From assembly GCA_965215185.1 (NCBI GenBank), contig OZ244034.1:480001-544000 (forward strand): 64,000 bases of DNA, given 5' to 3'. The DNA is from Acidimicrobiia bacterium. Lineage in GTDB: Bacteria; Actinomycetota; Acidimicrobiia; Spongiisociales; ZC4RG35. Positions 1 to 64,000 of this stretch are shown one piece after another; positions within the stretch are counted from its first letter, which is position 1; every line of letters starts with the position of its first letter. Below the pieces are notes generated by a model. The model did not search any database and was not told where the DNA came from. It saw only the letters and a program-made list of their open reading frames with translations. A program made the position numbers and the translations under genes.

Positions 1-1176
1 TATCAGATCAGCCAGTTCGACGTTCCGGTGTGTGTGGACGGGTGGCTGGATGTGGAGACCGATGAAGGTTCATTTCGGGTTGGGATCGAGCGGGTACACA
101 TGGAAGAGGACACGGGCAAGTCGGTTCATGTGGGGGAAGGGGGAAGAATCCACACCGCGGTGGAGACTCTGGTGGACTTCAACCGGGCGGGCACCCCGCT
201 GGTGGAGATCGTCTCCCGACCGGATTTACAAAGCGCCGCCGATGCCCGGGCCTACGCCCAGGAACTGCGGTCGGTGGTGGCGGAGACGGGGGTTTCCGAT
301 GCCCGGATGGAAAGGGGCTCCATCCGCTTTGACGCCAATGTCTCGATCCGCCCGGTGGGTAGCAAGCAACTGGGCGTGAAGGTCGAGATCAAGAACATGA
401 ACTCCTTTCGATCGCTGGAAAAGGCCATCCGAGCCGAGGTCCGTCGACAGGAGGAAGTCGCAGAGGCGGGGGAGAGGGTGGTGATGGAGACGCGGCACTG
501 GGACGAGCAGGCAGGGGTTACCCACTCAATGCGCACTAAGGAGGGGAGCTCCGACTACCGCTATTTCACCGAGCCGGACCTGGCGCCGATGGTCTTTGAT
601 GACTCCTGGCTGGCGGCGGCCCGTTCCGCCATTCCCGAACTCCCCGCCCCTCGCCGGGAACGTTATCGACAAATGGGGCTTGGTCATTCCGCAGCTCGGA
701 TATTGGCTGCCTCCGAGCCGGGGTTGCGTGATCTTTTCGAGGAGTCGATGGACTCGGGCGCCGAGCCGGCGTCGGCGGCAAACTGGGTGACCGGTGAGAT
801 CACTGCTTCTCTTCGCCGCCGGGATGTCGCATTGGCTGAGGTTCCTCTCGGCGGAGCGGACATTGCCGCTCTGACCGGGATGGTGACCGAAGGCCGGGTG
901 TCGGCCAGCGCCGCCCGGGAGGTGCTGGAAGGGGTGATGAACGGGGAAGGCAGTCCCGCCGAGGTGGCCAGAGTTCGGAACCTCGAACAGATATCGGATC
1001 ATGCCGTTTTGGATTTGGTGGTAGAGCAAATCATGTCCTCTCACCCGGAAGCGGTGGAGCGCTACCGATCGGGGGAGAAGAAAGTGAGAGGTTTTCTGGT
1101 GGGTCAGGTGATGAAAGCCACAGCAGGCCGGGCCGACCCTCGGGAGGTCAACAGGATTCTCTCGGCCCGCTTGTAG
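1..1176 (+). CDS. gatB: Asp-tRNA(Asn)/Glu-tRNA(Gln) amidotransferase subunit B (5' end outside window)
   Basis: Frame open from base 1 (YQISQFD); motifs HMEEDTGKS, DFNRAGTPLVEIVS, VEIKNMNSF, DYRYFTEPDL; C-terminal GFLVGQVMKAT. Confidence 0.97.
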   Translation, partial: YQISQFDVPVCVDGWLDVETDEGSFRVGIERVHMEEDTGKSVHVGEGGRIHTAVETLVDFNRAGTPLVEIVSRPDLQSAADARAYAQELRSVVAETGVSDARMERGSIRFDANVSIRPVGSKQLGVKVEIKNMNSFRSLEKAIRAEVRRQEEVAEAGERVVMETRHWDEQAGVTHSMRTKEGSSDYRYFTEPDLAPMVFDDSWLAAARSAIPELPAPRRERYRQMGLGHSAARILAASEPGLRDLFEESMDSGAEPASAANWVTGEITASLRRRDVALAEVPLGGADIAALTGMVTEGRVSASAAREVLEGVMNGEGSPAEVARVRNLEQISDHAVLDLVVEQIMSSHPEAVERYRSGEKKVRGFLVGQVMKATAGRADPREVNRILSARL

Positions 1177-1207
1177 GCAGAACCTGCCGATCAAGTCTAG
1201 ACGGGTC

Positions 1208-2488
1208 CTATTCGCCGTAGGAGACGTATTCGTCGAGACGTGGGTCTGGACGATCGCCACCGCTGTAGGTGAGGACCCGGTAATTCGCCACCGAGGGTTC
1301 GCCTACATCAACAAACTCGTACTGTCCGCCTACCCCGTCGTAGTCAGGATTACCGCCGGAGAGGATGACATCGAGGCATTCGGTGAAACTGAAACACTTT
1401 TGCCCGCCGCGGGTTATGTTGTTGATCTTCCCGGCAATCACAACGGGAGCGGTGGAGCGTGCCATCTCCGCGGCCAAGGCCGTGATGATCACCGCGTCGT
1501 AGGTCTCCGCCCCATAGCCGTAAACACCGTCCAGCCCGCCTTCGTACTGGGTTTCGAGTCGGTCGGTAAAGGCGCGAATGGAGTTGAGATCCACCGAATT
1601 CTCGGCGCCTCGCATTCCAGTGAGGATGGAGGGGTCGGTGACCGACGATCCGATAGTTGTGATGTGACCCGCCGTGCCGTATACCTTGGTTTCGGAAGTG
1701 GGCCCTATCCCTCGTTCGTGCATGGTGGTCACCAAAGAGGCCGCCTCTTCAAAGCCGATGATGAATATGGCGTCCGGATCGGATGCGACCAGCAGGTCGA
1801 CCTCGCTATCGAAGGAGTCTGTGCCTGGGGCATAAGCTATGAAGGGGTCGATTGTTCCGCCGAGATGTTCAAAACTGTCGCGGAAGGCAACCGCCAGCCC
1901 GGTTCCATAGGACTCCTGTCGATAGATGACTCCCACCTTCTCTGCGCCTTCCGCCGCCATTAGTTGCGCCATCATCTCCGACAACAGCAGGTCGGGCGGG
2001 GCAGTACGGAAATAGAGACCGTCGTCGGGATAGGTGGTGAAATCTGGGGAAGTGTTCGATGGTGCGAACTGGATCACCCCGGCGCCGGTGATCTTGTCGA
2101 TGACCAGCTTGGAAACTGCCGAACTGGCGGCTCCTACGATCACGTCCCCGCCCAAATCCATCAGCCGGTCGACTTCCGGGTTGGCGACATCCTGGCTGAG
2201 GTCTCCCGAGTCGGCTTCATACAGGACCACGTCGGCGCCCAAGACTCCTCCTGCCGCATTGATGTCACCGACTGCCAGCCGGGCGGCAGCGGTCAGAGTT
2301 GGGCCGAAAGACGCTAGGTCGCCGGTTAGGGGAAAGAGAGTGCCCACCACCAAGCGCCCATCATCCCATGGTGAAGGGGGAGGGGCTGAGATCAATTCTC
2401 TGAAGGTCAAGGCCCCGAGAACCAAAACAAACAGTACGATCCCCACCAATCGTTTGGGGGTGTTCTTGGAAACGCTCTTCTCGGACAA
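1208..2488 (-). CDS. ABC transporter substrate-binding protein, branched-chain amino acid (LivK-like) family
   Basis: PLTGDLASFG, DINAAGGVLG, GAASS, YFRTAP motifs; N-terminal hydrophobic anchor. Confidence 0.85.
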   Translation of the reverse strand: MSEKSVSKNTPKRLVGIVLFVLVLGALTFRELISAPPPSPWDDGRLVVGTLFPLTGDLASFGPTLTAAARLAVGDINAAGGVLGADVVLYEADSGDLSQDVANPEVDRLMDLGGDVIVGAASSAVSKLVIDKITGAGVIQFAPSNTSPDFTTYPDDGLYFRTAPPDLLLSEMMAQLMAAEGAEKVGVIYRQESYGTGLAVAFRDSFEHLGGTIDPFIAYAPGTDSFDSEVDLLVASDPDAIFIIGFEEAASLVTTMHERGIGPTSETKVYGTAGHITTIGSSVTDPSILTGMRGAENSVDLNSIRAFTDRLETQYEGGLDGVYGYGAETYDAVIITALAAEMARSTAPVVIAGKINNITRGGQKCFSFTECLDVILSGGNPDYDGVGGQYEFVDVGEPSVANYRVLTYSGGDRPDPRLDEYVSYGE

Positions 2489-2635
2489 TCGAACTCTTAG
2501 CCTTTTTATGCGCCCTCATATTAAAGCCTAACGGATGGTGCTTCCGCCGTGGTCGGCCTTGGAACAAGATAGACCAACCCTGGGCACGTTTGTGCGATGA
2601 ATACTGCGAAGCGCCGAAAGCTAGAATTCAGCACC

Positions 2636-2755
2636 ATGCGCACCGGGATCTATCTGTTCCTGATCTGGGGAGTTCCGGTTATCACCACCGGGGTCCTCAT
2701 CTATTTGGCGTATGCCCGCCGCACCTCACTAGGGCGGTCCCCCGAGAAGCGCTGA
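2636..2755 (+). CDS. Small single-pass membrane protein (39 aa), not in ORF track
   Basis: MRTGIYLFLIWGVPVITTGVLIYLAYARRTSLGRSPEKR*: hydrophobic helix then basic tail; ends 15 nt before tupB start. Confidence 0.5.
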   Translation: MRTGIYLFLIWGVPVITTGVLIYLAYARRTSLGRSPEKR

Positions 2756-2770
2756 CCAAGGAGAGTTGGG

Positions 2771-3463
2771 ATGGAGTTTTTGTGGGAGGTGTTGACCGAC
2801 GCAGTCCGGAGCCTGACAAAGATAGACCCTCAACTGTGGACAGTGGTGGCTCTTACGCTGGTCGTTTCGGCCGCCTCAACCCTGATCGGGGTGGTGTTGG
2901 GAGTGCCTCTGGGTGCAGCCTTGGCTCTGGGGCGATTCCGGGGAAGGGGCGCGCTTCGCTTGGCGGTAAGTGTGGGAATGGGATTTCCCCCGGTGCTGGC
3001 TGGGCTCTTGCTCCTCCTCGTCTTTTGGCGGTCGGGTCCGCTGGGAGGACTCGGCCTTATCTTCACCCCCGTCGCCATGGTGGTGGCTCAGGTGGTCTTG
3101 GCCACACCCATAGCGGCGGGAGTCACCGCCGGGTCGATCAGGGGACTGGGAGCCGCAGCAGTGGAACAGTTGGCCGCTCTTCGCCTGAGCCGGATCGCTC
3201 GAGGAGTGGTGGCGATTCGGGAAGCCCGCGCGGGAGTGGCAGCCGCGGTGGCGGCCTGTTTTGGGCGAGTGGTGGCCGAGGTGGGGGCGGTCTTGGTGGT
3301 GGGCGGAAACATCGTGGGTGAAACTCGGGTGTTGACCACCTTGATAGTTGAGGAGTCCCGCCAGGCGCGTTTCGGGGCGGCGGTGGCGGCAGGTACCGTG
3401 CTACTGGTCATCTCGGTGGTGGTGAACATCGCGGTAGATCGGTTGGGCGGAGACGGGCTATGA
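2771..3463 (+). CDS. tupB: Tungstate/molybdate-type ABC permease (TupB-like)
   Basis: MGFPPVLAGL, GPLG, FGRVVAEVGAVLVVGGNI..ETRVLTT typical of TupB; SD GGAGAG. Confidence 0.85.
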   Translation: MEFLWEVLTDAVRSLTKIDPQLWTVVALTLVVSAASTLIGVVLGVPLGAALALGRFRGRGALRLAVSVGMGFPPVLAGLLLLLVFWRSGPLGGLGLIFTPVAMVVAQVVLATPIAAGVTAGSIRGLGAAAVEQLAALRLSRIARGVVAIREARAGVAAAVAACFGRVVAEVGAVLVVGGNIVGETRVLTTLIVEESRQARFGAAVAAGTVLLVISVVVNIAVDRLGGDGL

Positions 3464-4452
3464 AAGTCTCGCTGCGGTATCCCCGGGAAGACCCGATCCT
3501 CGACCTGCAAGGATTGAACTTGGCCGAGGGCCGGAGGACAATCGTGTTCGGACCCAACGGGGGGGGAAAGACCACCCTCCTGCGGCTCTTGGCCGGGACC
3601 CTTCCCGGGGGACCCGGCTGGGAGTGCGCGTATCTTCCCCAGAGTCCCCACCTTTTCCGAGGCAGCATCGGATGGAACCTCGGACTGGGTCTGGACACCG
3701 AACGTGCTGTCCTCGCCGCCCGATTGGCTGCCCAGCTTGGGATGGGAGACCGGCTGTCCGAGCCGGCAAACCGTTTGAGTGGCGGGGAGATACAACGTAT
3801 CGCCTTGGCCAGGGTGCTGGCCGGGCCAGAACGATGGGTCCTGCTGGACGAACCGTTAGCGGCCATCGACGCCGAAGACCGGGTCGAGGTGGCCAGGGTG
3901 ATTGCCGAAGCGGTTGCGGATAGGGGAGCAGCGATCGTCACCCACGACCTGGAGACCGCTGCCTCCCTTGGGTCGCACATGGCAGTGCTGGTGGAAGGTC
4001 GGCTTCGCCAGCAGGGACCAGTGGGGGAGGTGCTCTCCAGGCCGGTTGATTCGCGGGTGGCCGCGGTAGTGGGGGTCTCCAACCTTTGGGGAGGGGTGGG
4101 CATGACCAGGACCATGCGGGGAGGATTTGCCGGCGCCCGGGTGGGAGCAGTGCGGATCTGGGGAGTCGGCGCGGTTGAAGTCGGCGCGCCTTGTCGGGCG
4201 CTTTTTCGAGGGGAGTCGGTGGCAATCTTGGGACCGGGAGGGGCTGCCGGTTCGGTTCGCAACCGGTGGCTGGGAAAGATAACGGAAATGAGTCCGGGCG
4301 GTCGTTGGGTGGAACTGAGGGTTGATGTCGGAGGGGTGGAAGTTACCGCGGTCATCACCCCTGGTGCGATGGATGAGATGGAACTTGAGGTCGGATCACA
4401 GGTGGTGGCGGCGGTGAAGGCATCGGCGGTGCGGTTGCTGGCGGGCGGTTGA
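3460..4452 (+). CDS. ABC ATP-binding protein with C-terminal TOBE domain (TupC/ModC-like)
   Basis: Walker A GPNGGGKT, LSGGE, LLDEP; C-terminal AVIT..MDEMELEVG..V.AAVKA; ATGA overlap with tupB. Confidence 0.85.
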   Translation: MKVSLRYPREDPILDLQGLNLAEGRRTIVFGPNGGGKTTLLRLLAGTLPGGPGWECAYLPQSPHLFRGSIGWNLGLGLDTERAVLAARLAAQLGMGDRLSEPANRLSGGEIQRIALARVLAGPERWVLLDEPLAAIDAEDRVEVARVIAEAVADRGAAIVTHDLETAASLGSHMAVLVEGRLRQQGPVGEVLSRPVDSRVAAVVGVSNLWGGVGMTRTMRGGFAGARVGAVRIWGVGAVEVGAPCRALFRGESVAILGPGGAAGSVRNRWLGKITEMSPGGRWVELRVDVGGVEVTAVITPGAMDEMELEVGSQVVAAVKASAVRLLAGG

Positions 4453-4454
4453 GA

Positions 4455-5255
4455 ATGGGGAGCCGATGGTGGCCGCTGTTTTTCCTGGTGTGGTTGGCAT
4501 TGGGGGGATTGACGGGATGCTCTCGGCAGGAGACCAGGGTGATTGTGGTGGCGGGCACCACCCTGGTGGATGGGAAACTGTTGGCCAAGGTGGTCTCCGA
4601 TTACGAGGAACAGCGCCCTGGGGTGCAATTGAGTGTGGTGGCGGCGCCCACCGCCCGGGCGTTGGCGTTGGCCAGGGAAGGATCAGTGGATGTAACCATC
4701 ACCCATGACCCCGACCGAGAAGAAGCATTGATTGCCGAAGGCAGAGCGGAATTGGCGGTGGAGGTGTTTTCGAGCCGGTTCATTCTGGCCGGTCCCCAGA
4801 GCGCGGATCAGGCGCTTGGCGGGCTGACGGCGACCCAAGCCCTTCGGCGAATCGCCGACGAGGGGAGTCTGTTCGTCAGCCGCGCTGACGGGTCCGGCAC
4901 CTATCAAGTCGAGCGGGAGATATGGGAGCAGGCAGGGGTGAACCCCACCAACCAGGAATGGTATGTGCAGACCCGTCAGGGGATGGGGCTCACCCTGCAG
5001 GTTGCCTCGCAAAGGGAGGCCTTTGTTCTGGTAGAACTGAGTGTCTTTCTGACTGCCGAGGAAGTGATTGGATTGGTGGACGCCAGACTCGATCCGGTTG
5101 GCTTGGAGAATCCCTATCGGGCCATGGCGGTGAAGGGTTCGCCGGTCATGGAGGATGCCGTGGATTTCGTAGACTGGCTGGACTCCAAGGCCGGGCGGGA
5201 GTCGGTGAACCGAGCCAACCTGGAGTTGTATGGCACTGTGGTGTTCGTTTCCTAA
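4455..5255 (+). CDS. Oxyanion-binding lipoprotein (TupA-like, divergent)
   Basis: Lipobox LTGC; SRADGSGT, QGMG, NPY motifs of the TupA family; operon context. Confidence 0.75.
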   Translation: MGSRWWPLFFLVWLALGGLTGCSRQETRVIVVAGTTLVDGKLLAKVVSDYEEQRPGVQLSVVAAPTARALALAREGSVDVTITHDPDREEALIAEGRAELAVEVFSSRFILAGPQSADQALGGLTATQALRRIADEGSLFVSRADGSGTYQVEREIWEQAGVNPTNQEWYVQTRQGMGLTLQVASQREAFVLVELSVFLTAEEVIGLVDARLDPVGLENPYRAMAVKGSPVMEDAVDFVDWLDSKAGRESVNRANLELYGTVVFVS

Positions 5256-5323
5256 GCGTTATCTCACAGTTCAGGTAATCGGTCTCCAGTTTTCTCACAG
5301 AGTCGGTAGCGTTGCGGTTGTCA

Positions 5324-6796
5324 ATGGAGAGATTCACCAAAATCGTGGCCACGATGGGGCCGGGAGTGGCATCTCTGGAGAAAATCAGGCAGTTGGTGGT
5401 GGCCGGAATGGATGTGGCCCGACTCAACTTTTCCCACGGGGACCATGATCTGCACCGCCAGTTTGTGGAATGGGTTAGACAGGCCGGAGAGGACGAGAAG
5501 AAGACAGTGGCGGTGCTGCAGGACATCTCGGGCCCCAAGTTGAGGGTGGGAAAGATGGCGGGAGAGAGGATCTCTTTGGCTTCGGGCGACCGGGTCAATT
5601 TGATCCCGGGCCGGACCCCAAACGCAGACCCTCGGACCATCCCCATCAATTACTCGCGGCTGCTCGATGATGTGGGGGAGGGAGAAGTGATTGTGCTGTC
5701 CGACGGGATGATCAGGATGCGGGTCGCCGAGCGACGCTCGGATCGGCTGGTGGCGGAAGTGACTTGGGGGGGTGATCTGTCCAGCGGCAAGGGAGTGGCT
5801 TTTCCCGAGACCGTATTGAAACTTCCCAGTGTCACCGACAAGGACCGGCGTGACTTGGAGTTGGGAATCGAGTTGCAGGTGGATTACGTGGCTGCTTCCT
5901 TTGTTCGCACCGGTGAAGATGTTCGAACGATCAAGGCGTTGGCGGGTGGTGCTCCGGTGATCGCCAAAATTGAGTTGGCGGCAGCCTATCAAAACCTGGA
6001 TGAAATCCTGGCAGAGGCGGCGGGGGTGATGGTGGCCAGAGGTGATTTGGGCGTGCAACTCCCGCTGGCTCGCCTTCCCATAGTTCAGGCGGACATCTTG
6101 CGTCGCACCAACCGGGCCGGGCTGATTTCAATCACTGCCACCGAGATGCTGGAGTCGATGACTCGCTCTCCTCGTCCCACCCGGGCGGAGGTAACCGATG
6201 TGGCCACGGCGGTATCCACCGGTACCGACGCCGTGATGTTGTCGGCCGAGACGGCCGTGGGCGATTATCCCATCCGGGCCACGGAGGTGATGTCCGAGAT
6301 CTGTGTCGAAATGGAAAAAGAACTTTTGAAGGCCGAAGGGGACCCGGCGGTTGCCTATATCACAGATGGTGGCGGGACCGCGTCGGCGGTGGCGCGTTCG
6401 GCGGTGGGCGCCGCCCACAACCTTGGTGTCGACACCTTGGTGGCCTTCACCGAATCCGGTGCAACTGCTCGACTTCTCTCCAAATACCGTCCTCGGGCGA
6501 GAATCATCGCTTTCACCCCGATAACCCGGGCGCTGCGACAGGCGGCCCTTCTTTGGGGAGTAACTCCAATGTACTTCAAACGGAGAGATCACACCGACTT
6601 GATGTTCGCCGCCGCCGAGAAGATCTTGGAGAAAGAAAAGATATGCCAGCGGGGGGACCTGGTGGTGATGGTGGCGGGGGTGCCTCCCAACATGGAGGCC
6701 AGCACCAACCTCTTCAAAGTCCAATCGATCGGGGAGCGCTACCGCACTCCCTTTCTGCCTGACCGCAAGGCCCCCCGGAGCCGCAGACGCCAATGA
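5324..6796 (+). CDS. pyk: Pyruvate kinase
   Basis: TKIVATMGP, ARLNFSHG, IAKIE, MVARGDLG, TEMLESM, PTRAEVTDV, DAVMLSAETA. Confidence 0.97.
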   Translation: MERFTKIVATMGPGVASLEKIRQLVVAGMDVARLNFSHGDHDLHRQFVEWVRQAGEDEKKTVAVLQDISGPKLRVGKMAGERISLASGDRVNLIPGRTPNADPRTIPINYSRLLDDVGEGEVIVLSDGMIRMRVAERRSDRLVAEVTWGGDLSSGKGVAFPETVLKLPSVTDKDRRDLELGIELQVDYVAASFVRTGEDVRTIKALAGGAPVIAKIELAAAYQNLDEILAEAAGVMVARGDLGVQLPLARLPIVQADILRRTNRAGLISITATEMLESMTRSPRPTRAEVTDVATAVSTGTDAVMLSAETAVGDYPIRATEVMSEICVEMEKELLKAEGDPAVAYITDGGGTASAVARSAVGAAHNLGVDTLVAFTESGATARLLSKYRPRARIIAFTPITRALRQAALLWGVTPMYFKRRDHTDLMFAAAEKILEKEKICQRGDLVVMVAGVPPNMEASTNLFKVQSIGERYRTPFLPDRKAPRSRRRQ

Positions 6797-6937
6797 AGGC
6801 GCCGCCGAATACTGGTTGCCCCAATATTCGGCGGACCTCGCGGGGGTAGCTACTCGTAAAGTCCTCGGTTGCCTGACGTGGTGGATCAAGTGGTGGATGG
6901 CCAGTTAGAATCTTCGGGCGATGAAGAAAGGGGAGAT

Positions 6938-7240
6938 TTGGGACAGCAGATAGAGGTTCTCAACACCCACTTGGTTGGTGATGTGCTGCTGATTGACACC
7001 AACCGCACCTTGGGTGGACAAGACGGGGAGGGTTATTCCGACCGGGACGCTGCTCTGTCCGGCAAGACCTTTCCTGCCCTGCTTTCTGCTCGTCTGATGG
7101 ATGTCGATCCCCAAATCAACCGGGTTTTCACCCTTTCGAACGCTCTGACGGTGCGCCGGGAGGGAGGATGGTCACCCGGACAAGTTCAGGAGATATCCGA
7201 GTCGGTTTCGAAGTTCTTTCTGTTCTACTCCTCGGACTAA
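6938..7240 (+). CDS. Hypothetical protein, Nfu/NifU N-terminal-like fold possible
   Basis: TTG start after GGGAG; pattern LSARL..VDPQINRVF..SNALTVRR..GW resembles Nfu_N domain. Confidence 0.5.
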   Translation: MGQQIEVLNTHLVGDVLLIDTNRTLGGQDGEGYSDRDAALSGKTFPALLSARLMDVDPQINRVFTLSNALTVRREGGWSPGQVQEISESVSKFFLFYSSD

Positions 7241-7249
7241 TCAACTGAG

Positions 7250-7838
7250 GTGGCCTCTGCAAAGACACAGGCCGGGGACTACCAAACAGGTCTACCTCTC
7301 CGAACGGGGATCCTGGCGAGGTTGACTGGAGAAAAACCATGCCACCAGCCGAGGCATCTGGTTGGTTTTCTATAAGAAGGCCGCACGGAAGCCGAGTCTG
7401 GAATACGAAGAGTCAGTTGAGGAGGCGCTCTGTTTCGGTTGGGTGGATAGCCGGACCCGGCGCTTGGACGACGAGAGGTACATGTTGATGTTCACGCCCC
7501 GTCGGCCCACGAGCCCATGGTCCCGTCCCAACAAGGAGCGGGTCAAAAGGCTGGTGGCAAGCGGGAAAATGGCGTCGGCGGGGATGGTCAAGATCGACGA
7601 GGCTAAGAGAAATGGCGCTTGGATTGTCTACGACCCTATTGAGGATCTGGTGGTTCCTGATGATTTGGCGGCCGCCCTGGCGAAGGAGCCATCGGCTCGA
7701 GAGAATTTCGAGAATCTGCGTATCTCGGCGCAGAAGAACGCACTGTGGTGGATTGCCTGTGCCCGCCGACCCCAGACCCGGGCCCAGCGGGTGGCCAAGA
7801 CAGCCGCGGCCGCAGCCCAGAACAAGAGTCCTCTGTAG
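7250..7838 (+). pseudogene. YdeI/OmpD-associated family protein with damaged 5' end
   Basis: EALCFGWVDS, FTPRR..SPWS..NK; upstream in-frame QVYLSERGSWRG*LEKNH with TGA (7323-7325) at a normally Trp position, and the probable GTG start (7250) is out of frame. Confidence 0.65.
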
Positions 7839-7981
7839 ATAGGCGTCCTAGCCAACGCCTCTTGACGCCACTCATAGCGCTTCGGTCGCATTGGTGATTC
7901 CCACGGCCGGGGGTTGTTCAGGCCCCGCCCCGCCATCATCGCGTCCTGTTCCTGCCGATCCCGGCCTGAGGTCAGGGTGTT

Positions 7982-10111
7982 TTACTCTCCGGCATCGTCC
8001 GTGGAGGACGGCTGTTCCTCTTGGTCGGTCTGGGTCGGCTCTTCTTCTTCGATGGGTTGCTGTTCTTCTCCGTCGGCGGGGGGTGGGTCGCCTTCTTCTT
8101 CGATGGGTTCCTGTCCAAGATCTTCAGGGGCGAGTTCCGGGAACTGTTCGTACAATCCCTCGGGAAGCTCGGTGGATTCCTCTTCCTCTGGTGAGGGACA
8201 CACGACTTGGCCTTCGCCCGCGGGGGCTGCTCCATCTCCCGTATTCGGCTCCTCCGACACCGGCACCGCTCCGGACTCGGTCAACAGCGACATCACGCAG
8301 GGATGAACTTCTATGATCTCCTGCCTTGGTATATAGCGCACATTCCGGACTTGGTCGGTGATTTCCTCCCCCTGTTGGATGGTGCGGGTAACTACCACTG
8401 TCCAGCCTTCCTTGGCGGTTTGGATTTGCTCAACTTCCCCAACGGCCAACTCCGGATTGGGGCGATACAAAGTCTCGGGTGGCGCTATTTGATTGATTCG
8501 GTTGGATACGTTGGCTGTCACCACCCGGGCCAGAGGACCCCCTTCGGACACGACCTCCAGACGGTCCCTCCCATCCTTCCAGCTTCCAACCAATTTCCGC
8601 CCGTCGTTATTGCTGAAGAACTTCACCGTGATGGAGGTTCCTGTGTACTCGGTTCGGATCAACAAATGACTGGAGGTGTCATTGCGAAAGATCAAGTCCA
8701 CCTCCGGCCAGTTGATAGTGGCTTCTATTCCTTCCGGATAGCGAGAGAAGTAGAAACTATGGGTCTTGCGTCTGACTGTCTCGTAACCGCCCCAGAACAC
8801 CGCGTTGAAGAAAGTGGTGGCGAACTGACTCACGCCCCCTCCCACCGTGTCCACCAGTTCACCCCTTACCAGGGTGCCTGCTTCCACGAAGCCATCCTCG
8901 AAAGTTCGCCGGCCAACGTAGGTGTTGAGGCTGAACGTTTCGCCTGGTAGCACGAGCGCATCGTGTATTTTGTCGGCGAATAGCTGGATGTTGGATACCC
9001 GGGCGGCACAGCAGGGGTGGTAGGTGGTGTATTCGGATACCAAGTGGTGGATTCCCAGCATTTCGATGTCGGCGGTGTTTGTCTGAGGTTGGACTCCTTC
9101 CATAATGGGAAGGGTCCCCTCACGGATGTCCCCGGCGGTGAGTTGTTCCAACAAATCACCGATCTTGGTCACGTCTATGACGGTGCCGGGCATCGAGGGG
9201 TGGATAATGACTTGGTCGTCTTCGTCTATCTCGTAATAGGCATCGACCGGGGGGTTCCCTACTTGGTCGCTTATTTGGGCCACCTTGCGGGTAATCAGCC
9301 TTGGGTCGATGCTCAAAGCGATAGGGGGAGAGGCGCTTGGATCGAAGTCGAGAACGGTGGCATCGCCTATCTCCTGGGCGGTGAATATCAACTCCGCCTC
9401 TCCTTCTGGGTCTTTCAACACCACCGGGGCGGATACCCATAGTTGTACCTTGGTCAAGGCGTTCTCAACCAGGCCGAGTTCAGTCTCGGGCATCACGAGC
9501 ACCGTATTCAGCCGCACCGTTCCACCGCCACCGACGGCGGCCGCGGTGATCTTGCTGGCCGCCTCTGAGCTGTCCAACAGCCATCCTGGTGACGGGTAGG
9601 TGACGGCGGGTCGCCCGTTCACCAACTCCAAGTTCCCTTCTATGGGCGCCACTCCATATTGCTGGTCCAATTGACGGATCAGATCCTGCACCAAGTTCTG
9701 GTTGATGGACGATTGGGGGTGTAGCTCCACGGGTACGGGATCGTCAATGAGGTTTCTCAGCCACCGTCTCCATCTGGAGACCACGCCGCCGGCTCTTTCC
9801 TGTTGCAGAGCCCGGTCGAGCAGTTCTTGGGTATTGATCCGGTATCCGAACTCGGCGGCGCTGAACGTCGTAGATTGGTCGTCGACGAAGATTTTGATCA
9901 ATGCCGCGGCCTGCTCCGATTCCAATCCGTTGAGGACCGCCTCGGCATCTTCCCTTTCCAAGCCGCTCACGCTCACCCCCGAGACAGTGACCGACCCGAG
10001 GATGGTTTGGCTATTTGCTCTACTCCATAACACGAAGATGATCAGGGCGATGATGATTAACGCCGCCCCGCCGGCAACAGCGATTAGTAACGAACGAGCC
10101 GCTCTGGACAT
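7982..10111 (-). CDS. VanW family protein with peptidoglycan-binding (YoaR-like) region
   Basis: RVSNI, PGETFSLN, GGGVSQFATT, HSFYFSRYPEGIEAT; N-terminal TM; acidic C-terminal tail. Confidence 0.88.
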   Translation of the reverse strand: MSRAARSLLIAVAGGAALIIIALIIFVLWSRANSQTILGSVTVSGVSVSGLEREDAEAVLNGLESEQAAALIKIFVDDQSTTFSAAEFGYRINTQELLDRALQQERAGGVVSRWRRWLRNLIDDPVPVELHPQSSINQNLVQDLIRQLDQQYGVAPIEGNLELVNGRPAVTYPSPGWLLDSSEAASKITAAAVGGGGTVRLNTVLVMPETELGLVENALTKVQLWVSAPVVLKDPEGEAELIFTAQEIGDATVLDFDPSASPPIALSIDPRLITRKVAQISDQVGNPPVDAYYEIDEDDQVIIHPSMPGTVIDVTKIGDLLEQLTAGDIREGTLPIMEGVQPQTNTADIEMLGIHHLVSEYTTYHPCCAARVSNIQLFADKIHDALVLPGETFSLNTYVGRRTFEDGFVEAGTLVRGELVDTVGGGVSQFATTFFNAVFWGGYETVRRKTHSFYFSRYPEGIEATINWPEVDLIFRNDTSSHLLIRTEYTGTSITVKFFSNNDGRKLVGSWKDGRDRLEVVSEGGPLARVVTANVSNRINQIAPPETLYRPNPELAVGEVEQIQTAKEGWTVVVTRTIQQGEEITDQVRNVRYIPRQEIIEVHPCVMSLLTESGAVPVSEEPNTGDGAAPAGEGQVVCPSPEEEESTELPEGLYEQFPELAPEDLGQEPIEEEGDPPPADGEEQQPIEEEEPTQTDQEEQPSSTDDAGE

Positions 10112-10210
10112 GGCGAAGGGAGCAAGAAAGAGATAACTCGGTTAAAGTGTAGGGAGCAAACGAGATGTCTAAGTGTCCAATTAAAGAGACCAGAACAGGA
10201 AGTCCAGACC

Positions 10211-10753
10211 ATGTGGGAAGCAATCACCGACTGGAGTTTTATCGAGGAGACATGGGGGACCGTGCTCACCGTCGCAGGTCTTTGGATTGCCTACCTAAGC
10301 GCAAAGCGGATAGGGAAGCGGGTCGTTTCGGAGATGGCCGAACGCGGACCGGAGCATGGCGCCCGGGCCGGGACATTGTGGTCGCTGGTACGTCGGATCC
10401 TGCTAATCACGATCGTGGTCACGGGGGGACTGATGATCATCTCCGTGTGGGGATTGCCTCTGGCGCCTTTCCTGGCGGTTGGGTCGGCGGCCGGTGTGGC
10501 AATTGGCTTGGGAGCCAAGGGATTGGTTCAGGATGTCATCGCGGGTTTCTTCATCTTGGCTGAAGACCAGTACCGCATCGGGGATCAGATCAAAAGTGGG
10601 GCGGCCAGTGGGGAGGTGATCGACATCCGTCCCCGGGTGACCATTCTCCGTGACGAAGCTGGCATCACCTATTACGTTCCCAACGGATCTTTGGGTGGAT
10701 CGGTCTCCATGGTGTTTCCATCGCAACCCCCATCGGAGGGGGCGGGTACATAG
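10211..10753 (+). CDS. Small-conductance mechanosensitive channel (MscS family)
   Basis: GVAIGLGAKGLVQDVIAGFFIL.EDQYRIGD, YVPNG. Confidence 0.85.
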   Translation: MWEAITDWSFIEETWGTVLTVAGLWIAYLSAKRIGKRVVSEMAERGPEHGARAGTLWSLVRRILLITIVVTGGLMIISVWGLPLAPFLAVGSAAGVAIGLGAKGLVQDVIAGFFILAEDQYRIGDQIKSGAASGEVIDIRPRVTILRDEAGITYYVPNGSLGGSVSMVFPSQPPSEGAGT

Positions 10754-11985
10754 GTCACCCCGGGATTGATACCCCGCAGAACGTATAGGGCAATCGCGGC
10801 AACCACCATCAGGCTGACCATGGCGACATGGCGGCTCCAGCCCACAACATCGACTATGAAACCCCACAGGAGTGGACCGAGGACAGCGGCGAAGCGGCCG
10901 ACCGTGGCGTACAAACCATAAAATTCGCCCAGCCGGTGGGGTGGAGCGAGGCCGGTCATTAGCACTCGATCGGTTGCCCACAGACCTCCCAGAGCCACGC
11001 CTCCCGAAAGTCCGGCCACCCAGATCAACACTGTTGCCCCTGACACTCCAGCCGTAACGCCCAAGGCTATGGTGACTATCCACAGTTTCATGATCAGCCG
11101 TACCCCGCGCCCGGGCCCGATACGACCCGCCAGCCAGCCACCCAGGAAACCTCCTGCTATGGAGGCGGCTATGGCGGCGCCCAGCAGAGCTGTCACCTCG
11201 GACGTGGACAGACCGACCTCCTCGGTGGCGTAGATGGCCAGAAACCCCCCAATCAGGGTGTTGACGGTCTCGGTGTAGCAAAACCTGCCCACCAAAAATC
11301 TGGTCAGTTGAGGATATTCTCTGGTCGCCTTCCAGGATTTGAACAGGTCGCCGACAATTCTCCGCAAGGGGGGAGGTTCACCCACCGCCTGGGGTCGGGG
11401 TGCGGGGCGGATCAGGAAGAAAGCCGGGAGAGAAAATACTGCGAAACCAACTGCCAGAGACCGGAACACTGCTGCATAATCTCCTCCCGAACCCAAGACC
11501 AGCGTGCCGATGCCCAGTCCTATGAAGGAGCCCACGTAGCCGATCGCCACCCCCATTCCCGAGACTCGGCTTCGGGTTTGGGGAGTGCTCACGTCCAATA
11601 GCAGGGCGTCGTAGACGGCCGATCCCACGTGGAATCCGATCAATGCCGCGGCAAAGATAAACATGGTGAGGAGGATGGGCCCCACGGCCAGAAAAGCGCT
11701 GCCGCAAACGGCTATCCCGGTGGTGAACGCCAGAGCGCGGATACGGTTTCCCTGATGGTCGGTGCGTGCTCCCACCCATGGGGCCAGGAAAGCCACGGTT
11801 AGGCCAGCGCCGGCGGTTGCCAGGGACAAGGCCGAGTCCGGGAGGTTGTTTTCCAAGATCCACTGGGGCAGGTAGAGCCCGATTACCCCCAGAGAGAAGA
11901 TGGTGTTAGCCAGGTCGTAACCAACCCAGGCCCAGACCGACGAACGGGAGGGCTGCCAATCGGGCGAAGAGGTTACCCCAGTCAC
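10672..11985 (-). CDS. MFS transporter (UMF1/Atg22-like)
   Basis: WVGYDLANTIF, YDALL, SG.G.AIGYVG, GEFYGLY; about 12 hydrophobic segments. Confidence 0.85.
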   Translation of the reverse strand: MTGVTSSPDWQPSRSSVWAWVGYDLANTIFSLGVIGLYLPQWILENNLPDSALSLATAGAGLTVAFLAPWVGARTDHQGNRIRALAFTTGIAVCGSAFLAVGPILLTMFIFAAALIGFHVGSAVYDALLLDVSTPQTRSRVSGMGVAIGYVGSFIGLGIGTLVLGSGGDYAAVFRSLAVGFAVFSLPAFFLIRPAPRPQAVGEPPPLRRIVGDLFKSWKATREYPQLTRFLVGRFCYTETVNTLIGGFLAIYATEEVGLSTSEVTALLGAAIAASIAGGFLGGWLAGRIGPGRGVRLIMKLWIVTIALGVTAGVSGATVLIWVAGLSGGVALGGLWATDRVLMTGLAPPHRLGEFYGLYATVGRFAAVLGPLLWGFIVDVVGWSRHVAMVSLMVVAAIALYVLRGINPGVTYVPAPSDGGCDGNTMETDPPKDPLGT

Positions 11986-12007
11986 CGCCTGTTCCCGGTT
12001 TGGTCTG

Positions 12008-13087
12008 TCAACAGCTGATTGCCACCGAGATCAGTTCCTCGTGCCCCAACTTGCCGGAGGTGGCTGCCAGAGCCAAGTGAGATTCGTCCAGCGGGAACTG
12101 ATGACTGATCAGGGTGTCAAGGCGAGGGTCGGTCTCCAGTTGCTGAACCCCCCACCGGAATCCTTCCTTGGAAGGTCCCAGCACCCCCACCACTTTGAGC
12201 TGCTTGGTAACGATCACATCAGAATAGAGCGAAGAGATGGGTCGCCCGCCTTTGGTGGAGGCCAATATCACCCGTCCTCCCGGTCTTACTATTTCCAGAG
12301 CTGTGTAGATAGCTTCGGGGTCGTTGGAGGTTACATCCACCACCAGATCGGGCCGGGTCCCGAGGCTGTTTGCCACCGCGTCTTGCAGGTCGTTGGCGGT
12401 GACGTCCACTGCAAGATCGGTGCCCAGAATACGGGCCATCTGCAGGCGGTCGGAGTCCACATCAAGTCCACTGATTCCCACCCATCCGGCTCCGGCGCTC
12501 CTGGCAGCCAGGAGACAGGCCAAGCCGCGGGGTCCGGGGCCGAGGATCAGCACGTTCTCTCCTGCTTGCAGCCGCGGGACATGCACCGCCCAGGTCCAGC
12601 CGTCAGCCAGGGCGTGGGCGATGGTGGCGGTCACCGCCGGGATGTCGTCGCTGATCTGATGAAGTCGTGCGTCGGGATCGATGTAGAGAGTCTCGGCCAT
12701 CCCTCCCCACAACCCAGGATGCTGGGTGGAGGGAATCAAGCCGTAGGAATTGACCGGATGGCGACGGGAGCAGAAGGACAACCCGGCCAGACAGGATGAG
12801 CAGCGGCGGCATCGGATTATCGGCTCCACCAGCACCCGGGAGCCGATTGGATAGGGCAGATCTCCGTTGATAGAGTCGGCAATTCTTCCCACTATCTGGC
12901 GGCCCAGAATGACCGGATAGTTCAGTTGAGAGATCTCCCCTGCCCAAGCCTGAGCGTCTATTCCAGAAAGGCTGGTGGCCTCCACTGCCAGCCATCCGCC
13001 TTCTTGGACCGGGCGCCTCGGCAGGGTTCTCGGGCGCAGGGTGTGGGGTTCAACCAGTATCTGGGCTTTGACGCCGATTCCTCTTAT
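12008..13087 (-). CDS. Zn-binding alcohol dehydrogenase (MDR) family protein with degenerate catalytic Zn site; start uncertain
   Basis: Structural CRRCSSC..C and GPGPRG present; SGID/GRQ replace CGxD/GHE; SD GAGAGGG precedes ATA at 13087 (nearest upstream ATG near 13219). Confidence 0.7.
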   Translation of the reverse strand: MRGIGVKAQILVEPHTLRPRTLPRRPVQEGGWLAVEATSLSGIDAQAWAGEISQLNYPVILGRQIVGRIADSINGDLPYPIGSRVLVEPIIRCRRCSSCLAGLSFCSRRHPVNSYGLIPSTQHPGLWGGMAETLYIDPDARLHQISDDIPAVTATIAHALADGWTWAVHVPRLQAGENVLILGPGPRGLACLLAARSAGAGWVGISGLDVDSDRLQMARILGTDLAVDVTANDLQDAVANSLGTRPDLVVDVTSNDPEAIYTALEIVRPGGRVILASTKGGRPISSLYSDVIVTKQLKVVGVLGPSKEGFRWGVQQLETDPRLDTLISHQFPLDESHLALAATSGKLGHEELISVAISC

Positions 13088-13387
13088 GGCTGACCCTCTC
13101 GCTGCTAGGCAAGAGCGTACATTTACGGCGGTATCTGCTGAAATCCCCCCGAGGCTGGTGGAAGAGAACAGTTGGTAAAGAGCAGCTACGGGCCATGGGC
13201 GTGGGGGTGGAGACCGCATCTCCAAGAGCTCATACCTGTTGCGCTCTATGCACGCCATCCAGGGTTCGCGAAATAGACAGACCGCCCTGGGTTTCCACCG
13301 ACTGCTGCCCAAGCTGTCAGCGGCGATCGGTCAGGATGCGTCGGAATCCGGGTCGACGGAGGCCAGAGATTGAGAGCCGGGCGGCTC

Positions 13388-14569
13388 CTAACTCAAGAAT
13401 TCAGCGAGGCGTTGAGTTCCCTTGGCTAAGTCGTGGTCGGAAAGGGCATAGGAAAAACGGACGAAACCCGGAGAGCCGAATGCCTCCCCGGGCACTACCG
13501 CCACTTTGATCTCCTCCAGGATGACCTCGGCCAGTTCTATGGTGTTGTTCACCGCGCGGCCCGCCAGGCTGCGCCCCAAAAGGCCCGAACAGTCGGGAAA
13601 GGCGTAGAAGGCGCCCTGTGGAACGATGCACTCCATCCCGGGGATGTTTGACAACACCTCATACATCGCGCGCCGCCGCCGGTCGAAGGCCGCTTTCATC
13701 TTGGTTACCGGTTCTTGGGGTCCGGTGAGAGCGGCCACGGCTGCCCGTTGGGCGACGTTGCAGACGTTGGAGGTCGAGTGGGACTGCAATCCGCTGGCGG
13801 CTTTGATGACATCGGGGGGTCCCACCATCCAGCCCACCCGCCAACCGGGCATGGCGTAGGCCTTGGCGACTCCGTTCACAATCACCCATCGATCCTCCAT
13901 CGAGGCGGCGATGGAGGCAAAGCGGGCCCCGTCATAGACGAAGTGTTCGTAAATTTCATCGGTTAGTACCCATATGCCCCGTTCTGACGCCCAAGCGGCC
14001 AACTCTTCGACTTTCTCGGGGCTGTACACCGCGCCGGTGGGATTGGACGGGGAGACGAAAATCAGCATTTTGGTGCGTTCGGTAATCACCTGTTCGAGTT
14101 GCTCCACGGTTATCTGGAAGCCGGTGCTCTGGTCAGCCAGCACCGGTACCGGTACGCCCCCCGCCAAGCGGATGGTCCACGGATAGGAGACCCAATAGGG
14201 TGCAGGCACGATCACCTCGTCACCAGGATCCAACAAGGCGGCGCAAGCCGCGTAAACCGCGTATTTGCCACCGTTGGTTACCAGCACCTGTGAGGGGGAG
14301 ACCTCGACATTCGAGTTGGTCGTCGTAGCGACCGCCACCGCCTCTCGCAACTCGCTCAGTCCAGCAGTGGGGGTATAGCGATGGTTCTGAGGATCCCCGC
14401 AGGCGGCAACCGCGGCGGCCACGATGTGATCGGGGGTGGGAAAGTCTGGCTCCCCTGGCCCAAAACTGATTACATCGTGTCCCGCTGCCGCCATCTGCTT
14501 TGCCTTGGCGGAGACAGCTATGGTTGCCGAAGGGGCGATGCTTCCAATCCGATTTGAGATGCGATTCAT
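13388..14569 (-). CDS. PLP-dependent aspartate aminotransferase (class I)
   Basis: GEPDFPTP, PYWVSY, SPSNPTG, DEIYE, AKAYAMPGWRVG. Confidence 0.93.
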   Translation of the reverse strand: MNRISNRIGSIAPSATIAVSAKAKQMAAAGHDVISFGPGEPDFPTPDHIVAAAVAACGDPQNHRYTPTAGLSELREAVAVATTTNSNVEVSPSQVLVTNGGKYAVYAACAALLDPGDEVIVPAPYWVSYPWTIRLAGGVPVPVLADQSTGFQITVEQLEQVITERTKMLIFVSPSNPTGAVYSPEKVEELAAWASERGIWVLTDEIYEHFVYDGARFASIAASMEDRWVIVNGVAKAYAMPGWRVGWMVGPPDVIKAASGLQSHSTSNVCNVAQRAAVAALTGPQEPVTKMKAAFDRRRRAMYEVLSNIPGMECIVPQGAFYAFPDCSGLLGRSLAGRAVNNTIELAEVILEEIKVAVVPGEAFGSPGFVRFSYALSDHDLAKGTQRLAEFLS

Positions 14570-14579
14570 AGCGGAGAGC

Positions 14580-15926
14580 CTAATAGGTTGTGCGGCGGGC
14601 GGCGATATGGATCAGATCCCACACTCCCGAGAAGGGTGGGGCGTAGGCAAGGTCAGTCCAAGCCAGTTCGTGAGCGGTCATTTCGTTCCAGATGGCGGTG
14701 GCGAACACGTCTATTCTTTTGCCGGCGCCGGGTCCTCCCACGATCTGGGCGCCGAGAATCCGGTTGGTGGCTGCTTCTGCGATGACCCGAATGGTCATGG
14801 GGGAGGCCGCAGGCCAATATCCGGCGGTGGTGGTGCCCTGGGCGTCTCCGATCACGATCTGGTAACCGGCCTCCCGCGCTGACGCGCTGGTCAATCCGGT
14901 GGAGGCGATTTCCAGGTCGCAGACCTTGGTGATGGCCGTTCCCAGCACCCCTGGGAACTCGGCTTTGCCACCGCCGATATTTATGCCGGCCACCCGTCCG
15001 GTTTTGTTCGCGATCGTTCCCAAGTGGTAGTTGACCGGCTTTCCCGTTATCCGATGAATGGCTTGAGAACAGTCGCCTGCCGACCACACTCCCTCGACCT
15101 CGGTGCGCTGGCGCCTGTCCACCGCGATGCCTCCGCTGTTCCCGATCGGTATGCCGGCATGAAGGGCCAGTTCGGTCTCTGGTCGAGACCCAAGTCCCAG
15201 CACCACCAGGTTGGCAGGAATAGTTTCGTCTTCACACCCCACACTTTCAACTTTTTCTCTGCCATTGATGCAATTCACACGCATGCCGGTAATCACTCTG
15301 ATCCCCATGTCCTCCAGGGCTTTAACCACTTGCCGGCCAAGATCCGGGTCGAGGGTACGGTCCAACACCGCTTGCCCGGATGTGATCACCACCACCGGAA
15401 ATCCCCGATGATGGAAGGCTTCGGCGGTCTCCAGTCCGATGTACCCGCCTCCGATAACCACCACCGGACCGGTAGGGCCGTCGGCTCGTTGGCGCAGCCA
15501 GGCGGCGTCGTCGAGGGTGCGCAACTCTGATACACACCGAAGGCCTATTCCCTCGATGGGCGGGCGGACTGCGGTAGCCCCGGTTGCCACCAATAGCTGA
15601 TCGAAGTCGAGATGGTAGGTGGAGCCGTTTTGTATGTCCCGCGCCGTCACCTGGCGGGTATCCAAATCAATCTCGAGCGCTTCATGGCGGATGCGAACCT
15701 CGATATCCCGGTCGCGAAACTGCTGGGGAGTACGGGCCACCAGTCGTTCCAGCGGATCGACGTAGCCGGCTACGTGGTATGGCTCTCCGCAAGCCGAGTA
15801 GGAGACGTAGGAAGAACGCTCCAGGGCGATAATCTGCAAATCATCGGCCGACCGGCGGCGACGCGCCTGACTGGCTGCCGACATTCCGGCGGCGTCCCCT
15901 CCGATCACCACCAGTCGTTCGGTCAC
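14580..15926 (-). CDS. FAD-dependent CoA-disulfide reductase / NADH oxidase family
   Basis: GGDAAGMSAA, SYSACG redox Cys, GGGYIGLE, AGDC, DLAYAPPFS. Confidence 0.9.
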   Translation of the reverse strand: MTERLVVIGGDAAGMSAASQARRRRSADDLQIIALERSSYVSYSACGEPYHVAGYVDPLERLVARTPQQFRDRDIEVRIRHEALEIDLDTRQVTARDIQNGSTYHLDFDQLLVATGATAVRPPIEGIGLRCVSELRTLDDAAWLRQRADGPTGPVVVIGGGYIGLETAEAFHHRGFPVVVITSGQAVLDRTLDPDLGRQVVKALEDMGIRVITGMRVNCINGREKVESVGCEDETIPANLVVLGLGSRPETELALHAGIPIGNSGGIAVDRRQRTEVEGVWSAGDCSQAIHRITGKPVNYHLGTIANKTGRVAGINIGGGKAEFPGVLGTAITKVCDLEIASTGLTSASAREAGYQIVIGDAQGTTTAGYWPAASPMTIRVIAEAATNRILGAQIVGGPGAGKRIDVFATAIWNEMTAHELAWTDLAYAPPFSGVWDLIHIAARRTTY

Positions 15927-16228
15927 TCTTTTCCTTCAGCCCGTTTCTTGCGCCGGCGACGCCACAGCACCAGGGTTTCCCACACCACGATGGCGGCCAC
16001 TGCCACCGCTGCCATCAGGAGGATCATCGGGTATTCGCCGCTCCACCAAAACAGATTGACTTGCACGGAGTGGGAATTCTGGATGACGAACCAGATCAAG
16101 AGCAGGGCCAGCGCCCCGCCGCCGGCTACCTTCCAGGGAAAGGAGGATTTCTCCTTGTGGCTTTCAACCGTTGGTGGAACCGGGGCGGGTAATTGTCCCT
16201 CTGTAGTTTTCTGGTCACGGTCTTTCAT
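15923..16228 (-). CDS. LapA/DUF1049 family small membrane protein
   Basis: FVIQNSHSVQVNLFWW between two TM helices; basic C-terminus. Confidence 0.7.
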   Translation of the reverse strand: MKDRDQKTTEGQLPAPVPPTVESHKEKSSFPWKVAGGGALALLLIWFVIQNSHSVQVNLFWWSGEYPMILLMAAVAVAAIVVWETLVLWRRRRKKRAEGKE

Positions 16229-16422
16229 CTCTTAAGATTCAATTGTATAGACCTTGTTTAGACGTATTCCCCGGTTTGGGCGTGAGGGCAGGTGAGCCCA
16301 GGGCCATCGGACGCGCGGCCGGGAGTGCGGTCCATAACGGCTGTCGGGCTGGAAAACGGCTTTATGTGAGTTTTGTCAACAATTCGGCTATAACGGCGTG
16401 GGAATAAGATTAAAGAAGACAC

Positions 16423-17394
16423 ATGGCAAATCAGTCTGACCGAAACATGGAAGAACCACCGACGGCCGAGCCGGAGGTGATGGAAGCCGGGGCGCCTGCT
16501 CAGAAAGGACGCTTGCGCCGGAGTTTCGGATCCTTGGGCTCTTTTACGTTCTGGGTGCGCCTGGGAGTGGGGTTAGTGATCCTGGGAACAGGGGTCCTGA
16601 TCGGGCTAGGGATTGCCTGGTTCATAGACGACCGAGGCGCCGATGATTACGGGCGCCGGGATGGGGAGTTCTTTGCCTTCCGAGTGGACCCCTCCGGAGA
16701 GTGGATGGGCGGGCGGGGGTTTCGATTGGATGGAGAACCTTTCCCACTTCCCCGGGTTCCCGGCGGACCATCCGATTGGCAACAGGACCCCAATCCCGGG
16801 GATTACCCCGAGCGGGGGCCCAAAGGCTTTTTCAAGGATGACTCCCAGCGGCAGCGAGAGGGCTTGAAGAAGGAATGGCCCCAAGATGATGAGTCCACCT
16901 TAAAGGGTTTCGCCGACGAGAAAGGCTTCTATATCCCAGATGAAGCACTGGAGTTGGTTGAAGAACTCATCGACAAGTTGAAGCAACTAATCGACAAGGT
17001 AGTGGAGTATCTGGAAGAGGGACGATTCGGTCCCCCCATGGAATGGCCGAAGGGGTTCTTCGGTGGCGACGGTGGCCTTTGGAATGGTGATGAACAGGAT
17101 GAGGACCGCCCGGGGGACCGGGGAGACGAGGATGGGGTTGAGGAATACCAGGAAAGTGATGACGAAGGATCAGACGGCCCGTTTTCGGGTACTGGCTTTC
17201 TGTTCGGAAAATTCTTGCCAGGCTTGGCGTTCTTGGAGGACTGTGAACTCGACTTCCAAAGCCTCCTAGGAGTTCTGGAAGATCTTCCGAACTTCGAGGA
17301 CGGGCAAGTCGAAGGCGAGGAGGATCCGGATGACTTCTTTGGGCAGTTTGACGAGTTGTTCGAAGAGGCTTGCGCAACGCCGTCTGAGGGCTGA
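16423..17394 (+). CDS. Hypothetical membrane-anchored acidic protein
   Basis: Long ORF, single TM, D/E-rich low-complexity remainder. Confidence 0.65.
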   Translation: MANQSDRNMEEPPTAEPEVMEAGAPAQKGRLRRSFGSLGSFTFWVRLGVGLVILGTGVLIGLGIAWFIDDRGADDYGRRDGEFFAFRVDPSGEWMGGRGFRLDGEPFPLPRVPGGPSDWQQDPNPGDYPERGPKGFFKDDSQRQREGLKKEWPQDDESTLKGFADEKGFYIPDEALELVEELIDKLKQLIDKVVEYLEEGRFGPPMEWPKGFFGGDGGLWNGDEQDEDRPGDRGDEDGVEEYQESDDEGSDGPFSGTGFLFGKFLPGLAFLEDCELDFQSLLGVLEDLPNFEDGQVEGEEDPDDFFGQFDELFEEACATPSEG

Positions 17395-17573
17395 GGCTCG
17401 CTGCGGGTCTAATCGAAACGCCTGGTACGGTGTAACCCGGCCCACCGGAGTGGTCTTAACGAGCAACGACTTTCTGTAAGAAGCACTACGAAATCTTTCC
17501 CTACGGGTGCCAAGTGGTCTTGAGGCGGTTAGCTTAAACTGGAAGCAAACGGCCCCTTTAGAAGGAGGAAACC

Positions 17574-19031
17574 TTGACGCCCAAGAAATTTGATTCCGAG
17601 GTAACCCGTCGCCAGTTCCTAGGCAAGAGCTCGGCGTTGTTGAGCTTTGCGGCTATGGGTGGTCTTTCCACTCTGTTGTCGGCGTGCGGGGACGATGCGG
17701 TCCCCGGTACAACTGCCGCGCCCGGTACAACTGCCGCCCCCGGTACAACTGCGGCCCCCGGTACAACTGCGGCCCCCGCTACAACGGCTGCGCCGACCAC
17801 TATTGCGGCCGCCAGCGGCCCGAATGGCCAACTGGGAGTGTTGATCGGGACGCACATGGATCCGGTCAAGCAGTTGCTTGCGCAATACGAAGGAACTTAC
17901 GGATACGCTCCCGATGTAGAAGAGGTCACCACTCCCGATCTCAGAAGCAAGCTGACTACCTCTTTCCTGGCGCAGAGTTCTCCTTGGGATGCGGTTTTCG
18001 TCACAGCCGAGCTAGGCGCCGAACTCAGCAACCGGGAATGGCTCATCAACGCCAGTTCCTTTATGAATGAGCGGGTCCGCTCTGAGCCGGACCTTCTGAC
18101 CAGAGGAATGGGAGCGGTCGAGTTTGGTGGCCAGACCTGGGCGGTTCCCTGGACCATGGGCAGCCAGCTGCTGCACTGGAACAAGAAGCTGATGGAAGAT
18201 GCCGGGCTGGACCCGGACGCCCCGGCCGACTGGCATTCCACTCCCAACTCCTGGGACACCTTTATTGAATACGGCAAAGCTATGACCGGAGAGCGGGATG
18301 GCGTGCAGTACTACGGGTACACCGATGCCTGGGCTGACAAGCACGTTCTGTGGACCTGGGGCGGCATGCTCCACATGCATGGCGGCGCCTTCCTGGATGA
18401 GGAACAGCAGCCATCCTGGAATAGCGAAGCCGGGGTAGAAGCGCTTCAGAAGCTTCATGACCTGCTTCATGTCCATCAATGCATCGATCCGGCGGTCAGC
18501 ACCTACACGTGGGTGTTCGACGCCACCCCCGGGTTCTTTGATGGGACTCGTGGCATGTTCATCTCCTGGCCGTTCGTGGCGGGAGTGGCGGCCATCCCTG
18601 AGGCAGCCCCCGGGCTCGCCGGGCACAGTGCGTTTGCGCCCAACCCGGCAGTGGTAACCAGCGGGTCTGTGGACGGATCCGAGTTCTTCGGAGTCCCGGT
18701 CTATGCGGAGAACCAAGAGGATGCCTGGCAACTGTTGGAGTTGATCTCCTCACGCGAGGGCCAGCGGGTAGTCGCGATGGGCGGATGGGGTTCCATCTAC
18801 AGTGGAGTGCTCAACGAGCCCGAAATTGTTGAAGCCTTCCCCTTCTATCCGGCGCTGGCCAAGGCTTACGAGTATCCGGTTGAAGGAGGATGGTCGGAGG
18901 ATCGTCCTCGCTGGACGCAGTTCCTTGCTGATGAGATCCATGAGGTGTTGGCGCAGAAGAAGTCACCGAAACAGGCTCTGGACGACGCGACGGCGGCCGC
19001 TTTGGAAGCTCGTAAGCAGGACGAAGCGTAA
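17574..19031 (+). CDS. Carbohydrate-type ABC substrate-binding lipoprotein, Tat-exported
   Basis: SD AAGGAGG; TRRQFL twin-arginine motif; lipobox LSAC; WNKKLMEDAGLDP; SPKQALDDA. Confidence 0.9.
   Translation: MTPKKFDSEVTRRQFLGKSSALLSFAAMGGLSTLLSACGDDAVPGTTAAPGTTAAPGTTAAPGTTAAPATTAAPTTIAAASGPNGQLGVLIGTHMDPVKQLLAQYEGTYGYAPDVEEVTTPDLRSKLTTSFLAQSSPWDAVFVTAELGAELSNREWLINASSFMNERVRSEPDLLTRGMGAVEFGGQTWAVPWTMGSQLLHWNKKLMEDAGLDPDAPADWHSTPNSWDTFIEYGKAMTGERDGVQYYGYTDAWADKHVLWTWGGMLHMHGGAFLDEEQQPSWNSEAGVEALQKLHDLLHVHQCIDPAVSTYTWVFDATPGFFDGTRGMFISWPFVAGVAAIPEAAPGLAGHSAFAPNPAVVTSGSVDGSEFFGVPVYAENQEDAWQLLELISSREGQRVVAMGGWGSIYSGVLNEPEIVEAFPFYPALAKAYEYPVEGGWSEDRPRWTQFLADEIHEVLAQKKSPKQALDDATAAALEARKQDEA
17703..17792 (+). 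repeat. 18-bp in-frame tandem repeat (PGTTAA) x5, linker
   Basis: CCCGGTACAACTGC[CG]GC[CG] x4 plus one degenerate copy. Confidence 0.9.
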
Positions 19032-19047
19032 AACCTCGCTCGACTCC

Positions 19048-19986
19048 ATGACCTCCCGGATGCAGGTGGTCGAGAATCGGGTTAGTCGCTCTCGCCGCCG
19101 CGGTCGTTTGATCGCGGCGGCGATGGCGGCCCCCGCGGTGCTGCTCGTGGGTGCCGTTTACGCCTACCCGGCGGTCTCCACTCTCATCTACAGCGTCACA
19201 AAAATCGATCTGGCGCCCCGCTTCCAGATCGAGCGTTTTGTCTGGTTCCGGAACTTCATCAACCAGTTGACCAATTCCGCCTTTTGGGAGGCGACCTGGA
19301 TCACTCTCTATTTCGGGGTGATGCTCTGTTTGGTAACGGTTGTGTGTTCCTTTCTCATAGCCCTGCTTCTGAACAAAACCTTCTTCGGTCGCGGCCTCTT
19401 GCGGGTTACCGTGTTGCTCCCTTGGGCGGTACCGCCGGTGGCTTCGGGGGTGCTGTGGGTACAGATGTTCCATGCCGAGTTCGGATTCCTGAACGGGTTG
19501 ATCCGGGCGTTTGGTGGTGAGGGAGGCATCATATGGCTGGGGGGTTCGACTATCGCCCTCCATTCAGTCCTGATCGCCGAGGTGTGGCGTTGGATACCCT
19601 TTGCGACCCTGTTCATCCTGGCCGGGTTGCAGATCGTTCCCCGAGCTGTCCGGGAGGCGGCTGCCATCGACGGCGCCGGACCATGGCGGGGTTTTCGTCA
19701 TGTCACCTTCCCGCTCATGCTTCCGGTGGTGGTTCCGGTGGTGATCTTCCTGTTTGTCTGGGCTATGAAAGTGTTCGATACCATCTTCGTCTTGACCCGC
19801 GGCGGCCCTAGCCGCGGTACCACTACCCTCAACTTCCTCACCTACCGGCAGGGGTTCGAGCAGTTCGACTTCGGGAGCGCCGCGGCCACCGCCTACCTGC
19901 TGTCGGCTCTCACCGTGTTGGTGATTGCCGGTCTGAGTTGGATGCTGGTCCGGTCCCGTCGGCTGGCGGGTGTGTACGGTGACTAG
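19048..19986 (+). CDS. Carbohydrate ABC permease (MalF-like)
   Basis: LPWAVPPV, EAAAIDGA EAA motif, FDTIFVLTRGGP. Confidence 0.9.
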   Translation: MTSRMQVVENRVSRSRRRGRLIAAAMAAPAVLLVGAVYAYPAVSTLIYSVTKIDLAPRFQIERFVWFRNFINQLTNSAFWEATWITLYFGVMLCLVTVVCSFLIALLLNKTFFGRGLLRVTVLLPWAVPPVASGVLWVQMFHAEFGFLNGLIRAFGGEGGIIWLGGSTIALHSVLIAEVWRWIPFATLFILAGLQIVPRAVREAAAIDGAGPWRGFRHVTFPLMLPVVVPVVIFLFVWAMKVFDTIFVLTRGGPSRGTTTLNFLTYRQGFEQFDFGSAAATAYLLSALTVLVIAGLSWMLVRSRRLAGVYGD

Positions 19987-20830
19987 CCCCGGCCGCAGGT
20001 CGATCGTCAAGCGCTTCAAACGCCTGACGACCTACGCTGCCGCCGTCTTGGTATTGGTGGTGATGGCCTTCCCCCTCTACGGGATCATCCTGACCAGCAT
20101 TCAGACCGAACCCGACATCCGATCGCGGGACGTGGCGTTTGTGCCTACCTATATTGAAACCGAGCATTACCAGCGAATATTTGACGAGGCTTCGGGAATT
20201 CCCGTAGCAGAGTCGATGGTCAACAGTCTGGTGGTGGCGATCGCCACCGCCTTCCTGACGGTCGCTATCGCTGTGCCTGCCGCCTACGCGTTGAATCGGA
20301 TGGGGGTCCCGGGGGCGAGAGTCATCCTGGCTGGATTTGCGGCGATCTACATTCTCCCCACGCTGTTGTTCGTGTTGCCGTTGTTCATCACTGTCGTACA
20401 GTTGGGACTGTACGACACCTACATAGGGCTGATCTTGCCCTATGTAGCGTTTACCCTGCCCTTCATGGTGTGGATAATGGGTTCGTTTGTCCGGTCGATA
20501 CCGGTGGAGGTGGAAGAGATGGCCAGGACTGACGGCGCCGGACTTCCTCAGTTGATTTTCCGCATCGTCATCCCGCTGCTTCGTCCAGGCATCTTTGCCG
20601 GATTGCTTCTGGGTTTCATATTGGCCTGGGTGGAGTTTTTGACTCCGTTGCTCTTCACCAGCAATCTTTCCATGCTCACCGTGACGTTGGGATTGTTCCG
20701 GTCCACCATGGACATCGCTATCGGGCAACTGGCGGCCGCCACCGTGATAACCGCCTTGCCGGTGATCCTCATCACCGCCTTTTTCCAGCGCAATATCAGC
20801 GAAGTCATCACCGCCGGGGTGGACCGATGA
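19979..20830 (+). CDS. Carbohydrate ABC permease (MalG-like)
   Basis: PAAYALNR, SIPVEVEEMARTDGA, FILAW.EF. Confidence 0.9.
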   Translation: MTSPGRRSIVKRFKRLTTYAAAVLVLVVMAFPLYGIILTSIQTEPDIRSRDVAFVPTYIETEHYQRIFDEASGIPVAESMVNSLVVAIATAFLTVAIAVPAAYALNRMGVPGARVILAGFAAIYILPTLLFVLPLFITVVQLGLYDTYIGLILPYVAFTLPFMVWIMGSFVRSIPVEVEEMARTDGAGLPQLIFRIVIPLLRPGIFAGLLLGFILAWVEFLTPLLFTSNLSMLTVTLGLFRSTMDIAIGQLAAATVITALPVILITAFFQRNISEVITAGVDR

Positions 20831-20892
20831 TGCGTGCGATCAACTACCAGGGGGAACCTTTTGTCCTTTGACAACCTGAGAGGAGTCAACAG

Positions 20893-21654
20893 ATGCCGAA
20901 TCAGATAGACGTAGTCATCCAGCCGGTGGTGCTGAGGTTTAGCTTGTTGGATGACGAGGTCGTCTACTTCTTCGCGGCCGACACCGAGGCAGTCCTGGAC
21001 CGCATGGAGTTGATGATGGGCATTAATCCGGAGGAAGACACGCTGTTCGACTCCAACCTGGGATTCTTGCCGGTATCCACCACGGTGTTGATCAGAGGTG
21101 AGAAGAACATCCTGGTCGATCCCGGCAACCATCACACCGGCTTCTACGGGCAACTTGCCATCGGACTGAAGCGCTTCGATCTGACGCCGGCAGAGATCGA
21201 CCTGGTGGTGTGCACTCATTGCCATCACGATCACATGGGCAGCGCCTTCCGCATTCCGGGCGCCGACATCGTGCTGGGGGAGGGCGAGGCGGATTTCTGC
21301 GAGGAGTTGTATGGAACGGCCGAGACCGAAGCGCGGCTGTCGGTGATGGGGTCCCTGATCGAGGTGGGCAGGGGACAAGAGTTGGAGTTAATGCCCGGAG
21401 TGGTGGCGATTTCCACCCCGGGGCACACCCCCGGTCATATCAGCGTGATGGCCGAGAATGAAGAGGGGGAACGGGTGATAGTGGCCGGTGACACGGTGAT
21501 GACCCGCCGGGAGTACTCGGAGCGTTCGTTTTCCCACTGGTACACCGATGATCAATTGCGAGGACTTCACTCCAGCCTGGACCGGATTCATTCCCTCCGG
21601 CCCAACACGGTAATGCCGGGCCACGATCGGGCTTTCGCTCCCCGGGAGCAATAG
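20893..21654 (+). CDS. Metallo-beta-lactamase-fold hydrolase
   Basis: THCHHDHMG, TPGHTPGH, AGD, PGH; SD GAGGAG. Confidence 0.88.
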   Translation: MPNQIDVVIQPVVLRFSLLDDEVVYFFAADTEAVLDRMELMMGINPEEDTLFDSNLGFLPVSTTVLIRGEKNILVDPGNHHTGFYGQLAIGLKRFDLTPAEIDLVVCTHCHHDHMGSAFRIPGADIVLGEGEADFCEELYGTAETEARLSVMGSLIEVGRGQELELMPGVVAISTPGHTPGHISVMAENEEGERVIVAGDTVMTRREYSERSFSHWYTDDQLRGLHSSLDRIHSLRPNTVMPGHDRAFAPREQ

Positions 21655-21655
21655 G

Positions 21656-22672
21656 ATGGCGCTCCTGCGGACCGCGGTAGTGGGAACGGGGGCCATCGGG
21701 TCGCTTCACGCCCGCATCTACGCCGAACATCCTCTTTCCCAGTTGGTAGGAATCGTCGACGCCAACCCCGAGACAGCTCAGACGGTGGCCGAAGGTTTGG
21801 GGGTGCCCTGGTTCACAAGCGTTTCGGATCTCATGGCTGCCTGCGATTTCGATGCCGCCTCGGTCTCGGTTCCCGAGCACTATCGCTACGAGACGGCCAT
21901 GCCTTTGGCCAGGGCCGGGAAGCACCTGCTGCTGGAGAAGCCGTTGGCGCCCACCTTGAATGAGGTGGACCGGTTGGTGACCGATTTGCGGGCCACCGGG
22001 GTGCTCACCATGGTGAATTTCATCCTCCGCTTCGATGCCCGGTATTCGGAGGCCAAGGCGGCGGCGGCGGCCGGCCAATTGGGGGAAATCAACACCATCT
22101 TCACCCGCCGCCGGGGCTCTTACCTGGGAGCTGATATCTATGGAGTCTGGACCGATCTATTGATCTCCACCGGCATACATGATCTGGACGCCATGGCCTG
22201 GTTGGCGGACTCCCCGGTCACCCGGGTGTATGCCGAAACCATCTCCCGCCGCCTGGCGCCCTACGGACATGACGATGCGGCCATGGTGATGGTGCGATTC
22301 GAAAGTGGGACGATCGGGGTGTTGGAGACCAGTTGGGTGCTGCCCACGTCAGTACCTGCTCCGTTGGATGCCTCCCTGCAGGCGGTAGGAACCGAAGGCG
22401 GAGTATTCATCGACGGGTCCAATCACGGATTGTCCGTGGTGGGCGGCGATCGCTATTCCATGCCCGACCTCGCCCACTGGCCGATAGTGCGGGGCCGGGT
22501 GGGAGGAGACCTGGCCGCCTCGCTGGATCACTTCATTTGCTCGGTGAGGGCGGGCGTCGCTCCCCAAATGACTCTCGAACAGGCCCGCCACGCCCATGCC
22601 ATGGTGGATGCCGCCAAGCGCTCGGCGGCTGTCAACGCACCAGTGGGGCTAACTCCACCGCCCTGCGGATAG
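21656..22672 (+). CDS. Gfo/Idh/MocA family oxidoreductase
   Basis: GTGAIG, LLEKP, NFILRF, GIHDLD. Confidence 0.9.
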   Translation: MALLRTAVVGTGAIGSLHARIYAEHPLSQLVGIVDANPETAQTVAEGLGVPWFTSVSDLMAACDFDAASVSVPEHYRYETAMPLARAGKHLLLEKPLAPTLNEVDRLVTDLRATGVLTMVNFILRFDARYSEAKAAAAAGQLGEINTIFTRRRGSYLGADIYGVWTDLLISTGIHDLDAMAWLADSPVTRVYAETISRRLAPYGHDDAAMVMVRFESGTIGVLETSWVLPTSVPAPLDASLQAVGTEGGVFIDGSNHGLSVVGGDRYSMPDLAHWPIVRGRVGGDLAASLDHFICSVRAGVAPQMTLEQARHAHAMVDAAKRSAAVNAPVGLTPPPCG

Positions 22673-22687
22673 GGGCGGCGGTCGCCG

Positions 22688-24151
22688 ATGGTAAAGCCCA
22701 GGATTGGGGTGGCGTCTCTGGTTCAGGAGACCAACACCTTCAGTCCCAAACCCACGGTATGGGAAGACTTCACCGTCCTGTGGGGCAGGGAGGCGGAGGA
22801 GGCTTTGGTGAATACCAACACGGAGTTTGCCGGAGCCATGGCGGAAGTCGGGCGGTTGGGGGTGGAACCGATTCCCCTGATCGCAGCATGGGCTATTCCT
22901 TCGGGACCCGTCACGGAGGAGACCTTCCAAAGACTGGTCGGATTGCTCGGCGACGCCTTGCAGAAGGCCGGTCCGCTCGATGGGCTGGTGTTGTCCCTCC
23001 ACGGAGCGATGGTTTCCGAAAACACATTTGACGCCGATTCGGTGCTCATAGAAATTGCCCGCAGGAGGATGGGCGGGGCACCGGTGGGGGTGTGCCTGGA
23101 TCTTCATGCCAACTTGACCGCCCGGATGGTGGAGTTGGCGGATGTGATGGTGGGGTATCACACCGAGCCGCATATCGACATGGGATCGACTGGGGAGCGA
23201 ATCGCCCGTCTGTTGGCTGCCACGGTGCGAAGCGAGATCACGCCTGCCATGGCGCTGGCCAAGAGGTCACTCCTGATCCCCGCCGAGGGGATGCGCACTG
23301 ACGTGGGTCCGATGTCGGAAGTCAGAAAAATGGCCGATGGTTTGACCAGGGATCGGATCTTGGATGTATCCCTCTTTCCTGTCCAACCTTGGTTGGATGT
23401 GCCAGAACTCGGCCTGGGAGTGCTGGTGGTTACCGACGACGATCACGAAGGCGCCTCTATGGTGGCCGAGGAGTTGGCATATGAGGTTTGGAGGCGGCGG
23501 GGAAGAATGATCACCCCTCGGATCCTTTCTACCTCGGTGGCTTTTGCGACCGCCCGCCTTTCATCGACCCGGCCGTTTGTGATGGCGCACACGGCCGACT
23601 GCCCCACTGCCGGGGCTTCCGGAGATGATCCGATACTGGTGACCGAAGCTGCTCGACACGGGGCCGACTTGAGAGTAATGCACTCGGTGTTGGACCCTGA
23701 CGCCGCCCGGCACTGTGCCCGCGCCGTGGGGACCAGAACGAGGGTCGAAGTGGGGGGAGGCATCAATCCCGCCGCCCACCCGGTGACCGTGGAGGGGTTG
23801 GTGACCGGTGCTGGAGCGGGGAGCTACCGGCTGACGGGATGTTCTTTTACCGGTAGGGAAGTATCGATGGGGGAGTGGGCCGTTCTCACTACGGGCCGCC
23901 ACCATCTTCTCATCTCTTCCCGGCCCGCCATTACCGCTGACCCGGCCACCTGGCGACACGCTGGCTTGGATCCTGACCGGACGGATGTGTTGGTCGTGCG
24001 ATCCTGTAGTGACTACCGGGCAAACTTCCCGTCGGCGGCCCCCGAGGCCATCACCCTTGACTTGCCCGGCGCCAGCGCCCCCCGCCTGGAGTATCTGCGC
24101 TTTGAGAACGCCCCCCGGCCCCTCTATCCTCTCGATCCAACTTTGATCTGA
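22688..24151 (+). CDS. M81 family (MlrC-like) metallopeptidase/deacylase
   Basis: QETNTFS, LSLHGAM, DLHAN, YHTEPHID, D.PTAGASGD. Confidence 0.88.
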   Translation: MVKPRIGVASLVQETNTFSPKPTVWEDFTVLWGREAEEALVNTNTEFAGAMAEVGRLGVEPIPLIAAWAIPSGPVTEETFQRLVGLLGDALQKAGPLDGLVLSLHGAMVSENTFDADSVLIEIARRRMGGAPVGVCLDLHANLTARMVELADVMVGYHTEPHIDMGSTGERIARLLAATVRSEITPAMALAKRSLLIPAEGMRTDVGPMSEVRKMADGLTRDRILDVSLFPVQPWLDVPELGLGVLVVTDDDHEGASMVAEELAYEVWRRRGRMITPRILSTSVAFATARLSSTRPFVMAHTADCPTAGASGDDPILVTEAARHGADLRVMHSVLDPDAARHCARAVGTRTRVEVGGGINPAAHPVTVEGLVTGAGAGSYRLTGCSFTGREVSMGEWAVLTTGRHHLLISSRPAITADPATWRHAGLDPDRTDVLVVRSCSDYRANFPSAAPEAITLDLPGASAPRLEYLRFENAPRPLYPLDPTLI

Positions 24152-24543
24152 ACCCCGCCGACACGCATGAACTAGTTGATTTCTCAACCGCTGTCCTCGT
24201 GATGGCGATCATCGAAAATCACCACCACCCGAATAAATCAGCAGAGTCCTAGGGCGGGTAGCGGCCTACCAAATGGCGTTGAACCAGGTCGGCATTTTGG
24301 AACGGGTAACACAGACCAAAGCCTGAACAGCCGGTGACGCGTTTTTGCTGTCCCCGACCGACACCCCCCACCCCCATCGCACCCCCGACGGCGGCAAACC
24401 CCTCAAAACCCCCAAATTCACGGTTTTGTGTACAAAATGTCAGGTTTCGAGCGACCGTACGGCGCGTTTCGGGCGACAAAAGGCCCATCAGGAGTGGTCA
24501 AACCGCGCCCCAGCAGTGGCCCGGCCGGCCTTTAATTGAGAAT

Positions 24544-24618
24544 ATCTGTGTTCCTACACGCGCGTAGGAACACAGATCCGGCTTTTGTTTCGTGTTCCTA
24601 CACGCGCGTAGGAACACA
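24544..24618. repeat. Doublet of palindromes (REP-like)
   Basis: GTGTTCCTAC-ACGCGC-GTAGGAACAC at 24548-24573 and 24592-24617; first copy extends to a 14-bp stem (24544-24577). Confidence 0.8.
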
Positions 24619-24699
24619 ACCGCCGCCCTGCGGGCCGCTGTCCTGGGCATCGCCTGGTCCCTTTTTGGGTGCCTGGTTTAGTGCCCCTGGGACACTGCA

Positions 24700-25070
24700 C
24701 TCACAGCGCTCCATGGGGTATCGCGTGACTGTTGGTGGATGATGTTGGTAAGCGCAGCGTGGCAGATGGAACGGGCTGACCGCGGTTGGGAGCGCCAAGC
24801 ATAGAAACCGGACTCTCACTTCTAATACTCGACACGCCACCTGGATGGGTAGTCCTTCGGTTCTCATGGTCTGGATCACTGCGAAGCGTCTTTTGGGGAC
24901 ACCACCTTGGTTTTCAGCAGTTCTATGGCCCGTTTCGCGGCGGGCAGCCACCGGTTCCGCCTGTTCCTCCGAAGTGGAACCCGGTTCGACACCGCGGTCG
25001 ATTTGGGCTTGACGTCGCCAGTTAGACCGTCTGGTCTCACACCCAAGATCGGCTGACAAAGACGCCACCG
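24700..25070 (-). mobile_element. IS3-family transposase remnant (orfA/orfB fragments, frameshifted)
   Basis: VASLSADLG...NWRRQAQIDRG.EPG.TSEE; LPIQVACRVL. Confidence 0.7.
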
Positions 25071-25074
25071 ACCC

Positions 25075-25333
25075 ACCAACCTTGACATCTACTTCTGCGA
25101 CCCCCAAGCACCATGGCAGCGTGGAACCAACGAGAACACCAACGGTTTGCTCCGCCAGTACTTCCCGAAAGGCACCGATCTCAGCAGACACTCCCGGGAC
25201 GACCTCGACGCTGTCGCCGCAGCTCTAAACAGCCGACCCCGCAAAACCCTGGATTGGAAGACCCCCGCCGAGACCCTCAACGAACACCTACACTCTCTCA
25301 AACAAGGCAGTGTTGCGACGACCCCTTGAACCT
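25075..25333 (+). mobile_element. IS30-family transposase 3' remnant
   Basis: [33 protein letters not shown]...[16 protein letters not shown], ends VATTP*. Confidence 0.9.
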
Positions 25334-25339
25334 GAGCCA

Positions 25340-25614
25340 GCTACCGGAGGTTGGTGTGGTCGCCGGACAGTTCACGGCTGGTGTGCAACACACCACATGT
25401 GGACGAGGCCTCCCTGGTCTTTCTTGACCTTTCCAAGGGGGAGACGTTGAGTGTGCCCGTGGGGTGGGCACGAAAGGCGGTGTGGTCACCCGACAGCACC
25501 GGAGTGGCCTGCCACACAGACAGCGGGTTGTTCATCATTGCCGCAGGCGATGGGCGAATACACAGGGTCGTTTCCGACGGCAACATAGCGGACATTAGTT
25601 GGGTAGCAGGCTGA
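25340..25614 (+). pseudogene. C-terminal fragment of a TolB/PD40-repeat beta-propeller protein
   Basis: VWSPDSSRL and VWSPDSTGV repeats; 5' end abuts the IS30 remnant. Confidence 0.6.
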
Positions 25615-25719
25615 CCCACCGGCGGCCGCCTTACCTCCATCAGAGACAAACCAGGTGCCAAGGGCTAGGCTGGCGTCCCCTTCGTCGCCCCTGTCCTCAG
25701 GCAAACCGGGATGAATTGA

Positions 25720-25897
25720 TTCGACACACCCAAGATACTCCGCGAGGGACGCCACGGACCTGCCGGCTGCAAGCCGGTCCAACACTTTGCAACGGTACTC
25801 GGGCGGATGTCGATAAGGCATGACAAACCACTACCGTTCGGCAACACCTCGCGCGGCTAAGTCCGGGGTCGGCAACTGTCCAGCAGACCGCTAACAC
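25720..25897 (-). mobile_element. IS3-family left end and orfA 5' remnant
   Basis: MPYRHPPEYRCKVLDRLAAGRSVASLAEYLG (HTH start of IS3 OrfA); upstream sequence begins TG. Confidence 0.65.
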
Positions 25898-26472
25898 AAC
25901 TGGCATGGCGCACACAGCAGGCAACGACCAGCGCGAGCGCTCACTTGTGGGTGTGACGACCGCCGGCGCGGAACTCTGAATAACGGGTAGTGGGCCAGTT
26001 TGACTCTCTGATCTCCGGCTTTACCCAGCAAAGCGACCCGAGTGGGGTTCCTCACCTTCGGGTTGGCCCCGCCGGTTGCATGCCCCAACCCTAAGAAGCT
26101 ACCTACGGCCAGGAAACGGTGCTCACCTATCTCACCTACGTGTCCACCGGAAACTCCACAACCGGGTACGCCCAAGTGAAACCCTAACCAAAACGGTTTG
26201 GCTAAGAACTAAAACACGCTTCAAGTATCGTCGGAGTCGTTGGTTCCGCCGGGCATTTCCGTTTCGCCTCCCACATGAATGTACCCACTCACGCGAGCAT
26301 CGCCGAACACCCGAGCATCCGCGAACACCTCGGCATGGCGAACACCCCTCCCGGTGTGGGTGGGACGGGCCGGATGGTCCAAGCAAGGGGGCTTCGAGTT
26401 GTACTTGCTTGATCGCCGCCGGGCATCATCCCGGGTGCACCCAACAACGCCGAGCGTATAGAGAGTTTTCTC

Positions 26473-26865
26473 TTGTCCTACTGGGGTGACACTCCTGACG
26501 ACGTTGATCCTTTTGAGGCGAGACTGGAGCGTTTTCTGGATCTGGACTCGGGTATCGATTTCATCGGCAGGGATGCTCTGCTGCAAAAGGGGGCCGATGG
26601 TCTGAAGCGACAGTTGGTGGGTGTGTGGATCGAAGGCCCTGACATGGGGGCTCTGGAGCACCCTTGGCTGGTGACGGCAGGAGCCAAACCGGTGGGGAGC
26701 GTACGGGCCGCAGCCTGTTTACCGAGGCTGGCACGCAATATCGGATTGGCATTGATTGACGTCCCCCACAATCGGACAGGCACGGCTTTGACGGTTCACC
26801 ATCCCACTGGTCCCCGTGACGTCGAAGTGGCTGATCTACCACCCTGCAGCCCCGGCCGACTCTGA
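26473..26865 (+). pseudogene. GcvT/aminomethyltransferase C-terminal fragment
   Basis: PFEARLERFLDLD..DFIGRDAL, PRLARNIGLA; N-terminal two-thirds absent. Confidence 0.75.
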
Positions 26866-26925
26866 CACATAGGACATCGGGGCCTTCGCCGACAGCCCGT
26901 TTAGTTGGCGGCTAATGTCTTGGTC

Positions 26926-28182
26926 GTGCCTGAGTTAACTGCCCTTGAACATGATGTGCTTTCCTATTTGGAAGACACCGCATCCGAACAATTGGCGTTC
27001 GCCCGAGAGCTGATTGCCACCCCCAGTCCGAATCCACCCGGTGATGAGCGGGCGGTGGCTGCCATGGTGCGAGAGCGGCTGGAACGGCTGGGAATCACCG
27101 ACATAACAGAGTTAGCCGTGGTGTCCGAGCGTCCCAATCTGGTGGTGAGGATTCCCGGCGCCGGGGACGGACCCAGTCTTATTCTGTCCGGGCACCTGGA
27201 CACCAAGCCGGCGGGGGACATGGCCCGCTGGGAGACGGATCCCTGGGATCCCGTGATTCGCAACGGCGACCTCTTCGGGCTCGGTTCGGGGGACATGAAA
27301 GTAGCGGTGGCCGCCATGGTGTACTCGGCGGCGGCGCTCTCCCGTACGACGGGATGGCCGGGCGAACTCCAACTGGTGTTCACTGCCGACGAGGAGGCAG
27401 GTTCTACTTTGGGCTCCAAGTGGATGGCCAAAGAGGGATACCTGCGGGCGGATGCGGCCATCATCGGCGAGCCGTGTGGGGTGGTGGCCGAATGGGAGAA
27501 CATCGGGGTGGTTTCCCGGGGTGGGGTGCTCTTCAAGGTGGAGGTGATAGGCACCCAGATGCATTCCAGCGTCTCCGACCGGTTCGATCCGATCAACGCC
27601 ACCGTGGAGATGGCCTGGCTCATCCAGAGGATGCACACTCAGATGAAGGGCTACTTGACTTACGAACCCCATCACCTGGGTGGCTCCGGTCCAACTGTGA
27701 ATGTAGGGGTGATGTCGGAGTCAGGGGTTTTCTACGGCGTATATCCGGGGAACGGTTGGTTCGCCTGTGATATCCGTACAGTTCCCGGAATGACCGTGGA
27801 GAGCGTCACTGCCGACCTACATCGTTTTCTGGACGATGCGATGGCCGAAAACCCACGCCTGCAGGCCGCGTTGAAAATGGAGGGAGGGATCGAAGCTACT
27901 GAGATTTCCTTTGATCATCCGGTAGTGAGCGCCATTCAGCACGCTTCCTCCCATGTGTTGAGAAAACGGCTGGCCCCGGCCATATTCCCCGGCGCCACCG
28001 ACGCCTACAGCTTTCAGGCCACGGCCGGCATCCCTTCGATAGCGGCTTTCGGACCCGGTTATCTACCCCGTGCTCACTCACCCAACGAACACCTGGCAGC
28101 CACCGGCGTGTACGAAGCCTCTCGCATATACGCCCTGGCCGCCCTGCGTTACCTCACCGACACTGAACGGGAAGGGATCTGA
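26926..28182 (+). CDS. M20 family (ArgE/DapE-like) deacylase
   Basis: SGHLDT, GLGSGDMK, ADEEAG, IGEP, GATDA, AHSPNE. Confidence 0.92.
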   Translation: MPELTALEHDVLSYLEDTASEQLAFARELIATPSPNPPGDERAVAAMVRERLERLGITDITELAVVSERPNLVVRIPGAGDGPSLILSGHLDTKPAGDMARWETDPWDPVIRNGDLFGLGSGDMKVAVAAMVYSAAALSRTTGWPGELQLVFTADEEAGSTLGSKWMAKEGYLRADAAIIGEPCGVVAEWENIGVVSRGGVLFKVEVIGTQMHSSVSDRFDPINATVEMAWLIQRMHTQMKGYLTYEPHHLGGSGPTVNVGVMSESGVFYGVYPGNGWFACDIRTVPGMTVESVTADLHRFLDDAMAENPRLQAALKMEGGIEATEISFDHPVVSAIQHASSHVLRKRLAPAIFPGATDAYSFQATAGIPSIAAFGPGYLPRAHSPNEHLAATGVYEASRIYALAALRYLTDTEREGI

Positions 28183-28230
28183 GCCGTTTCTCGGGTGCCG
28201 AGCGCCGGGGCCCTATATCGGGACCCAGGA

Positions 28231-28620
28231 GGAGGGAACGAGTTCGCCTGTAAGCCGGATTCTGTGAGGGCCGCTTCCGACCCCCGGTGACCATCCATCT
28301 GGGGGCACCGTTGCCGGTGACCTCATGCGGCTCACCCGGGACGATTCAACGGGCCATTTCGTTCCTGCTTAGCCTTGCTCCGAGTGGGGTTTACCGAGCC
28401 GCCCCGGTTGCCCGGGGCGCTGGTGGTCTCTTACACCACCGTTTCACCCTTACCTGTGCGCTCTTTTCAGAGGCCATCGGCGGTCTGTTCTCTGTGGCAC
28501 TTTCCGTCGGGTCGCCCCGCCTGGGCGTTACCCAGCACCCTGCCCTATGGAGTCCGGACTTTCCTCAAGCGTCGAGAGTAAACCCGCCGCCCGCGGCCAC
28601 CCGGCGAACTCGTTCCCTCC
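28231..28620 (-). ncRNA. rnpB: RNase P RNA (bacterial type A)
   Basis: Minus strand has GAGGAAAGTCCGGACT, GAAAGTGCCACAGA, GGTAAACCCC, ACAGAATCCGGCTTA; ends pair over 18 bp (28231-28248 with 28603-28620). Confidence 0.97.
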
Positions 28621-28708
28621 ATATGATATGTTCACCTTTGCCGCAACGCTGTGGGGTTGGAGAGAGGGAGACTGGATTTGGTTTGGGTGGTACTCCGTGG
28701 ACGCTCGG

Positions 28709-29095
28709 TCAACGGCGGCCGGTCCACCATCCGGCCAGGCCGCCGAAGACTGTTCCTAGGGCTGCTGCTGAGAGGACTTGCAGGGATGTGACGTTGGCTC
28801 CTCCACTGGCGGCAAGCATGACCAGGGCTGCGACTATCAGCAGTCCGGTCAGCGACCCGTGGAAACGCTGGCTCACCGCGACTGATCGCCCGGACACCCA
28901 TCCACCCACCAGGACCCCTACCACTAAACCCGCCACCGCCCCACCACCGCGACTGTCAGCACTTCCGAAGCCGGGAAACACTTCCCATCCGAGAGCGCCC
29001 AGCCACCATTCGATCAGGGTTACGAATGCCACCGCCAGCAGTCCCACCGCGGTCCCCATCACCAGTGCCCGCAACCTGATTCGTGGAATTATCAC
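28709..29095 (-). CDS. Hypothetical 4-TM membrane protein
   Basis: Gly-rich hydrophobic helices; start uncertain. Confidence 0.65.
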   Translation of the reverse strand: MIIPRIRLRALVMGTAVGLLAVAFVTLIEWWLGALGWEVFPGFGSADSRGGGAVAGLVVGVLVGGWVSGRSVAVSQRFHGSLTGLLIVAALVMLAASGGANVTSLQVLSAAALGTVFGGLAGWWTGRR

Positions 29096-29190
29096 CCTTT
29101 TCGCCTCTCTGTTGGACGTTGGCCCTCAACCTGTAAGTTGAGAAAGGTAAAGTCTTGCATTGTTCATCGTATAGGCAGGAGGACAGTTCT

Positions 29191-29823
29191 ATGAAGCAGT
29201 CGTACGTCGCCGAGTTAATCGGAACCTTCATTTTGGTGGCAATGGGATCGATGGCTGCCCTTGCCTCAGGGGGGAATCTGCTGATCGTCGCATTCGGCTT
29301 TGGGTTTGCTCTAATGATCGCTCTCTATGCGGTCGGCCACATCTCCGGGGGACATTTCAACCCTGCAGTCAGCTTGGCAATGCGTCTGGGGGGCGCCCTC
29401 CGCACCTCCGACATGATCGGATACTGGGTTGCCCAGGTGGTGGGTGCAGTGCTGGCCTCCTTGGCAGTGCTGGCCATGCTGGGATCGGATGCGGTGGCCG
29501 ACACGATGAACACCTTCGCGGATGCGGGGCCGGCTTTCGGCGCGGAGATCCTTCTCACCGGCGCCTTTGTGTTGGTGATCATGGTGGTGGGTAGCCAAAA
29601 CCTTGGGCACGCCCGGACTGTGATATCCCTGGCTCTGGTCGGAATCCATCTGGCCGGGGTCCACATTTCCGGTGCGTCGGTCAACCCGGCCCGCTCGCTG
29701 GGCCCGGCGTTGGTGGCCGGTGACTTGAGCGACATGTGGCTGTATATCGTGGCTCCGTTGATCGGTGCGGCGGTGGCTTGGCTGATCACCAAAGTGGCGC
29801 GCACCGAAGCGGTCGACGCTTAG
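29191..29823 (+). CDS. Aquaporin (MIP family)
   Basis: SD AGGAGG; SGGHFNPAVS and GASVNPARS NPA boxes. Confidence 0.95.
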   Translation: MKQSYVAELIGTFILVAMGSMAALASGGNLLIVAFGFGFALMIALYAVGHISGGHFNPAVSLAMRLGGALRTSDMIGYWVAQVVGAVLASLAVLAMLGSDAVADTMNTFADAGPAFGAEILLTGAFVLVIMVVGSQNLGHARTVISLALVGIHLAGVHISGASVNPARSLGPALVAGDLSDMWLYIVAPLIGAAVAWLITKVARTEAVDA

Positions 29824-29835
29824 AGGAGTCCGGCG

Positions 29836-30846
29836 ATGGACTGGTCCGAAGTCCTCGGAAAACTGACAACCGGTGTGGATTTGAGCCGCGCCGAAGCGCG
29901 GGCAGCTTTGAACGACATCATGAGTGGTGGAGCAACTGCCGCTCAGACTTCGGCCTTCATAATCTCCCTCCGCATCAAGGGCGAGACCGCTGAAGAGATG
30001 GCGGGGCTGGTAGAGACGATGAGGGCGGTGGCCGTCACGGTTTCCATCGGGGAGGCGGTGGTGGACACGGCCGGCACCGGAGGCGACCGCTCCGGCACCT
30101 TCAATATCTCCACAACTGCTGCCCTGATAGCAGCAGGGGCGGGGGCCAAAGTGGCGAAACACGGCAACCGGTCGGCCTCTTCCCAATGTGGATCGGCAGA
30201 TGTGCTGGAGGCGCTGGGAGTGGGGATCGAACTGGCGCCGGAACAAACCGCAGAGATGGTGCGTGAAGCCGGATTCGGGTTCTTTTTTGCTCCTCGTTAT
30301 CACCCGGCAATGAAATACGTGGTCCCCATTCGCCGACAACTGGGTATACCCACTGTCTTCAATTTTCTGGGACCGCTGACCAATCCGGCGGGCGCCACCC
30401 GTCAGCTGATAGGGGTGTACGACAGCCGGATGGCCGAAAGGATGATCGGAGTGCTATCTCGCCTGGGAACCGAACGCGTCTTGGTAGTCCATGCCGACGA
30501 CGGGCTGGATGAAGTGTCCGTTTCGGGACCTACTCGCGGCTTCGAACTATTAGAAGGACGGATATCCCCCGTTGTGCTGGTTCCAGAGGATTTCGGTGTG
30601 ACTGCGTCGGATGTCTCCGCGTTGGTGGGCGGCGATGCCGAAACGAACGCCCGGATCCTACGTTCGGTGCTCTCGGGCGAGGTGGGCCCCCGCAGAGATG
30701 CGGCGGTAGTTAACGCCGCGGTCACCCTGATGGTGGCCGGATTGGCGGAAACTCCGGTGGAAGGGGCGCGGTTGGCGGCCGGGTCTATTGATTCGGGAGC
30801 GGCGGACCAGGTACTCAACCAGGTAATCGCACTCAGCAGTGTGTGA
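29836..30846 (+). CDS. trpD: Anthranilate phosphoribosyltransferase
   Basis: DTAGTGGD, FNIST, KHGNRS, FNFLGPLTNP, DGLDE. Confidence 0.96.
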   Translation: MDWSEVLGKLTTGVDLSRAEARAALNDIMSGGATAAQTSAFIISLRIKGETAEEMAGLVETMRAVAVTVSIGEAVVDTAGTGGDRSGTFNISTTAALIAAGAGAKVAKHGNRSASSQCGSADVLEALGVGIELAPEQTAEMVREAGFGFFFAPRYHPAMKYVVPIRRQLGIPTVFNFLGPLTNPAGATRQLIGVYDSRMAERMIGVLSRLGTERVLVVHADDGLDEVSVSGPTRGFELLEGRISPVVLVPEDFGVTASDVSALVGGDAETNARILRSVLSGEVGPRRDAAVVNAAVTLMVAGLAETPVEGARLAAGSIDSGAADQVLNQVIALSSV

Positions 30847-30941
30847 TAACCCCAGAGTGGGCACCACTGGCTGAACCCGGGATACGCTGAAGTGTTTCAC
30901 AAAAGGGGTAATGTCTGATCACTCACCTATACTTTTCCAAT

Positions 30942-31631
30942 ATGAAACGCGGCGGGCGCTGGTCAAAGATAGCCGGGTTGCTGCTGGTGGCGATGGTTGC
31001 ATCCTCCTGCGGTGGTGGGGATTCGGGCAGCAGTGAAACGGCGGAGACTGTCGCTGCGGTAACCAGCCCCCCTGAAACCACCACCCCAACCACCTCCGCG
31101 GCGACAGCTGGCACCGCGGCAGTTACCGAAAATTCGCAAGCCGTGCCTGAAACCACCGCTGCCCCCAACTCGACCGCGGCTGAGCCTGCCACCACCACCA
31201 CCGCTGAACCTCTCGGTCCGCCCGCTCCGGATTTCACTTTGGAGTTGGCCAACGGTGGTACGTTCGTTCTCTCGGAGCACACGCAGCCGGTGGTGGTTTT
31301 CTTCTGGGCTGAGTGGTGACCGTCCTGCAAGCGGGAGTTGCCCGCTGTCGACCAGTTGGCAGGAGAGTACGAAGGCCGGGTTGTGGTTGTTGCGCCCGCT
31401 TGGAAGTCCAGTTTGGAAAACACCACTAAGGTTGCGGAAACGCTGCTGCCTTCGGGGAAGGTGTTGTGGGGATTAGATGCGACTCAGGAGATTTTCGCCG
31501 CCTACGGTGTCGGAGGTCAGCCGGCCGGGGCGATTGTCGCTGCTGACGGTTCCCTTGTCTCCACTTGGCGCGGAGCCAGGAACCCCGATGCGATCCGGGA
31601 GGTTCTGGACACCCTGTTGGGTGATGCCTGA
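30942..31631 (+). CDS. Predicted selenoprotein: TlpA/redoxin lipoprotein with UxxC active site (Sec at TGA 31317-31319)
   Basis: Track ORFs 30942-31319 and 31338-31631 share a frame; read-through gives APDFTL..VVVFFWAEW-U-PSC-KRELP; lipobox ASSC; T/A-rich linker; hairpin after TGA. Confidence 0.85.
31320..31364 (+). promoter_or_regulatory. Putative bacterial SECIS element 1
   Basis: Stem AGCGGG/CCCGCT, loop AGTTG 16 nt after TGA; possible lower stem TCCTGC/GCAGGA. Confidence 0.7.
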
Positions 31632-32694
31632 TGAGCCGGACAAGGCTTTCCAAACCCGCCGGCCGGGTGATGATGGCCGTTTGGATTCTTTCCGGGTTGG
31701 TGTGGGGCTCTTGCGGATCCGCTGACACTACCCCGCAAGTGGATACCGCTCCTCCCACGACAACCGCTGCATCCCCAACCGAACAGCCGGTGGAGCCACC
31801 TGCTTCCGATGTTGAGGCTCCTCCCGACGAAAGCGAGCCCTCTCCAACCACCGAGGCGGCAGAGGAGGCTTCGTCCACTCCGACTACTATCGCCGCTGAT
31901 GCCTCGGCTGGGACGGCGACGGACAGCGAAGATACTTCTACCGGTGGGGCCGAAACCACCACCACGGTCGCTCCCACAACTACGGTGGTGACTGAAGATA
32001 CGTATGTCGCCGTCACCACCACCACAGCCGCGGTGGCGACCGACACTGTCACGACCACTACGTCTGCTCCAAGCGCCACGACAGCCGCCCCCACAACCAC
32101 TAGGGCGGCAACTGCAACTACTGGGGCTCCTACTACTACCACGACGGCTGCCCCCACGACCACTACCCGACTACGACTGCTCCCACTACGACTACGACTG
32201 CTCCCACTACGACTACGACTGCTCCCACTACGACTACGACTGCTCCCACGACCACCACGACCGAAGCTCACAATCGGCCTGCCGCTCCCGATTTCACCTT
32301 GGAATTGGGTAACGGGGGGACATTTACTCTCTCTGCGGAGCCTCGTCCTGTTTTCATCGTGTTTTGGGCCGAGTGGTGACCGGCTTGTCAGCGGGAGTTG
32401 CCCGTTATCGATGGTTTAGCCGCCGAGTACCAGGATCGGGTGGCGTTCGTGGCACCGGCCTGGAACGCCAACTTGAGACAAACGCGCCAGAGAGCCGATC
32501 AGCTATTGCGTAGCGGGATAGTGATGTGGGGACTGGACGAGAGCCAGCGGATCTTTTCTGCCTTTAGAGTGCTTGGTCAACCGCAGACAGTCTTGATTGG
32601 AGCCGACAAAACGATTGTCAACCATCTAAGAGGGGAACAGGGTCAATCAACCTTGAGGAACGCCATCGAAGAGCTGCTGGCGATTTCCGGGTAA
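31631..32694 (+). CDS. Second predicted selenoprotein TlpA/redoxin lipoprotein (UxxC, TGA 32377-32379), frameshifted near 32168
   Basis: TGATG coupling to gene 1; WGSC lipobox-like site; T-rich linker; after one-base frame change APDFTLELGNG..VFWAEW-U-PAC-QRELP to TAA 32694. Confidence 0.75.
32168..32251 (+). repeat. 21-bp tandem repeat x4 (TTTTTAP in the downstream frame)
   Basis: CGACTACGACTGCTCCCACTA x3 plus one near-identical copy. Confidence 0.92.
32380..32422 (+). promoter_or_regulatory. Putative bacterial SECIS element 2
   Basis: Stem AGCGGG/CCCGTT, loop AGTTG 16 nt after TGA; possible lower stem CGGCT/AGCCG. Confidence 0.7.
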
Positions 32695-32759
32695 TCCCGT
32701 CCCCGCCAAGTTTCTACCCAACGCGTTTGTCGATCTGACCGAGACATGATCGGGGTTTG

Positions 32760-34154
32760 ATGAGACTCTGGGAATTGCTCCTGACAGGCGCATGCGTTCT
32801 GGCCGTGTTGTGGCCGGCGCTGGAGGGTAGAAGACTGCGCCGAGGGGTTATGGCCGCGGTGCTCCTGGTCGTTCTCGGTCTTCAATTCCTAGTGGAAGGG
32901 TTCCGTTGGCAATTGTGGGGTCTGTACGGCGTGGCGCTGGGAATGGTGTTGGGCGATGTGCTGGTGGGAGAGCGAGAATTGGTTTCGTATCAGCGTATTC
33001 GCAGGGTTGTACTGGGGCTGGTGGGAATCATCCTGGTGGTCGCTCCCGCCTGGGCTCTGCCGGTGGTGGAACTGCCTCCCCCCACCGGTCCCTATCAGAT
33101 CGCCACCGCCACCTTCGAGATTCGCAGTCCGGACCGCCTGGAGGTCTACGGCCCAAAACCGGGACAAGATCGTCGGCTGATGGCCCAGGTCTGGTACCCC
33201 GGCAGGGTCCCGGAAGGAGCCGAACTCCTGAGCCCATGGATAGCCGATCTGGAGGTGGTGGGGTCGGCTCTGTCGCAAACCATGGGCGTCCCCGGGTTCT
33301 TTCTGGACTACACCGCCTATACCTCCTCCCATAGCTATGAGCGAGCTGTCCCATATCAAGGGCAGATTCCGGTGGTCATCTATTCGCATGGCTGGCGGTT
33401 GTTTCGCAACTCGGCGCTGTACCAAATGGAATCACTGGCCAGCCACGGGTATCTGGTGATTGCTGTGGACCACACCTACGGGTCGGTGGCCACCGTTTTT
33501 CCAGATGGCGAAACCGCCCGGCTGGACCCCGAAGCTCTTCCCGATCCCGACGAGGTAGGAGACGAGGCTTTCGAGGAGGCGGCGGTACGGTTGTTGGAGA
33601 CTTACTCTGAGGATCTCCGCCTGATAATCAGGAGCCTGGAGCAGGGAACCAGTGGCCCCTTCGGATCGCTGGCCGCCATTGCCGATATGGACCGGTTGGG
33701 AATCTACGGTCATTCACTGGGGGGAGGAGCGGCTGTCCGAACCTGCCTGGTGGAGACCGTATGTGGGGTGGTGGCGGCGCTGGACGGTTGGGTGGAGCCC
33801 ATCGATTCTTCGGAACTCTCCGGAGAACTGAACATCCCTTCGATGTTCATCCGCTCCGACCCTTGGCGGGAGTTGGAAAACGATCAGGTGCTACGGGGAT
33901 TGGTGGAACGCAGCAACCGGCGAACCTATTGGATCGGCATACAGGACACTGTCCACAGCGATTTGACCATCGCCCCGGTGCTCACTCCTTTGGGTAGTCG
34001 GCTCGGACTAAGAGGGGCCATGCCCGCAGCCCAGGTGTTTGCGATCATCGACCGCTATTTGGTTTCCTTCTTCGATCGGCACTTGCTGGGAGTGGGCGGA
34101 CGAGATATAACTGAGGCGCCTCCACCGGGGGTCTTGTTCGAGTTGATCCCCTGA
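32760..34154 (+). CDS. Membrane-anchored alpha/beta hydrolase (PAF-acetylhydrolase-like)
   Basis: N-terminal TMs, PTGPY, QVWYP, YSHG, LASHGY, GHSLGG nucleophile elbow. Confidence 0.85.
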   Translation: MRLWELLLTGACVLAVLWPALEGRRLRRGVMAAVLLVVLGLQFLVEGFRWQLWGLYGVALGMVLGDVLVGERELVSYQRIRRVVLGLVGIILVVAPAWALPVVELPPPTGPYQIATATFEIRSPDRLEVYGPKPGQDRRLMAQVWYPGRVPEGAELLSPWIADLEVVGSALSQTMGVPGFFLDYTAYTSSHSYERAVPYQGQIPVVIYSHGWRLFRNSALYQMESLASHGYLVIAVDHTYGSVATVFPDGETARLDPEALPDPDEVGDEAFEEAAVRLLETYSEDLRLIIRSLEQGTSGPFGSLAAIADMDRLGIYGHSLGGGAAVRTCLVETVCGVVAALDGWVEPIDSSELSGELNIPSMFIRSDPWRELENDQVLRGLVERSNRRTYWIGIQDTVHSDLTIAPVLTPLGSRLGLRGAMPAAQVFAIIDRYLVSFFDRHLLGVGGRDITEAPPPGVLFELIP

Positions 34155-34176
34155 GGAGGCTGTCGGCGCTGCCCGG

Positions 34177-34731
34177 CTAGTTACCACCAAGGATCCGGTC
34201 GATCTCCCTGCCCAACATCAGAGCATTGGAAGGGCCGGCAATTCTCTGGGTGACCTTGCCGTCCGGCCCGATCACGTAGGTTTCAGGCACTCCGAACACC
34301 CCGAAAGAGATGGCGGCTCTGCTGTCAGGATCCGACAGATAGGCAACCCGAGGCGATACTCCCATCTCATTGAGGAAAGCGATGGCGTCATCGGTTCGAT
34401 CCTGGTAAGCGACTTGAATGAGGCGCACTCCCGAACCGAAGAAGGCATCGGCCACTGCCAGGAGGTCGGCGTGTTCCACCCGGCATTCCAGGCACCATGA
34501 GGCGAAGAAGTTGATCAACGTCACCTGCGCCTCCGGAGGCGGTATGGTTGTCTCGGCGGACCCGTCCAGAAGGGGAAGGGTCAAGACCGGAGCAGCAGCC
34601 CCGATCAGCGGAGAGGGGGAAGGCTGGGGGTCTCCTGAGAGGCGAGAAGCGAATACCCCGGCGATCACCGCGGTGGAGATCACGATCAGTGAAGCCAGAA
34701 TCAACCCGGCCCGGCCGCGACTTACTTTCAT
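34177..34731 (-). CDS. ccmG: CcmG/TlpA thiol:disulfide oxidoreductase
   Basis: SPLIG..AP, NFFASWCLECRVEH, FGVFGVPETY; last gene of ccm operon. Confidence 0.85.
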   Translation of the reverse strand: MKVSRGRAGLILASLIVISTAVIAGVFASRLSGDPQPSPSPLIGAAAPVLTLPLLDGSAETTIPPPEAQVTLINFFASWCLECRVEHADLLAVADAFFGSGVRLIQVAYQDRTDDAIAFLNEMGVSPRVAYLSDPDSRAAISFGVFGVPETYVIGPDGKVTQRIAGPSNALMLGREIDRILGGN

Positions 34732-35519
34732 GAGCATTCTTCCTCAGCTTGGGCGGCAGCCAATTCGGAGGCGACCGCGGTCTGAGTTGGCAGGGCTTCT
34801 ACCACTTTTTCCAACAGCGGAACGGCCAGACCGGGCTGGCCCGTCCCGCACCACAGCACTATGGCTTTGAAATACAGAACCTGGGGGTGATCGGGCGCCA
34901 CTCCCAGAGCGCGGTCCAGGGTTTCTATGGCCAGTTGAGCTTCTCCTGATCCCGCCCAGGCCATCCACCCCAAGTGGCCCAGGGCTTCCGCCTCCTCACC
35001 CGGGGTCGGATTACGTTCCAGCACTCCCCGGTATTCAGTGAAGGCCCCCGAGAAGTCCCCGGCCTGAAAGTAACGGGCGGCCAAGGCCAGACGCATCCCG
35101 TTTATCTGGGGGTGCTCGGCGTTGGCGGCGATGACCGCCTCCATGGTCTCGTTGGAATACTGCGAGGGATCGAAATCTTCGCCGTTGCCCACGGGCTGCT
35201 CATCTGGTTGGGTAAACCATTCCACCGTGACCACCAGCGTTAGGGCCGCGATTGCGAGCAGAGCGGCAATCACCGCCCTTCCCTGGGTCCAGAACGGTGT
35301 TGACTTTTGGTCCTCCTCGGTGGTCTCCGGGTTCCTCATGGCGGAGGAGGTTGTCTCGGACAGCCTCAGCCTGGCTCTTTCCATCTCTTCCAGGTACAGT
35401 TCACGCAGCCTCTGACCGGTATCGGGAGGGATTTCGTTCTCGTCCAGTTGCTGTTGCAGCTCTTCCAAGTCGCGGGCGGCTTGGGCAAGCCGGGCTTCCC
35501 ACTTTTCATACTCGTTCAC
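34728..35519 (-). CDS. CcmI/CycH-like TPR protein
   Basis: RDLEELQQQLDENEI coiled coil, TM, TPR-like helices; operon position. Confidence 0.75.
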   Translation of the reverse strand: MNEYEKWEARLAQAARDLEELQQQLDENEIPPDTGQRLRELYLEEMERARLRLSETTSSAMRNPETTEEDQKSTPFWTQGRAVIAALLAIAALTLVVTVEWFTQPDEQPVGNGEDFDPSQYSNETMEAVIAANAEHPQINGMRLALAARYFQAGDFSGAFTEYRGVLERNPTPGEEAEALGHLGWMAWAGSGEAQLAIETLDRALGVAPDHPQVLYFKAIVLWCGTGQPGLAVPLLEKVVEALPTQTAVASELAAAQAEEECS

Positions 35520-35947
35520 GGCGACTCACCAGAATCTGCAGAGGAGGCGGGTCTTCTTAGACGGGAGAGGGCCAGGCCCACTCCCGTCAGCAAGGCCGCC
35601 AAGGGCAGGGCCCACAACAAGGCAGTGGTGGCGCTAAATGGGGGATCAAGCAACTGGGAGTTGGGGTAGGAGGCCATCAGCCGATCGAGGACCTGTTGCT
35701 CGGAGAGGCCCTGTGCCACCATCTCTCGCACATAGGCCATCATGTCGGCCGCATAGGAACTGGGCGACTCGGCGATTGATTCACCTTCGCACGCCGGGCA
35801 TCGTATCTGCTTGCCGATGTTTTCGGCGCGATCGGTCAGCGCCGGGTCAGCGTTGAGTAACGAAACCACCACGAATAAGCCGAGCGCGATGGTGATCAGG
35901 GGAGAGACCCAGCGGAGAGGGCGGGGCGTTTGCGACAGGTTAGACAC
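35516..35947 (-). CDS. ccmH: Cytochrome c biogenesis protein CcmH
   Basis: IRCPACEGESIAES, LLDPP, LLWALP. Confidence 0.9.
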   Translation of the reverse strand: MSNLSQTPRPLRWVSPLITIALGLFVVVSLLNADPALTDRAENIGKQIRCPACEGESIAESPSSYAADMMAYVREMVAQGLSEQQVLDRLMASYPNSQLLDPPFSATTALLWALPLAALLTGVGLALSRLRRPASSADSGESP

Positions 35948-37997
35948 CTGCACGCGCCGTTTCCCTGGAGGACAGGGAGGATGATTTGCGGCGTCTTCTG
36001 CCCCGAAGGGAATACAGACCGCCAGCCGCACAGGTTAGCCCCCCCAACCACAGCACCCATTGCAAGGGAGCGGTGGCCACCCGCAAGGTGATGCCCTGTT
36101 GATCGATACGCGTCACGCTCAGATAGAGGTCTTCTTTCCAGGTACGGTGGATGCCGGGAGTGGCTATCGGCAATGCCAAGTTCTCAAATCGGCTAAGGGC
36201 CGGTTCCGCCCGTCCCCGTAATTCGTCGTTTCTCCAAATCTCCACGAGAGCGGAGCTTTCCAGTCGATTGGGGGTTCTGGCGGTGGACACGCCCGTATGG
36301 ACCAGTTCGTAGCCAGCGAATTCCACCCTATCTCCGGGCGCCATCTCCACCCGGTCGAGAGTCTGCCCCAGGTTCGAGGTGGCGGCGATTGCCACTGCCA
36401 CCAAAGCCACTCCGGCATGCGCCAACTGGCCGCCCCAATAGCCCCGATCAGATCTGATCACTCTTGCCACGGCGCTCCTGAGAGGGACGGTCCGCGCGGT
36501 TGCCACCCTTTGGGACTGCATCCAGAGACGGTTGCCCCCCACCGCCACCACCCAGGTGCCGGCTATCACGGCCAGCACCGCGTACCCCACCGAGGTGGTG
36601 GTGATGATCACCAGGGCTCCGGCCCCGAGCGCCAGTTGGAGAGGCAGACGAAGGCGAGGCCACACAACGCTGGGTCGGGCCACCCGCCAGGGCAGGGCGG
36701 GTCCCACACCCATCGCCAACAGCAGTGCAAAGCTGATCGGAACGGCCAAACGATCAAAGAAAGGCCGCCCAACTCCAACTTCGGAGCCGGTGAAGGCTTC
36801 CAGTACCAGCGGATAGAGGGTTCCCGTCAACACCACCAAGGCATAGACCGACAACAGCAGGTTGTTGACCAAAAAGCCTCCCTCCCGGCTGGAGAGCGAC
36901 TCCAGCCGAGGGGGTGAGGAGATCTGCGGGGAACGGACCGCAAACAAGACAAAAGATCCCACCACCACCACCACCAAAAAGCCCAGGAGCGCCGGGCCGA
37001 TAGGTGATTGGGTAAAGGAATGGACCGAGGCGATCACCCCCGATCGAGTCAGGAAGGTGCCCAGGATGGTCAGAGAGAAAGCTCCGATCACCAATACGAA
37101 ATTCCAAGCCTCCAACATTCCTCTTCGTTCTTGAACCAGGGAGGAGTGCAGGAAGGCGGTGGCCACCAACCAGGGCATGAAAGAGGCGTTTTCTACCGGA
37201 TCCCAGGCCCAAAACCCTCCCCAACCCAGCACCTCATAGGCCCACCAGGCGCCCAGGGTGATACCCGTAGTGAGAAACACCCAGCTCACTCTGGTCCACA
37301 GGCCGCTTCGGCGAAGCCACTGAGCACCCATCTGGCCAAGGGCCAAGGCTGAGATGCCGTAGGCAAACGGAACGGTCAACCCCACATAACCCAGATACAG
37401 CAGCGGGGGGTGGATGGCCATCAACAGATGGTTCTGCAGGAGCGGGTTTGGTCCCGCGCCATCTGCTGGACCCACGGCGGCAGAAAAGGGAAAGGGGCTG
37501 GAAGCGGCGCAGGAACGGGCGGCGGCCTCGACACACACTTCGAAGGGGTTGGCCACCGTTGCCATAAGTCCAAAGAAGAAGACCCCAACTGCCCCGATCA
37601 CCGCCAAGGCCCCCCAGTCGAGGGTGTCCGGTTCGGTCTTTCTGGTGGTTGCTCTTCGCCACACTGCGTAGGCGTAAGCGGCAAGTACCAGCCCCCACAA
37701 GACTATGGAGCCTTCCAGGGCCGCCCAGGCGGTGGCGATGTTAAAGGGAAACGGGGTGTAGCGAGAGTGGTGGTCGGCCACATAGGAGATGGTGAAGTCG
37801 TTGACCAACAGGGCAGTCTCCAAGATGACCATGGCGCCCAGAGCGGCGAAGACCATGCCATAAAGGGATCGTCGGATGGTGGCGGTGGAATGGGATGCAG
37901 ACGACCGGCTTCGAGCCGCCCGCCACGAGGTCACCGTCAGCCCGGCCGAGGCTGCCAACGCCCCCCACACCGCCAAGGTACCGGCGAGCGAAAGCAT
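35940..37997 (-). CDS. ccmF: Heme lyase CcmF
   Basis: HPPLLYLGYVG, WAYEVLGWGGFWAWDPVENASFMPW, TRSG..SVHSF. Confidence 0.96.
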   Translation of the reverse strand: MLSLAGTLAVWGALAASAGLTVTSWRAARSRSSASHSTATIRRSLYGMVFAALGAMVILETALLVNDFTISYVADHHSRYTPFPFNIATAWAALEGSIVLWGLVLAAYAYAVWRRATTRKTEPDTLDWGALAVIGAVGVFFFGLMATVANPFEVCVEAAARSCAASSPFPFSAAVGPADGAGPNPLLQNHLLMAIHPPLLYLGYVGLTVPFAYGISALALGQMGAQWLRRSGLWTRVSWVFLTTGITLGAWWAYEVLGWGGFWAWDPVENASFMPWLVATAFLHSSLVQERRGMLEAWNFVLVIGAFSLTILGTFLTRSGVIASVHSFTQSPIGPALLGFLVVVVVGSFVLFAVRSPQISSPPRLESLSSREGGFLVNNLLLSVYALVVLTGTLYPLVLEAFTGSEVGVGRPFFDRLAVPISFALLLAMGVGPALPWRVARPSVVWPRLRLPLQLALGAGALVIITTTSVGYAVLAVIAGTWVVAVGGNRLWMQSQRVATARTVPLRSAVARVIRSDRGYWGGQLAHAGVALVAVAIAATSNLGQTLDRVEMAPGDRVEFAGYELVHTGVSTARTPNRLESSALVEIWRNDELRGRAEPALSRFENLALPIATPGIHRTWKEDLYLSVTRIDQQGITLRVATAPLQWVLWLGGLTCAAGGLYSLRGRRRRKSSSLSSRETARAGV

Positions 37998-38404
37998 CAG
38001 GAGGAGGAGTTATCTGTGACTGACGGAGCCTGATAGTTCTCATCGTGGGAGATGAGAGCTCCATCGGCTCGGTAGTCATCACCCCGCCAGGCGCCGTCCA
38101 ATAGCACGTTGACGTCTTCGTCGAAGAGCAAAGGGGGAGTGTCGGTGAGAATCACCGGGATGGTGGAAGCGCCGTCGGTGATTTGGAATCGCAGCGGGTC
38201 GGCACCTTCCTGCAGGGAACCTTCAACCACGATTCCTGCCAGCCGGAAGCGTCGCCCGTCGGGGAAATCGGCCCGTTGGGCAACCGCTTCGCGAGGGGTT
38301 AGATAGTAGACAAGGTCACTTCCGATGTTTTGAAGCAGGAAAAACCCGGCTATGAGGATGGCCAGCCCTGCTGAGATCAGAAACGGCCAACGGCGTTGTT
38401 TCAT
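37997..38404 (-). CDS. ccmE: Heme chaperone CcmE
   Basis: YYLTP.E, RLAG.V.EGS, HDENY heme-binding motif. Confidence 0.92.
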   Translation of the reverse strand: MKQRRWPFLISAGLAILIAGFFLLQNIGSDLVYYLTPREAVAQRADFPDGRRFRLAGIVVEGSLQEGADPLRFQITDGASTIPVILTDTPPLLFDEDVNVLLDGAWRGDDYRADGALISHDENYQAPSVTDNSSS

Positions 38405-38514
38405 CACTCTCGGGGGTCCGTTGCCCTCCGCCATCGCACCGCCAAGCGGAGGATGTAACCCGCCAGAATTACTCCCGTGGCCAGATAAGCCGCCCACACC
38501 CAGCCGATGCTCAA
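38404..38514 (-). CDS. ccmD: Heme exporter protein CcmD (36 aa), not in ORF track
   Basis: MSIGWVWAAYLATGVILAGYILRLAVRWRRATDPRE*; TTG overlaps ccmC stop, stop overlaps ccmE start. Confidence 0.75.
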   Translation of the reverse strand: MSIGWVWAAYLATGVILAGYILRLAVRWRRATDPRE

Positions 38515-39215
38515 GCTTTTGCCTGTCCCAGTTGGGGAGCGGAGACCGGGCTATGGACGGTCAATTCCACAGTGCCAACTGCCTCTTCCAGGCGGGCGAG
38601 TTCCGTGCGGAAAGCCAGTAGCGTCACGTAGAGCAATGTGAAGGCTGCCAGGTTCACCAGCAGCGCCACGACCATTGCTCCTTCCATCTGGATACCGTCG
38701 GGGCGGATGGTCAGACCTTGATGGAGAGTGCGCCAGAGCTTCACCGAAAAATAGACGAGGGGGACCTGCACGACGGCCACCGCTCCCAACACCGCCGAGC
38801 GTCGCGCCCGCAGGTGTTGGTCGACAGTGGTGCGACGCAGGGCCAGGTAACCGATGTATACGAAGAACATCAGGGCGGTAGTGACCAGGCGGGCGTCGCC
38901 CCAGTCCCAGTAGGTGCCCCATACCGGCTTTCCCCAGATCATGCCGGTGGCCAGAGCCACCGCGGTGAACAGCACTCCCGTCTCGGCGGATGCCTCGGCC
39001 ACTCGATCCCAACTCATCCGCCTGAAAAACAGCCATCCGATGCTGGCCGCGGCTGTCACCCCGAAAGCCAGGAACGCAAGCCACGCCGAGGGAACATGGA
39101 TATAGAGGATGCGCACGAAATCGCCTTGGAAAGCATCGGGGGGCGAGGTGAAAGCAGTGACCAGTCCCCCTCCCAGAGCCGCGGCGGTCACTGTGACCAA
39201 CAGCCTCTTTTTCAC
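38511..39215 (-). CDS. ccmC: Heme exporter CcmC
   Basis: RILYIHVPSAW, WGKPVWGTYW..DARL, WRTLHQ. Confidence 0.95.
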   Translation of the reverse strand: MKKRLLVTVTAAALGGGLVTAFTSPPDAFQGDFVRILYIHVPSAWLAFLAFGVTAAASIGWLFFRRMSWDRVAEASAETGVLFTAVALATGMIWGKPVWGTYWDWGDARLVTTALMFFVYIGYLALRRTTVDQHLRARRSAVLGAVAVVQVPLVYFSVKLWRTLHQGLTIRPDGIQMEGAMVVALLVNLAAFTLLYVTLLAFRTELARLEEAVGTVELTVHSPVSAPQLGQAKA

Positions 39216-39886
39216 AGGGCGATTTCCTCCAGAGCCCGAGCCGACATGACTCCTGCGGCCGCCAGGCCAAGATCGGCGATAACCAACACCAGTACCCAAG
39301 CGATGATACTCCTGTCCGCAATCAAACTTTCCAGCGCCTGGGAAGCTCCCATTAGCAGGGGAGTGGCCAGCGGCGCCATCAGGAGGGGAGCGAGGCTGGT
39401 GCGGGCCCGCAGCCCGGTGGTCACATCCGCGGCTAGAGTGCCAAGCAGCGACAGTCCCACCGTGGCCAAGCCGATGACCGGCGCCATGAGCCATGCTCCG
39501 GTGGGCGCCCGGTAGTCGTAAAAGACGATCACCGGGATCAGCAGTGTTCCAGCCACTGTGGTCAGGATCAATGCGGAGGCGGCCGAACGGCCCGCGAAAC
39601 GGGCGGCCGGATCGAGGCCGGTGAGGGCCAGGACCCGTCGCTGGGTAGATGTCTCCAAAGCTGTCTGGCGGAAAACGATCATCATTCCAAACAGCAGGGT
39701 GATCAACCAGTACACAGGGGCGGCCAGATCACGAAGCAACATGGGAGATGCGTTCGTGGCCAGGGGCACCACCCAGGTGGCCACCACGGCGAAGGGAAAC
39801 ACCACTGAGTAGGCCTCGCCGCTTCTGACCTCAACCCGCAGGTCGCGGCAGGCGATGATTCTCGCTGACTTCCAGAACCCGGTCAT
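39212..39886 (-). CDS. ccmB: Heme exporter permease CcmB
   Basis: RDLRVE.RS, LLMAPLATPLL; six TMs; position between ccmA and ccmC. Confidence 0.85.
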   Translation of the reverse strand: MTGFWKSARIIACRDLRVEVRSGEAYSVVFPFAVVATWVVPLATNASPMLLRDLAAPVYWLITLLFGMMIVFRQTALETSTQRRVLALTGLDPAARFAGRSAASALILTTVAGTLLIPVIVFYDYRAPTGAWLMAPVIGLATVGLSLLGTLAADVTTGLRARTSLAPLLMAPLATPLLMGASQALESLIADRSIIAWVLVLVIADLGLAAAGVMSARALEEIAL

Positions 39887-40596
39887 GCAATTTGTCCATT
39901 CGAAATCTCCACCACTCGGTGCGTCCAAGACGACAGTCGGGCGGGATCGTGAGAGACGCACAGCGCTGCCCCTCCCCGGCTGGTGGTTGTTTGGATGAGA
40001 TGGTCGACGATCAAAGCCGCGTCTCGGTCCAGCCCGGCGTCGGGTTCGTCGAGCAGCAGGAGGCGGGGGGCGCCGATCAGCAGCCGGGCCAGGTCGGCTC
40101 GGCGTCTCATTCCGTTGGAGCAGCGTTCCGCTCGGATGCCCGTGGCGCCGGCCAAGCCCACCTTCTCCAGGGCCAGATGGCCCACCCCGGCGGGGTGTCC
40201 ACTCAACTGTGAGGTAAGGGCCAGATTTTCGCCGAGAGTCAGATCGGGATAGAGCGCCGGGAGATGTCCGGACCAGCCAATCTGCGAGCGCACCGCCGGA
40301 GTTTGGGAGGCGCCCAACGGAACCCCCAGCACGGTCCCCGAACCTGCGGTAGGAGCGATGAAGGTGGCTATCACAGCCAACAGCGTGGACTTGCCGGCGC
40401 CGTTCGGTCCGGCCACACCCAGCGACTCGCCGGGCTGGAGAGTGAGGTTGCAACGCGAAAGCACTCTGACGCCGCCCAAGGAAACGGAGAGATCAACCAA
40501 CTCGACCAGTGGGGCAACGGGGGACGGGGTTTGGGCAGCTGATAGGTGGGCCACTCGCTCTGAGTGTATGGGCTTTTGCTGTGCAGGCGCTCCCAT
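39883..40596 (-). CDS. ccmA: Heme exporter ATPase CcmA (start uncertain)
   Basis: GPNGAGKST, GH..ALYPDLT..ENL, S.GMRRR..LARL, LLDEP. Confidence 0.88.
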   Translation of the reverse strand: MGAPAQQKPIHSERVAHLSAAQTPSPVAPLVELVDLSVSLGGVRVLSRCNLTLQPGESLGVAGPNGAGKSTLLAVIATFIAPTAGSGTVLGVPLGASQTPAVRSQIGWSGHLPALYPDLTLGENLALTSQLSGHPAGVGHLALEKVGLAGATGIRAERCSNGMRRRADLARLLIGAPRLLLLDEPDAGLDRDAALIVDHLIQTTTSRGGAALCVSHDPARLSSWTHRVVEISNGQIA

Positions 40597-40794
40597 GCGA
40601 AATCTCCCTCTGTTCTCCGCTTGTCCTGCGGAGAACATCCCCGCTCTCTCCGTATCACTTACGACGAACAGAGACCGGAAATAACCGCTGCCGCGGATGC
40701 GCCTTAGGGCCGAGTGGTGATTGTGGGAGTGCGAGGGGAGGGCCAAGTCTGAAGTTTGCGGAGGGTCTATTTCAGCAATGCCAATCCCGAACAC

Positions 40795-40822
40795 TTGATC
40801 TGCACATTCCTGTGCAGATCAA
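40795..40822. promoter_or_regulatory. 12-bp inverted repeat, possible operator
   Basis: TTGATCTGCACA-TTCC-TGTGCAGATCAA in the divergent ccmA/oxidoreductase intergenic region. Confidence 0.45.
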
Positions 40823-40851
40823 CGGCCCAGGAAACACCACAAACGGGACCC

Positions 40852-40880
40852 TTGACACGGTATGTGAACCATGGTAAATT
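40852..40880 (+). promoter_or_regulatory. Sigma70-type promoter
   Basis: TTGACA-17 nt-TAAATT with TGn extended -10. Confidence 0.65.
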
Positions 40881-40977
40881 TGCGACTGATCGTCAGGATC
40901 AGGATAAGAAAAGGGTGTGATCGAATGACACAAATGGCCGCTCCAACATCATCTCTAAGCAAACGGCGGGGCGCACG

Positions 40978-42045
40978 ATGAAAAACGGAAAGATCGGCTT
41001 CGGTCTGGTGGGGATCGGGATGTCGGGTGACTTCATGGCCAAGGAACTCACCTTTGTCGAAGGCGGCGACCTTGTCGCGGTCTGCAGCCGGAACGAGGCC
41101 AACGTCCGGGGATTCGCCAAGACTCATGGTGCGAGACACTGGTTCACCGATTACCGCCGGCTGGTGGAACACGAAGACGTCGATGTTGTGGTCGTATCGG
41201 CTCCCACCGGACTGCACGCCGACGTCACGATCGCGGCGTCCAACGCCGGCAAGCACGCGCTGGTGGAAAAGCCACTCGAAACCACCTTGGAGAAGGCCGA
41301 CAAGGTGATCGGCGTTTGCCGGGCGAACAACACCAAGCTGGGGGTGGTGTTTCAGATGCGTTTCGGCGTGGTGGCCGCCACCCTTAAGGAGGCGGTGGAT
41401 TCAGGCCGCCTGGGACGAGTGTTTCTGGCCGACGCATTCGACAAATCAAGCCGGACTGCGGCCTATTACGCCTCCGCCGCGTGGCGCGGGACCAAGGTGC
41501 TCGAAGGTGGCGGTTGCATGATGACCCAGTCCATTCACATCATCGATCTCTTGCAATACCTGATGGGACCGGTGCGGTCGGTGATGGGACGGGTAGCCAC
41601 CCATGTACACGATATTGAGGTCGAGGACACCGCCACCGCGGTGGTGAACTTCGAAAGCGGAGCGACCGGGATCATTGAAAGCACCTCATCGGTCCGCACC
41701 GCCCTCAAGTCGCGGCTGGAACTTCACGGAGACAGCGGCACCGTCGTAGCCAACGCTCAGTACGACAAGTTCCTGCTCTGGGATGTGAAAGGTGACGAAG
41801 GCCGTGTCGAGGTGGAGAAAAACGTCGAGTTGACCGACATCGATGACCCTTGGGCCTTTCCCCAGACCCGCCACCGGATTCAACTCCAGGACATGGTGAA
41901 CGCAATCCATGAGGACCGCGATCCGGTTCTCACCGGCGAGGACGCCCGGGTTCCGATGGCGATCATCGCGGCAATCTACGATTCCTCGCGGAAGGGCAAG
42001 GAGATTTTCCTGGATGCCTACCGGCCGGCAGCCTCTAACCGCTGA
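40978..42045 (+). CDS. Gfo/Idh/MocA family oxidoreductase
   Basis: GLVGIG, LVEKP, FQMRF, WRG..GGGCMMTQSIH.ID, VEDTA. Confidence 0.92.
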   Translation: MKNGKIGFGLVGIGMSGDFMAKELTFVEGGDLVAVCSRNEANVRGFAKTHGARHWFTDYRRLVEHEDVDVVVVSAPTGLHADVTIAASNAGKHALVEKPLETTLEKADKVIGVCRANNTKLGVVFQMRFGVVAATLKEAVDSGRLGRVFLADAFDKSSRTAAYYASAAWRGTKVLEGGGCMMTQSIHIIDLLQYLMGPVRSVMGRVATHVHDIEVEDTATAVVNFESGATGIIESTSSVRTALKSRLELHGDSGTVVANAQYDKFLLWDVKGDEGRVEVEKNVELTDIDDPWAFPQTRHRIQLQDMVNAIHEDRDPVLTGEDARVPMAIIAAIYDSSRKGKEIFLDAYRPAASNR

Positions 42046-42088
42046 CTGCGGAATCGCCACGAGGCCTCATTAAAAGGACGCTGCAGAC

Positions 42089-42105
42089 CCGCCGGAAACC
42101 GGCGG
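42089..42105. terminator. Hairpin between convergent genes, possible terminator
   Basis: CCGCCGG-AAA-CCGGCGG. Confidence 0.45.
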
Positions 42106-42119
42106 TTAGCGATATGAGG

Positions 42120-42193
42120 CTCCGGGGGTGGGACTTGAACCCACAACCTTCGGGTTAACAGCCCGCCGCTCTGCCGAATTGAGCTACCCCGGA
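42120..42193 (-). tRNA. tRNA-Asn (GTT)
   Basis: TCCGGGGTAGCTCAATTCGGCAGAGC..CT-GTT-AA..GGTTCAAGTCC..CCCCGGAG; CCA not encoded. Confidence 0.96.
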
Positions 42194-42346
42194 AAGGGAG
42201 TGGTTGGTGACTGGGATGGACACCGACCTGTCGGGGCAATTGTAGACCGTTCGACCAATGCCAAACACCTGCTTAGTTGGCACAGCGTGGTTTGTGAAGA
42301 AGATGGTCATGTATGAGATTTTGGGTGCATAACATCCTGATTGGCA

Positions 42347-42841
42347 ATGAATAGGAAAATGGCGGTCTTGGGTGTGCTGGTGGCCGTGTTGACGGCCAGT
42401 TGCGGTTCGGATCCGGGCGCAACCCTCGAAGCGGTGTCGGTCCCCGACAAATTGAATTGGATCACCCCCGAGGAGTTGTCGGAGGAGTTGGCCCTAGGCC
42501 CGGCGGCGGTGGTGAACTTCTGGGCTTCGTGGTGCGGCCCGTGCCGGGCGGAGGCGCCGGTACTGCGGAAGGCTCATCAAGATTACGGCGACAGGGTGCG
42601 GTTTATCGGGGTGGCGGTGGACGACACTGCTTCCGGAGCTTTCGACTTCATGGAGTCGTATGGGATCACCTTTGAGAACTATTTGGGGGATGGCGGTCCC
42701 ATGATGGCGCAATACGAGGCTTTTGGCATTCCTTTTACCGTGTTCACCGATACGGCCGGAGAGGCGCTTTACGTTCATCGCGGGATAATTGATGAGGACC
42801 TCCTCCTCCTGTGGACCGATGAACTTTCCCGTCTCGGTTGA
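42347..42841 (+). CDS. TlpA-family disulfide reductase lipoprotein (CxxC)
   Basis: Lipobox TASC; NFWASWCGPCRAEAP; GIPFT. Confidence 0.9.
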   Translation: MNRKMAVLGVLVAVLTASCGSDPGATLEAVSVPDKLNWITPEELSEELALGPAAVVNFWASWCGPCRAEAPVLRKAHQDYGDRVRFIGVAVDDTASGAFDFMESYGITFENYLGDGGPMMAQYEAFGIPFTVFTDTAGEALYVHRGIIDEDLLLLWTDELSRLG

Positions 42842-42935
42842 CGGTGGAAAGCTCAACGCCATCCTTGTAGTAGGGTGCCGTCGTCTCGTTAAGGATGCTT
42901 TGCGGCAAGAGTTTGACGGCCACACGGTGCTTTAG

Positions 42936-43610
42936 ATGGATCTGACGCTGCTGGGACGGGTGGTGGGCGCCATGCTCGCCGCGGCTTTGACTGTGCGGGC
43001 GCTCAGGGGAAGGCGGCCTCCGGAATTTTCGGAGCCGTTCAACGATTTGCTGGGTGCCGTGCTGGTGGGGATGGCGGCAGGGCGCCTGGCCTATGTGGTT
43101 GGAGAGGGAATCAACGTCATCGCTCATCCACTTGAGTTGGTACTGATACGCGGCGGCATTGTTCCTGTGCCTGCAGCTATGGCGGCCATTGGTTTCTTGG
43201 TTTGGGCCTGCCGCCGTGATCTGTGGAGCCGCTTGGATCATCTTGTTCCGGCGGCGCTGGTCGGGTTGGCGGTATGGGAGGCCGGGTGCTGGTGGCAGGG
43301 ATCTTGTCTGGGTTCGCCGTCCGGTCTGTGGTGGGCAATTGCCCTGCCGGGCAGCAACCTCACCCGTCACCCGGTGGGCATGTACGTAGCCGTGCTATTG
43401 GTTGCGGCGGCGATTTGGCTGTGGAGGCGCCCTCTGCCCTGGAGTGGGGGCAGTGCCGCGGCCGGGCTGGGATGGGCGTCGGCTGTCCGGTTGATGGTTC
43501 CCATTTGGTCGGTGGGGGGTTGGTCCAATTGGACATGGTGGTATCTGGTGGGCTTGGTCCTGGGTCTGGGTGGGGTGGTGGCGGCGCGGCACAGATCAAA
43601 GGGCCGATAA
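42936..43610 (+). CDS. Lgt-like (prolipoprotein diacylglyceryl transferase family) membrane protein, divergent
   Basis: GRLAYV, IRGG, G.CLGSPS.LWWAI..PG, RHPVGMY (compare Lgt HPSQLY). Confidence 0.7.
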   Translation: MDLTLLGRVVGAMLAAALTVRALRGRRPPEFSEPFNDLLGAVLVGMAAGRLAYVVGEGINVIAHPLELVLIRGGIVPVPAAMAAIGFLVWACRRDLWSRLDHLVPAALVGLAVWEAGCWWQGSCLGSPSGLWWAIALPGSNLTRHPVGMYVAVLLVAAAIWLWRRPLPWSGGSAAAGLGWASAVRLMVPIWSVGGWSNWTWWYLVGLVLGLGGVVAARHRSKGR

Positions 43611-43876
43611 CCCTAATCCCGTCCCCGGTTAACAACCTTGCAAAGCTTTGTTAAGCGGGAGCGCTTTTGACTCTCCTTGCTGCTGTCGGGGGAAGGAAGC
43701 GAGGGGGGAAAGCAATCGCTGGGTTGGCAAAAGACACGATTTCTGCGAAAAGCCCAACTCCTGTTGGATTCCGCATATTGAAGCATAAAGCAGTAGGCGA
43801 CAATGGTTGAGTCCTTCTGAGAGACCCTGGCCGTGGCGGGTATCAGACCATTGTGGGATCTGATGAGGAGAGGAAA

Positions 43877-44724
43877 ATGAATGCAACCGTTGAACGCCAT
43901 CAAATCCACAGCACCCTGCGGAGAATGGGGACCGGGGTCGGCGCGGCCGCGCCGATGAATGTGAATGCCTCATCAGGGAAGGTGAACTTGGTGGCGGTCG
44001 GGAAAGAGTCGATCATGCACGCCGAGCTGGACGCATCGGTGAAGATGCCCGGATTCGCTGACGTCATGCTCCGACAGATCACGTCGGTGGTCAAGTCTTT
44101 ACCGAATGGGAAGGTGGTCTTGGAGTCCGGAGGGGAAGGGGTTGGGTGGTACCCGCGTGGTCCTGGCCGACCCGGCCGAGCTGTGCAACGCTGGTTTGCC
44201 GGAGCCGGAGAGTCCCGGTCAAAGGGTCGATGGAGGGCTATTGCGTGCGGCTCTCGACGCAGTGATTTCCTCAACAGCGACCGACAATCATCCCATTTTC
44301 GGATCTGTACGTTTCGACGCGTCGAATGATGATTTGCGGTTGGTTGCTTCCGACACCTTCAGATTGGAGGTTCGTATGTTCCCGCACACCCCTTGCGGAC
44401 CTGGCGAGCCGGGTGGTGGCCTTGGACCCTAAGGCGCCCGCTCCGATCAAGCTGATATTCTCGACGGAAGGGATCGAGTTTTCGGCCAAGTCGCCCGCAG
44501 GCTATGGTGAGTGGTTACCTGGAAGCCGATCATCAGGATTTGCCCGGGGAGGTTACGCTGCGGTTCAACTCTCGGTTTTTAACGGACGCTCTTTCCAATT
44601 TGATCTCTGACCGGGTGGAGACCGACTGGCCGAGGAGCCGCTGGCCCGGCCCAAGCCGGTTCGAATCGGCGACGCTGGCCATCCCGAGGTTTGGAATCTG
44701 GTAATGCCCATGCGGGCCGGATAG
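43877..44724 (+). pseudogene. Decayed DNA polymerase III beta clamp (dnaN-like) copy
   Basis: Fragments in shifting frames: MNATVER.., ITSVVKSLPNG, LRLVASDTFRL, VTLRFNSRFLTDAL, terminal LVMPMRAG*; SD GAGGAG. Confidence 0.75.
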
Positions 44725-44865
44725 GCGGGTATCCAAGACATTGGCCGCAGCCGGTCCGCCTATTCAAGTGGTCAGGCGGTAAAGTCGCATTACGAAGGAT
44801 CGCCAGGATGCCTTCGGCGATAACCCGAATGACGACTGGGCTTGTTGCCTTGAGGATGAGTGCTG

Positions 44866-45438
44866 ATGTCCCAAGAAATGAACATGTTCCCCGAATTTCC
44901 CGACGAGACATTTGAGATCATCTACGCCGATCCACCCTGGGATTATCGGGGCCAACTCCAGCACGCGGGGGTCGGTTCGGGCGATACCGGGGGAGCGGTT
45001 CGACACTACCCCACGGTAAAGCTCTCGGATTTGAAGATGCTCAGGGTTTCGACCATTGCTGCTGATGACTGTCTGCTGTTCATGTGGACCACCAATCCTC
45101 ACCTCGACCAGGCGGTGGAGCTGGGGAAAACGTGGGGATTCAAATGGGCGACTGTCGCCTTCGTGTGGGATAAGGAACGGGTCAACCCGGGGTTTTACAC
45201 CTTGAGCCAATGCGAATTGTGCCTGGTGTTCAAGAAAGGCCGGATTCCGACTCCCCGGGGAGCCAGAAATGTTCGGCAAATGGTGAGCAGCAGCAGGGGA
45301 GTGCATTCGGAGAAGCCCGATGAGGTGAGAAGAGGAATCGAAGAGATGTTTCCCTCACAAAGGAAAATCGAACTGTTTGCCCGAAGGAAGGCGCAGGGGT
45401 GGAGCAGTTGGGGATTGGACATCGCCGGGGATATGTAA
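44866..45438 (+). CDS. MT-A70 family adenine methyltransferase
   Basis: IIYADPPW, HYPT, LFMWTT, WGF, FVWDK, HSEKPD, IELFAR, WG. Confidence 0.92.
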   Translation: MSQEMNMFPEFPDETFEIIYADPPWDYRGQLQHAGVGSGDTGGAVRHYPTVKLSDLKMLRVSTIAADDCLLFMWTTNPHLDQAVELGKTWGFKWATVAFVWDKERVNPGFYTLSQCELCLVFKKGRIPTPRGARNVRQMVSSSRGVHSEKPDEVRRGIEEMFPSQRKIELFARRKAQGWSSWGLDIAGDM

Positions 45439-45575
45439 TACGTCAATGGTATGCGTTTTGATGGGGGGCGGTGTGCCAGGAACTTCTGCTACTGGCACAC
45501 CGCCCTCGCGCCGTCTCCTGTGTTACTCTCAAGAAAGAGGTGCAGGTGGCTATCTGATGACAGGAGACGAGATAT

Positions 45576-46427
45576 ATGGCCAGTTTTTTGCTTTCGAATA
45601 GCAACTCCCCCCGTTACACCTCCAAGGGCAAGCTGGCACGCAAGTACTACGAGCGGGAGTTGCGGAGGCTGCAGGAAGAGCTGGCCATGCTGCAGCGATG
45701 GATAACCTCGCAGGGACTGAGGGTTTTGGTCATCTGCGAGGGCCGGGACGCCGCTGGGAAGGGGGGTGTGATCAAGCGCATAGTCGAGCGACTCAATCCC
45801 CGGGTCTGTCGGGTGGTGGCGCTGGGAGTGCCAACCGAACGGGAGCAGAACCAGTGGTATTTCCAGCGGTATGTGGCGCATCTTCCCGCTGCCGGGGAGA
45901 TGGTGCTCTTCGACCGGAGTTGGTACAACCGGGCAGGAGTCGAGCGGGTGATGGGGTTCTGCACCGAGCAGGAATATCAAGAGTTTCTAGTGTCCTGTCC
46001 CCAGTTTGAGCGCATGCTGATTCGCTCCGGCATTCAGATCATCAAGTACTGGTTTTCGGTCAGCGACGAAGAGCAGGAACGACGTTTTCAGGCCCGCCTC
46101 ACCGACCCCAGGCGACGGTGGAAACTTAGTCCCATGGATCTGGAGTCCCGTACTCATTGGGTTGACTATTCCAAAGCAAAAGATGAGATGTTCGCTCACA
46201 CCGACATCATCGGGTGCCGCTGGTATGTGGTGAATGCTGACGACAAGCGCCGGGCGAGGCTCAATTGCATAAATCACCTGCTGCGCAGCATTCCCTATCA
46301 CAATGTTGAGATTCCTGAATTGATACTGCCGAGTCGACAGAGCGGGGAAGAATATGTCCGTCCTCCCTTTACCGATCAGACGTTTGTGCCCGACCACTAC
46401 GTCCCCCCGGCGAAGAAGAAACCATAA
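45576..46427 (+). CDS. ppk2: Polyphosphate kinase 2
   Basis: EGRDAAGKGG, WYFQRY, FDRSWYNRAGVERVMGFC, WKLSPMD, ADDKRRARLN. Confidence 0.95.
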   Translation: MASFLLSNSNSPRYTSKGKLARKYYERELRRLQEELAMLQRWITSQGLRVLVICEGRDAAGKGGVIKRIVERLNPRVCRVVALGVPTEREQNQWYFQRYVAHLPAAGEMVLFDRSWYNRAGVERVMGFCTEQEYQEFLVSCPQFERMLIRSGIQIIKYWFSVSDEEQERRFQARLTDPRRRWKLSPMDLESRTHWVDYSKAKDEMFAHTDIIGCRWYVVNADDKRRARLNCINHLLRSIPYHNVEIPELILPSRQSGEEYVRPPFTDQTFVPDHYVPPAKKKP

Positions 46428-46688
46428 ACAGGTTGTTGAAGCGAAGAGGGATTCGTAGCTGTAGGGGCGAGGTGCCGAGCACTAAGTCGGTGGCCTGAAT
46501 TGCCATTCCAGACGGTGATGGTTTGACGCGGTGAAACCGGGTTTGGGCGTAAGTCCACAGGTTGCCAGGGGTCCGAAGCGGTTGAGGGACAGGGAGGGGG
46601 AGCTTGATCCGGGAGCACTGCAAGGTCAGGGTCGACTGGGGTGGACCACCTTGAGCGAGGGTGGCAATGTTGCAGGAGGTATGGACAG

Positions 46689-48194
46689 GTGACAGCTCTG
46701 GACCGCCTGGAAGGTCGGCCGGGCGGCCGCGATGGATACTGGTCTTCGGCATGGCCGGTTGAATGTGGAGGCAACCGACGACAGAAGGCTGCCACCGGGC
46801 GACTCGACGCCGCCTTGAAAACGGCGTCTGTGACTACCCGTCGCAACGGTCGCTGGAACGTGATGTTCGTGGAACGCGAACCAAACCAGTGGTATCTCGG
46901 TGGGACTATGCCCGCCTTCAGTGGCCCCGAGCCTTACGGCTGGGTGGAGCGGCTCGACCTAAGCGAAGGTGGCGCCGGTGCGAAGACCCTGGAGCCAGAG
47001 GTCCGATCACGGCGGCTGCCGTGCGGAAGCCATGTGTGGTGTGGTTCGATTTTGGCTCACGCCAACGGGGCTGTGTACAGCGTCAACGGCTCCTATCTTC
47101 ACAAGTTGGACGCGATTGACCTTTCGGTGCTGGCTGAGAGACGGCTGCCCGCTGATCGTTCGCACAACGGAATGCTGGCGCTTCGCGATGGCACCATCGT
47201 CACCAAGGATCTTCGCCTGGAGGGGCAGGGGGGAACCACCCTCACTCGCTTGGAGCCCGACTCTCTGGAGTTGGTGGGTGAGCCGCTGGTCCTGCCCGAG
47301 GGTTCCATGGGCCGCATCGCCGCCGACCTGATAACCATCGACGGGGCGCCGACGGAAGTGGTCTATGTTCCGGGCACTGAACATATTTGGCGTTTGATTG
47401 TTTCGCAGTTCCGTGGTCCCACCTCCGCTGGGTCGGGAATGGGCTGTGGTCTGGAGATCGATGCGAGTTGGTGGCCGCGTTACCGGGAGAAGAACGATAG
47501 ATACGGGCTGGCCTGGGATTGTTGCATCTCGGGTGGCCACTGTTGGATCATGGATTGTGGAGATGTGGGGTCGGTCAGGGCCATCCACCGCACCGAGCCC
47601 AACGGCCGCTTTGCCGAGCCACCGGGCGCAAGGCTCTCGTGGCGCCAGCCGGCGCCCTGGTCGGGCGCGCAGCGCCTTCTACGGGTAAGCCTTTCCGATG
47701 ACAGGGATATGGATGTTATTGAACCCTTCGGCATCCCGGGAGGCGGCATTATCGCTCCGCCGGTCCACATACCGGACGTCGCATCGGGTGTTGACATGGC
47801 GATTGCCTGGGACTCGATCAACGGTGGCTTGGCCGGGATCCAGATCCCGACCCATGCCGTGGGTTCACGAGTCTCAGCCAACGGCGAATCGCGCCCATTG
47901 GAGTCGGGCGTCGCCGGGCCGATGAGAGTGGCCTGGCATCTGGACGTGCGGCCAACCATGCAGCCCGTGGTGTATCCCGAATCTGGTGAGTTGGTCATAA
48001 ACGACTTCACGGTGGGCGCGGATGGCGGCCCGCCTTCTGACGATCTGGTTGTTGTGGAAATCGCCACCGGAAACTTGATTGATCGGGTCGCAACCGGTTC
48101 GCGGGTGGCAAACGGCATGTTTCTTAGCGCGGCGGGAGTCGGGAGGGTTCTCTACGCCACCACCACTGCGGTGGCGCTGGTCACCTGGTCCTAG
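46689..48194 (+). CDS. Hypothetical protein, beta-propeller-like
   Basis: Long intact ORF; beta-rich blades such as LAHANG.VY.VNG, NGMLAL.DG.IV.KD, VVEIATG. Confidence 0.7.
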   Translation: MTALDRLEGRPGGRDGYWSSAWPVECGGNRRQKAATGRLDAALKTASVTTRRNGRWNVMFVEREPNQWYLGGTMPAFSGPEPYGWVERLDLSEGGAGAKTLEPEVRSRRLPCGSHVWCGSILAHANGAVYSVNGSYLHKLDAIDLSVLAERRLPADRSHNGMLALRDGTIVTKDLRLEGQGGTTLTRLEPDSLELVGEPLVLPEGSMGRIAADLITIDGAPTEVVYVPGTEHIWRLIVSQFRGPTSAGSGMGCGLEIDASWWPRYREKNDRYGLAWDCCISGGHCWIMDCGDVGSVRAIHRTEPNGRFAEPPGARLSWRQPAPWSGAQRLLRVSLSDDRDMDVIEPFGIPGGGIIAPPVHIPDVASGVDMAIAWDSINGGLAGIQIPTHAVGSRVSANGESRPLESGVAGPMRVAWHLDVRPTMQPVVYPESGELVINDFTVGADGGPPSDDLVVVEIATGNLIDRVATGSRVANGMFLSAAGVGRVLYATTTAVALVTWS

Positions 48195-48302
48195 ACCTCT
48201 GGAAGAACCTGACTCCGCAGTCGCCCGACGCCTGTGGAAGTTATGAGGGTGTTAGCGATAGACAACGGTATGTGGTCACACCCATGTGCCATTCTTGTAG
48301 AC

Positions 48303-49515
48303 ATGAAGGAAGAAGTTTTGAACGGGCAGGTGGTCAACCGGGTGCGGGTGGTGGCGCCCAATTTGCCCCTTGCCGAGGCGACTATGGAACAGTTGAAAGA
48401 ACGGATCCAGTCCACCATCTGCGCAGATAACCAAACCGCCGCCATCCGCGCAGAAGCCTTGGCAGAGACGCGCCGTCGGGAAGGAACCGAACGGTGGAAA
48501 CCGTGTTGAAAGAAGATGATCTCCTTTCACGCCGCAGGGCCCGTTCAGAAGTGGAAACCGCGGTAAAACTCAAGGAATTGCCAAACACCGCAGACGGTTT
48601 TGAGGAAAGGAGCGATCTCCTACGACAACGTCCGGATCAGCACCAAAGCGCTGCTGCTCGGCATGGTCCTAGCTGTCTACGAAGCATCGAACTGGCCGAC
48701 ATTGCCAAAACCCAGTCACCGGACAATTTTGCCGGAACGGTCCGCAAACACCAACAACAACGTTCCCAAGATGACGGCCTGTCACAGCTGGAGCATCAAC
48801 GGTCCCAGCGGTACGTCAAGATAAGCACCGACCTCACCGACGGGATGACAGTTCTCTACGGACGGTTCGATCCCATCACCGGTGCCCGGATCGAATCGGT
48901 GCTGTCGAAGAAGGTCAACGAACTATGGCGAGAAGAAAACCCCCAGGCCCGGTCCACCCGGGAACAGCGGATAGCCGATGCCCTAGAGATATTTCTCACC
49001 CGCCCGGAAAACAACTCCGGGGGCCGGTCGCAGGAGGCCAGGCTGTTGCTGATCGCCCAACACGAGGCCATCACCGGAAAACTGGGGCAGGTTCGCCTTC
49101 CCGACGGGACACCCATCCCCCTCCAAAAGCTCCGGGAGATAGCCTGCGAAGCCGAAGTGCTGCCCGCCATCTTCCAGGGGGCTTCCCAACCCCTTGACCT
49201 GGGAAGAGCCAGACGGGTAGCCAGCCCCGCCCAACGCATCCTCTGGTAGCCCGCGACCGAAACTGCATAGGCTGCGGAGCCTCAGCCAACTGGTGTCAGG
49301 CCCACCACATAATCCACTGGATAGACGGCGGCCCCACCAACCTCGACAACATGTGCCTACTATGCAACCGCTGCCACCACAAAGTACACGACGACGGATG
49401 GCAAGTAGGCGAGCCCCCCACCGGAAAGTACTCTCTCGGCCCACCACCCACGCACCATATGCCCCCACCCCGCCCGCGCAATCACCCCTACCGCGGTCGG
49501 AAGCAAAGAAAATAG
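48303..49515 (+). pseudogene. DUF222/HNH endonuclease (13E12-type), frameshifted
   Basis: QRIADAL, ACEA...PLDLGRARRVAS; after a frame change ARDRNCIGC..WCQAHHIIHW.DGGPTNLDNMCLLC.RCH.KVH. Confidence 0.85.
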
Positions 49516-49777
49516 GCCATACCCTTTCAGGTGCGAAGAGCCAGCAGTCGGGGAAAGCCTCCAGGCGAGTCTTGGCCGCGGCCCACTAGACCACACATCC
49601 GATGCACTGACATCGGAACCGTTGTTGCCGGACCGGTGTGGGTTATATTTGCTTGATGGGGAGCGAATCTTTACCGCGTCCACCGCTCATTTCGCCTGGC
49701 TCTCGCCCTTGGAGAACGAAGTGTTCCAGAGTTGCCGGGATGCTATCCGGTGATGTGATCAACTTAGTCTTTAGAAG

Positions 49778-50956
49778 ATGAACAGGCAACCGACGGTGCT
49801 GATTGTTGGGGCTGGTGTTTTCGGTTTGACCGGTGCGTTGACTTTACGCCGGCGGGGTTACCAGGTATCGGTGATCGACTTCGGGCCGGTACCCCACCCG
49901 ATGGCGGCGTCCAGCGATGTCAGTCGCATGGTGCGCATGGACTATGGAAGTGACCGGATGTACTGTCGGCTGGCGGGAGCAGCCATTGAGGGATGGCATC
50001 GATGGAACGCCCGCTGGGGGCAGGATCTATACCATGAGGTCGGCCTTCTGCTACTCAGCAGCCGACCTTTGGAAGAGGGCGGTTACGAAGGCGACTCCTA
50101 CCGGACCCTCACCGAAGAAGGGCGGCCGCTTCAGAGGTTGCGAGCCGGGGCACTTGCGTCGCGGTTTCCCGGATGGAACCGCGATTACTACATCGATGGT
50201 TACTTCAATCCCCGGGGTGGTTGGGCCGAAGCGGCGGCGGTCATATCCCGGTTGGCTTCGGAGGCGGAGGACAGTGGAATTGCCATTCGGACCGGGGTTG
50301 CAGTCGAATCGGTGCTGAAAAAAGGCGGTCGGGTGGTGGGATTGACCACCGCAGACGGGAAGACTTTGCGGGCTGACCGGGTGGTGGTGGCGGCCGGTGT
50401 GTGGACCTCTACTCTGCTGCCCGAACTGGATGGATTTCTAAGACTGTCGGGCCAGCCGATTCTCTACTTCAGACCGTCTGATCCAGGATTGTTCGCCGCT
50501 GAGCGTTTTCCGCCTTGGGGCACCGATCTGGCCCGTTCGGGTTGGTATGGCTTCCCAGCCACCCGGGAGGGGATAGTCAAAATCGGCAACCACGGCCCCG
50601 GATACGCCGTCTTTCCAGAATCTCCCCGAGTGATTCCGACCGAGGAAGACGAGATAAGTTGCCGGGAGTTCCTGTCTCACTCCCTATCCGAACTGGCTGA
50701 TGCCCCTCTGCATGCGTCGAAAATGTGCATCTACACCGACACCTGGGACGGCAACTTCCTGATCAGCCCCCACCCGGAAGTGAACGGTCTCACAGTAGCC
50801 ACCGGCGGCAGCGGCCACGGCTTCAAATTCGCACCCGTCCTGGGCGGAGTGATCGCCGACGCAGTGGAAGGGATCCCCAACCCCTATCTGGACCGTTTCA
50901 CCTGGAGACCCGTCGGAAACCTGTACTCTGAAGACGCTCGCTACACCGGCAAGTAA
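49778..50956 (+). CDS. FAD-dependent oxidase (sarcosine/fructosyl-amino-acid oxidase family)
   Basis: GAGVFG, AASSD.SR, C.YTDT.DG.FLI, GGSGHGFKF. Confidence 0.9.
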   Translation: MNRQPTVLIVGAGVFGLTGALTLRRRGYQVSVIDFGPVPHPMAASSDVSRMVRMDYGSDRMYCRLAGAAIEGWHRWNARWGQDLYHEVGLLLLSSRPLEEGGYEGDSYRTLTEEGRPLQRLRAGALASRFPGWNRDYYIDGYFNPRGGWAEAAAVISRLASEAEDSGIAIRTGVAVESVLKKGGRVVGLTTADGKTLRADRVVVAAGVWTSTLLPELDGFLRLSGQPILYFRPSDPGLFAAERFPPWGTDLARSGWYGFPATREGIVKIGNHGPGYAVFPESPRVIPTEEDEISCREFLSHSLSELADAPLHASKMCIYTDTWDGNFLISPHPEVNGLTVATGGSGHGFKFAPVLGGVIADAVEGIPNPYLDRFTWRPVGNLYSEDARYTGK

Positions 50957-50968
50957 GCGAGCGACGGA

Positions 50969-52326
50969 TTAGTTGTCGGAGGTTTGAACTACCAACTCGT
51001 CGGGTTCATAGCCGAAGGCGCTCAGAAATCTGTGAGCCCGCGGTATTCTCCCTGTGCCGCCGGCATATATCCAGTACTCGCCTACCAGACGCTTTGATTT
51101 CAAAGATCCAAGTTCATCTGGGTCTTTGCTAATTATCCACCTCTTGGTTCCTCGGAAAACCTTCTCGTTGTGTACCCGTTCGGCGAAGTCGTTCGGATGT
51201 CGGGTCTGCAATGCGGCTACCACCGAGGCCAGCATTTCCATGTAGTTCTTGGCACGGATGGATTCTCCGAACAACCAGGCCCCTTTGAGTTTGTAAGGCC
51301 CAGGGGGGGGGAATGGACTTCCAACTCCTTGGGCCTGTGACCGAAGGCGCTCAAGAATAGGTGGGAGCGGGCCACCGCGCGGCTGGCACTCAGGTTGACA
51401 TCGATGAAATATCCCCCAACCTGTCGTTTCTCGTGTGACGGGCTCAGATCCTTTTCGTTTTTGCTTATGTATTGCCAAGTCCTGTTGTGTTTCACAAAGG
51501 GCTCTTTTGATGTTCGTATGGCGAAGTCGTTCGGATGTCGGGTTTGCAACTCAGTAACTACCGAGATCAGAATCTGCCTGTATGTTTTTGTAGGGAGGGG
51601 ATTTTCGAACAGACTTGCCAGGACTGTTGGGGCTGGTGGAGGAGGGGGAGGTGGGGGCCTGCGGTCACGGACGAGGGCCTCTACGACGAGGGGTTTCAAG
51701 AACTCAAGGTGGGGTTTAGTAAGTGGCTTGACCCCGGCTTTCTTGCCAACCAGCCTCAGAAACTCTTGAGATGGGGAGTTCAACTCTTGGTCCACGATCT
51801 CGTTAACCCGAGTTCTATAATGCTCCCGCTGGGCCTGTTCACGAACGGCACTCGGCTGCACACGACTTCTGGTCAATGCCTCAAGATGGTGGATGTCGTT
51901 ATCGGTGAGGTTTCGGATACTGATCTTGCGGTACGGTTCGGAATCCATGACGTTCGTCTTGTCAAGATCGGTGAAGAGCCAGTAGTCGATGCCGTTGGTC
52001 AGGATGGCGGCAGCCGCTTCTGAAAAAGTGAAATATGACCGCAGTTGATTGGTTTCCTTCTGGCTCAGGTTGATGCCGGCCTTCTTGGCTTCTACTGCGA
52101 TTTTGACGTTTGCCTCGCCGGTAAGTACGTAGTCGATTTTTCCACCCAGCTCGGTAGCGACTTCCAGCATGACCTGTTGCGGATGGCTCGGGTCGTATCC
52201 AAGACACCGTAGAAAGGGTTCGATCAGGCTGTTCTTAGTTTGTGCTTCGCTGGTAGCGATTTCGGGAAATGCCTGGAGCCGTTCTCTCGCCCGTGTGGCC
52301 TGTATCTGGATCTCTTCCCGGAACAT
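50969..52326 (-). CDS. HsdR_N-type PD-(D/E)xK nuclease fused to two SeqA-like domains; frameshift at C9 tract (51303-51311)
   Basis: EAQTK..LIEPFL..LGYD, KIDY, VEAKK, QLRSYF, LTNG.DY.LFTDL...N.MD..P; poly-Pro linker; duplicated LQTRHPNDFA..ISK....L..KR.VG.Y.I..FLSAFG domain. Confidence 0.75.
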
Positions 52327-52391
52327 GAGGCCATTGTAAACAACAGGACAGTATCCCGTTTATCCCGTATAACTCAGGAGCGGAATTTCCT

Positions 52392-53192
52392 CTAACCGGA
52401 TAAGGTGAGGCCCAGCTGGCGGGACATGGCTACCAGGTTTCCTTGGGAGTCCCAGATGTTGCAGTCTTCTTCGAAGGTCCCGTTGAGGAGGTGGCGGGAG
52501 ATCAGGTCAACCGTCAGCCAACCCGGGCACGGGCGAGCGCGGAAGTGGATGGTGAGTTCCAGGGTGGGCGCCCATCCGTAATGGCCGAGTTGGAAGATGG
52601 CGGGTGGGAACCCGTCGGCGATGGTTGGCATACATAGCAGGTCGGGTGGACGGCCATCTGTGAATCGCATCCGACCCCGCGCTTCGGCTTGGCCGGTGGG
52701 TTGATCGGCAGCCCCTCGGGCTATCTCGTGGGGCATTTCGTAATCGAACCTCTTGGTGAAGGTCGTGTCCAGTTTCATGTGAGGACCCCGGTGCATCTCC
52801 GCCTCCTCCGGGAGGTTGGGTGGATGCAGCAACGGTCCGCTGGGCCCGGTGAACCTGGAGAGATCTCCCCAGGTGATCAAAGAGGTAATGCATATCCGGT
52901 CGTTTTGGATGAGGTCAACGGCGGAAACCGAAAGGCTGCGACCTTTCTTGATCACCCGGCTTCGGATGCTCGCCTCGCCGGGCATGGTCCGGCCCACAAA
53001 GTGACTGTTCATCGACAGCGGATCCGGGTGGGGGATATCCTGTCCCGCCGCGATGAGACACAGGGCCATCAGGTATCCGCCGTTGGGGACCCCCTCCACG
53101 TTCCACATGGGGCTGACCATGACGGCCCATGTCCCCTCTCCATGCGGGGTCAAGGCATCGCGGGTGTCTCCGTCGAATATGTAATCGGTCAT
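52392..53192 (-). CDS. Acyl-CoA thioesterase family (double hotdog)
   Basis: PNGGY, KGRS, W.PTLELTIH, WDSQG.LVAMSRQ. Confidence 0.88.
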   Translation of the reverse strand: MTDYIFDGDTRDALTPHGEGTWAVMVSPMWNVEGVPNGGYLMALCLIAAGQDIPHPDPLSMNSHFVGRTMPGEASIRSRVIKKGRSLSVSAVDLIQNDRICITSLITWGDLSRFTGPSGPLLHPPNLPEEAEMHRGPHMKLDTTFTKRFDYEMPHEIARGAADQPTGQAEARGRMRFTDGRPPDLLCMPTIADGFPPAIFQLGHYGWAPTLELTIHFRARPCPGWLTVDLISRHLLNGTFEEDCNIWDSQGNLVAMSRQLGLTLSG

Positions 53193-53241
53193 GTCGCGTT
53201 CAGCCAGGTTCGGTTGCCGGATAATGGGGATCCGCCTGCGG

Positions 53242-53688
53242 TCAGCCTAGCCAAAGCTGAACGGTCCAGCCAACTGCCAGGCCGTACCCTCCAGCCACTA
53301 CGTCATCACCGGTGATTCCCCAGCCGCCTGGGAGCCGTTCCGCCCACCTCACACCGGGGAAACCCTTCTTTCGGATGTCTACGATGCGAAACATCACCCA
53401 TCCGGCCACCGCCCCTGCGGGGCCGAGTCCCATTACCGCCAGCGCGGCTCCGGCCGCCTCATCTATCACCACCCACCCGGGATCGTCAGAGAAAGGATGG
53501 GAAGCCCACACCGAGAGTGCCGCAACCAGTGTGGCCAGGATGAGCTGCGTCGGCCAGCCGAAACCCCCGGCCGCCATCGCCGCTGCCAGGCCCACCGCCG
53601 CGCCCAAGGTTCCCGAACCGGAGTCGGATCCTCTCATCTTGCCCAGAAGAAGGCCCAAACCAAACAGAGAGGCGAACCACCTACGCAT
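53242..53688 (-). CDS. pgpA: Phosphatidylglycerophosphatase A family
   Basis: GSGTLG, DPG.VVIDE..G, FR..DI.K, GGWGI..DD..AG. Confidence 0.85.
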   Translation of the reverse strand: MRRWFASLFGLGLLLGKMRGSDSGSGTLGAAVGLAAAMAAGGFGWPTQLILATLVAALSVWASHPFSDDPGWVVIDEAAGAALAVMGLGPAGAVAGWVMFRIVDIRKKGFPGVRWAERLPGGWGITGDDVVAGGYGLAVGWTVQLWLG

Positions 53689-53783
53689 CAGTCGGAGGTT
53701 ATCGAAGACCACCATCGACGGGAGGGGTACAAAAATGCAAAGTTCGGATAAAAGGCGTGGCGAGCGTGCCAAACTAAAGGCGG

Positions 53784-54698
53784 ATGGAACCCTCACTGTA
53801 TATATGGATGGACGGGAAACTCGTCTCCTGGGATGACGCCACTGTCCATGTGCTTAGCAACGCCCTACATTACGGAACCGGGGTGTTCGAGGGGATCCGG
53901 GCTTACGAGACCAATGATGGGACGGCCGTCTTTCGGCTGACCGAGCACATCGAGCGGCTACACCGTTCTGCCCGGATCTACCGCGTTCCCCTGGAGTGGT
54001 CGGTGGAAGAGTTGGTAGACGCCTGCCGCACGGTAATGAGGGAAAACGGACTGGAGTCGGGTTACATTCGTCCACTGGCGTACTACGGGCTGGGGGCGAT
54101 CGGACTCAACCCGACCGGCGCCACCGCTCATACTGCGATTGCGGCGTGGAGATGGGGGGCTTATCTTGGCGAGGAGGGGGTATTGAATGGAATCAGGGTG
54201 GGAGTGTCCTCCTGGCGTCGGATCAGTCCGGCCGCCTTTGTCCCCGTGGCCAAAGGGTGCGGGCAGTACTTGAACAGTGTGATGGCCAAGATGGAGGCCA
54301 TCAGCAACGGATACGACGAAGCTCTGCTTCTGAACGCCGACGGGAACATCTCTGAGGGCAGCGGAGAGAACGTGTTTGTGGTGCGCGACGGGGTGGTATT
54401 CACTCCTCCGATCTCCTCGGGGATTCTGGATGGCATAACCCGGCACACAGTGATGACTTTGTTCGCTCGAGATGGGATTGATATTCGGGAGGCGACCTTA
54501 ACCCGGGGCGACCTCTTGAATGCTGATGAAGTGTTCTTCACTGGTACGGCAGCCGAAGTGACGCCGGTACGGGAGATCGACAGACGCCCGATTGGGAGCG
54601 GTCGTCCGGGGCTGATCACCCGACGCGCTCAGGAGTTGTTCCAGCGGCTCGTCTCGGGTGGCGATCCGGAGTTGTCGCACTGGCTCGAATATGTGTAA
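53784..54698 (+). CDS. ilvE: Branched-chain amino acid aminotransferase
   Basis: LHYGTGVFEGIRAY, YIRP, K..GQY.NS, EGSGEN, LDGITR, TGTAAEV. Confidence 0.95.
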   Translation: MEPSLYIWMDGKLVSWDDATVHVLSNALHYGTGVFEGIRAYETNDGTAVFRLTEHIERLHRSARIYRVPLEWSVEELVDACRTVMRENGLESGYIRPLAYYGLGAIGLNPTGATAHTAIAAWRWGAYLGEEGVLNGIRVGVSSWRRISPAAFVPVAKGCGQYLNSVMAKMEAISNGYDEALLLNADGNISEGSGENVFVVRDGVVFTPPISSGILDGITRHTVMTLFARDGIDIREATLTRGDLLNADEVFFTGTAAEVTPVREIDRRPIGSGRPGLITRRAQELFQRLVSGGDPELSHWLEYV

Positions 54699-54723
54699 GC
54701 GGTCCGCGTTCGCTTTGGTATAG

Positions 54724-55203
54724 ATGCCTCGCCAACCCAACATTGATCCCCCCGTTCAGGACTTGCCGCGTAGGGTTCTGACCCCCGCGGCCCCGGCGCG
54801 TTGGAGCCCCGACCGACCGGGAATGATTACCGCTCCCCACCAGGTATCGCCCGGTGGCCTGTTCGGGCGGCCCGGCCCCGATGCCGGCTGGGCGCTTCGG
54901 ATTATTCGCCAAGCTGGACTGGCCGCGGTGGAACTGGAGGCGGAGTTGATGCTGGCGACATTGATGTTGGCGCGCGCCTCTATTTTCGGGCGAGCGCCGG
55001 TACCCGAGGACCTGGAGGTTGCGCGGATCCTGATGGGATATGACCGGGAGTCTTCGGCGCCTGTTGCAGCCCGGCGACGCCGCTGGCTCAAGGAAAGCCG
55101 CCATGAGGTGGTCCCCGGAGCCGCCGCTGCCGAGGAGATCGGCGCCGAATGTCTGTCTCTAACGCCGGGGGCCCTGCAGCCTGTGATGGCAGACTTGGAC
55201 TGA
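54724..55203 (+). CDS. Hypothetical protein
   Basis: Operon position between ilvE and FAH gene; W...RPG, GPDAGWAL, RAS.FGRAP. Confidence 0.65.
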   Translation: MPRQPNIDPPVQDLPRRVLTPAAPARWSPDRPGMITAPHQVSPGGLFGRPGPDAGWALRIIRQAGLAAVELEAELMLATLMLARASIFGRAPVPEDLEVARILMGYDRESSAPVAARRRRWLKESRHEVVPGAAAAEEIGAECLSLTPGALQPVMADLD

Positions 55204-55210
55204 GTTCTCC

Positions 55211-55963
55211 TTGGCAAAGATTGTTAGGTTTCGTTACGGCGATCAGATTGCTTACGGCGTGGCAGAGACAGGGGGTGTCACCTTGTACGAGGGATCTCCT
55301 TTCGTGGTCTGGGAGCCGACCGAGATCATGTTGGGCTGGGGAGAGATAAAGGTGCTGGCGCCGGTCCTGCCCACCAAGGTGGTGGGTGTTGAGCGCAATC
55401 ACTGTGAGCCCGATGATTACTCGCCCCACCATCCCTATATCTATTTGAAACCAACTACCTCGGTGGTTGGCCCTGGAGCGGGGGTGGCTATGCCACCGGC
55501 GGCATCGGGAGTGATTTACGAGGCAGAGTTGGCGGTGATTATGGGGAGAGTTGCTCGCCACATACGGGTGGAGGATGCCGGGGCTTATATCTTCGGCTAC
55601 GCGGCTGTCAACGATGTGAGCGTCCCAGAACTACTCGGGAGCCCCGAACACGTGACCCGTGCCAAGGGATTCGATACTTTCTGCCCACTGGGACCCGTGA
55701 TTGAGACCGAATTCGATCCCCTCGAGCAGCACACGGTGGAATGTCTGATCGATGGCGACCTAAGACAGTCGGCTTTGACTTCCGAAATGATTTTTGGGCC
55801 CGGAGAACTCGTCTCTTATATTTCCTCGATGATGACACTGCTTCCCGGGGATGTGATTCTCACCGGTACCACCGCTGGAAAGGATGTTGCTTACCCGGGC
55901 GAGGTGATGGAAGTGCGAATTGAGGGAGTGGGAACGCTGGTGAACCCGGTGATGAGAGGATGA
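55211..55963 (+). CDS. Fumarylacetoacetate hydrolase family protein
   Basis: YEAELAV, NDVS, KGFDTFCPLGP, PGDVILTGT. Confidence 0.9.
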   Translation: MAKIVRFRYGDQIAYGVAETGGVTLYEGSPFVVWEPTEIMLGWGEIKVLAPVLPTKVVGVERNHCEPDDYSPHHPYIYLKPTTSVVGPGAGVAMPPAASGVIYEAELAVIMGRVARHIRVEDAGAYIFGYAAVNDVSVPELLGSPEHVTRAKGFDTFCPLGPVIETEFDPLEQHTVECLIDGDLRQSALTSEMIFGPGELVSYISSMMTLLPGDVILTGTTAGKDVAYPGEVMEVRIEGVGTLVNPVMRG

Positions 55964-57417
55964 CTCCCCGGCTGCGGGTGGCGCCCTCTCCGACTGGGCT
56001 TCTTCATGTGGGGACTGCCCGCGCTGCCTTGTTTAACTGGTTGTACGCCCGCCGCCATGGGGGTGTATTCATCGTCAGGGTGGATGACACGGACCAACAG
56101 CGCTCCAGATCAGAATTCGAGGAGGCGATTCTGGAGGGCCTCCGCTGGTTGGGGCTTGATTGGGATGAAGGGGTGGAGGTGGGTGGCTCGCACGGCGCCT
56201 ATCGCCAAAGCGGCCGTTTTGAACGCTACCGAGAGGTGGCGGCTCTGTTAGTCGATAGCGGCGCCGCCTACCCGTGCTTCTGCAGTCCCGAAGCGCTTGC
56301 CGAGCGGCGAATAGAAGCACAGAAGGCAAGCCGTCCACCGGGATATGACGGACGGTGCCGATCGATGGAGGCCGGACAGGCTGGGCGCCGTGTACAGGCG
56401 GGGGAGACCCATGTGGTGCGCTTCGCGATGCCCCGGCCGGGGGTTACGGTGGTAAACGACCTGGTGAGAGGAGAGGTGCGTTTTGATCACAGGGTGATTG
56501 ACGACTTCGTGATTCTGCGCAGCGACGGGTCTCCCACCTACCATCTCGCTTCCACGGTTGACGACGTGGACTATGAGATCACCCATGTCGCTCGCGGGGA
56601 GGATATTCTGCCCTCCACACCCAAGCATATTCAGATCACCCGGGCGCTGTCCGCCCCAGAACCCGTCTACGCCCATCTTCCTCTGCTTCATGGGCAGGAC
56701 GGGCGCAAGCTCTCCAAGCGTCACGGCGCCACCGATCTGGGGGAGTATCGCCAGCAGGGATTCCTTCCAGAGGCGCTATTCAATTATTTGGCGCTGCTGG
56801 GGTGGTCGATCGGTCCGGAGTCGACCATCTTCAGCCGGCAAGAGGCGGTGGCCTCCTTCGATCTGGCGGCTGTCTCTTCCAGCCCGGCGGTGTTCGATCC
56901 GGTGAAACTGGAGTGGATGAACGGCGAGTACATCCGCAACCACATTTCGACTGCCGAGTTCTCGGAACGAGCCCGTCCTTACGTGGAGGAATATCTGGGG
57001 GTTTCTCTATCCGATGTGGCGTGGGAGCGAGTTGTCCCGGTGCTTCCCCTCGTCCAGGAAAGAGTCAAGCTCCTGTCGCAGGTGGGTCCACAACTTTCAT
57101 TTCTTCTAACCCCGCAGATCGAGTACGAACCAGGGTCATGGCGCAAAGTGATGAAGCCCAAGGTGGTGGAAGGCGTGCTGCTCGAGGCGACCTCCGCTTT
57201 GAGGGATGTGGGGGAGTGGCGAACCGAGACGATCGAGCAGACATTGCGGGCGCTGGTAATCCGTTTGGAGATCAGTGCCGGACGGGTGTTTCAGCCGATT
57301 CGGGTGGCGGCCACCGGGTCTTCGATCAGCCCCCCTCTCTTCGAGTCCCTGGCGGCACTGGGGCGAGAGACTACCCTGCAAAGATTGAGGGATGCTCGTG
57401 AGAGGCTTTCTCTCTGA
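55960..57417 (+). CDS. gltX: Glutamate--tRNA ligase
   Basis: RVAPSPTG.LHVG, DDTD, RGED, KLSKR, SPPLFES. Confidence 0.96.
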   Translation: MTPRLRVAPSPTGLLHVGTARAALFNWLYARRHGGVFIVRVDDTDQQRSRSEFEEAILEGLRWLGLDWDEGVEVGGSHGAYRQSGRFERYREVAALLVDSGAAYPCFCSPEALAERRIEAQKASRPPGYDGRCRSMEAGQAGRRVQAGETHVVRFAMPRPGVTVVNDLVRGEVRFDHRVIDDFVILRSDGSPTYHLASTVDDVDYEITHVARGEDILPSTPKHIQITRALSAPEPVYAHLPLLHGQDGRKLSKRHGATDLGEYRQQGFLPEALFNYLALLGWSIGPESTIFSRQEAVASFDLAAVSSSPAVFDPVKLEWMNGEYIRNHISTAEFSERARPYVEEYLGVSLSDVAWERVVPVLPLVQERVKLLSQVGPQLSFLLTPQIEYEPGSWRKVMKPKVVEGVLLEATSALRDVGEWRTETIEQTLRALVIRLEISAGRVFQPIRVAATGSSISPPLFESLAALGRETTLQRLRDARERLSL

Positions 57418-57501
57418 GTTGAGGGAGACGGGTGGGAAAGTGACAGGTCTGTACTCATATACCATTAATCAATTGACAGCAGCCAAAAAGGGGATATTTC
57501 C

Positions 57502-58488
57502 ATGAGCCGACCGCAACGGGTGACTGTAACGGGCGCCGCCGGACAGATCGGATACAGTTTGTTGTTCAGGATTGCCGCTGGAGAGATGCTCGGGCCGGAT
57601 CAGCCGGTGATCCTTCAACTCCTGGAGATCGTGCCGGGTTTTCCAGCTCTGGAGGGTGTGGCTATGGAACTGGAAGACTGTGCATTTCCTTTGTTGAAGG
57701 GGATGGTTTTGACCACCGATGTCGAGCAGGCCTTCGCCGACACCGATGTGGCTTTGCTGGTGGGCGCCATGCCGCGTCGGGCGCATATGAAGAGAGCCGA
57801 CCTTCTGGAGGCCAACGGACGGATATTCTCAGAGCAAGGCCGGGCCATTTCCGAGGGTGCTGATCCCGGTGTAAAGGTGCTGGTGGTGGGAAATCCGGCC
57901 AACACCAACGCCTACATCACGGCCGCCAACGCCAAGAACATCGATCCTTCCCAGATCACCGCCATGACCCGCCTGGATCACAACCGAGCTATCGCCAAGG
58001 TGGCGAACAAGGTGGGTCAGCCCTTCAATGTGGTCAAGAAGATGAGTGTATGGGGGAACCATTCAGCCACCCAGTATCCCGATCTCTTTCATGCCGAGAT
58101 CGGAGGGAGAAACGCCTATCAGGTGGTAGGCGACCATGACTGGGTGGAGAACAATTTCATTCCCACCGTGGCTGGGAGGGGGACAGCCATCATCAAAGCG
58201 AGAGGCAAGTCCTCCGCCGCCTCGGCGGCCAACGCCGCGGTGAGTCACATACATGATTGGGCGCTGGGCACCCCCGCGGACGACTGGGTGAGTATGGCGG
58301 TAATCTCAGATGGATCCTATGGGGTGCCGGAGGGTCTGTGCGCCTCTTTTCCCTGCGTAGCCCAGGATGGAAAATGGGAGATCGTGCAAGATTTGGAGCA
58401 TGACCAATTCTCCCAGGAAAGAATCGACCTGTCGATAGCTGAACTGGTCAGAGAGCGCGACGCCGTTATTGGAATGGGGTTCGTATAA
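57502..58488 (+). CDS. mdh: Malate dehydrogenase
   Basis: [47 protein letters not shown]. Confidence 0.97.
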
Positions 58489-58535
58489 CCCAGCGCCGGT
58501 TGAGATGAAGTTGTGGCCTCGGGTGCCGGCCGCCG

Positions 58536-58922
58536 CTAGTACTGGACCTCTATGTTGGCCACCGCCGCCAGCCACTCTTCCACTCCTCGGCGATGGACCA
58601 TCAGCTTGGCAAGATTGCCTGACACCTTGATTTTGCCGGTTATGAAGGCGGCCTGCACGTTCAGGTCTCCCCTCATGATGGCCGACGCGACTTCATAGTT
58701 CTGGCTGATGGTGATATCGAGATCGTCCCGCATGCCCAGGGAGATGGTGACGGCCTGAGGGGTGATCACCAGGTTGTAGCCGGTGTTGCCAAACGGCGCG
58801 TCGAGCACGTTGAACTGAATGCCCATGTCCACGCCCCGGACGGCTTCCTGGAACCCTTGATGGTTCTCCAACGCAGTGGTTATTTCGGCCAGCCATTCGG
58901 GGCTTAGGAATTTCACTGCCAT
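58536..58922 (-). CDS. SCP2 sterol-binding domain protein
   Basis: FLSPEW, AFITGKIKVSGNLAKLM. Confidence 0.85.
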   Translation of the reverse strand: MAVKFLSPEWLAEITTALENHQGFQEAVRGVDMGIQFNVLDAPFGNTGYNLVITPQAVTISLGMRDDLDITISQNYEVASAIMRGDLNVQAAFITGKIKVSGNLAKLMVHRRGVEEWLAAVANIEVQY

Positions 58923-58987
58923 GACGGGTTTCCTTGCGATGAGTGCATGGGCAAGAGGCTAGTGGCAGGGTGGTCTTATGCCGACCA

Positions 58988-59563
58988 TTAGAGGATGGTG
59001 AGGCGGTTGTTGTCGATCGACTCGACGATGGCTGCCGACACGACTTCCCAACCATGGCTCTCCAACAGGGAGCGTCCTCCGGTGAAGGTCTTTTCGATTA
59101 CGAATCCGAATCCCGTCAACCGGTTGCCCGCCTCTTCGATCATGGATCCGAGCGCCTCAGCGGTGCGCCCTCGTGACAAGAAGTCGTCCACGACCGCGAC
59201 GTCCCTGCCCGTCCCGAACAGCTCCTTGCGGATGGTTATCCAAGTCGTGCCGCCCTTGGTGGGGGAGCTGATTTGCCGGAGGATGTGCAATTCGGGATCC
59301 AGCCGGCGGCTTTGCTTCTTGGCGTAGATAAGGTCCACTCCCGCTGCCTTGGCAGTTGCGAATGCGGCCGGAATGCCCGATGCTTCGGCTGTGATCACCA
59401 AGTCGAAATCTCCGAGGCGGCCTGCCAGCCATTCCCCTACCGTGGTCAAAAGCTGCGGGTCGGTCCGGTGATTCAAGAAGCTGTCCACGATCACCAATTG
59501 GGACTCGGCCCTCCCTTCTTCCAGGATTCTTTTTCGCAACTCTTCCAAACCGATGTCCTTCAC
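58988..59563 (-). CDS. xpt: Xanthine phosphoribosyltransferase
   Basis: VDSFLNH, EASGI, VDDFL, FVIEK.F..GR. Confidence 0.9.
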   Translation of the reverse strand: MKDIGLEELRKRILEEGRAESQLVIVDSFLNHRTDPQLLTTVGEWLAGRLGDFDLVITAEASGIPAAFATAKAAGVDLIYAKKQSRRLDPELHILRQISSPTKGGTTWITIRKELFGTGRDVAVVDDFLSRGRTAEALGSMIEEAGNRLTGFGFVIEKTFTGGRSLLESHGWEVVSAAIVESIDNNRLTIL

Positions 59564-59817
59564 CTCGAGGTAGCTTCACTCTGAGGTTAGGCGATTGGAA
59601 ACTGCTCCAAGGCGGCGAAGTCGAGGTCGATACCATGTCCGGGTGGCTCCGGCGCTGGGGCCCAACCTGGCTCGACAACCATCGGATGCCTGAGAAGCGA
59701 TCAAGCGCGAAGCCGTGAACCAAGCCGCAGAGAGCAGCGGCGGTAAATCGTCAGATCGCAGTTGGTTAGAAATTGCGTTGGTCACGCCTTCCATACCAGT
59801 GGTACAGGCTGTGTCCT

Positions 59818-60435
59818 CTACCCAAGAGAGGGAAGATGGAGGGGGCGGGCCGACTCGAACACGTCGATGTCTCCGGTGTGCCTGAGAGTGAGCCCGATGT
59901 CGTCAAACCCGTTGAGCATCCGCCACTTGGTGAATGGGTCAATATCAAAGCGGGTGAAGACTCCTGACGCAGCCACTGTCTGCGCCTCCAAGTCGATGGC
60001 GATTTGGGTGTCGGGGCGGTTTTCCGCCAGTGCGGTCAGCTTGTCAACCTCCGAGGACGAAAGCTGAATCGGTAGCAATCCTATTTTTGTGCAGTTGGTG
60101 TGGAAGATGTCGGCCAGTGAAGGAGCGATGATCGCTTCCAAACCCCAGTCCTGCAAACCCCATGGAGCGTGTTCACGAGAGGACCCACTTCCGAAATTGG
60201 GTCCGGCCACCAGCACCTTGGCATTCCGGTACTGAGGCTGGTTGAGAGGGAAGGCAGGATCGAGTTCACCACTGGAGGTGCGTTTCCAGTCCCAGAACAG
60301 GTACTTTCCGTAGCCGGTCCGCTCCACGCGCTTGAGAAACTGCTTGGGCATTATCTGATCGGTGTCAACATTGGCCCGGGGAAGGGGAAGCATGGCCCCG
60401 TTTATCACCGTAACGGCTCTCAACTTTTTCCCCAT
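59818..60435 (-). CDS. leuD: 3-isopropylmalate dehydratase small subunit
   Basis: [31 protein letters not shown]. Confidence 0.96.
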
Positions 60436-61832
60436 TCCCTGATGTCTACGAATCGGCCGGAGACGGCCGCGGCTGCGGCCATCTCCGGAGAGACCAGGTG
60501 GGTTCGTCCGCCTTGGCCTTGACGACCCTCGAAGTTGCGGTTAGAAGTGGATGCACAGCGTTCTCCAGGCAACAGTATGTCGGGATTCATGCCCAGGCAC
60601 ATCGAGCAGCCAGCGTCGCGCCACTCGAATCCGGCCTGTTGAAAGACGGCGTCAAGGCCCTCCGTCTCGGCCTGCAGCTTGACCAGTCCCGATCCGGGAA
60701 CCACCATAGCCGAAACCGAAGGATGGACTTTGCGGCCCCGGATAACGGCGGCGGCGGCGCGCAGGTCTTCGATCCGGGCGTTGGTGCATGACCCCAAAAA
60801 GACCCGGTCAACGGTTATCTCGGTGATCGGCGTACCGGGTTCCAGATCCATGTAGGCAAGGGCCCGCATGGTGGAGTCGCGTTCCAGCGGATCATCGAAT
60901 TCGTCGGGAAATGGGATGTGATCGGTTACCGCCGCGGTCTGTCCCGGGTTGGTGCCCCACGACACATAGGGATGCAGATCCCGGGTCTCGATTCGCATTT
61001 CGGTGTCGAAGGTGGCGCCGGGGTCGGTGGGTAGCGCCCGCCACTCCTCCAGGGCCTGTTCCCAAAGGGATCCGCGGGGAGCATAGGGGCGTCCCTCCAG
61101 ATAGGAGAACGTAGTTTCATCGGGGGCGATCATTCCCGCCCGGGCGCCCGCTTCGATGGACATGTTGCACACCGTCATCCGCCCCTCCATGGATAATCCT
61201 TCGATAGCCGATCCTCGGTATTCGATCACATGTCCCTGTCCCCCTGCCGTTCCGATCCGGGCAATGATCCCCAGGATGATGTCCTTGGCGGTGACCCCGG
61301 TGGGAAGATCCCCCTCGATGGTGATGGCCATCGAACGAGGCTTGGGTTGGGGGAGGGTTTGGGTGGCGAGGACGTGCTCAACTTCCGAAGTGCCGATTCC
61401 GAACGCCAGGGCGCCGAACGCACCGTGAGTGGAGGTGTGGGAGTCGCCGCAAACTATGGTCATTCCCGGGTGGGTGACGCCCTGTTCGGGGCCGATTACA
61501 TGGACGATGCCCTGCCGGGGATCATCCAGTCCGTATAGGGTGATACCGAACTCGCCACAGTTGGTGACCAAAGCGTCGATTTGCTTCTTCGACAGAGGGT
61601 CACGGATGCCTAGTCCCCGACCGGTGGTGGGCACCCCGTGATCAATGGTCGCCAGAGTCAGATCCGGCCTTCTCACCGAGCGTCCGGCCACCCGCAGACT
61701 GGCGAAGGCCTGGGGGGAAGTGACCTCATGCACCAGATGCAAATCAATGTAGAGCAGGGCTGGCTCGCCTTCGGCCTCCCGCACCAAGTGGCGGTTCCAT
61801 ACCTTTTCAAAGAGGTTCTGCGAGGTGGTCAT
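60420..61832 (-). CDS. leuC: 3-isopropylmalate dehydratase large subunit
   Basis: [39 protein letters not shown]. Confidence 0.97.
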
Positions 61833-61970
61833 GTACTCCGGTGAAGAGGCGACAACCAAAGGATAGCGGAATAGGCGACATTCAAGGTGAACCGTCAAGT
61901 GGTGTTTGGAGAGGTAAGGTTGCTCCCATCGGTTAACCTTGGTGTCAAGCCACATTGAGGAGAGGAATTC

Positions 61971-63035
61971 TTGGCAACGAGCAAGATCGCCCATGTAGTG
62001 GGCACCGGCACGATTGGTGAGCCCCTAATCGGTCTGTTGGCCGACAATCGGGAGGCTTTCGGTCTTGACGAAGTGACTTTTCACAAACGAACTCCCGTGC
62101 TGTCCGAGCGCGGGAAGGTGGAGGAGTTGGTGCGCCGCGGCGCCATGCTGACGGTTGATGAAGGCCGTCGGCTCGAGTTTCACGCATTGGGGCACACTCC
62201 CAAATACGAGACGTGGGAAGCCTTGGAGCGGGCTTCAGTTGTTATCGACTGCACGCCCGCCGGCAATCAAAACAAAGTGGACTTCTATGAGAGGCTGTCG
62301 GGTCCGCGGGGCTTTCTGGCGCAGGGGTCGGAATTCGGGTTTGGGAAGATGTACGCCCGGGGTATCAACGACTCCGTTCTGGATGTCGACCGGGATCGCT
62401 ATCTGCACATCGTGTCCTGCAACACCCACAACATCTCCGCCATGATCCAGAGCCTGGCCATCGATCCGGATGGCTCCGATCACCTGGTTAACGGAGATTT
62501 TCTATGCATACGGAGGGCCAACGACATCAGCCAGGACCGCGGATTCGTTGCCAGTCCCACTGTCGATGCCCACAAGGACCCAAGATTCGGGACGCATCAC
62601 GCCCGAGACGCCCACCATCTCTTTGCCACGCTGGGTCTTGATCTGCCAGTCCACTCTTCGGCAATCAAGCTCAACACCCAGTACATGCACACCCTGCATT
62701 TCTCCCTGACCCTTGATCGAGAGATCACCAAAGAGGAAGTGGTGGATCGTTTTCATGCCAACACCCGGGTAGCGGTCACGTATCGGCGCTCCGCAAACCA
62801 AGTCTTTTCCTTCGGGAGGGACCACGGCTACTACGGAAGGATTCTCTCGCACTCGGTTGTGTCGGTCCCCTCCCTGACGGTGCGCAACGGCGTCCAGGTG
62901 GTGGGCTTCGCATTCACTCCTCAAGACGGGAACCCGCTCCTTTCCACTGTGGCTGCCATGCTTTGGTATTTGTATCCCCAGGAGATCGACAAACGTATTG
63001 ATGTCTTGCGGCCCTATCTTTTTCGAGAAGTGTGA
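61971..63035 (+). CDS. Archaeal-type (class II) glyceraldehyde-3-phosphate dehydrogenase-like protein
   Basis: GTGTIG, VIDCTP, AQGSE, VSCNTH, IRRAND, THHARD; SD GAGGAG before TTG. Confidence 0.75.
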
Positions 63036-63313
63036 TGCAAAAATCAGGACGGTTGCAACGCCAGGCGCTCACCGCCGCCGAGCGGGCCATTGAGGCATTG
63101 GGGAGAGGCGATCCGGTGTCGGCTCGGATGGCGTTCTCCACCGCCTTGGACAAAGATCAGACTGGGATGTACTGGGGAGTGGCCGATGCCTTCGACTTAG
63201 TGGTCGGCATGTTGGAACGGAACGAAGGCATCGCCGAGCAGGCTTGGAGCCAACTCGCCGATGCAGTGGGGCCCGGGCCACTGCAGGCATTGGTGGAAGC
63301 TGTCCGAAATTAA
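63035..63313 (+). CDS. Hypothetical helical protein
   Basis: Start overlaps the upstream stop; 92 aa. Confidence 0.6.
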   Translation: MQKSGRLQRQALTAAERAIEALGRGDPVSARMAFSTALDKDQTGMYWGVADAFDLVVGMLERNEGIAEQAWSQLADAVGPGPLQALVEAVRN

Positions 63314-63339
63314 GGGGACTCTTTTGGGCAAGGTGCTCC

Positions 63340-64000
63340 ATGTCTGACTATCACATGCACCTTTATCCCCATCGTCAACATCCTTCCGATCCAATCCCCG
63401 AAGGTTTCCCGCCGGCGCTGATTGAGCGTTACTGCGAGATGGCCGAGGCCCGCGGCGTGCCCGATTTGGGGTTCACCGAGCATCTATATCGATTCAAGGA
63501 GTCTGAGCCGGTCCTGGGACGGTACTGGGAGGAGGACCGCCAAAAAGGACCCGCCTACGCGGCTCTGGCCGATTTCACCGCTCGGATGGTTGAACTCGAC
63601 CGGGTCTTTCAGATTGAGCAGTATGTGGAAGAGGTGTTGAAGGCCAAGGACAGGGGGCTGCCGGTGCTACTGGGACTGGAGATCGATTTCATACCGGGAA
63701 CCGAGGAGGCGGTGGCGGAGTTGCTGTCACCTTATCCCTGGGACTTCCTGCTGGGGGCGGTGCACTGGGTGGGAAGTTGGGCGATCGACACTTCCGAGTG
63801 CGCGGAAGAGTTCGAGCGGAGAGGGGTTCAAGAAAGCTGGGAGCAGTACTTCGGATTGGTGGTGGAGATGATCCAATCAGGCATGGCGGATGTGCTCGCC
63901 CATGTCGATGTTTGCAAGAAATACGGGTATCGGCCTCCCCAGGAGCCGCTTGGCCTATATAAACAGGTTGTGGAGGCCGCGGCTGCCCAAGGGGTGGCGG
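63340..64000 (+). CDS. PHP-domain histidinol-phosphatase (HisJ family), runs off window
   Basis: DYHMH, GFTEH, GLEID, DFLLGAVH, LAHVD..KK. Confidence 0.88.
   Translation, partial: MSDYHMHLYPHRQHPSDPIPEGFPPALIERYCEMAEARGVPDLGFTEHLYRFKESEPVLGRYWEEDRQKGPAYAALADFTARMVELDRVFQIEQYVEEVLKAKDRGLPVLLGLEIDFIPGTEEAVAELLSPYPWDFLLGAVHWVGSWAIDTSECAEEFERRGVQESWEQYFGLVVEMIQSGMADVLAHVDVCKKYGYRPPQEPLGLYKQVVEAAAAQGVA

Follow-up and report, generated by a model that had tools for sequence, protein, structure and literature searches.

Tandem TlpA/ResA-like lipoprotein genes with UGA at the active site: probable selenoproteins of an Acidimicrobiia bacterium

In a 64,000-nucleotide stretch of an Acidimicrobiia genome (the window), two neighbouring genes for redoxin-type lipoproteins each carry an in-frame TGA at the codon for the first cysteine of a W-C-x-x-C motif, which raises the question of whether this codon ends the protein, marks a decayed gene or specifies selenocysteine (Sec). 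A sequence-only reading of the locus had proposed a membrane-tethered, extracytoplasmic pair of selenoenzymes. That proposal is supported by the Sec machinery of the genome, by conservation of the TGA, by Cys homologues and by selection on the sequence beyond the TGA, and we consider it highly probable that both genes encode selenoproteins in which UGA is decoded as Sec within exported TlpA/ResA-like lipoproteins.

Two overlapping lipoprotein genes and their reading frames

The features of both genes are given in Table 1. Most of the architecture described in the sequence-only reading was borne out: in both genes the TGA takes the place of the first Cys and is followed by about 100 codons of TlpA/ResA-like sequence, the start codon of gene 2 lies on the stop codon of gene 1 in a TGATG overlap (31629–31633), and each product has a lipoprotein-type signal, a linker rich in Thr, Ala and Pro (∼190 aa in gene 2) and a redoxin domain recognized by Pfam. 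The lipoboxes of both genes are kept in their orthologues, type B for gene 1 and type C for gene 2, an Lgt-like gene lies within the window and LspA is encoded in the genome; both products are predicted to be lipidated, as putative lipid-anchored extracytoplasmic precursors. The other two TlpA-like genes of the window have, as had been noted, ordinary motifs, WCLEC (34177–34737, minus strand) and WCGPC (42341–42841), the former belonging to a CcmG-like gene within a Ccm cluster.

Table 1. Positions of the two genes and their parts within the window
Feature	Position	Strand	Remarks
Gene 1 (paralog type B)	30942..31631	+	Probable Sec-containing TlpA-like lipoprotein precursor, 229 aa, Sec126
Gene 1 start and stop	ATG 30942; TGA 31629-31631	+	
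Gene 1 signal peptide and lipobox (…LLLVAMVASS-C23)	30942..31010	+	Cys23 codon 31008-31010, lipobox VASSC
Gene 1 linker	31011..31223	+	71 aa, T/A/P-rich
Gene 1 thioredoxin-fold (TlpA/ResA-like) domain	31224..31628	+	Pfam match and structure prediction
Gene 1 putative Sec codon TGA	31317..31319	+	First position of U-P-S-C; context F-W-A-E-W-U-P-S-C
Gene 1 SECIS-like hairpin	31330..31346	+	AGCGGG-AGUUG-CCCGCU; stem begins 10 nt past UGA
Gene 2 (paralog type C)	31631..32694	+	Probable Sec-containing TlpA-like lipoprotein precursor, ∼354 aa counting the missing base after 32167
Gene 2 start and stop	ATG 31631-31633; TAA 32692-32694	+	
Gene 2 signal peptide and lipobox (…LSGLVWGS-C28)	31631..31714	+	Cys28 codon 31712-31714, lipobox VWGSC
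One-base gap of the assembly	32167..32168	+	At start of tandem repeat; extra A in X1/X5 contigs rejoins linker and redoxin frames
Gene 2 linker tandem repeat	32168..32261	+	21 nt x 4.5, encodes TTTTTAP units
Gene 2 thioredoxin-fold (TlpA/ResA-like) domain	32284..32691	+	Pfam match and dN/dS
Gene 2 putative Sec codon TGA	32377..32379	+	First position of U-P-A-C in W-U-P-A-C
Gene 2 SECIS-like hairpin	32390..32406	+	AGCGGG-AGUUG-CCCGUU, one G-U pair

The frame had also been described as open past the TGA. This holds for 103 codons in gene 1 and 104 in gene 2, but the deposited frame of gene 2 is in addition broken at 32167, leaving signal and linker out of frame with the redoxin domain: the frame from the ATG at 31631 turns to nonsense (TTTTRLRLLPLRL...) and ends at 32419, and the redoxin frame is open backwards only to ∼32100. 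In Logan contigs of two sequencing runs from two studies (X1 and X5), one more A follows 32167 and yields a single frame, supported by 17.7 of 17.7 depth in X1 and by one contig in X5; these contigs reach only 29 letters past the site, just below the 31-letter bridging rule, and the contigs of two further runs, X8 and X19, do not cross this position and are uninformative on the frameshift. The presence of the extra A in independent contigs of two studies indicates that the frameshift is an assembly error or a strain variant and not decay. The gene 1 TGA is identical in contigs of all four runs, and the X8 contig has an in-frame 12-nt insertion in the gene 1 linker, after 31075. X19 is an RNA library in which three contigs, 92–98% alike, cover both TGAs; their source may be relatives or DNA, and they were not counted as expression.

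Conservation of the TGA and selection beyond it

A comparison of relatives for conservation of the TGA and for selection downstream of it had been proposed as a check on the sequence-only reading. TGA occupies the same codon in every copy that was read (56/56, from 33 genomes of the order), which is more than chance would produce. These comprise 42 of 42 copies from the genome itself and 19 relatives, to which 14 of the 15 loci retrieved at order level add 14 more; at the remaining locus (L161, genome G034) the W-[UC]-x-x-C motif was not found under the filters used. Orthologues of gene 1 are present in 16 of 16 genomes of the same genus, with one TGA apiece, and 32 of 40 relatives have at least one TGA-bearing homologue at E≤1e-30. 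Purifying selection acts on the coding sequence 3′ of the TGA: dN/dS is 0.36 for paralog type A, 0.175 for type B and 0.216 for type C, at a dS of ∼1, and 0.15–0.39 for the gene 2 thioredoxin-fold domain against its orthologues.

That the annotation is correct, with translation stopping at the TGA and separate open reading frames from TTG 31338 and TTG 32398 giving a 97–98-aa protein, is hardly credible: fragments of 97 and 98 aa are recorded as called proteins and 27 clusters hold similar fragments of 72–116 aa, but neither half makes up a whole thioredoxin fold (the structural model needs both, with a pLDDT of 94.1 over 135 residues), the Pfam match spans the TGA, the C-terminal piece would have neither signal peptide nor active site, and each TTG ‘start’ is the Leu codon of a conserved R-E-L-P motif that also lies in the hairpin loop described below.

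Decaying pseudogenes, in which the TGAs are nonsense mutations and the gene 2 frameshift a second lesion, are likewise extremely improbable. A TGA combined with a frameshift in deposited gene 2, a type C copy in genome G011 that is also out of frame within its linker, and a public record of gene calls made up of fragments are what this explanation can draw on; it has to contend with a TGA shared at one codon across the order, with downstream dN/dS of 0.18–0.36, with a gene 2 frame restored in the independent contigs and with 16 of 19 type C copies intact in a single frame. Conservation and selection together rule out the TGA as a pseudogene lesion, in agreement with the earlier argument that the same stop in both paralogs is unlikely to be random decay.

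Homologues with Cys aligned to the TGA, the subject of another proposed check, do occur. The sole close one, in genome G024, reads FWAEW-C(TGC)-PVC and lacks the hairpin; in this genome neither selA nor selB was found, and the best match to the tRNA-Sec model reached only 50 bits. Genome G035 carries TGA in two copies although neither selA nor selB was detected in its assembly of 120 contigs, where tRNA-Sec is present at 80 bits. Further Cys forms (P0007–P0010) were found among protein homologues, and in a PDB profile alignment the Sec site falls on the first Cys of W-C-S-I-C. In a quick tree, four Cys forms stand at three places among the Sec forms (SH-aLRT 83–95), a scatter that is suggestive only. 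A contig search returned only distant Cys homologues (≤38% identity, matches of at least 70 query residues), its pattern, FWAEWCxxC, having been built with Cys.

Selenocysteine machinery and a hairpin 3′ of the UGA

The genome, a single contig of 3.12 Mb, was checked for selA, selB, selD and tRNA-Sec, as had been suggested for this locus, and all are present above curated cut-offs: selA at 405 bits, selB at 310 bits adjoining selA, selD at 388 bits and itself with an in-frame TGA, and tRNA-Sec at 78 bits with the anticodon TCA (ARAGORN). Further Sec candidates of the genome are SelD, a Prx-like protein, a UGSC protein and a CMD/AhpD-like protein, so the earlier remark that actinobacterial Sec is mostly a matter of formate dehydrogenase misfits this lineage. 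A genome-wide TGA scan left 246 candidates past a codon-usage filter; of these, 20 with Cys, Ser or Thr close to the TGA were selected by inspection and examined, which makes the count of selenoproteins a minimum. About five selenoproteins per genome are given for another Acidimicrobiia order (2026 preprint).

Downstream of the TGA in each gene lies a potential hairpin whose cells, over 56 sequences, are paired in 88.4% of cases against at most 63.5% with slid partners. Five of its seven pairs vary on both sides, a count reached in 1 of 500 shuffles, and it scores 0.305 for covariation, a value that 0 of 500 shuffles reach (their score being 0.149±0.015); since the sequences are kin, the independent compensatory events are fewer than these cell counts suggest. 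RNAalifold independently recovers the same stem and finds no second conserved hairpin within the 69-nt alignment. The stem codons are frozen: CGG encodes Arg in 40 of 40 copies, against 31% genome-wide, and TTG encodes Leu in 88% of copies, against 20%. The hairpin largely overlaps the conserved coding motif C-x-x-C-[KQR]-R-E-L-P. Single-sequence folding energies are unremarkable (z of −1.40 and −1.35; 17 and 24 of 200 shuffled sequences do as well), so that the case for the hairpin is a purely comparative one, and an Rfam scan of positions 30800–32800 at E≤10 gave four chance matches (miRNA, lncRNA and sRNA) and no SECIS family.

The SECIS element of Escherichia coli fdhF is a SelB-binding hairpin within the coding sequence just 3′ of the UGA, starting ∼10–11 nt beyond it and presenting an apical G and U. 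The hairpin described here resembles it in being intragenic, in starting 10 nt past the UGA and in its apical loop A-G-U-U-G, which contains a G and a U; it differs in that its sequence is unrelated and is formed by the codons of the conserved K/Q/R-R-E-L-P motif. We infer that the conserved hairpin is a bacterial SECIS element and a candidate target of SelB.

UGA could instead be read through without Sec, either by a near-cognate tRNA inserting Cys or Trp or because TGA has been reassigned, and Cys at this position would make a normal CxxC enzyme. This is very unlikely, because TGA is the main stop codon of the genome, ending 800 of 1459 long open reading frames and gene 1 itself, and because the genome has complete Sec machinery and the genes a covarying hairpin at SECIS distance; the G024 orthologue, which has TGC and no hairpin and whose genome yielded neither selA nor selB, argues in the same direction. 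Decoding of UGA as Sec thus remains the reading we favour.

Family, fold and probable function

The best Pfam match of both genes is AhpC-TSA (PF00578; cut-off 26 bits), at 54.2 bits for gene 1 and 44.2 bits for gene 2, followed by Redoxin at 48.2 and 39 bits. Judged by this domain and the UxxC motif, both genes fall under the ‘Prx-like thiol:disulfide oxidoreductase’ selenoproteins (PF00578, UxxC/UxxU) catalogued in review tables (PMC9312934, PMC13188914). The ‘Prx-like protein’ of PMC1088965 is the same kind of selenoprotein, a kind predicted since 2004–2005; the sequence-only reading had noted that UxxC selenoproteins of Prx or thioredoxin type are known. Common to the catalogued proteins and the present genes are PF00578 as best domain, UxxC (here UPSC and UPAC), splitting by gene callers and the existence of Cys homologues. 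Compared on domain and motif, the present genes differ in encoding lipoproteins with long Thr-rich tethers, in tandem paralog sets of an Acidimicrobiia genus. Such tethers and tandem sets are not described in the passages on these selenoproteins in the three papers; survey supplements may list Acidimicrobiia members of the family.

The ‘thiol-disulfide isomerase-like protein’ selenoproteins (PF13905, UxxC), represented by four Sargasso Sea sequences (PMC1088965, PMC9312934), share the UxxC motif and a TlpA-like thioredoxin fold and are known from aquatic metagenomes. PF13905 scores 25.5 bits in gene 1 and 23.5 bits in gene 2, below its cut-off of 27 bits, and is therefore not the best label under the domain-based naming of the reviews. 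None of the NCBIfam models reaches its cut-off for either gene. ResA, TlpA and DsbE proper were rejected (49.6 against a cut-off of 170, 31 against 230 and 33.2 against 123 bits, respectively), as was NF041054, a UGC-containing TlpA family with the motif WAxxUGC where the present genes have U-P-S/A-C (24.7 and 21 bits against 300). NF041057, the Rcas_1661 thioredoxin-like (seleno)lipoproteins, is a different family (17.9 bits against 190), although it shows that the concept of an exported selenoprotein with a UxxC motif and a lipid anchor has already been curated; PMC13188914 tabulates it beside the row ‘DsbG-like protein’.

The domain is predicted to be a thioredoxin fold that bears a TlpA-type insertion and has its redox motif at the N terminus of helix 1, Sec lying at position 32 of the model just before helix 33–48. 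The fold matches of the gene 1 domain model are DsbF (TM 0.86), ResA (TM 0.88), Etrx1, DsbE and CcmG, with TM scores of 0.79–0.88 overall. Cys-type reductases of the same fold, namely ResA of Bacillus subtilis (1st9), DsbF (3ios) and DsbE (1lu4) of Mycobacterium tuberculosis and the Streptococcus pneumoniae lipoproteins Etrx1 and Etrx2 (4hqs, 2yp6), match the model at TM 0.82–0.88 and rmsd 1.6–2.0 Å, with profile E-values of 4e-16 to 4e-11 and an identity of only 22–29%. They too have a membrane or lipid anchor and carry W-C-x-x-C at the same place, but there the nucleophile is Cys, whereas here it would be Sec. Enzymes of this type serve in cytochrome c maturation and Msr reduction.

As selenoproteins, the two products might be surface peroxidases, reducing peroxide in the manner of GPx or Prx, and not protein disulfide reductases; we regard this as unlikely though far from negligible. 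Sec resists irreversible over-oxidation, AhpC-TSA is the best Pfam family and the other Sec candidates of the genome (Prx-like, CMD/AhpD-like, UGSC) are of antioxidant type. However, the nearest folds and profiles are the protein disulfide reductases ResA, DsbF, DsbE, Etrx and CcmG, not peroxiredoxins, and the motif is the thioredoxin-type W-U-x-x-C; the Sargasso Sea paper sets thioredoxin-type UxxC against the TxxU of Sec-containing Prx (PMC1088965). Given that the proteins are selenoproteins, we lean with moderate confidence towards extracytoplasmic thiol-disulfide reductases.

In the scheme we propose, the UGA of each mRNA would stand at the nucleophilic first position of a thioredoxin-fold U-x-x-C, and binding of SelB·GTP·Sec-tRNA(Sec) to the hairpin 3′ of it would lead to insertion of Sec in place of termination. 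The product, with its lipobox signal peptide and Thr/Ala/Pro tether, would hold the TlpA/ResA-like domain outside the cytoplasmic membrane. There the selenolate would attack substrate disulfides, or oxidized Cys- or Met-repair enzymes, and the selenenylsulfide formed with the resolving Cys would be re-reduced by a CcdA/DsbD-type membrane electron shuttle; we infer selenium insertion and SelB binding from the sequence features above, and the function, electron donor and substrates by analogy. The genome has one DsbD_TM/CcdA gene, at C1:1343698–1344273. Neither of the two lipoprotein genes adjoins ccdA or msr genes.

Tether length is graded among the three paralogs, from ∼7 aa in the shortest through 40–100 aa in type B to 120–217 aa in type C, which suggests that the reach of the enzyme within the envelope matters. 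What is mildly new is this genus-specific expansion to three paralogs with graded tethers and the prevalence of the Sec form across the order. The Sec/Cys exchange, with Sec in 32 of 40 relatives and Cys in G024, where selA and selB were not found, offers a clean natural example of an exchange tied to Sec machinery, and the locus exposes, in a finished genome, a discrepancy of a single base that is either an error or a variant of the strain. Database entries for both genes are limited to fragments, and their full-length Sec forms were not found among 5.8 billion proteins, so that active envelope redox enzymes of this order are invisible to standard pipelines. A bolder and, in our estimate, unlikely extension is that the Sec form is the ancestral as well as the prevailing state of a surface TlpA-like reductase in the order, from which one genus built three paralogs with graded tethers as a selenium-dependent layer of envelope redox or peroxide defence acting at different depths. 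If true, these bacteria would require selenium as a micronutrient to keep the redox balance of their envelope.

Two coupled genes and a one-base gap in the assembly

The tandem TlpA-like lipoprotein genes, gene 1 and gene 2, were described in the sequence-only reading as translationally coupled, each with TGA at the first Cys of a WCxxC motif and a frame open for about 100 codons beyond. For gene 1 this holds throughout: the signal peptide closes with the lipobox VASS-C23, 71 aa of Thr-, Ala- and Pro-rich linker come next, and the redoxin domain continues for 103 codons past the motif, with a single in-frame TGA before the stop. Gene 2 likewise has a lipobox (VWGS-C28) and then a long Thr-rich linker, and its start, internal TGA and downstream redoxin sequence stand as described; its unbroken frame does not, the N-terminal part and the redoxin domain lying in different frames as deposited. 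The remaining two TlpA-like genes in the window carry the standard motifs WCLEC and WCGPC, again as first read.

Features of the gene pair, its surroundings and the contig C1 (window coordinates unless marked C1)
Feature	Position	Strand	Detail
trpD	29836-30846		flanks the pair
Gene 1	ATG 30942, stop TGA 31629-31631	+	229 aa when internal TGA is read through
Gene 1 internal TGA	31317-31319	+	F-W-A-E-W-U-P-S-C
Gene 1 hairpin	31330-31346	+	stem AGCGGG / CCCGCU(U), loop AGUUG
Gene 2 start ATG	31631-31633	+	TGATG overlap with gene 1 stop
Gene 2 internal TGA	32377-32379	+	redoxin domain, W-U-P-A-C
Gene 2 hairpin	32390-32406	+	stem AGCGGG / CCCGUU with one G-U pair, loop AGUUG
Gene 2 stop TAA	32692-32694	+	104 codons past internal TGA
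Membrane PAF-acetylhydrolase-like hydrolase	32757-34154		flanks the pair
System I cytochrome c maturation cluster	34177-40453	minus	convergent to the pair, just past the hydrolase
Cys-type TlpA-like lipoprotein and Lgt-like gene	within 42341-43610		
selD	C1:1864217-1865137	minus	outside window; G-A-G-U-G-C-K
AhpC-TSA candidate	C1:1081139-1081810		outside window; G-D-W-U-P-Y-C
UGSC-family candidate	C1:2387316-2388104		outside window
CMD/AhpD-like candidate	C1:1993353-1993901		outside window; C-H-Y-U
375-codon frame, three copies	C1:1647199-1648326, C1:2652777-2653904, C1:984066-985193	minus	

The frame of deposited gene 2 breaks after 32167, where a 21-nt x 4.5 tandem repeat begins. We aligned Logan contigs from four public sequencing runs (X1, X5, X8 and the RNA library X19) to the region of both genes. 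An extra A after 32167 is present in a 2498-nt X1 contig (depth 17.7 of 17.7) and in a 60-nt X5 contig from a different study, and converts ...ACC CG ACT... to ...ACC ACG ACT..., joining the two frames of gene 2. Only these contigs cross 32167, those of X8 and X19 not reaching across, and both stop inside the repeat, 29 letters beyond 32167 against a bridging threshold of 31 letters; X1 may be the source sample of the genome. Of 19 copies of type C, the paralog type of gene 2, 16 read without a break from lipobox to stop and one sits at the edge of a contig; the only copies out of frame are that of the source genome and one in G011, a second genome of the genus. We conclude that the frameshift is not decay, and that the deposited sequence has a one-base gap at gene 2. 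Both TGAs are unchanged in all four runs. The G011 copy (L024, G011:C10) loses its frame within the Thr-rich linker. In X8, a run from another study, 12 nt (4 codons) are inserted in frame at 31075 in the gene 1 linker, so that tether length varies within the population.

Probable selenocysteine decoding and conservation of the TGA

A search for selA, selB, selD and tRNA-Sec, proposed in the sequence-only reading, found all four in the single 3.12-Mb contig of the source genome: selA (405 bits) adjoins selB (310 bits), the tRNA-Sec (78 bits) has the anticodon TCA, and selD (388 bits) has an in-frame TGA 15 codons past the start used in the scan, so that selenophosphate synthetase is itself a selenoprotein here. 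TGA is also the commonest stop, ending 800 of 1459 long ORFs, so the code has not been reassigned.

The TGA proved to be conserved and the sequence downstream of it under purifying selection. At E<=1e-30, a homolog with exactly one TGA was found in all 16 relatives of the same genus, in 6 of the family's 8 others and in 10 of 16 from the order's other families, these denominators (40 relatives) counting in the unpublished genomes G027 and G038. In the loci read from the source genome and 19 relatives, all 42 copies have TGA at the U of F-W-A-E/D-W-U-x-x-C, and 14 of 15 order-level loci fetched contributed a further 14 copies with TGA at the same codon; in the fifteenth (L161, in G034) no motif of this type was seen. 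For the three paralog types, dN/dS past the TGA is 0.36, 0.175 and 0.216, with dS at ~1.

A homolog with Cys aligned to the TGA was also found. The ortholog in G024 (same family, other genus) has the same architecture and downstream neighbour, TGC in place of TGA, and AAG-GAG-CTG-CCG at the hairpin site, where no such hairpin forms. A selB match was obtained in 38 of 40 relatives, the two without one being G024 and G035. G024 gave no selA match and a best match to the tRNA-Sec model of only 50 bits, and is a natural control for Sec/Cys exchange at this codon. G035, of the same order, carries two copies with the TGA and a tRNA-Sec of 80 bits, with no selA or selB match in its 120-contig assembly; since the two genes adjoin in the source genome, a single contig missing from this assembly could account for both absences.

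In both genes a hairpin stem begins ten nt past the TGA. Across 56 sequences, 88.4% of stem cells pair versus at most 63.5% with partners slid, and both-sided changes occur in 5 of 7 stem pairs (reached by 1 of 500 shuffles). The stem partly coincides with the peptide motif K/Q/R-R-E-L-P, which is itself conserved, and the sequences are kin, so that there are fewer independent events than cell counts. The covariation score on the same set is 0.305; shuffles give 0.149±0.015, and none of the 500 attains 0.305. Unguided RNAalifold recovered the same stem. Several compensations involve synonymous sites (CAG→CAA opposite GUU, cGa opposite guC, CAG opposite CCU). All 40 copies use CGG for the stem Arg (31% genome-wide), and TTG serves for the Leu in 88% (20% genome-wide), whereas conserved Arg, Leu and Pro positions elsewhere use 4-6 different codons. 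Single-sequence folding energy is unremarkable (z -1.40 and -1.35), and no Rfam family matches the hairpin region. Taken together, we consider genes 1 and 2 very probably genuine selenoprotein genes.

A rough whole-genome scan gave 246 TGA read-through candidates; of 20 chosen by eye and examined, 3 have a Pfam domain running across the TGA (AhpC-TSA, UGSC and CMD/AhpD-like), which with SelD and the TlpA-like pair makes at least six Sec candidates. Three copies of a 375-codon frame, with TGA after codon 31, a common 13-residue context (…PPKLED-TGA-TMFVIG…) and equal segment lengths, look like a repeated mobile element.

Family, fold and predicted function

Among Pfam families, AhpC-TSA (PF00578) matches best (54.2 bits for gene 1, 44.2 for gene 2), with Redoxin next. 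No NCBIfam model reached its cut-off (ResA, 49.6 versus 170), the selenoprotein-specific WAxxUGC and Rcas_1661 falling far short of theirs. The gene 1 domain, modelled with AlphaFold (pLDDT 94.1), has the Sec position directly before helix 33-48, and its best PDB folds (TM 0.82-0.88) include M. tuberculosis DsbF and DsbE, B. subtilis ResA and the membrane-anchored thioredoxin Etrx1 of S. pneumoniae, in agreement with a profile search. LspA and one DsbD_TM/CcdA homolog are encoded outside the window, and an Lgt-like gene (47.9 bits to the prolipoprotein diacylglyceryl transferase family) inside it, immediately preceded by the gene of a TlpA-like lipoprotein of Cys type (WCGPC, lipobox LTASC). 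From family, fold, lipobox and the Lgt-like, LspA and CcdA-type genes we predict that genes 1 and 2 encode extracytoplasmic thiol-disulfide oxidoreductases that are lipid-anchored and tethered and use a selenolate as nucleophile. They are most likely reductases, which by analogy would be recharged via CcdA.

The neighbouring System I cluster comprises a CcmG-like Cys-type redoxin (WCLEC), a TPR/CcmH-like protein, CcmF, CcmE and CcmB. Actinobacteria usually use System II, so the cluster may be unusual for the phylum. Four WhiB genes in the source genome assign it to Actinomycetota, and NCBI lists the G024 protein under an Acidimicrobiia bacterium.

Paralogs and place among known selenoproteins

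Up to three tandem paralogs occur within the genus, graded by how far the domain stands from the lipobox Cys: 7-8 aa in type A, 40-100 aa in type B (gene 1) and 120-217 aa in type C (gene 2). Of these, the source genome carries only B and C; in other genera a single copy occurs, tethered by 22-52 aa. The three types group together at genus level in a quick tree, A being nested within B, and four Cys forms fall among Sec forms at three separate points, with moderate support.

The suggestion that ORF callers split these genes was correct: C-terminal fragments of 97 and 98 aa (genes 1 and 2) are on public record as separate proteins, and the only full-length relatives among 5.8 billion proteins (E<=1e-10) are four, all Cys forms. 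Similar 72-116 aa fragments make up 27 clusters, named 'hypothetical protein' in 2 of the 4 carrying a source's name.

Review tables list a 'Prx-like thiol:disulfide oxidoreductase' (PF00578, UxxC/UxxU), a 'Thiol-disulfide isomerase-like protein' (PF13905, UxxC) and 'UGC-containing TlpA' selenoproteins (PMC9312934, PMC13188914); 22 Prx-like and 4 isomerase-like sequences are reported from the Sargasso Sea (PMC1088965), and a table of a 2016 survey gives the Prx-like family the figures 28 and 32. The rule used in the reviews, domain plus motif, assigns genes 1 and 2 to the Prx-like UxxC family. For another Acidimicrobiia order a 2026 preprint puts the number of selenoproteins at about 5 per genome, and the word TlpA is absent from its main text. 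The titles and abstract openings of the matches listed for Acidimicrobiia selenoproteins or TlpA/selenocysteine/UxxC hold no description of this clade. In conclusion, genes 1 and 2 add members to a kind of selenoprotein already described; modestly new are the expansion into paralogs with graded tethers and the prevalence of Sec throughout the order.
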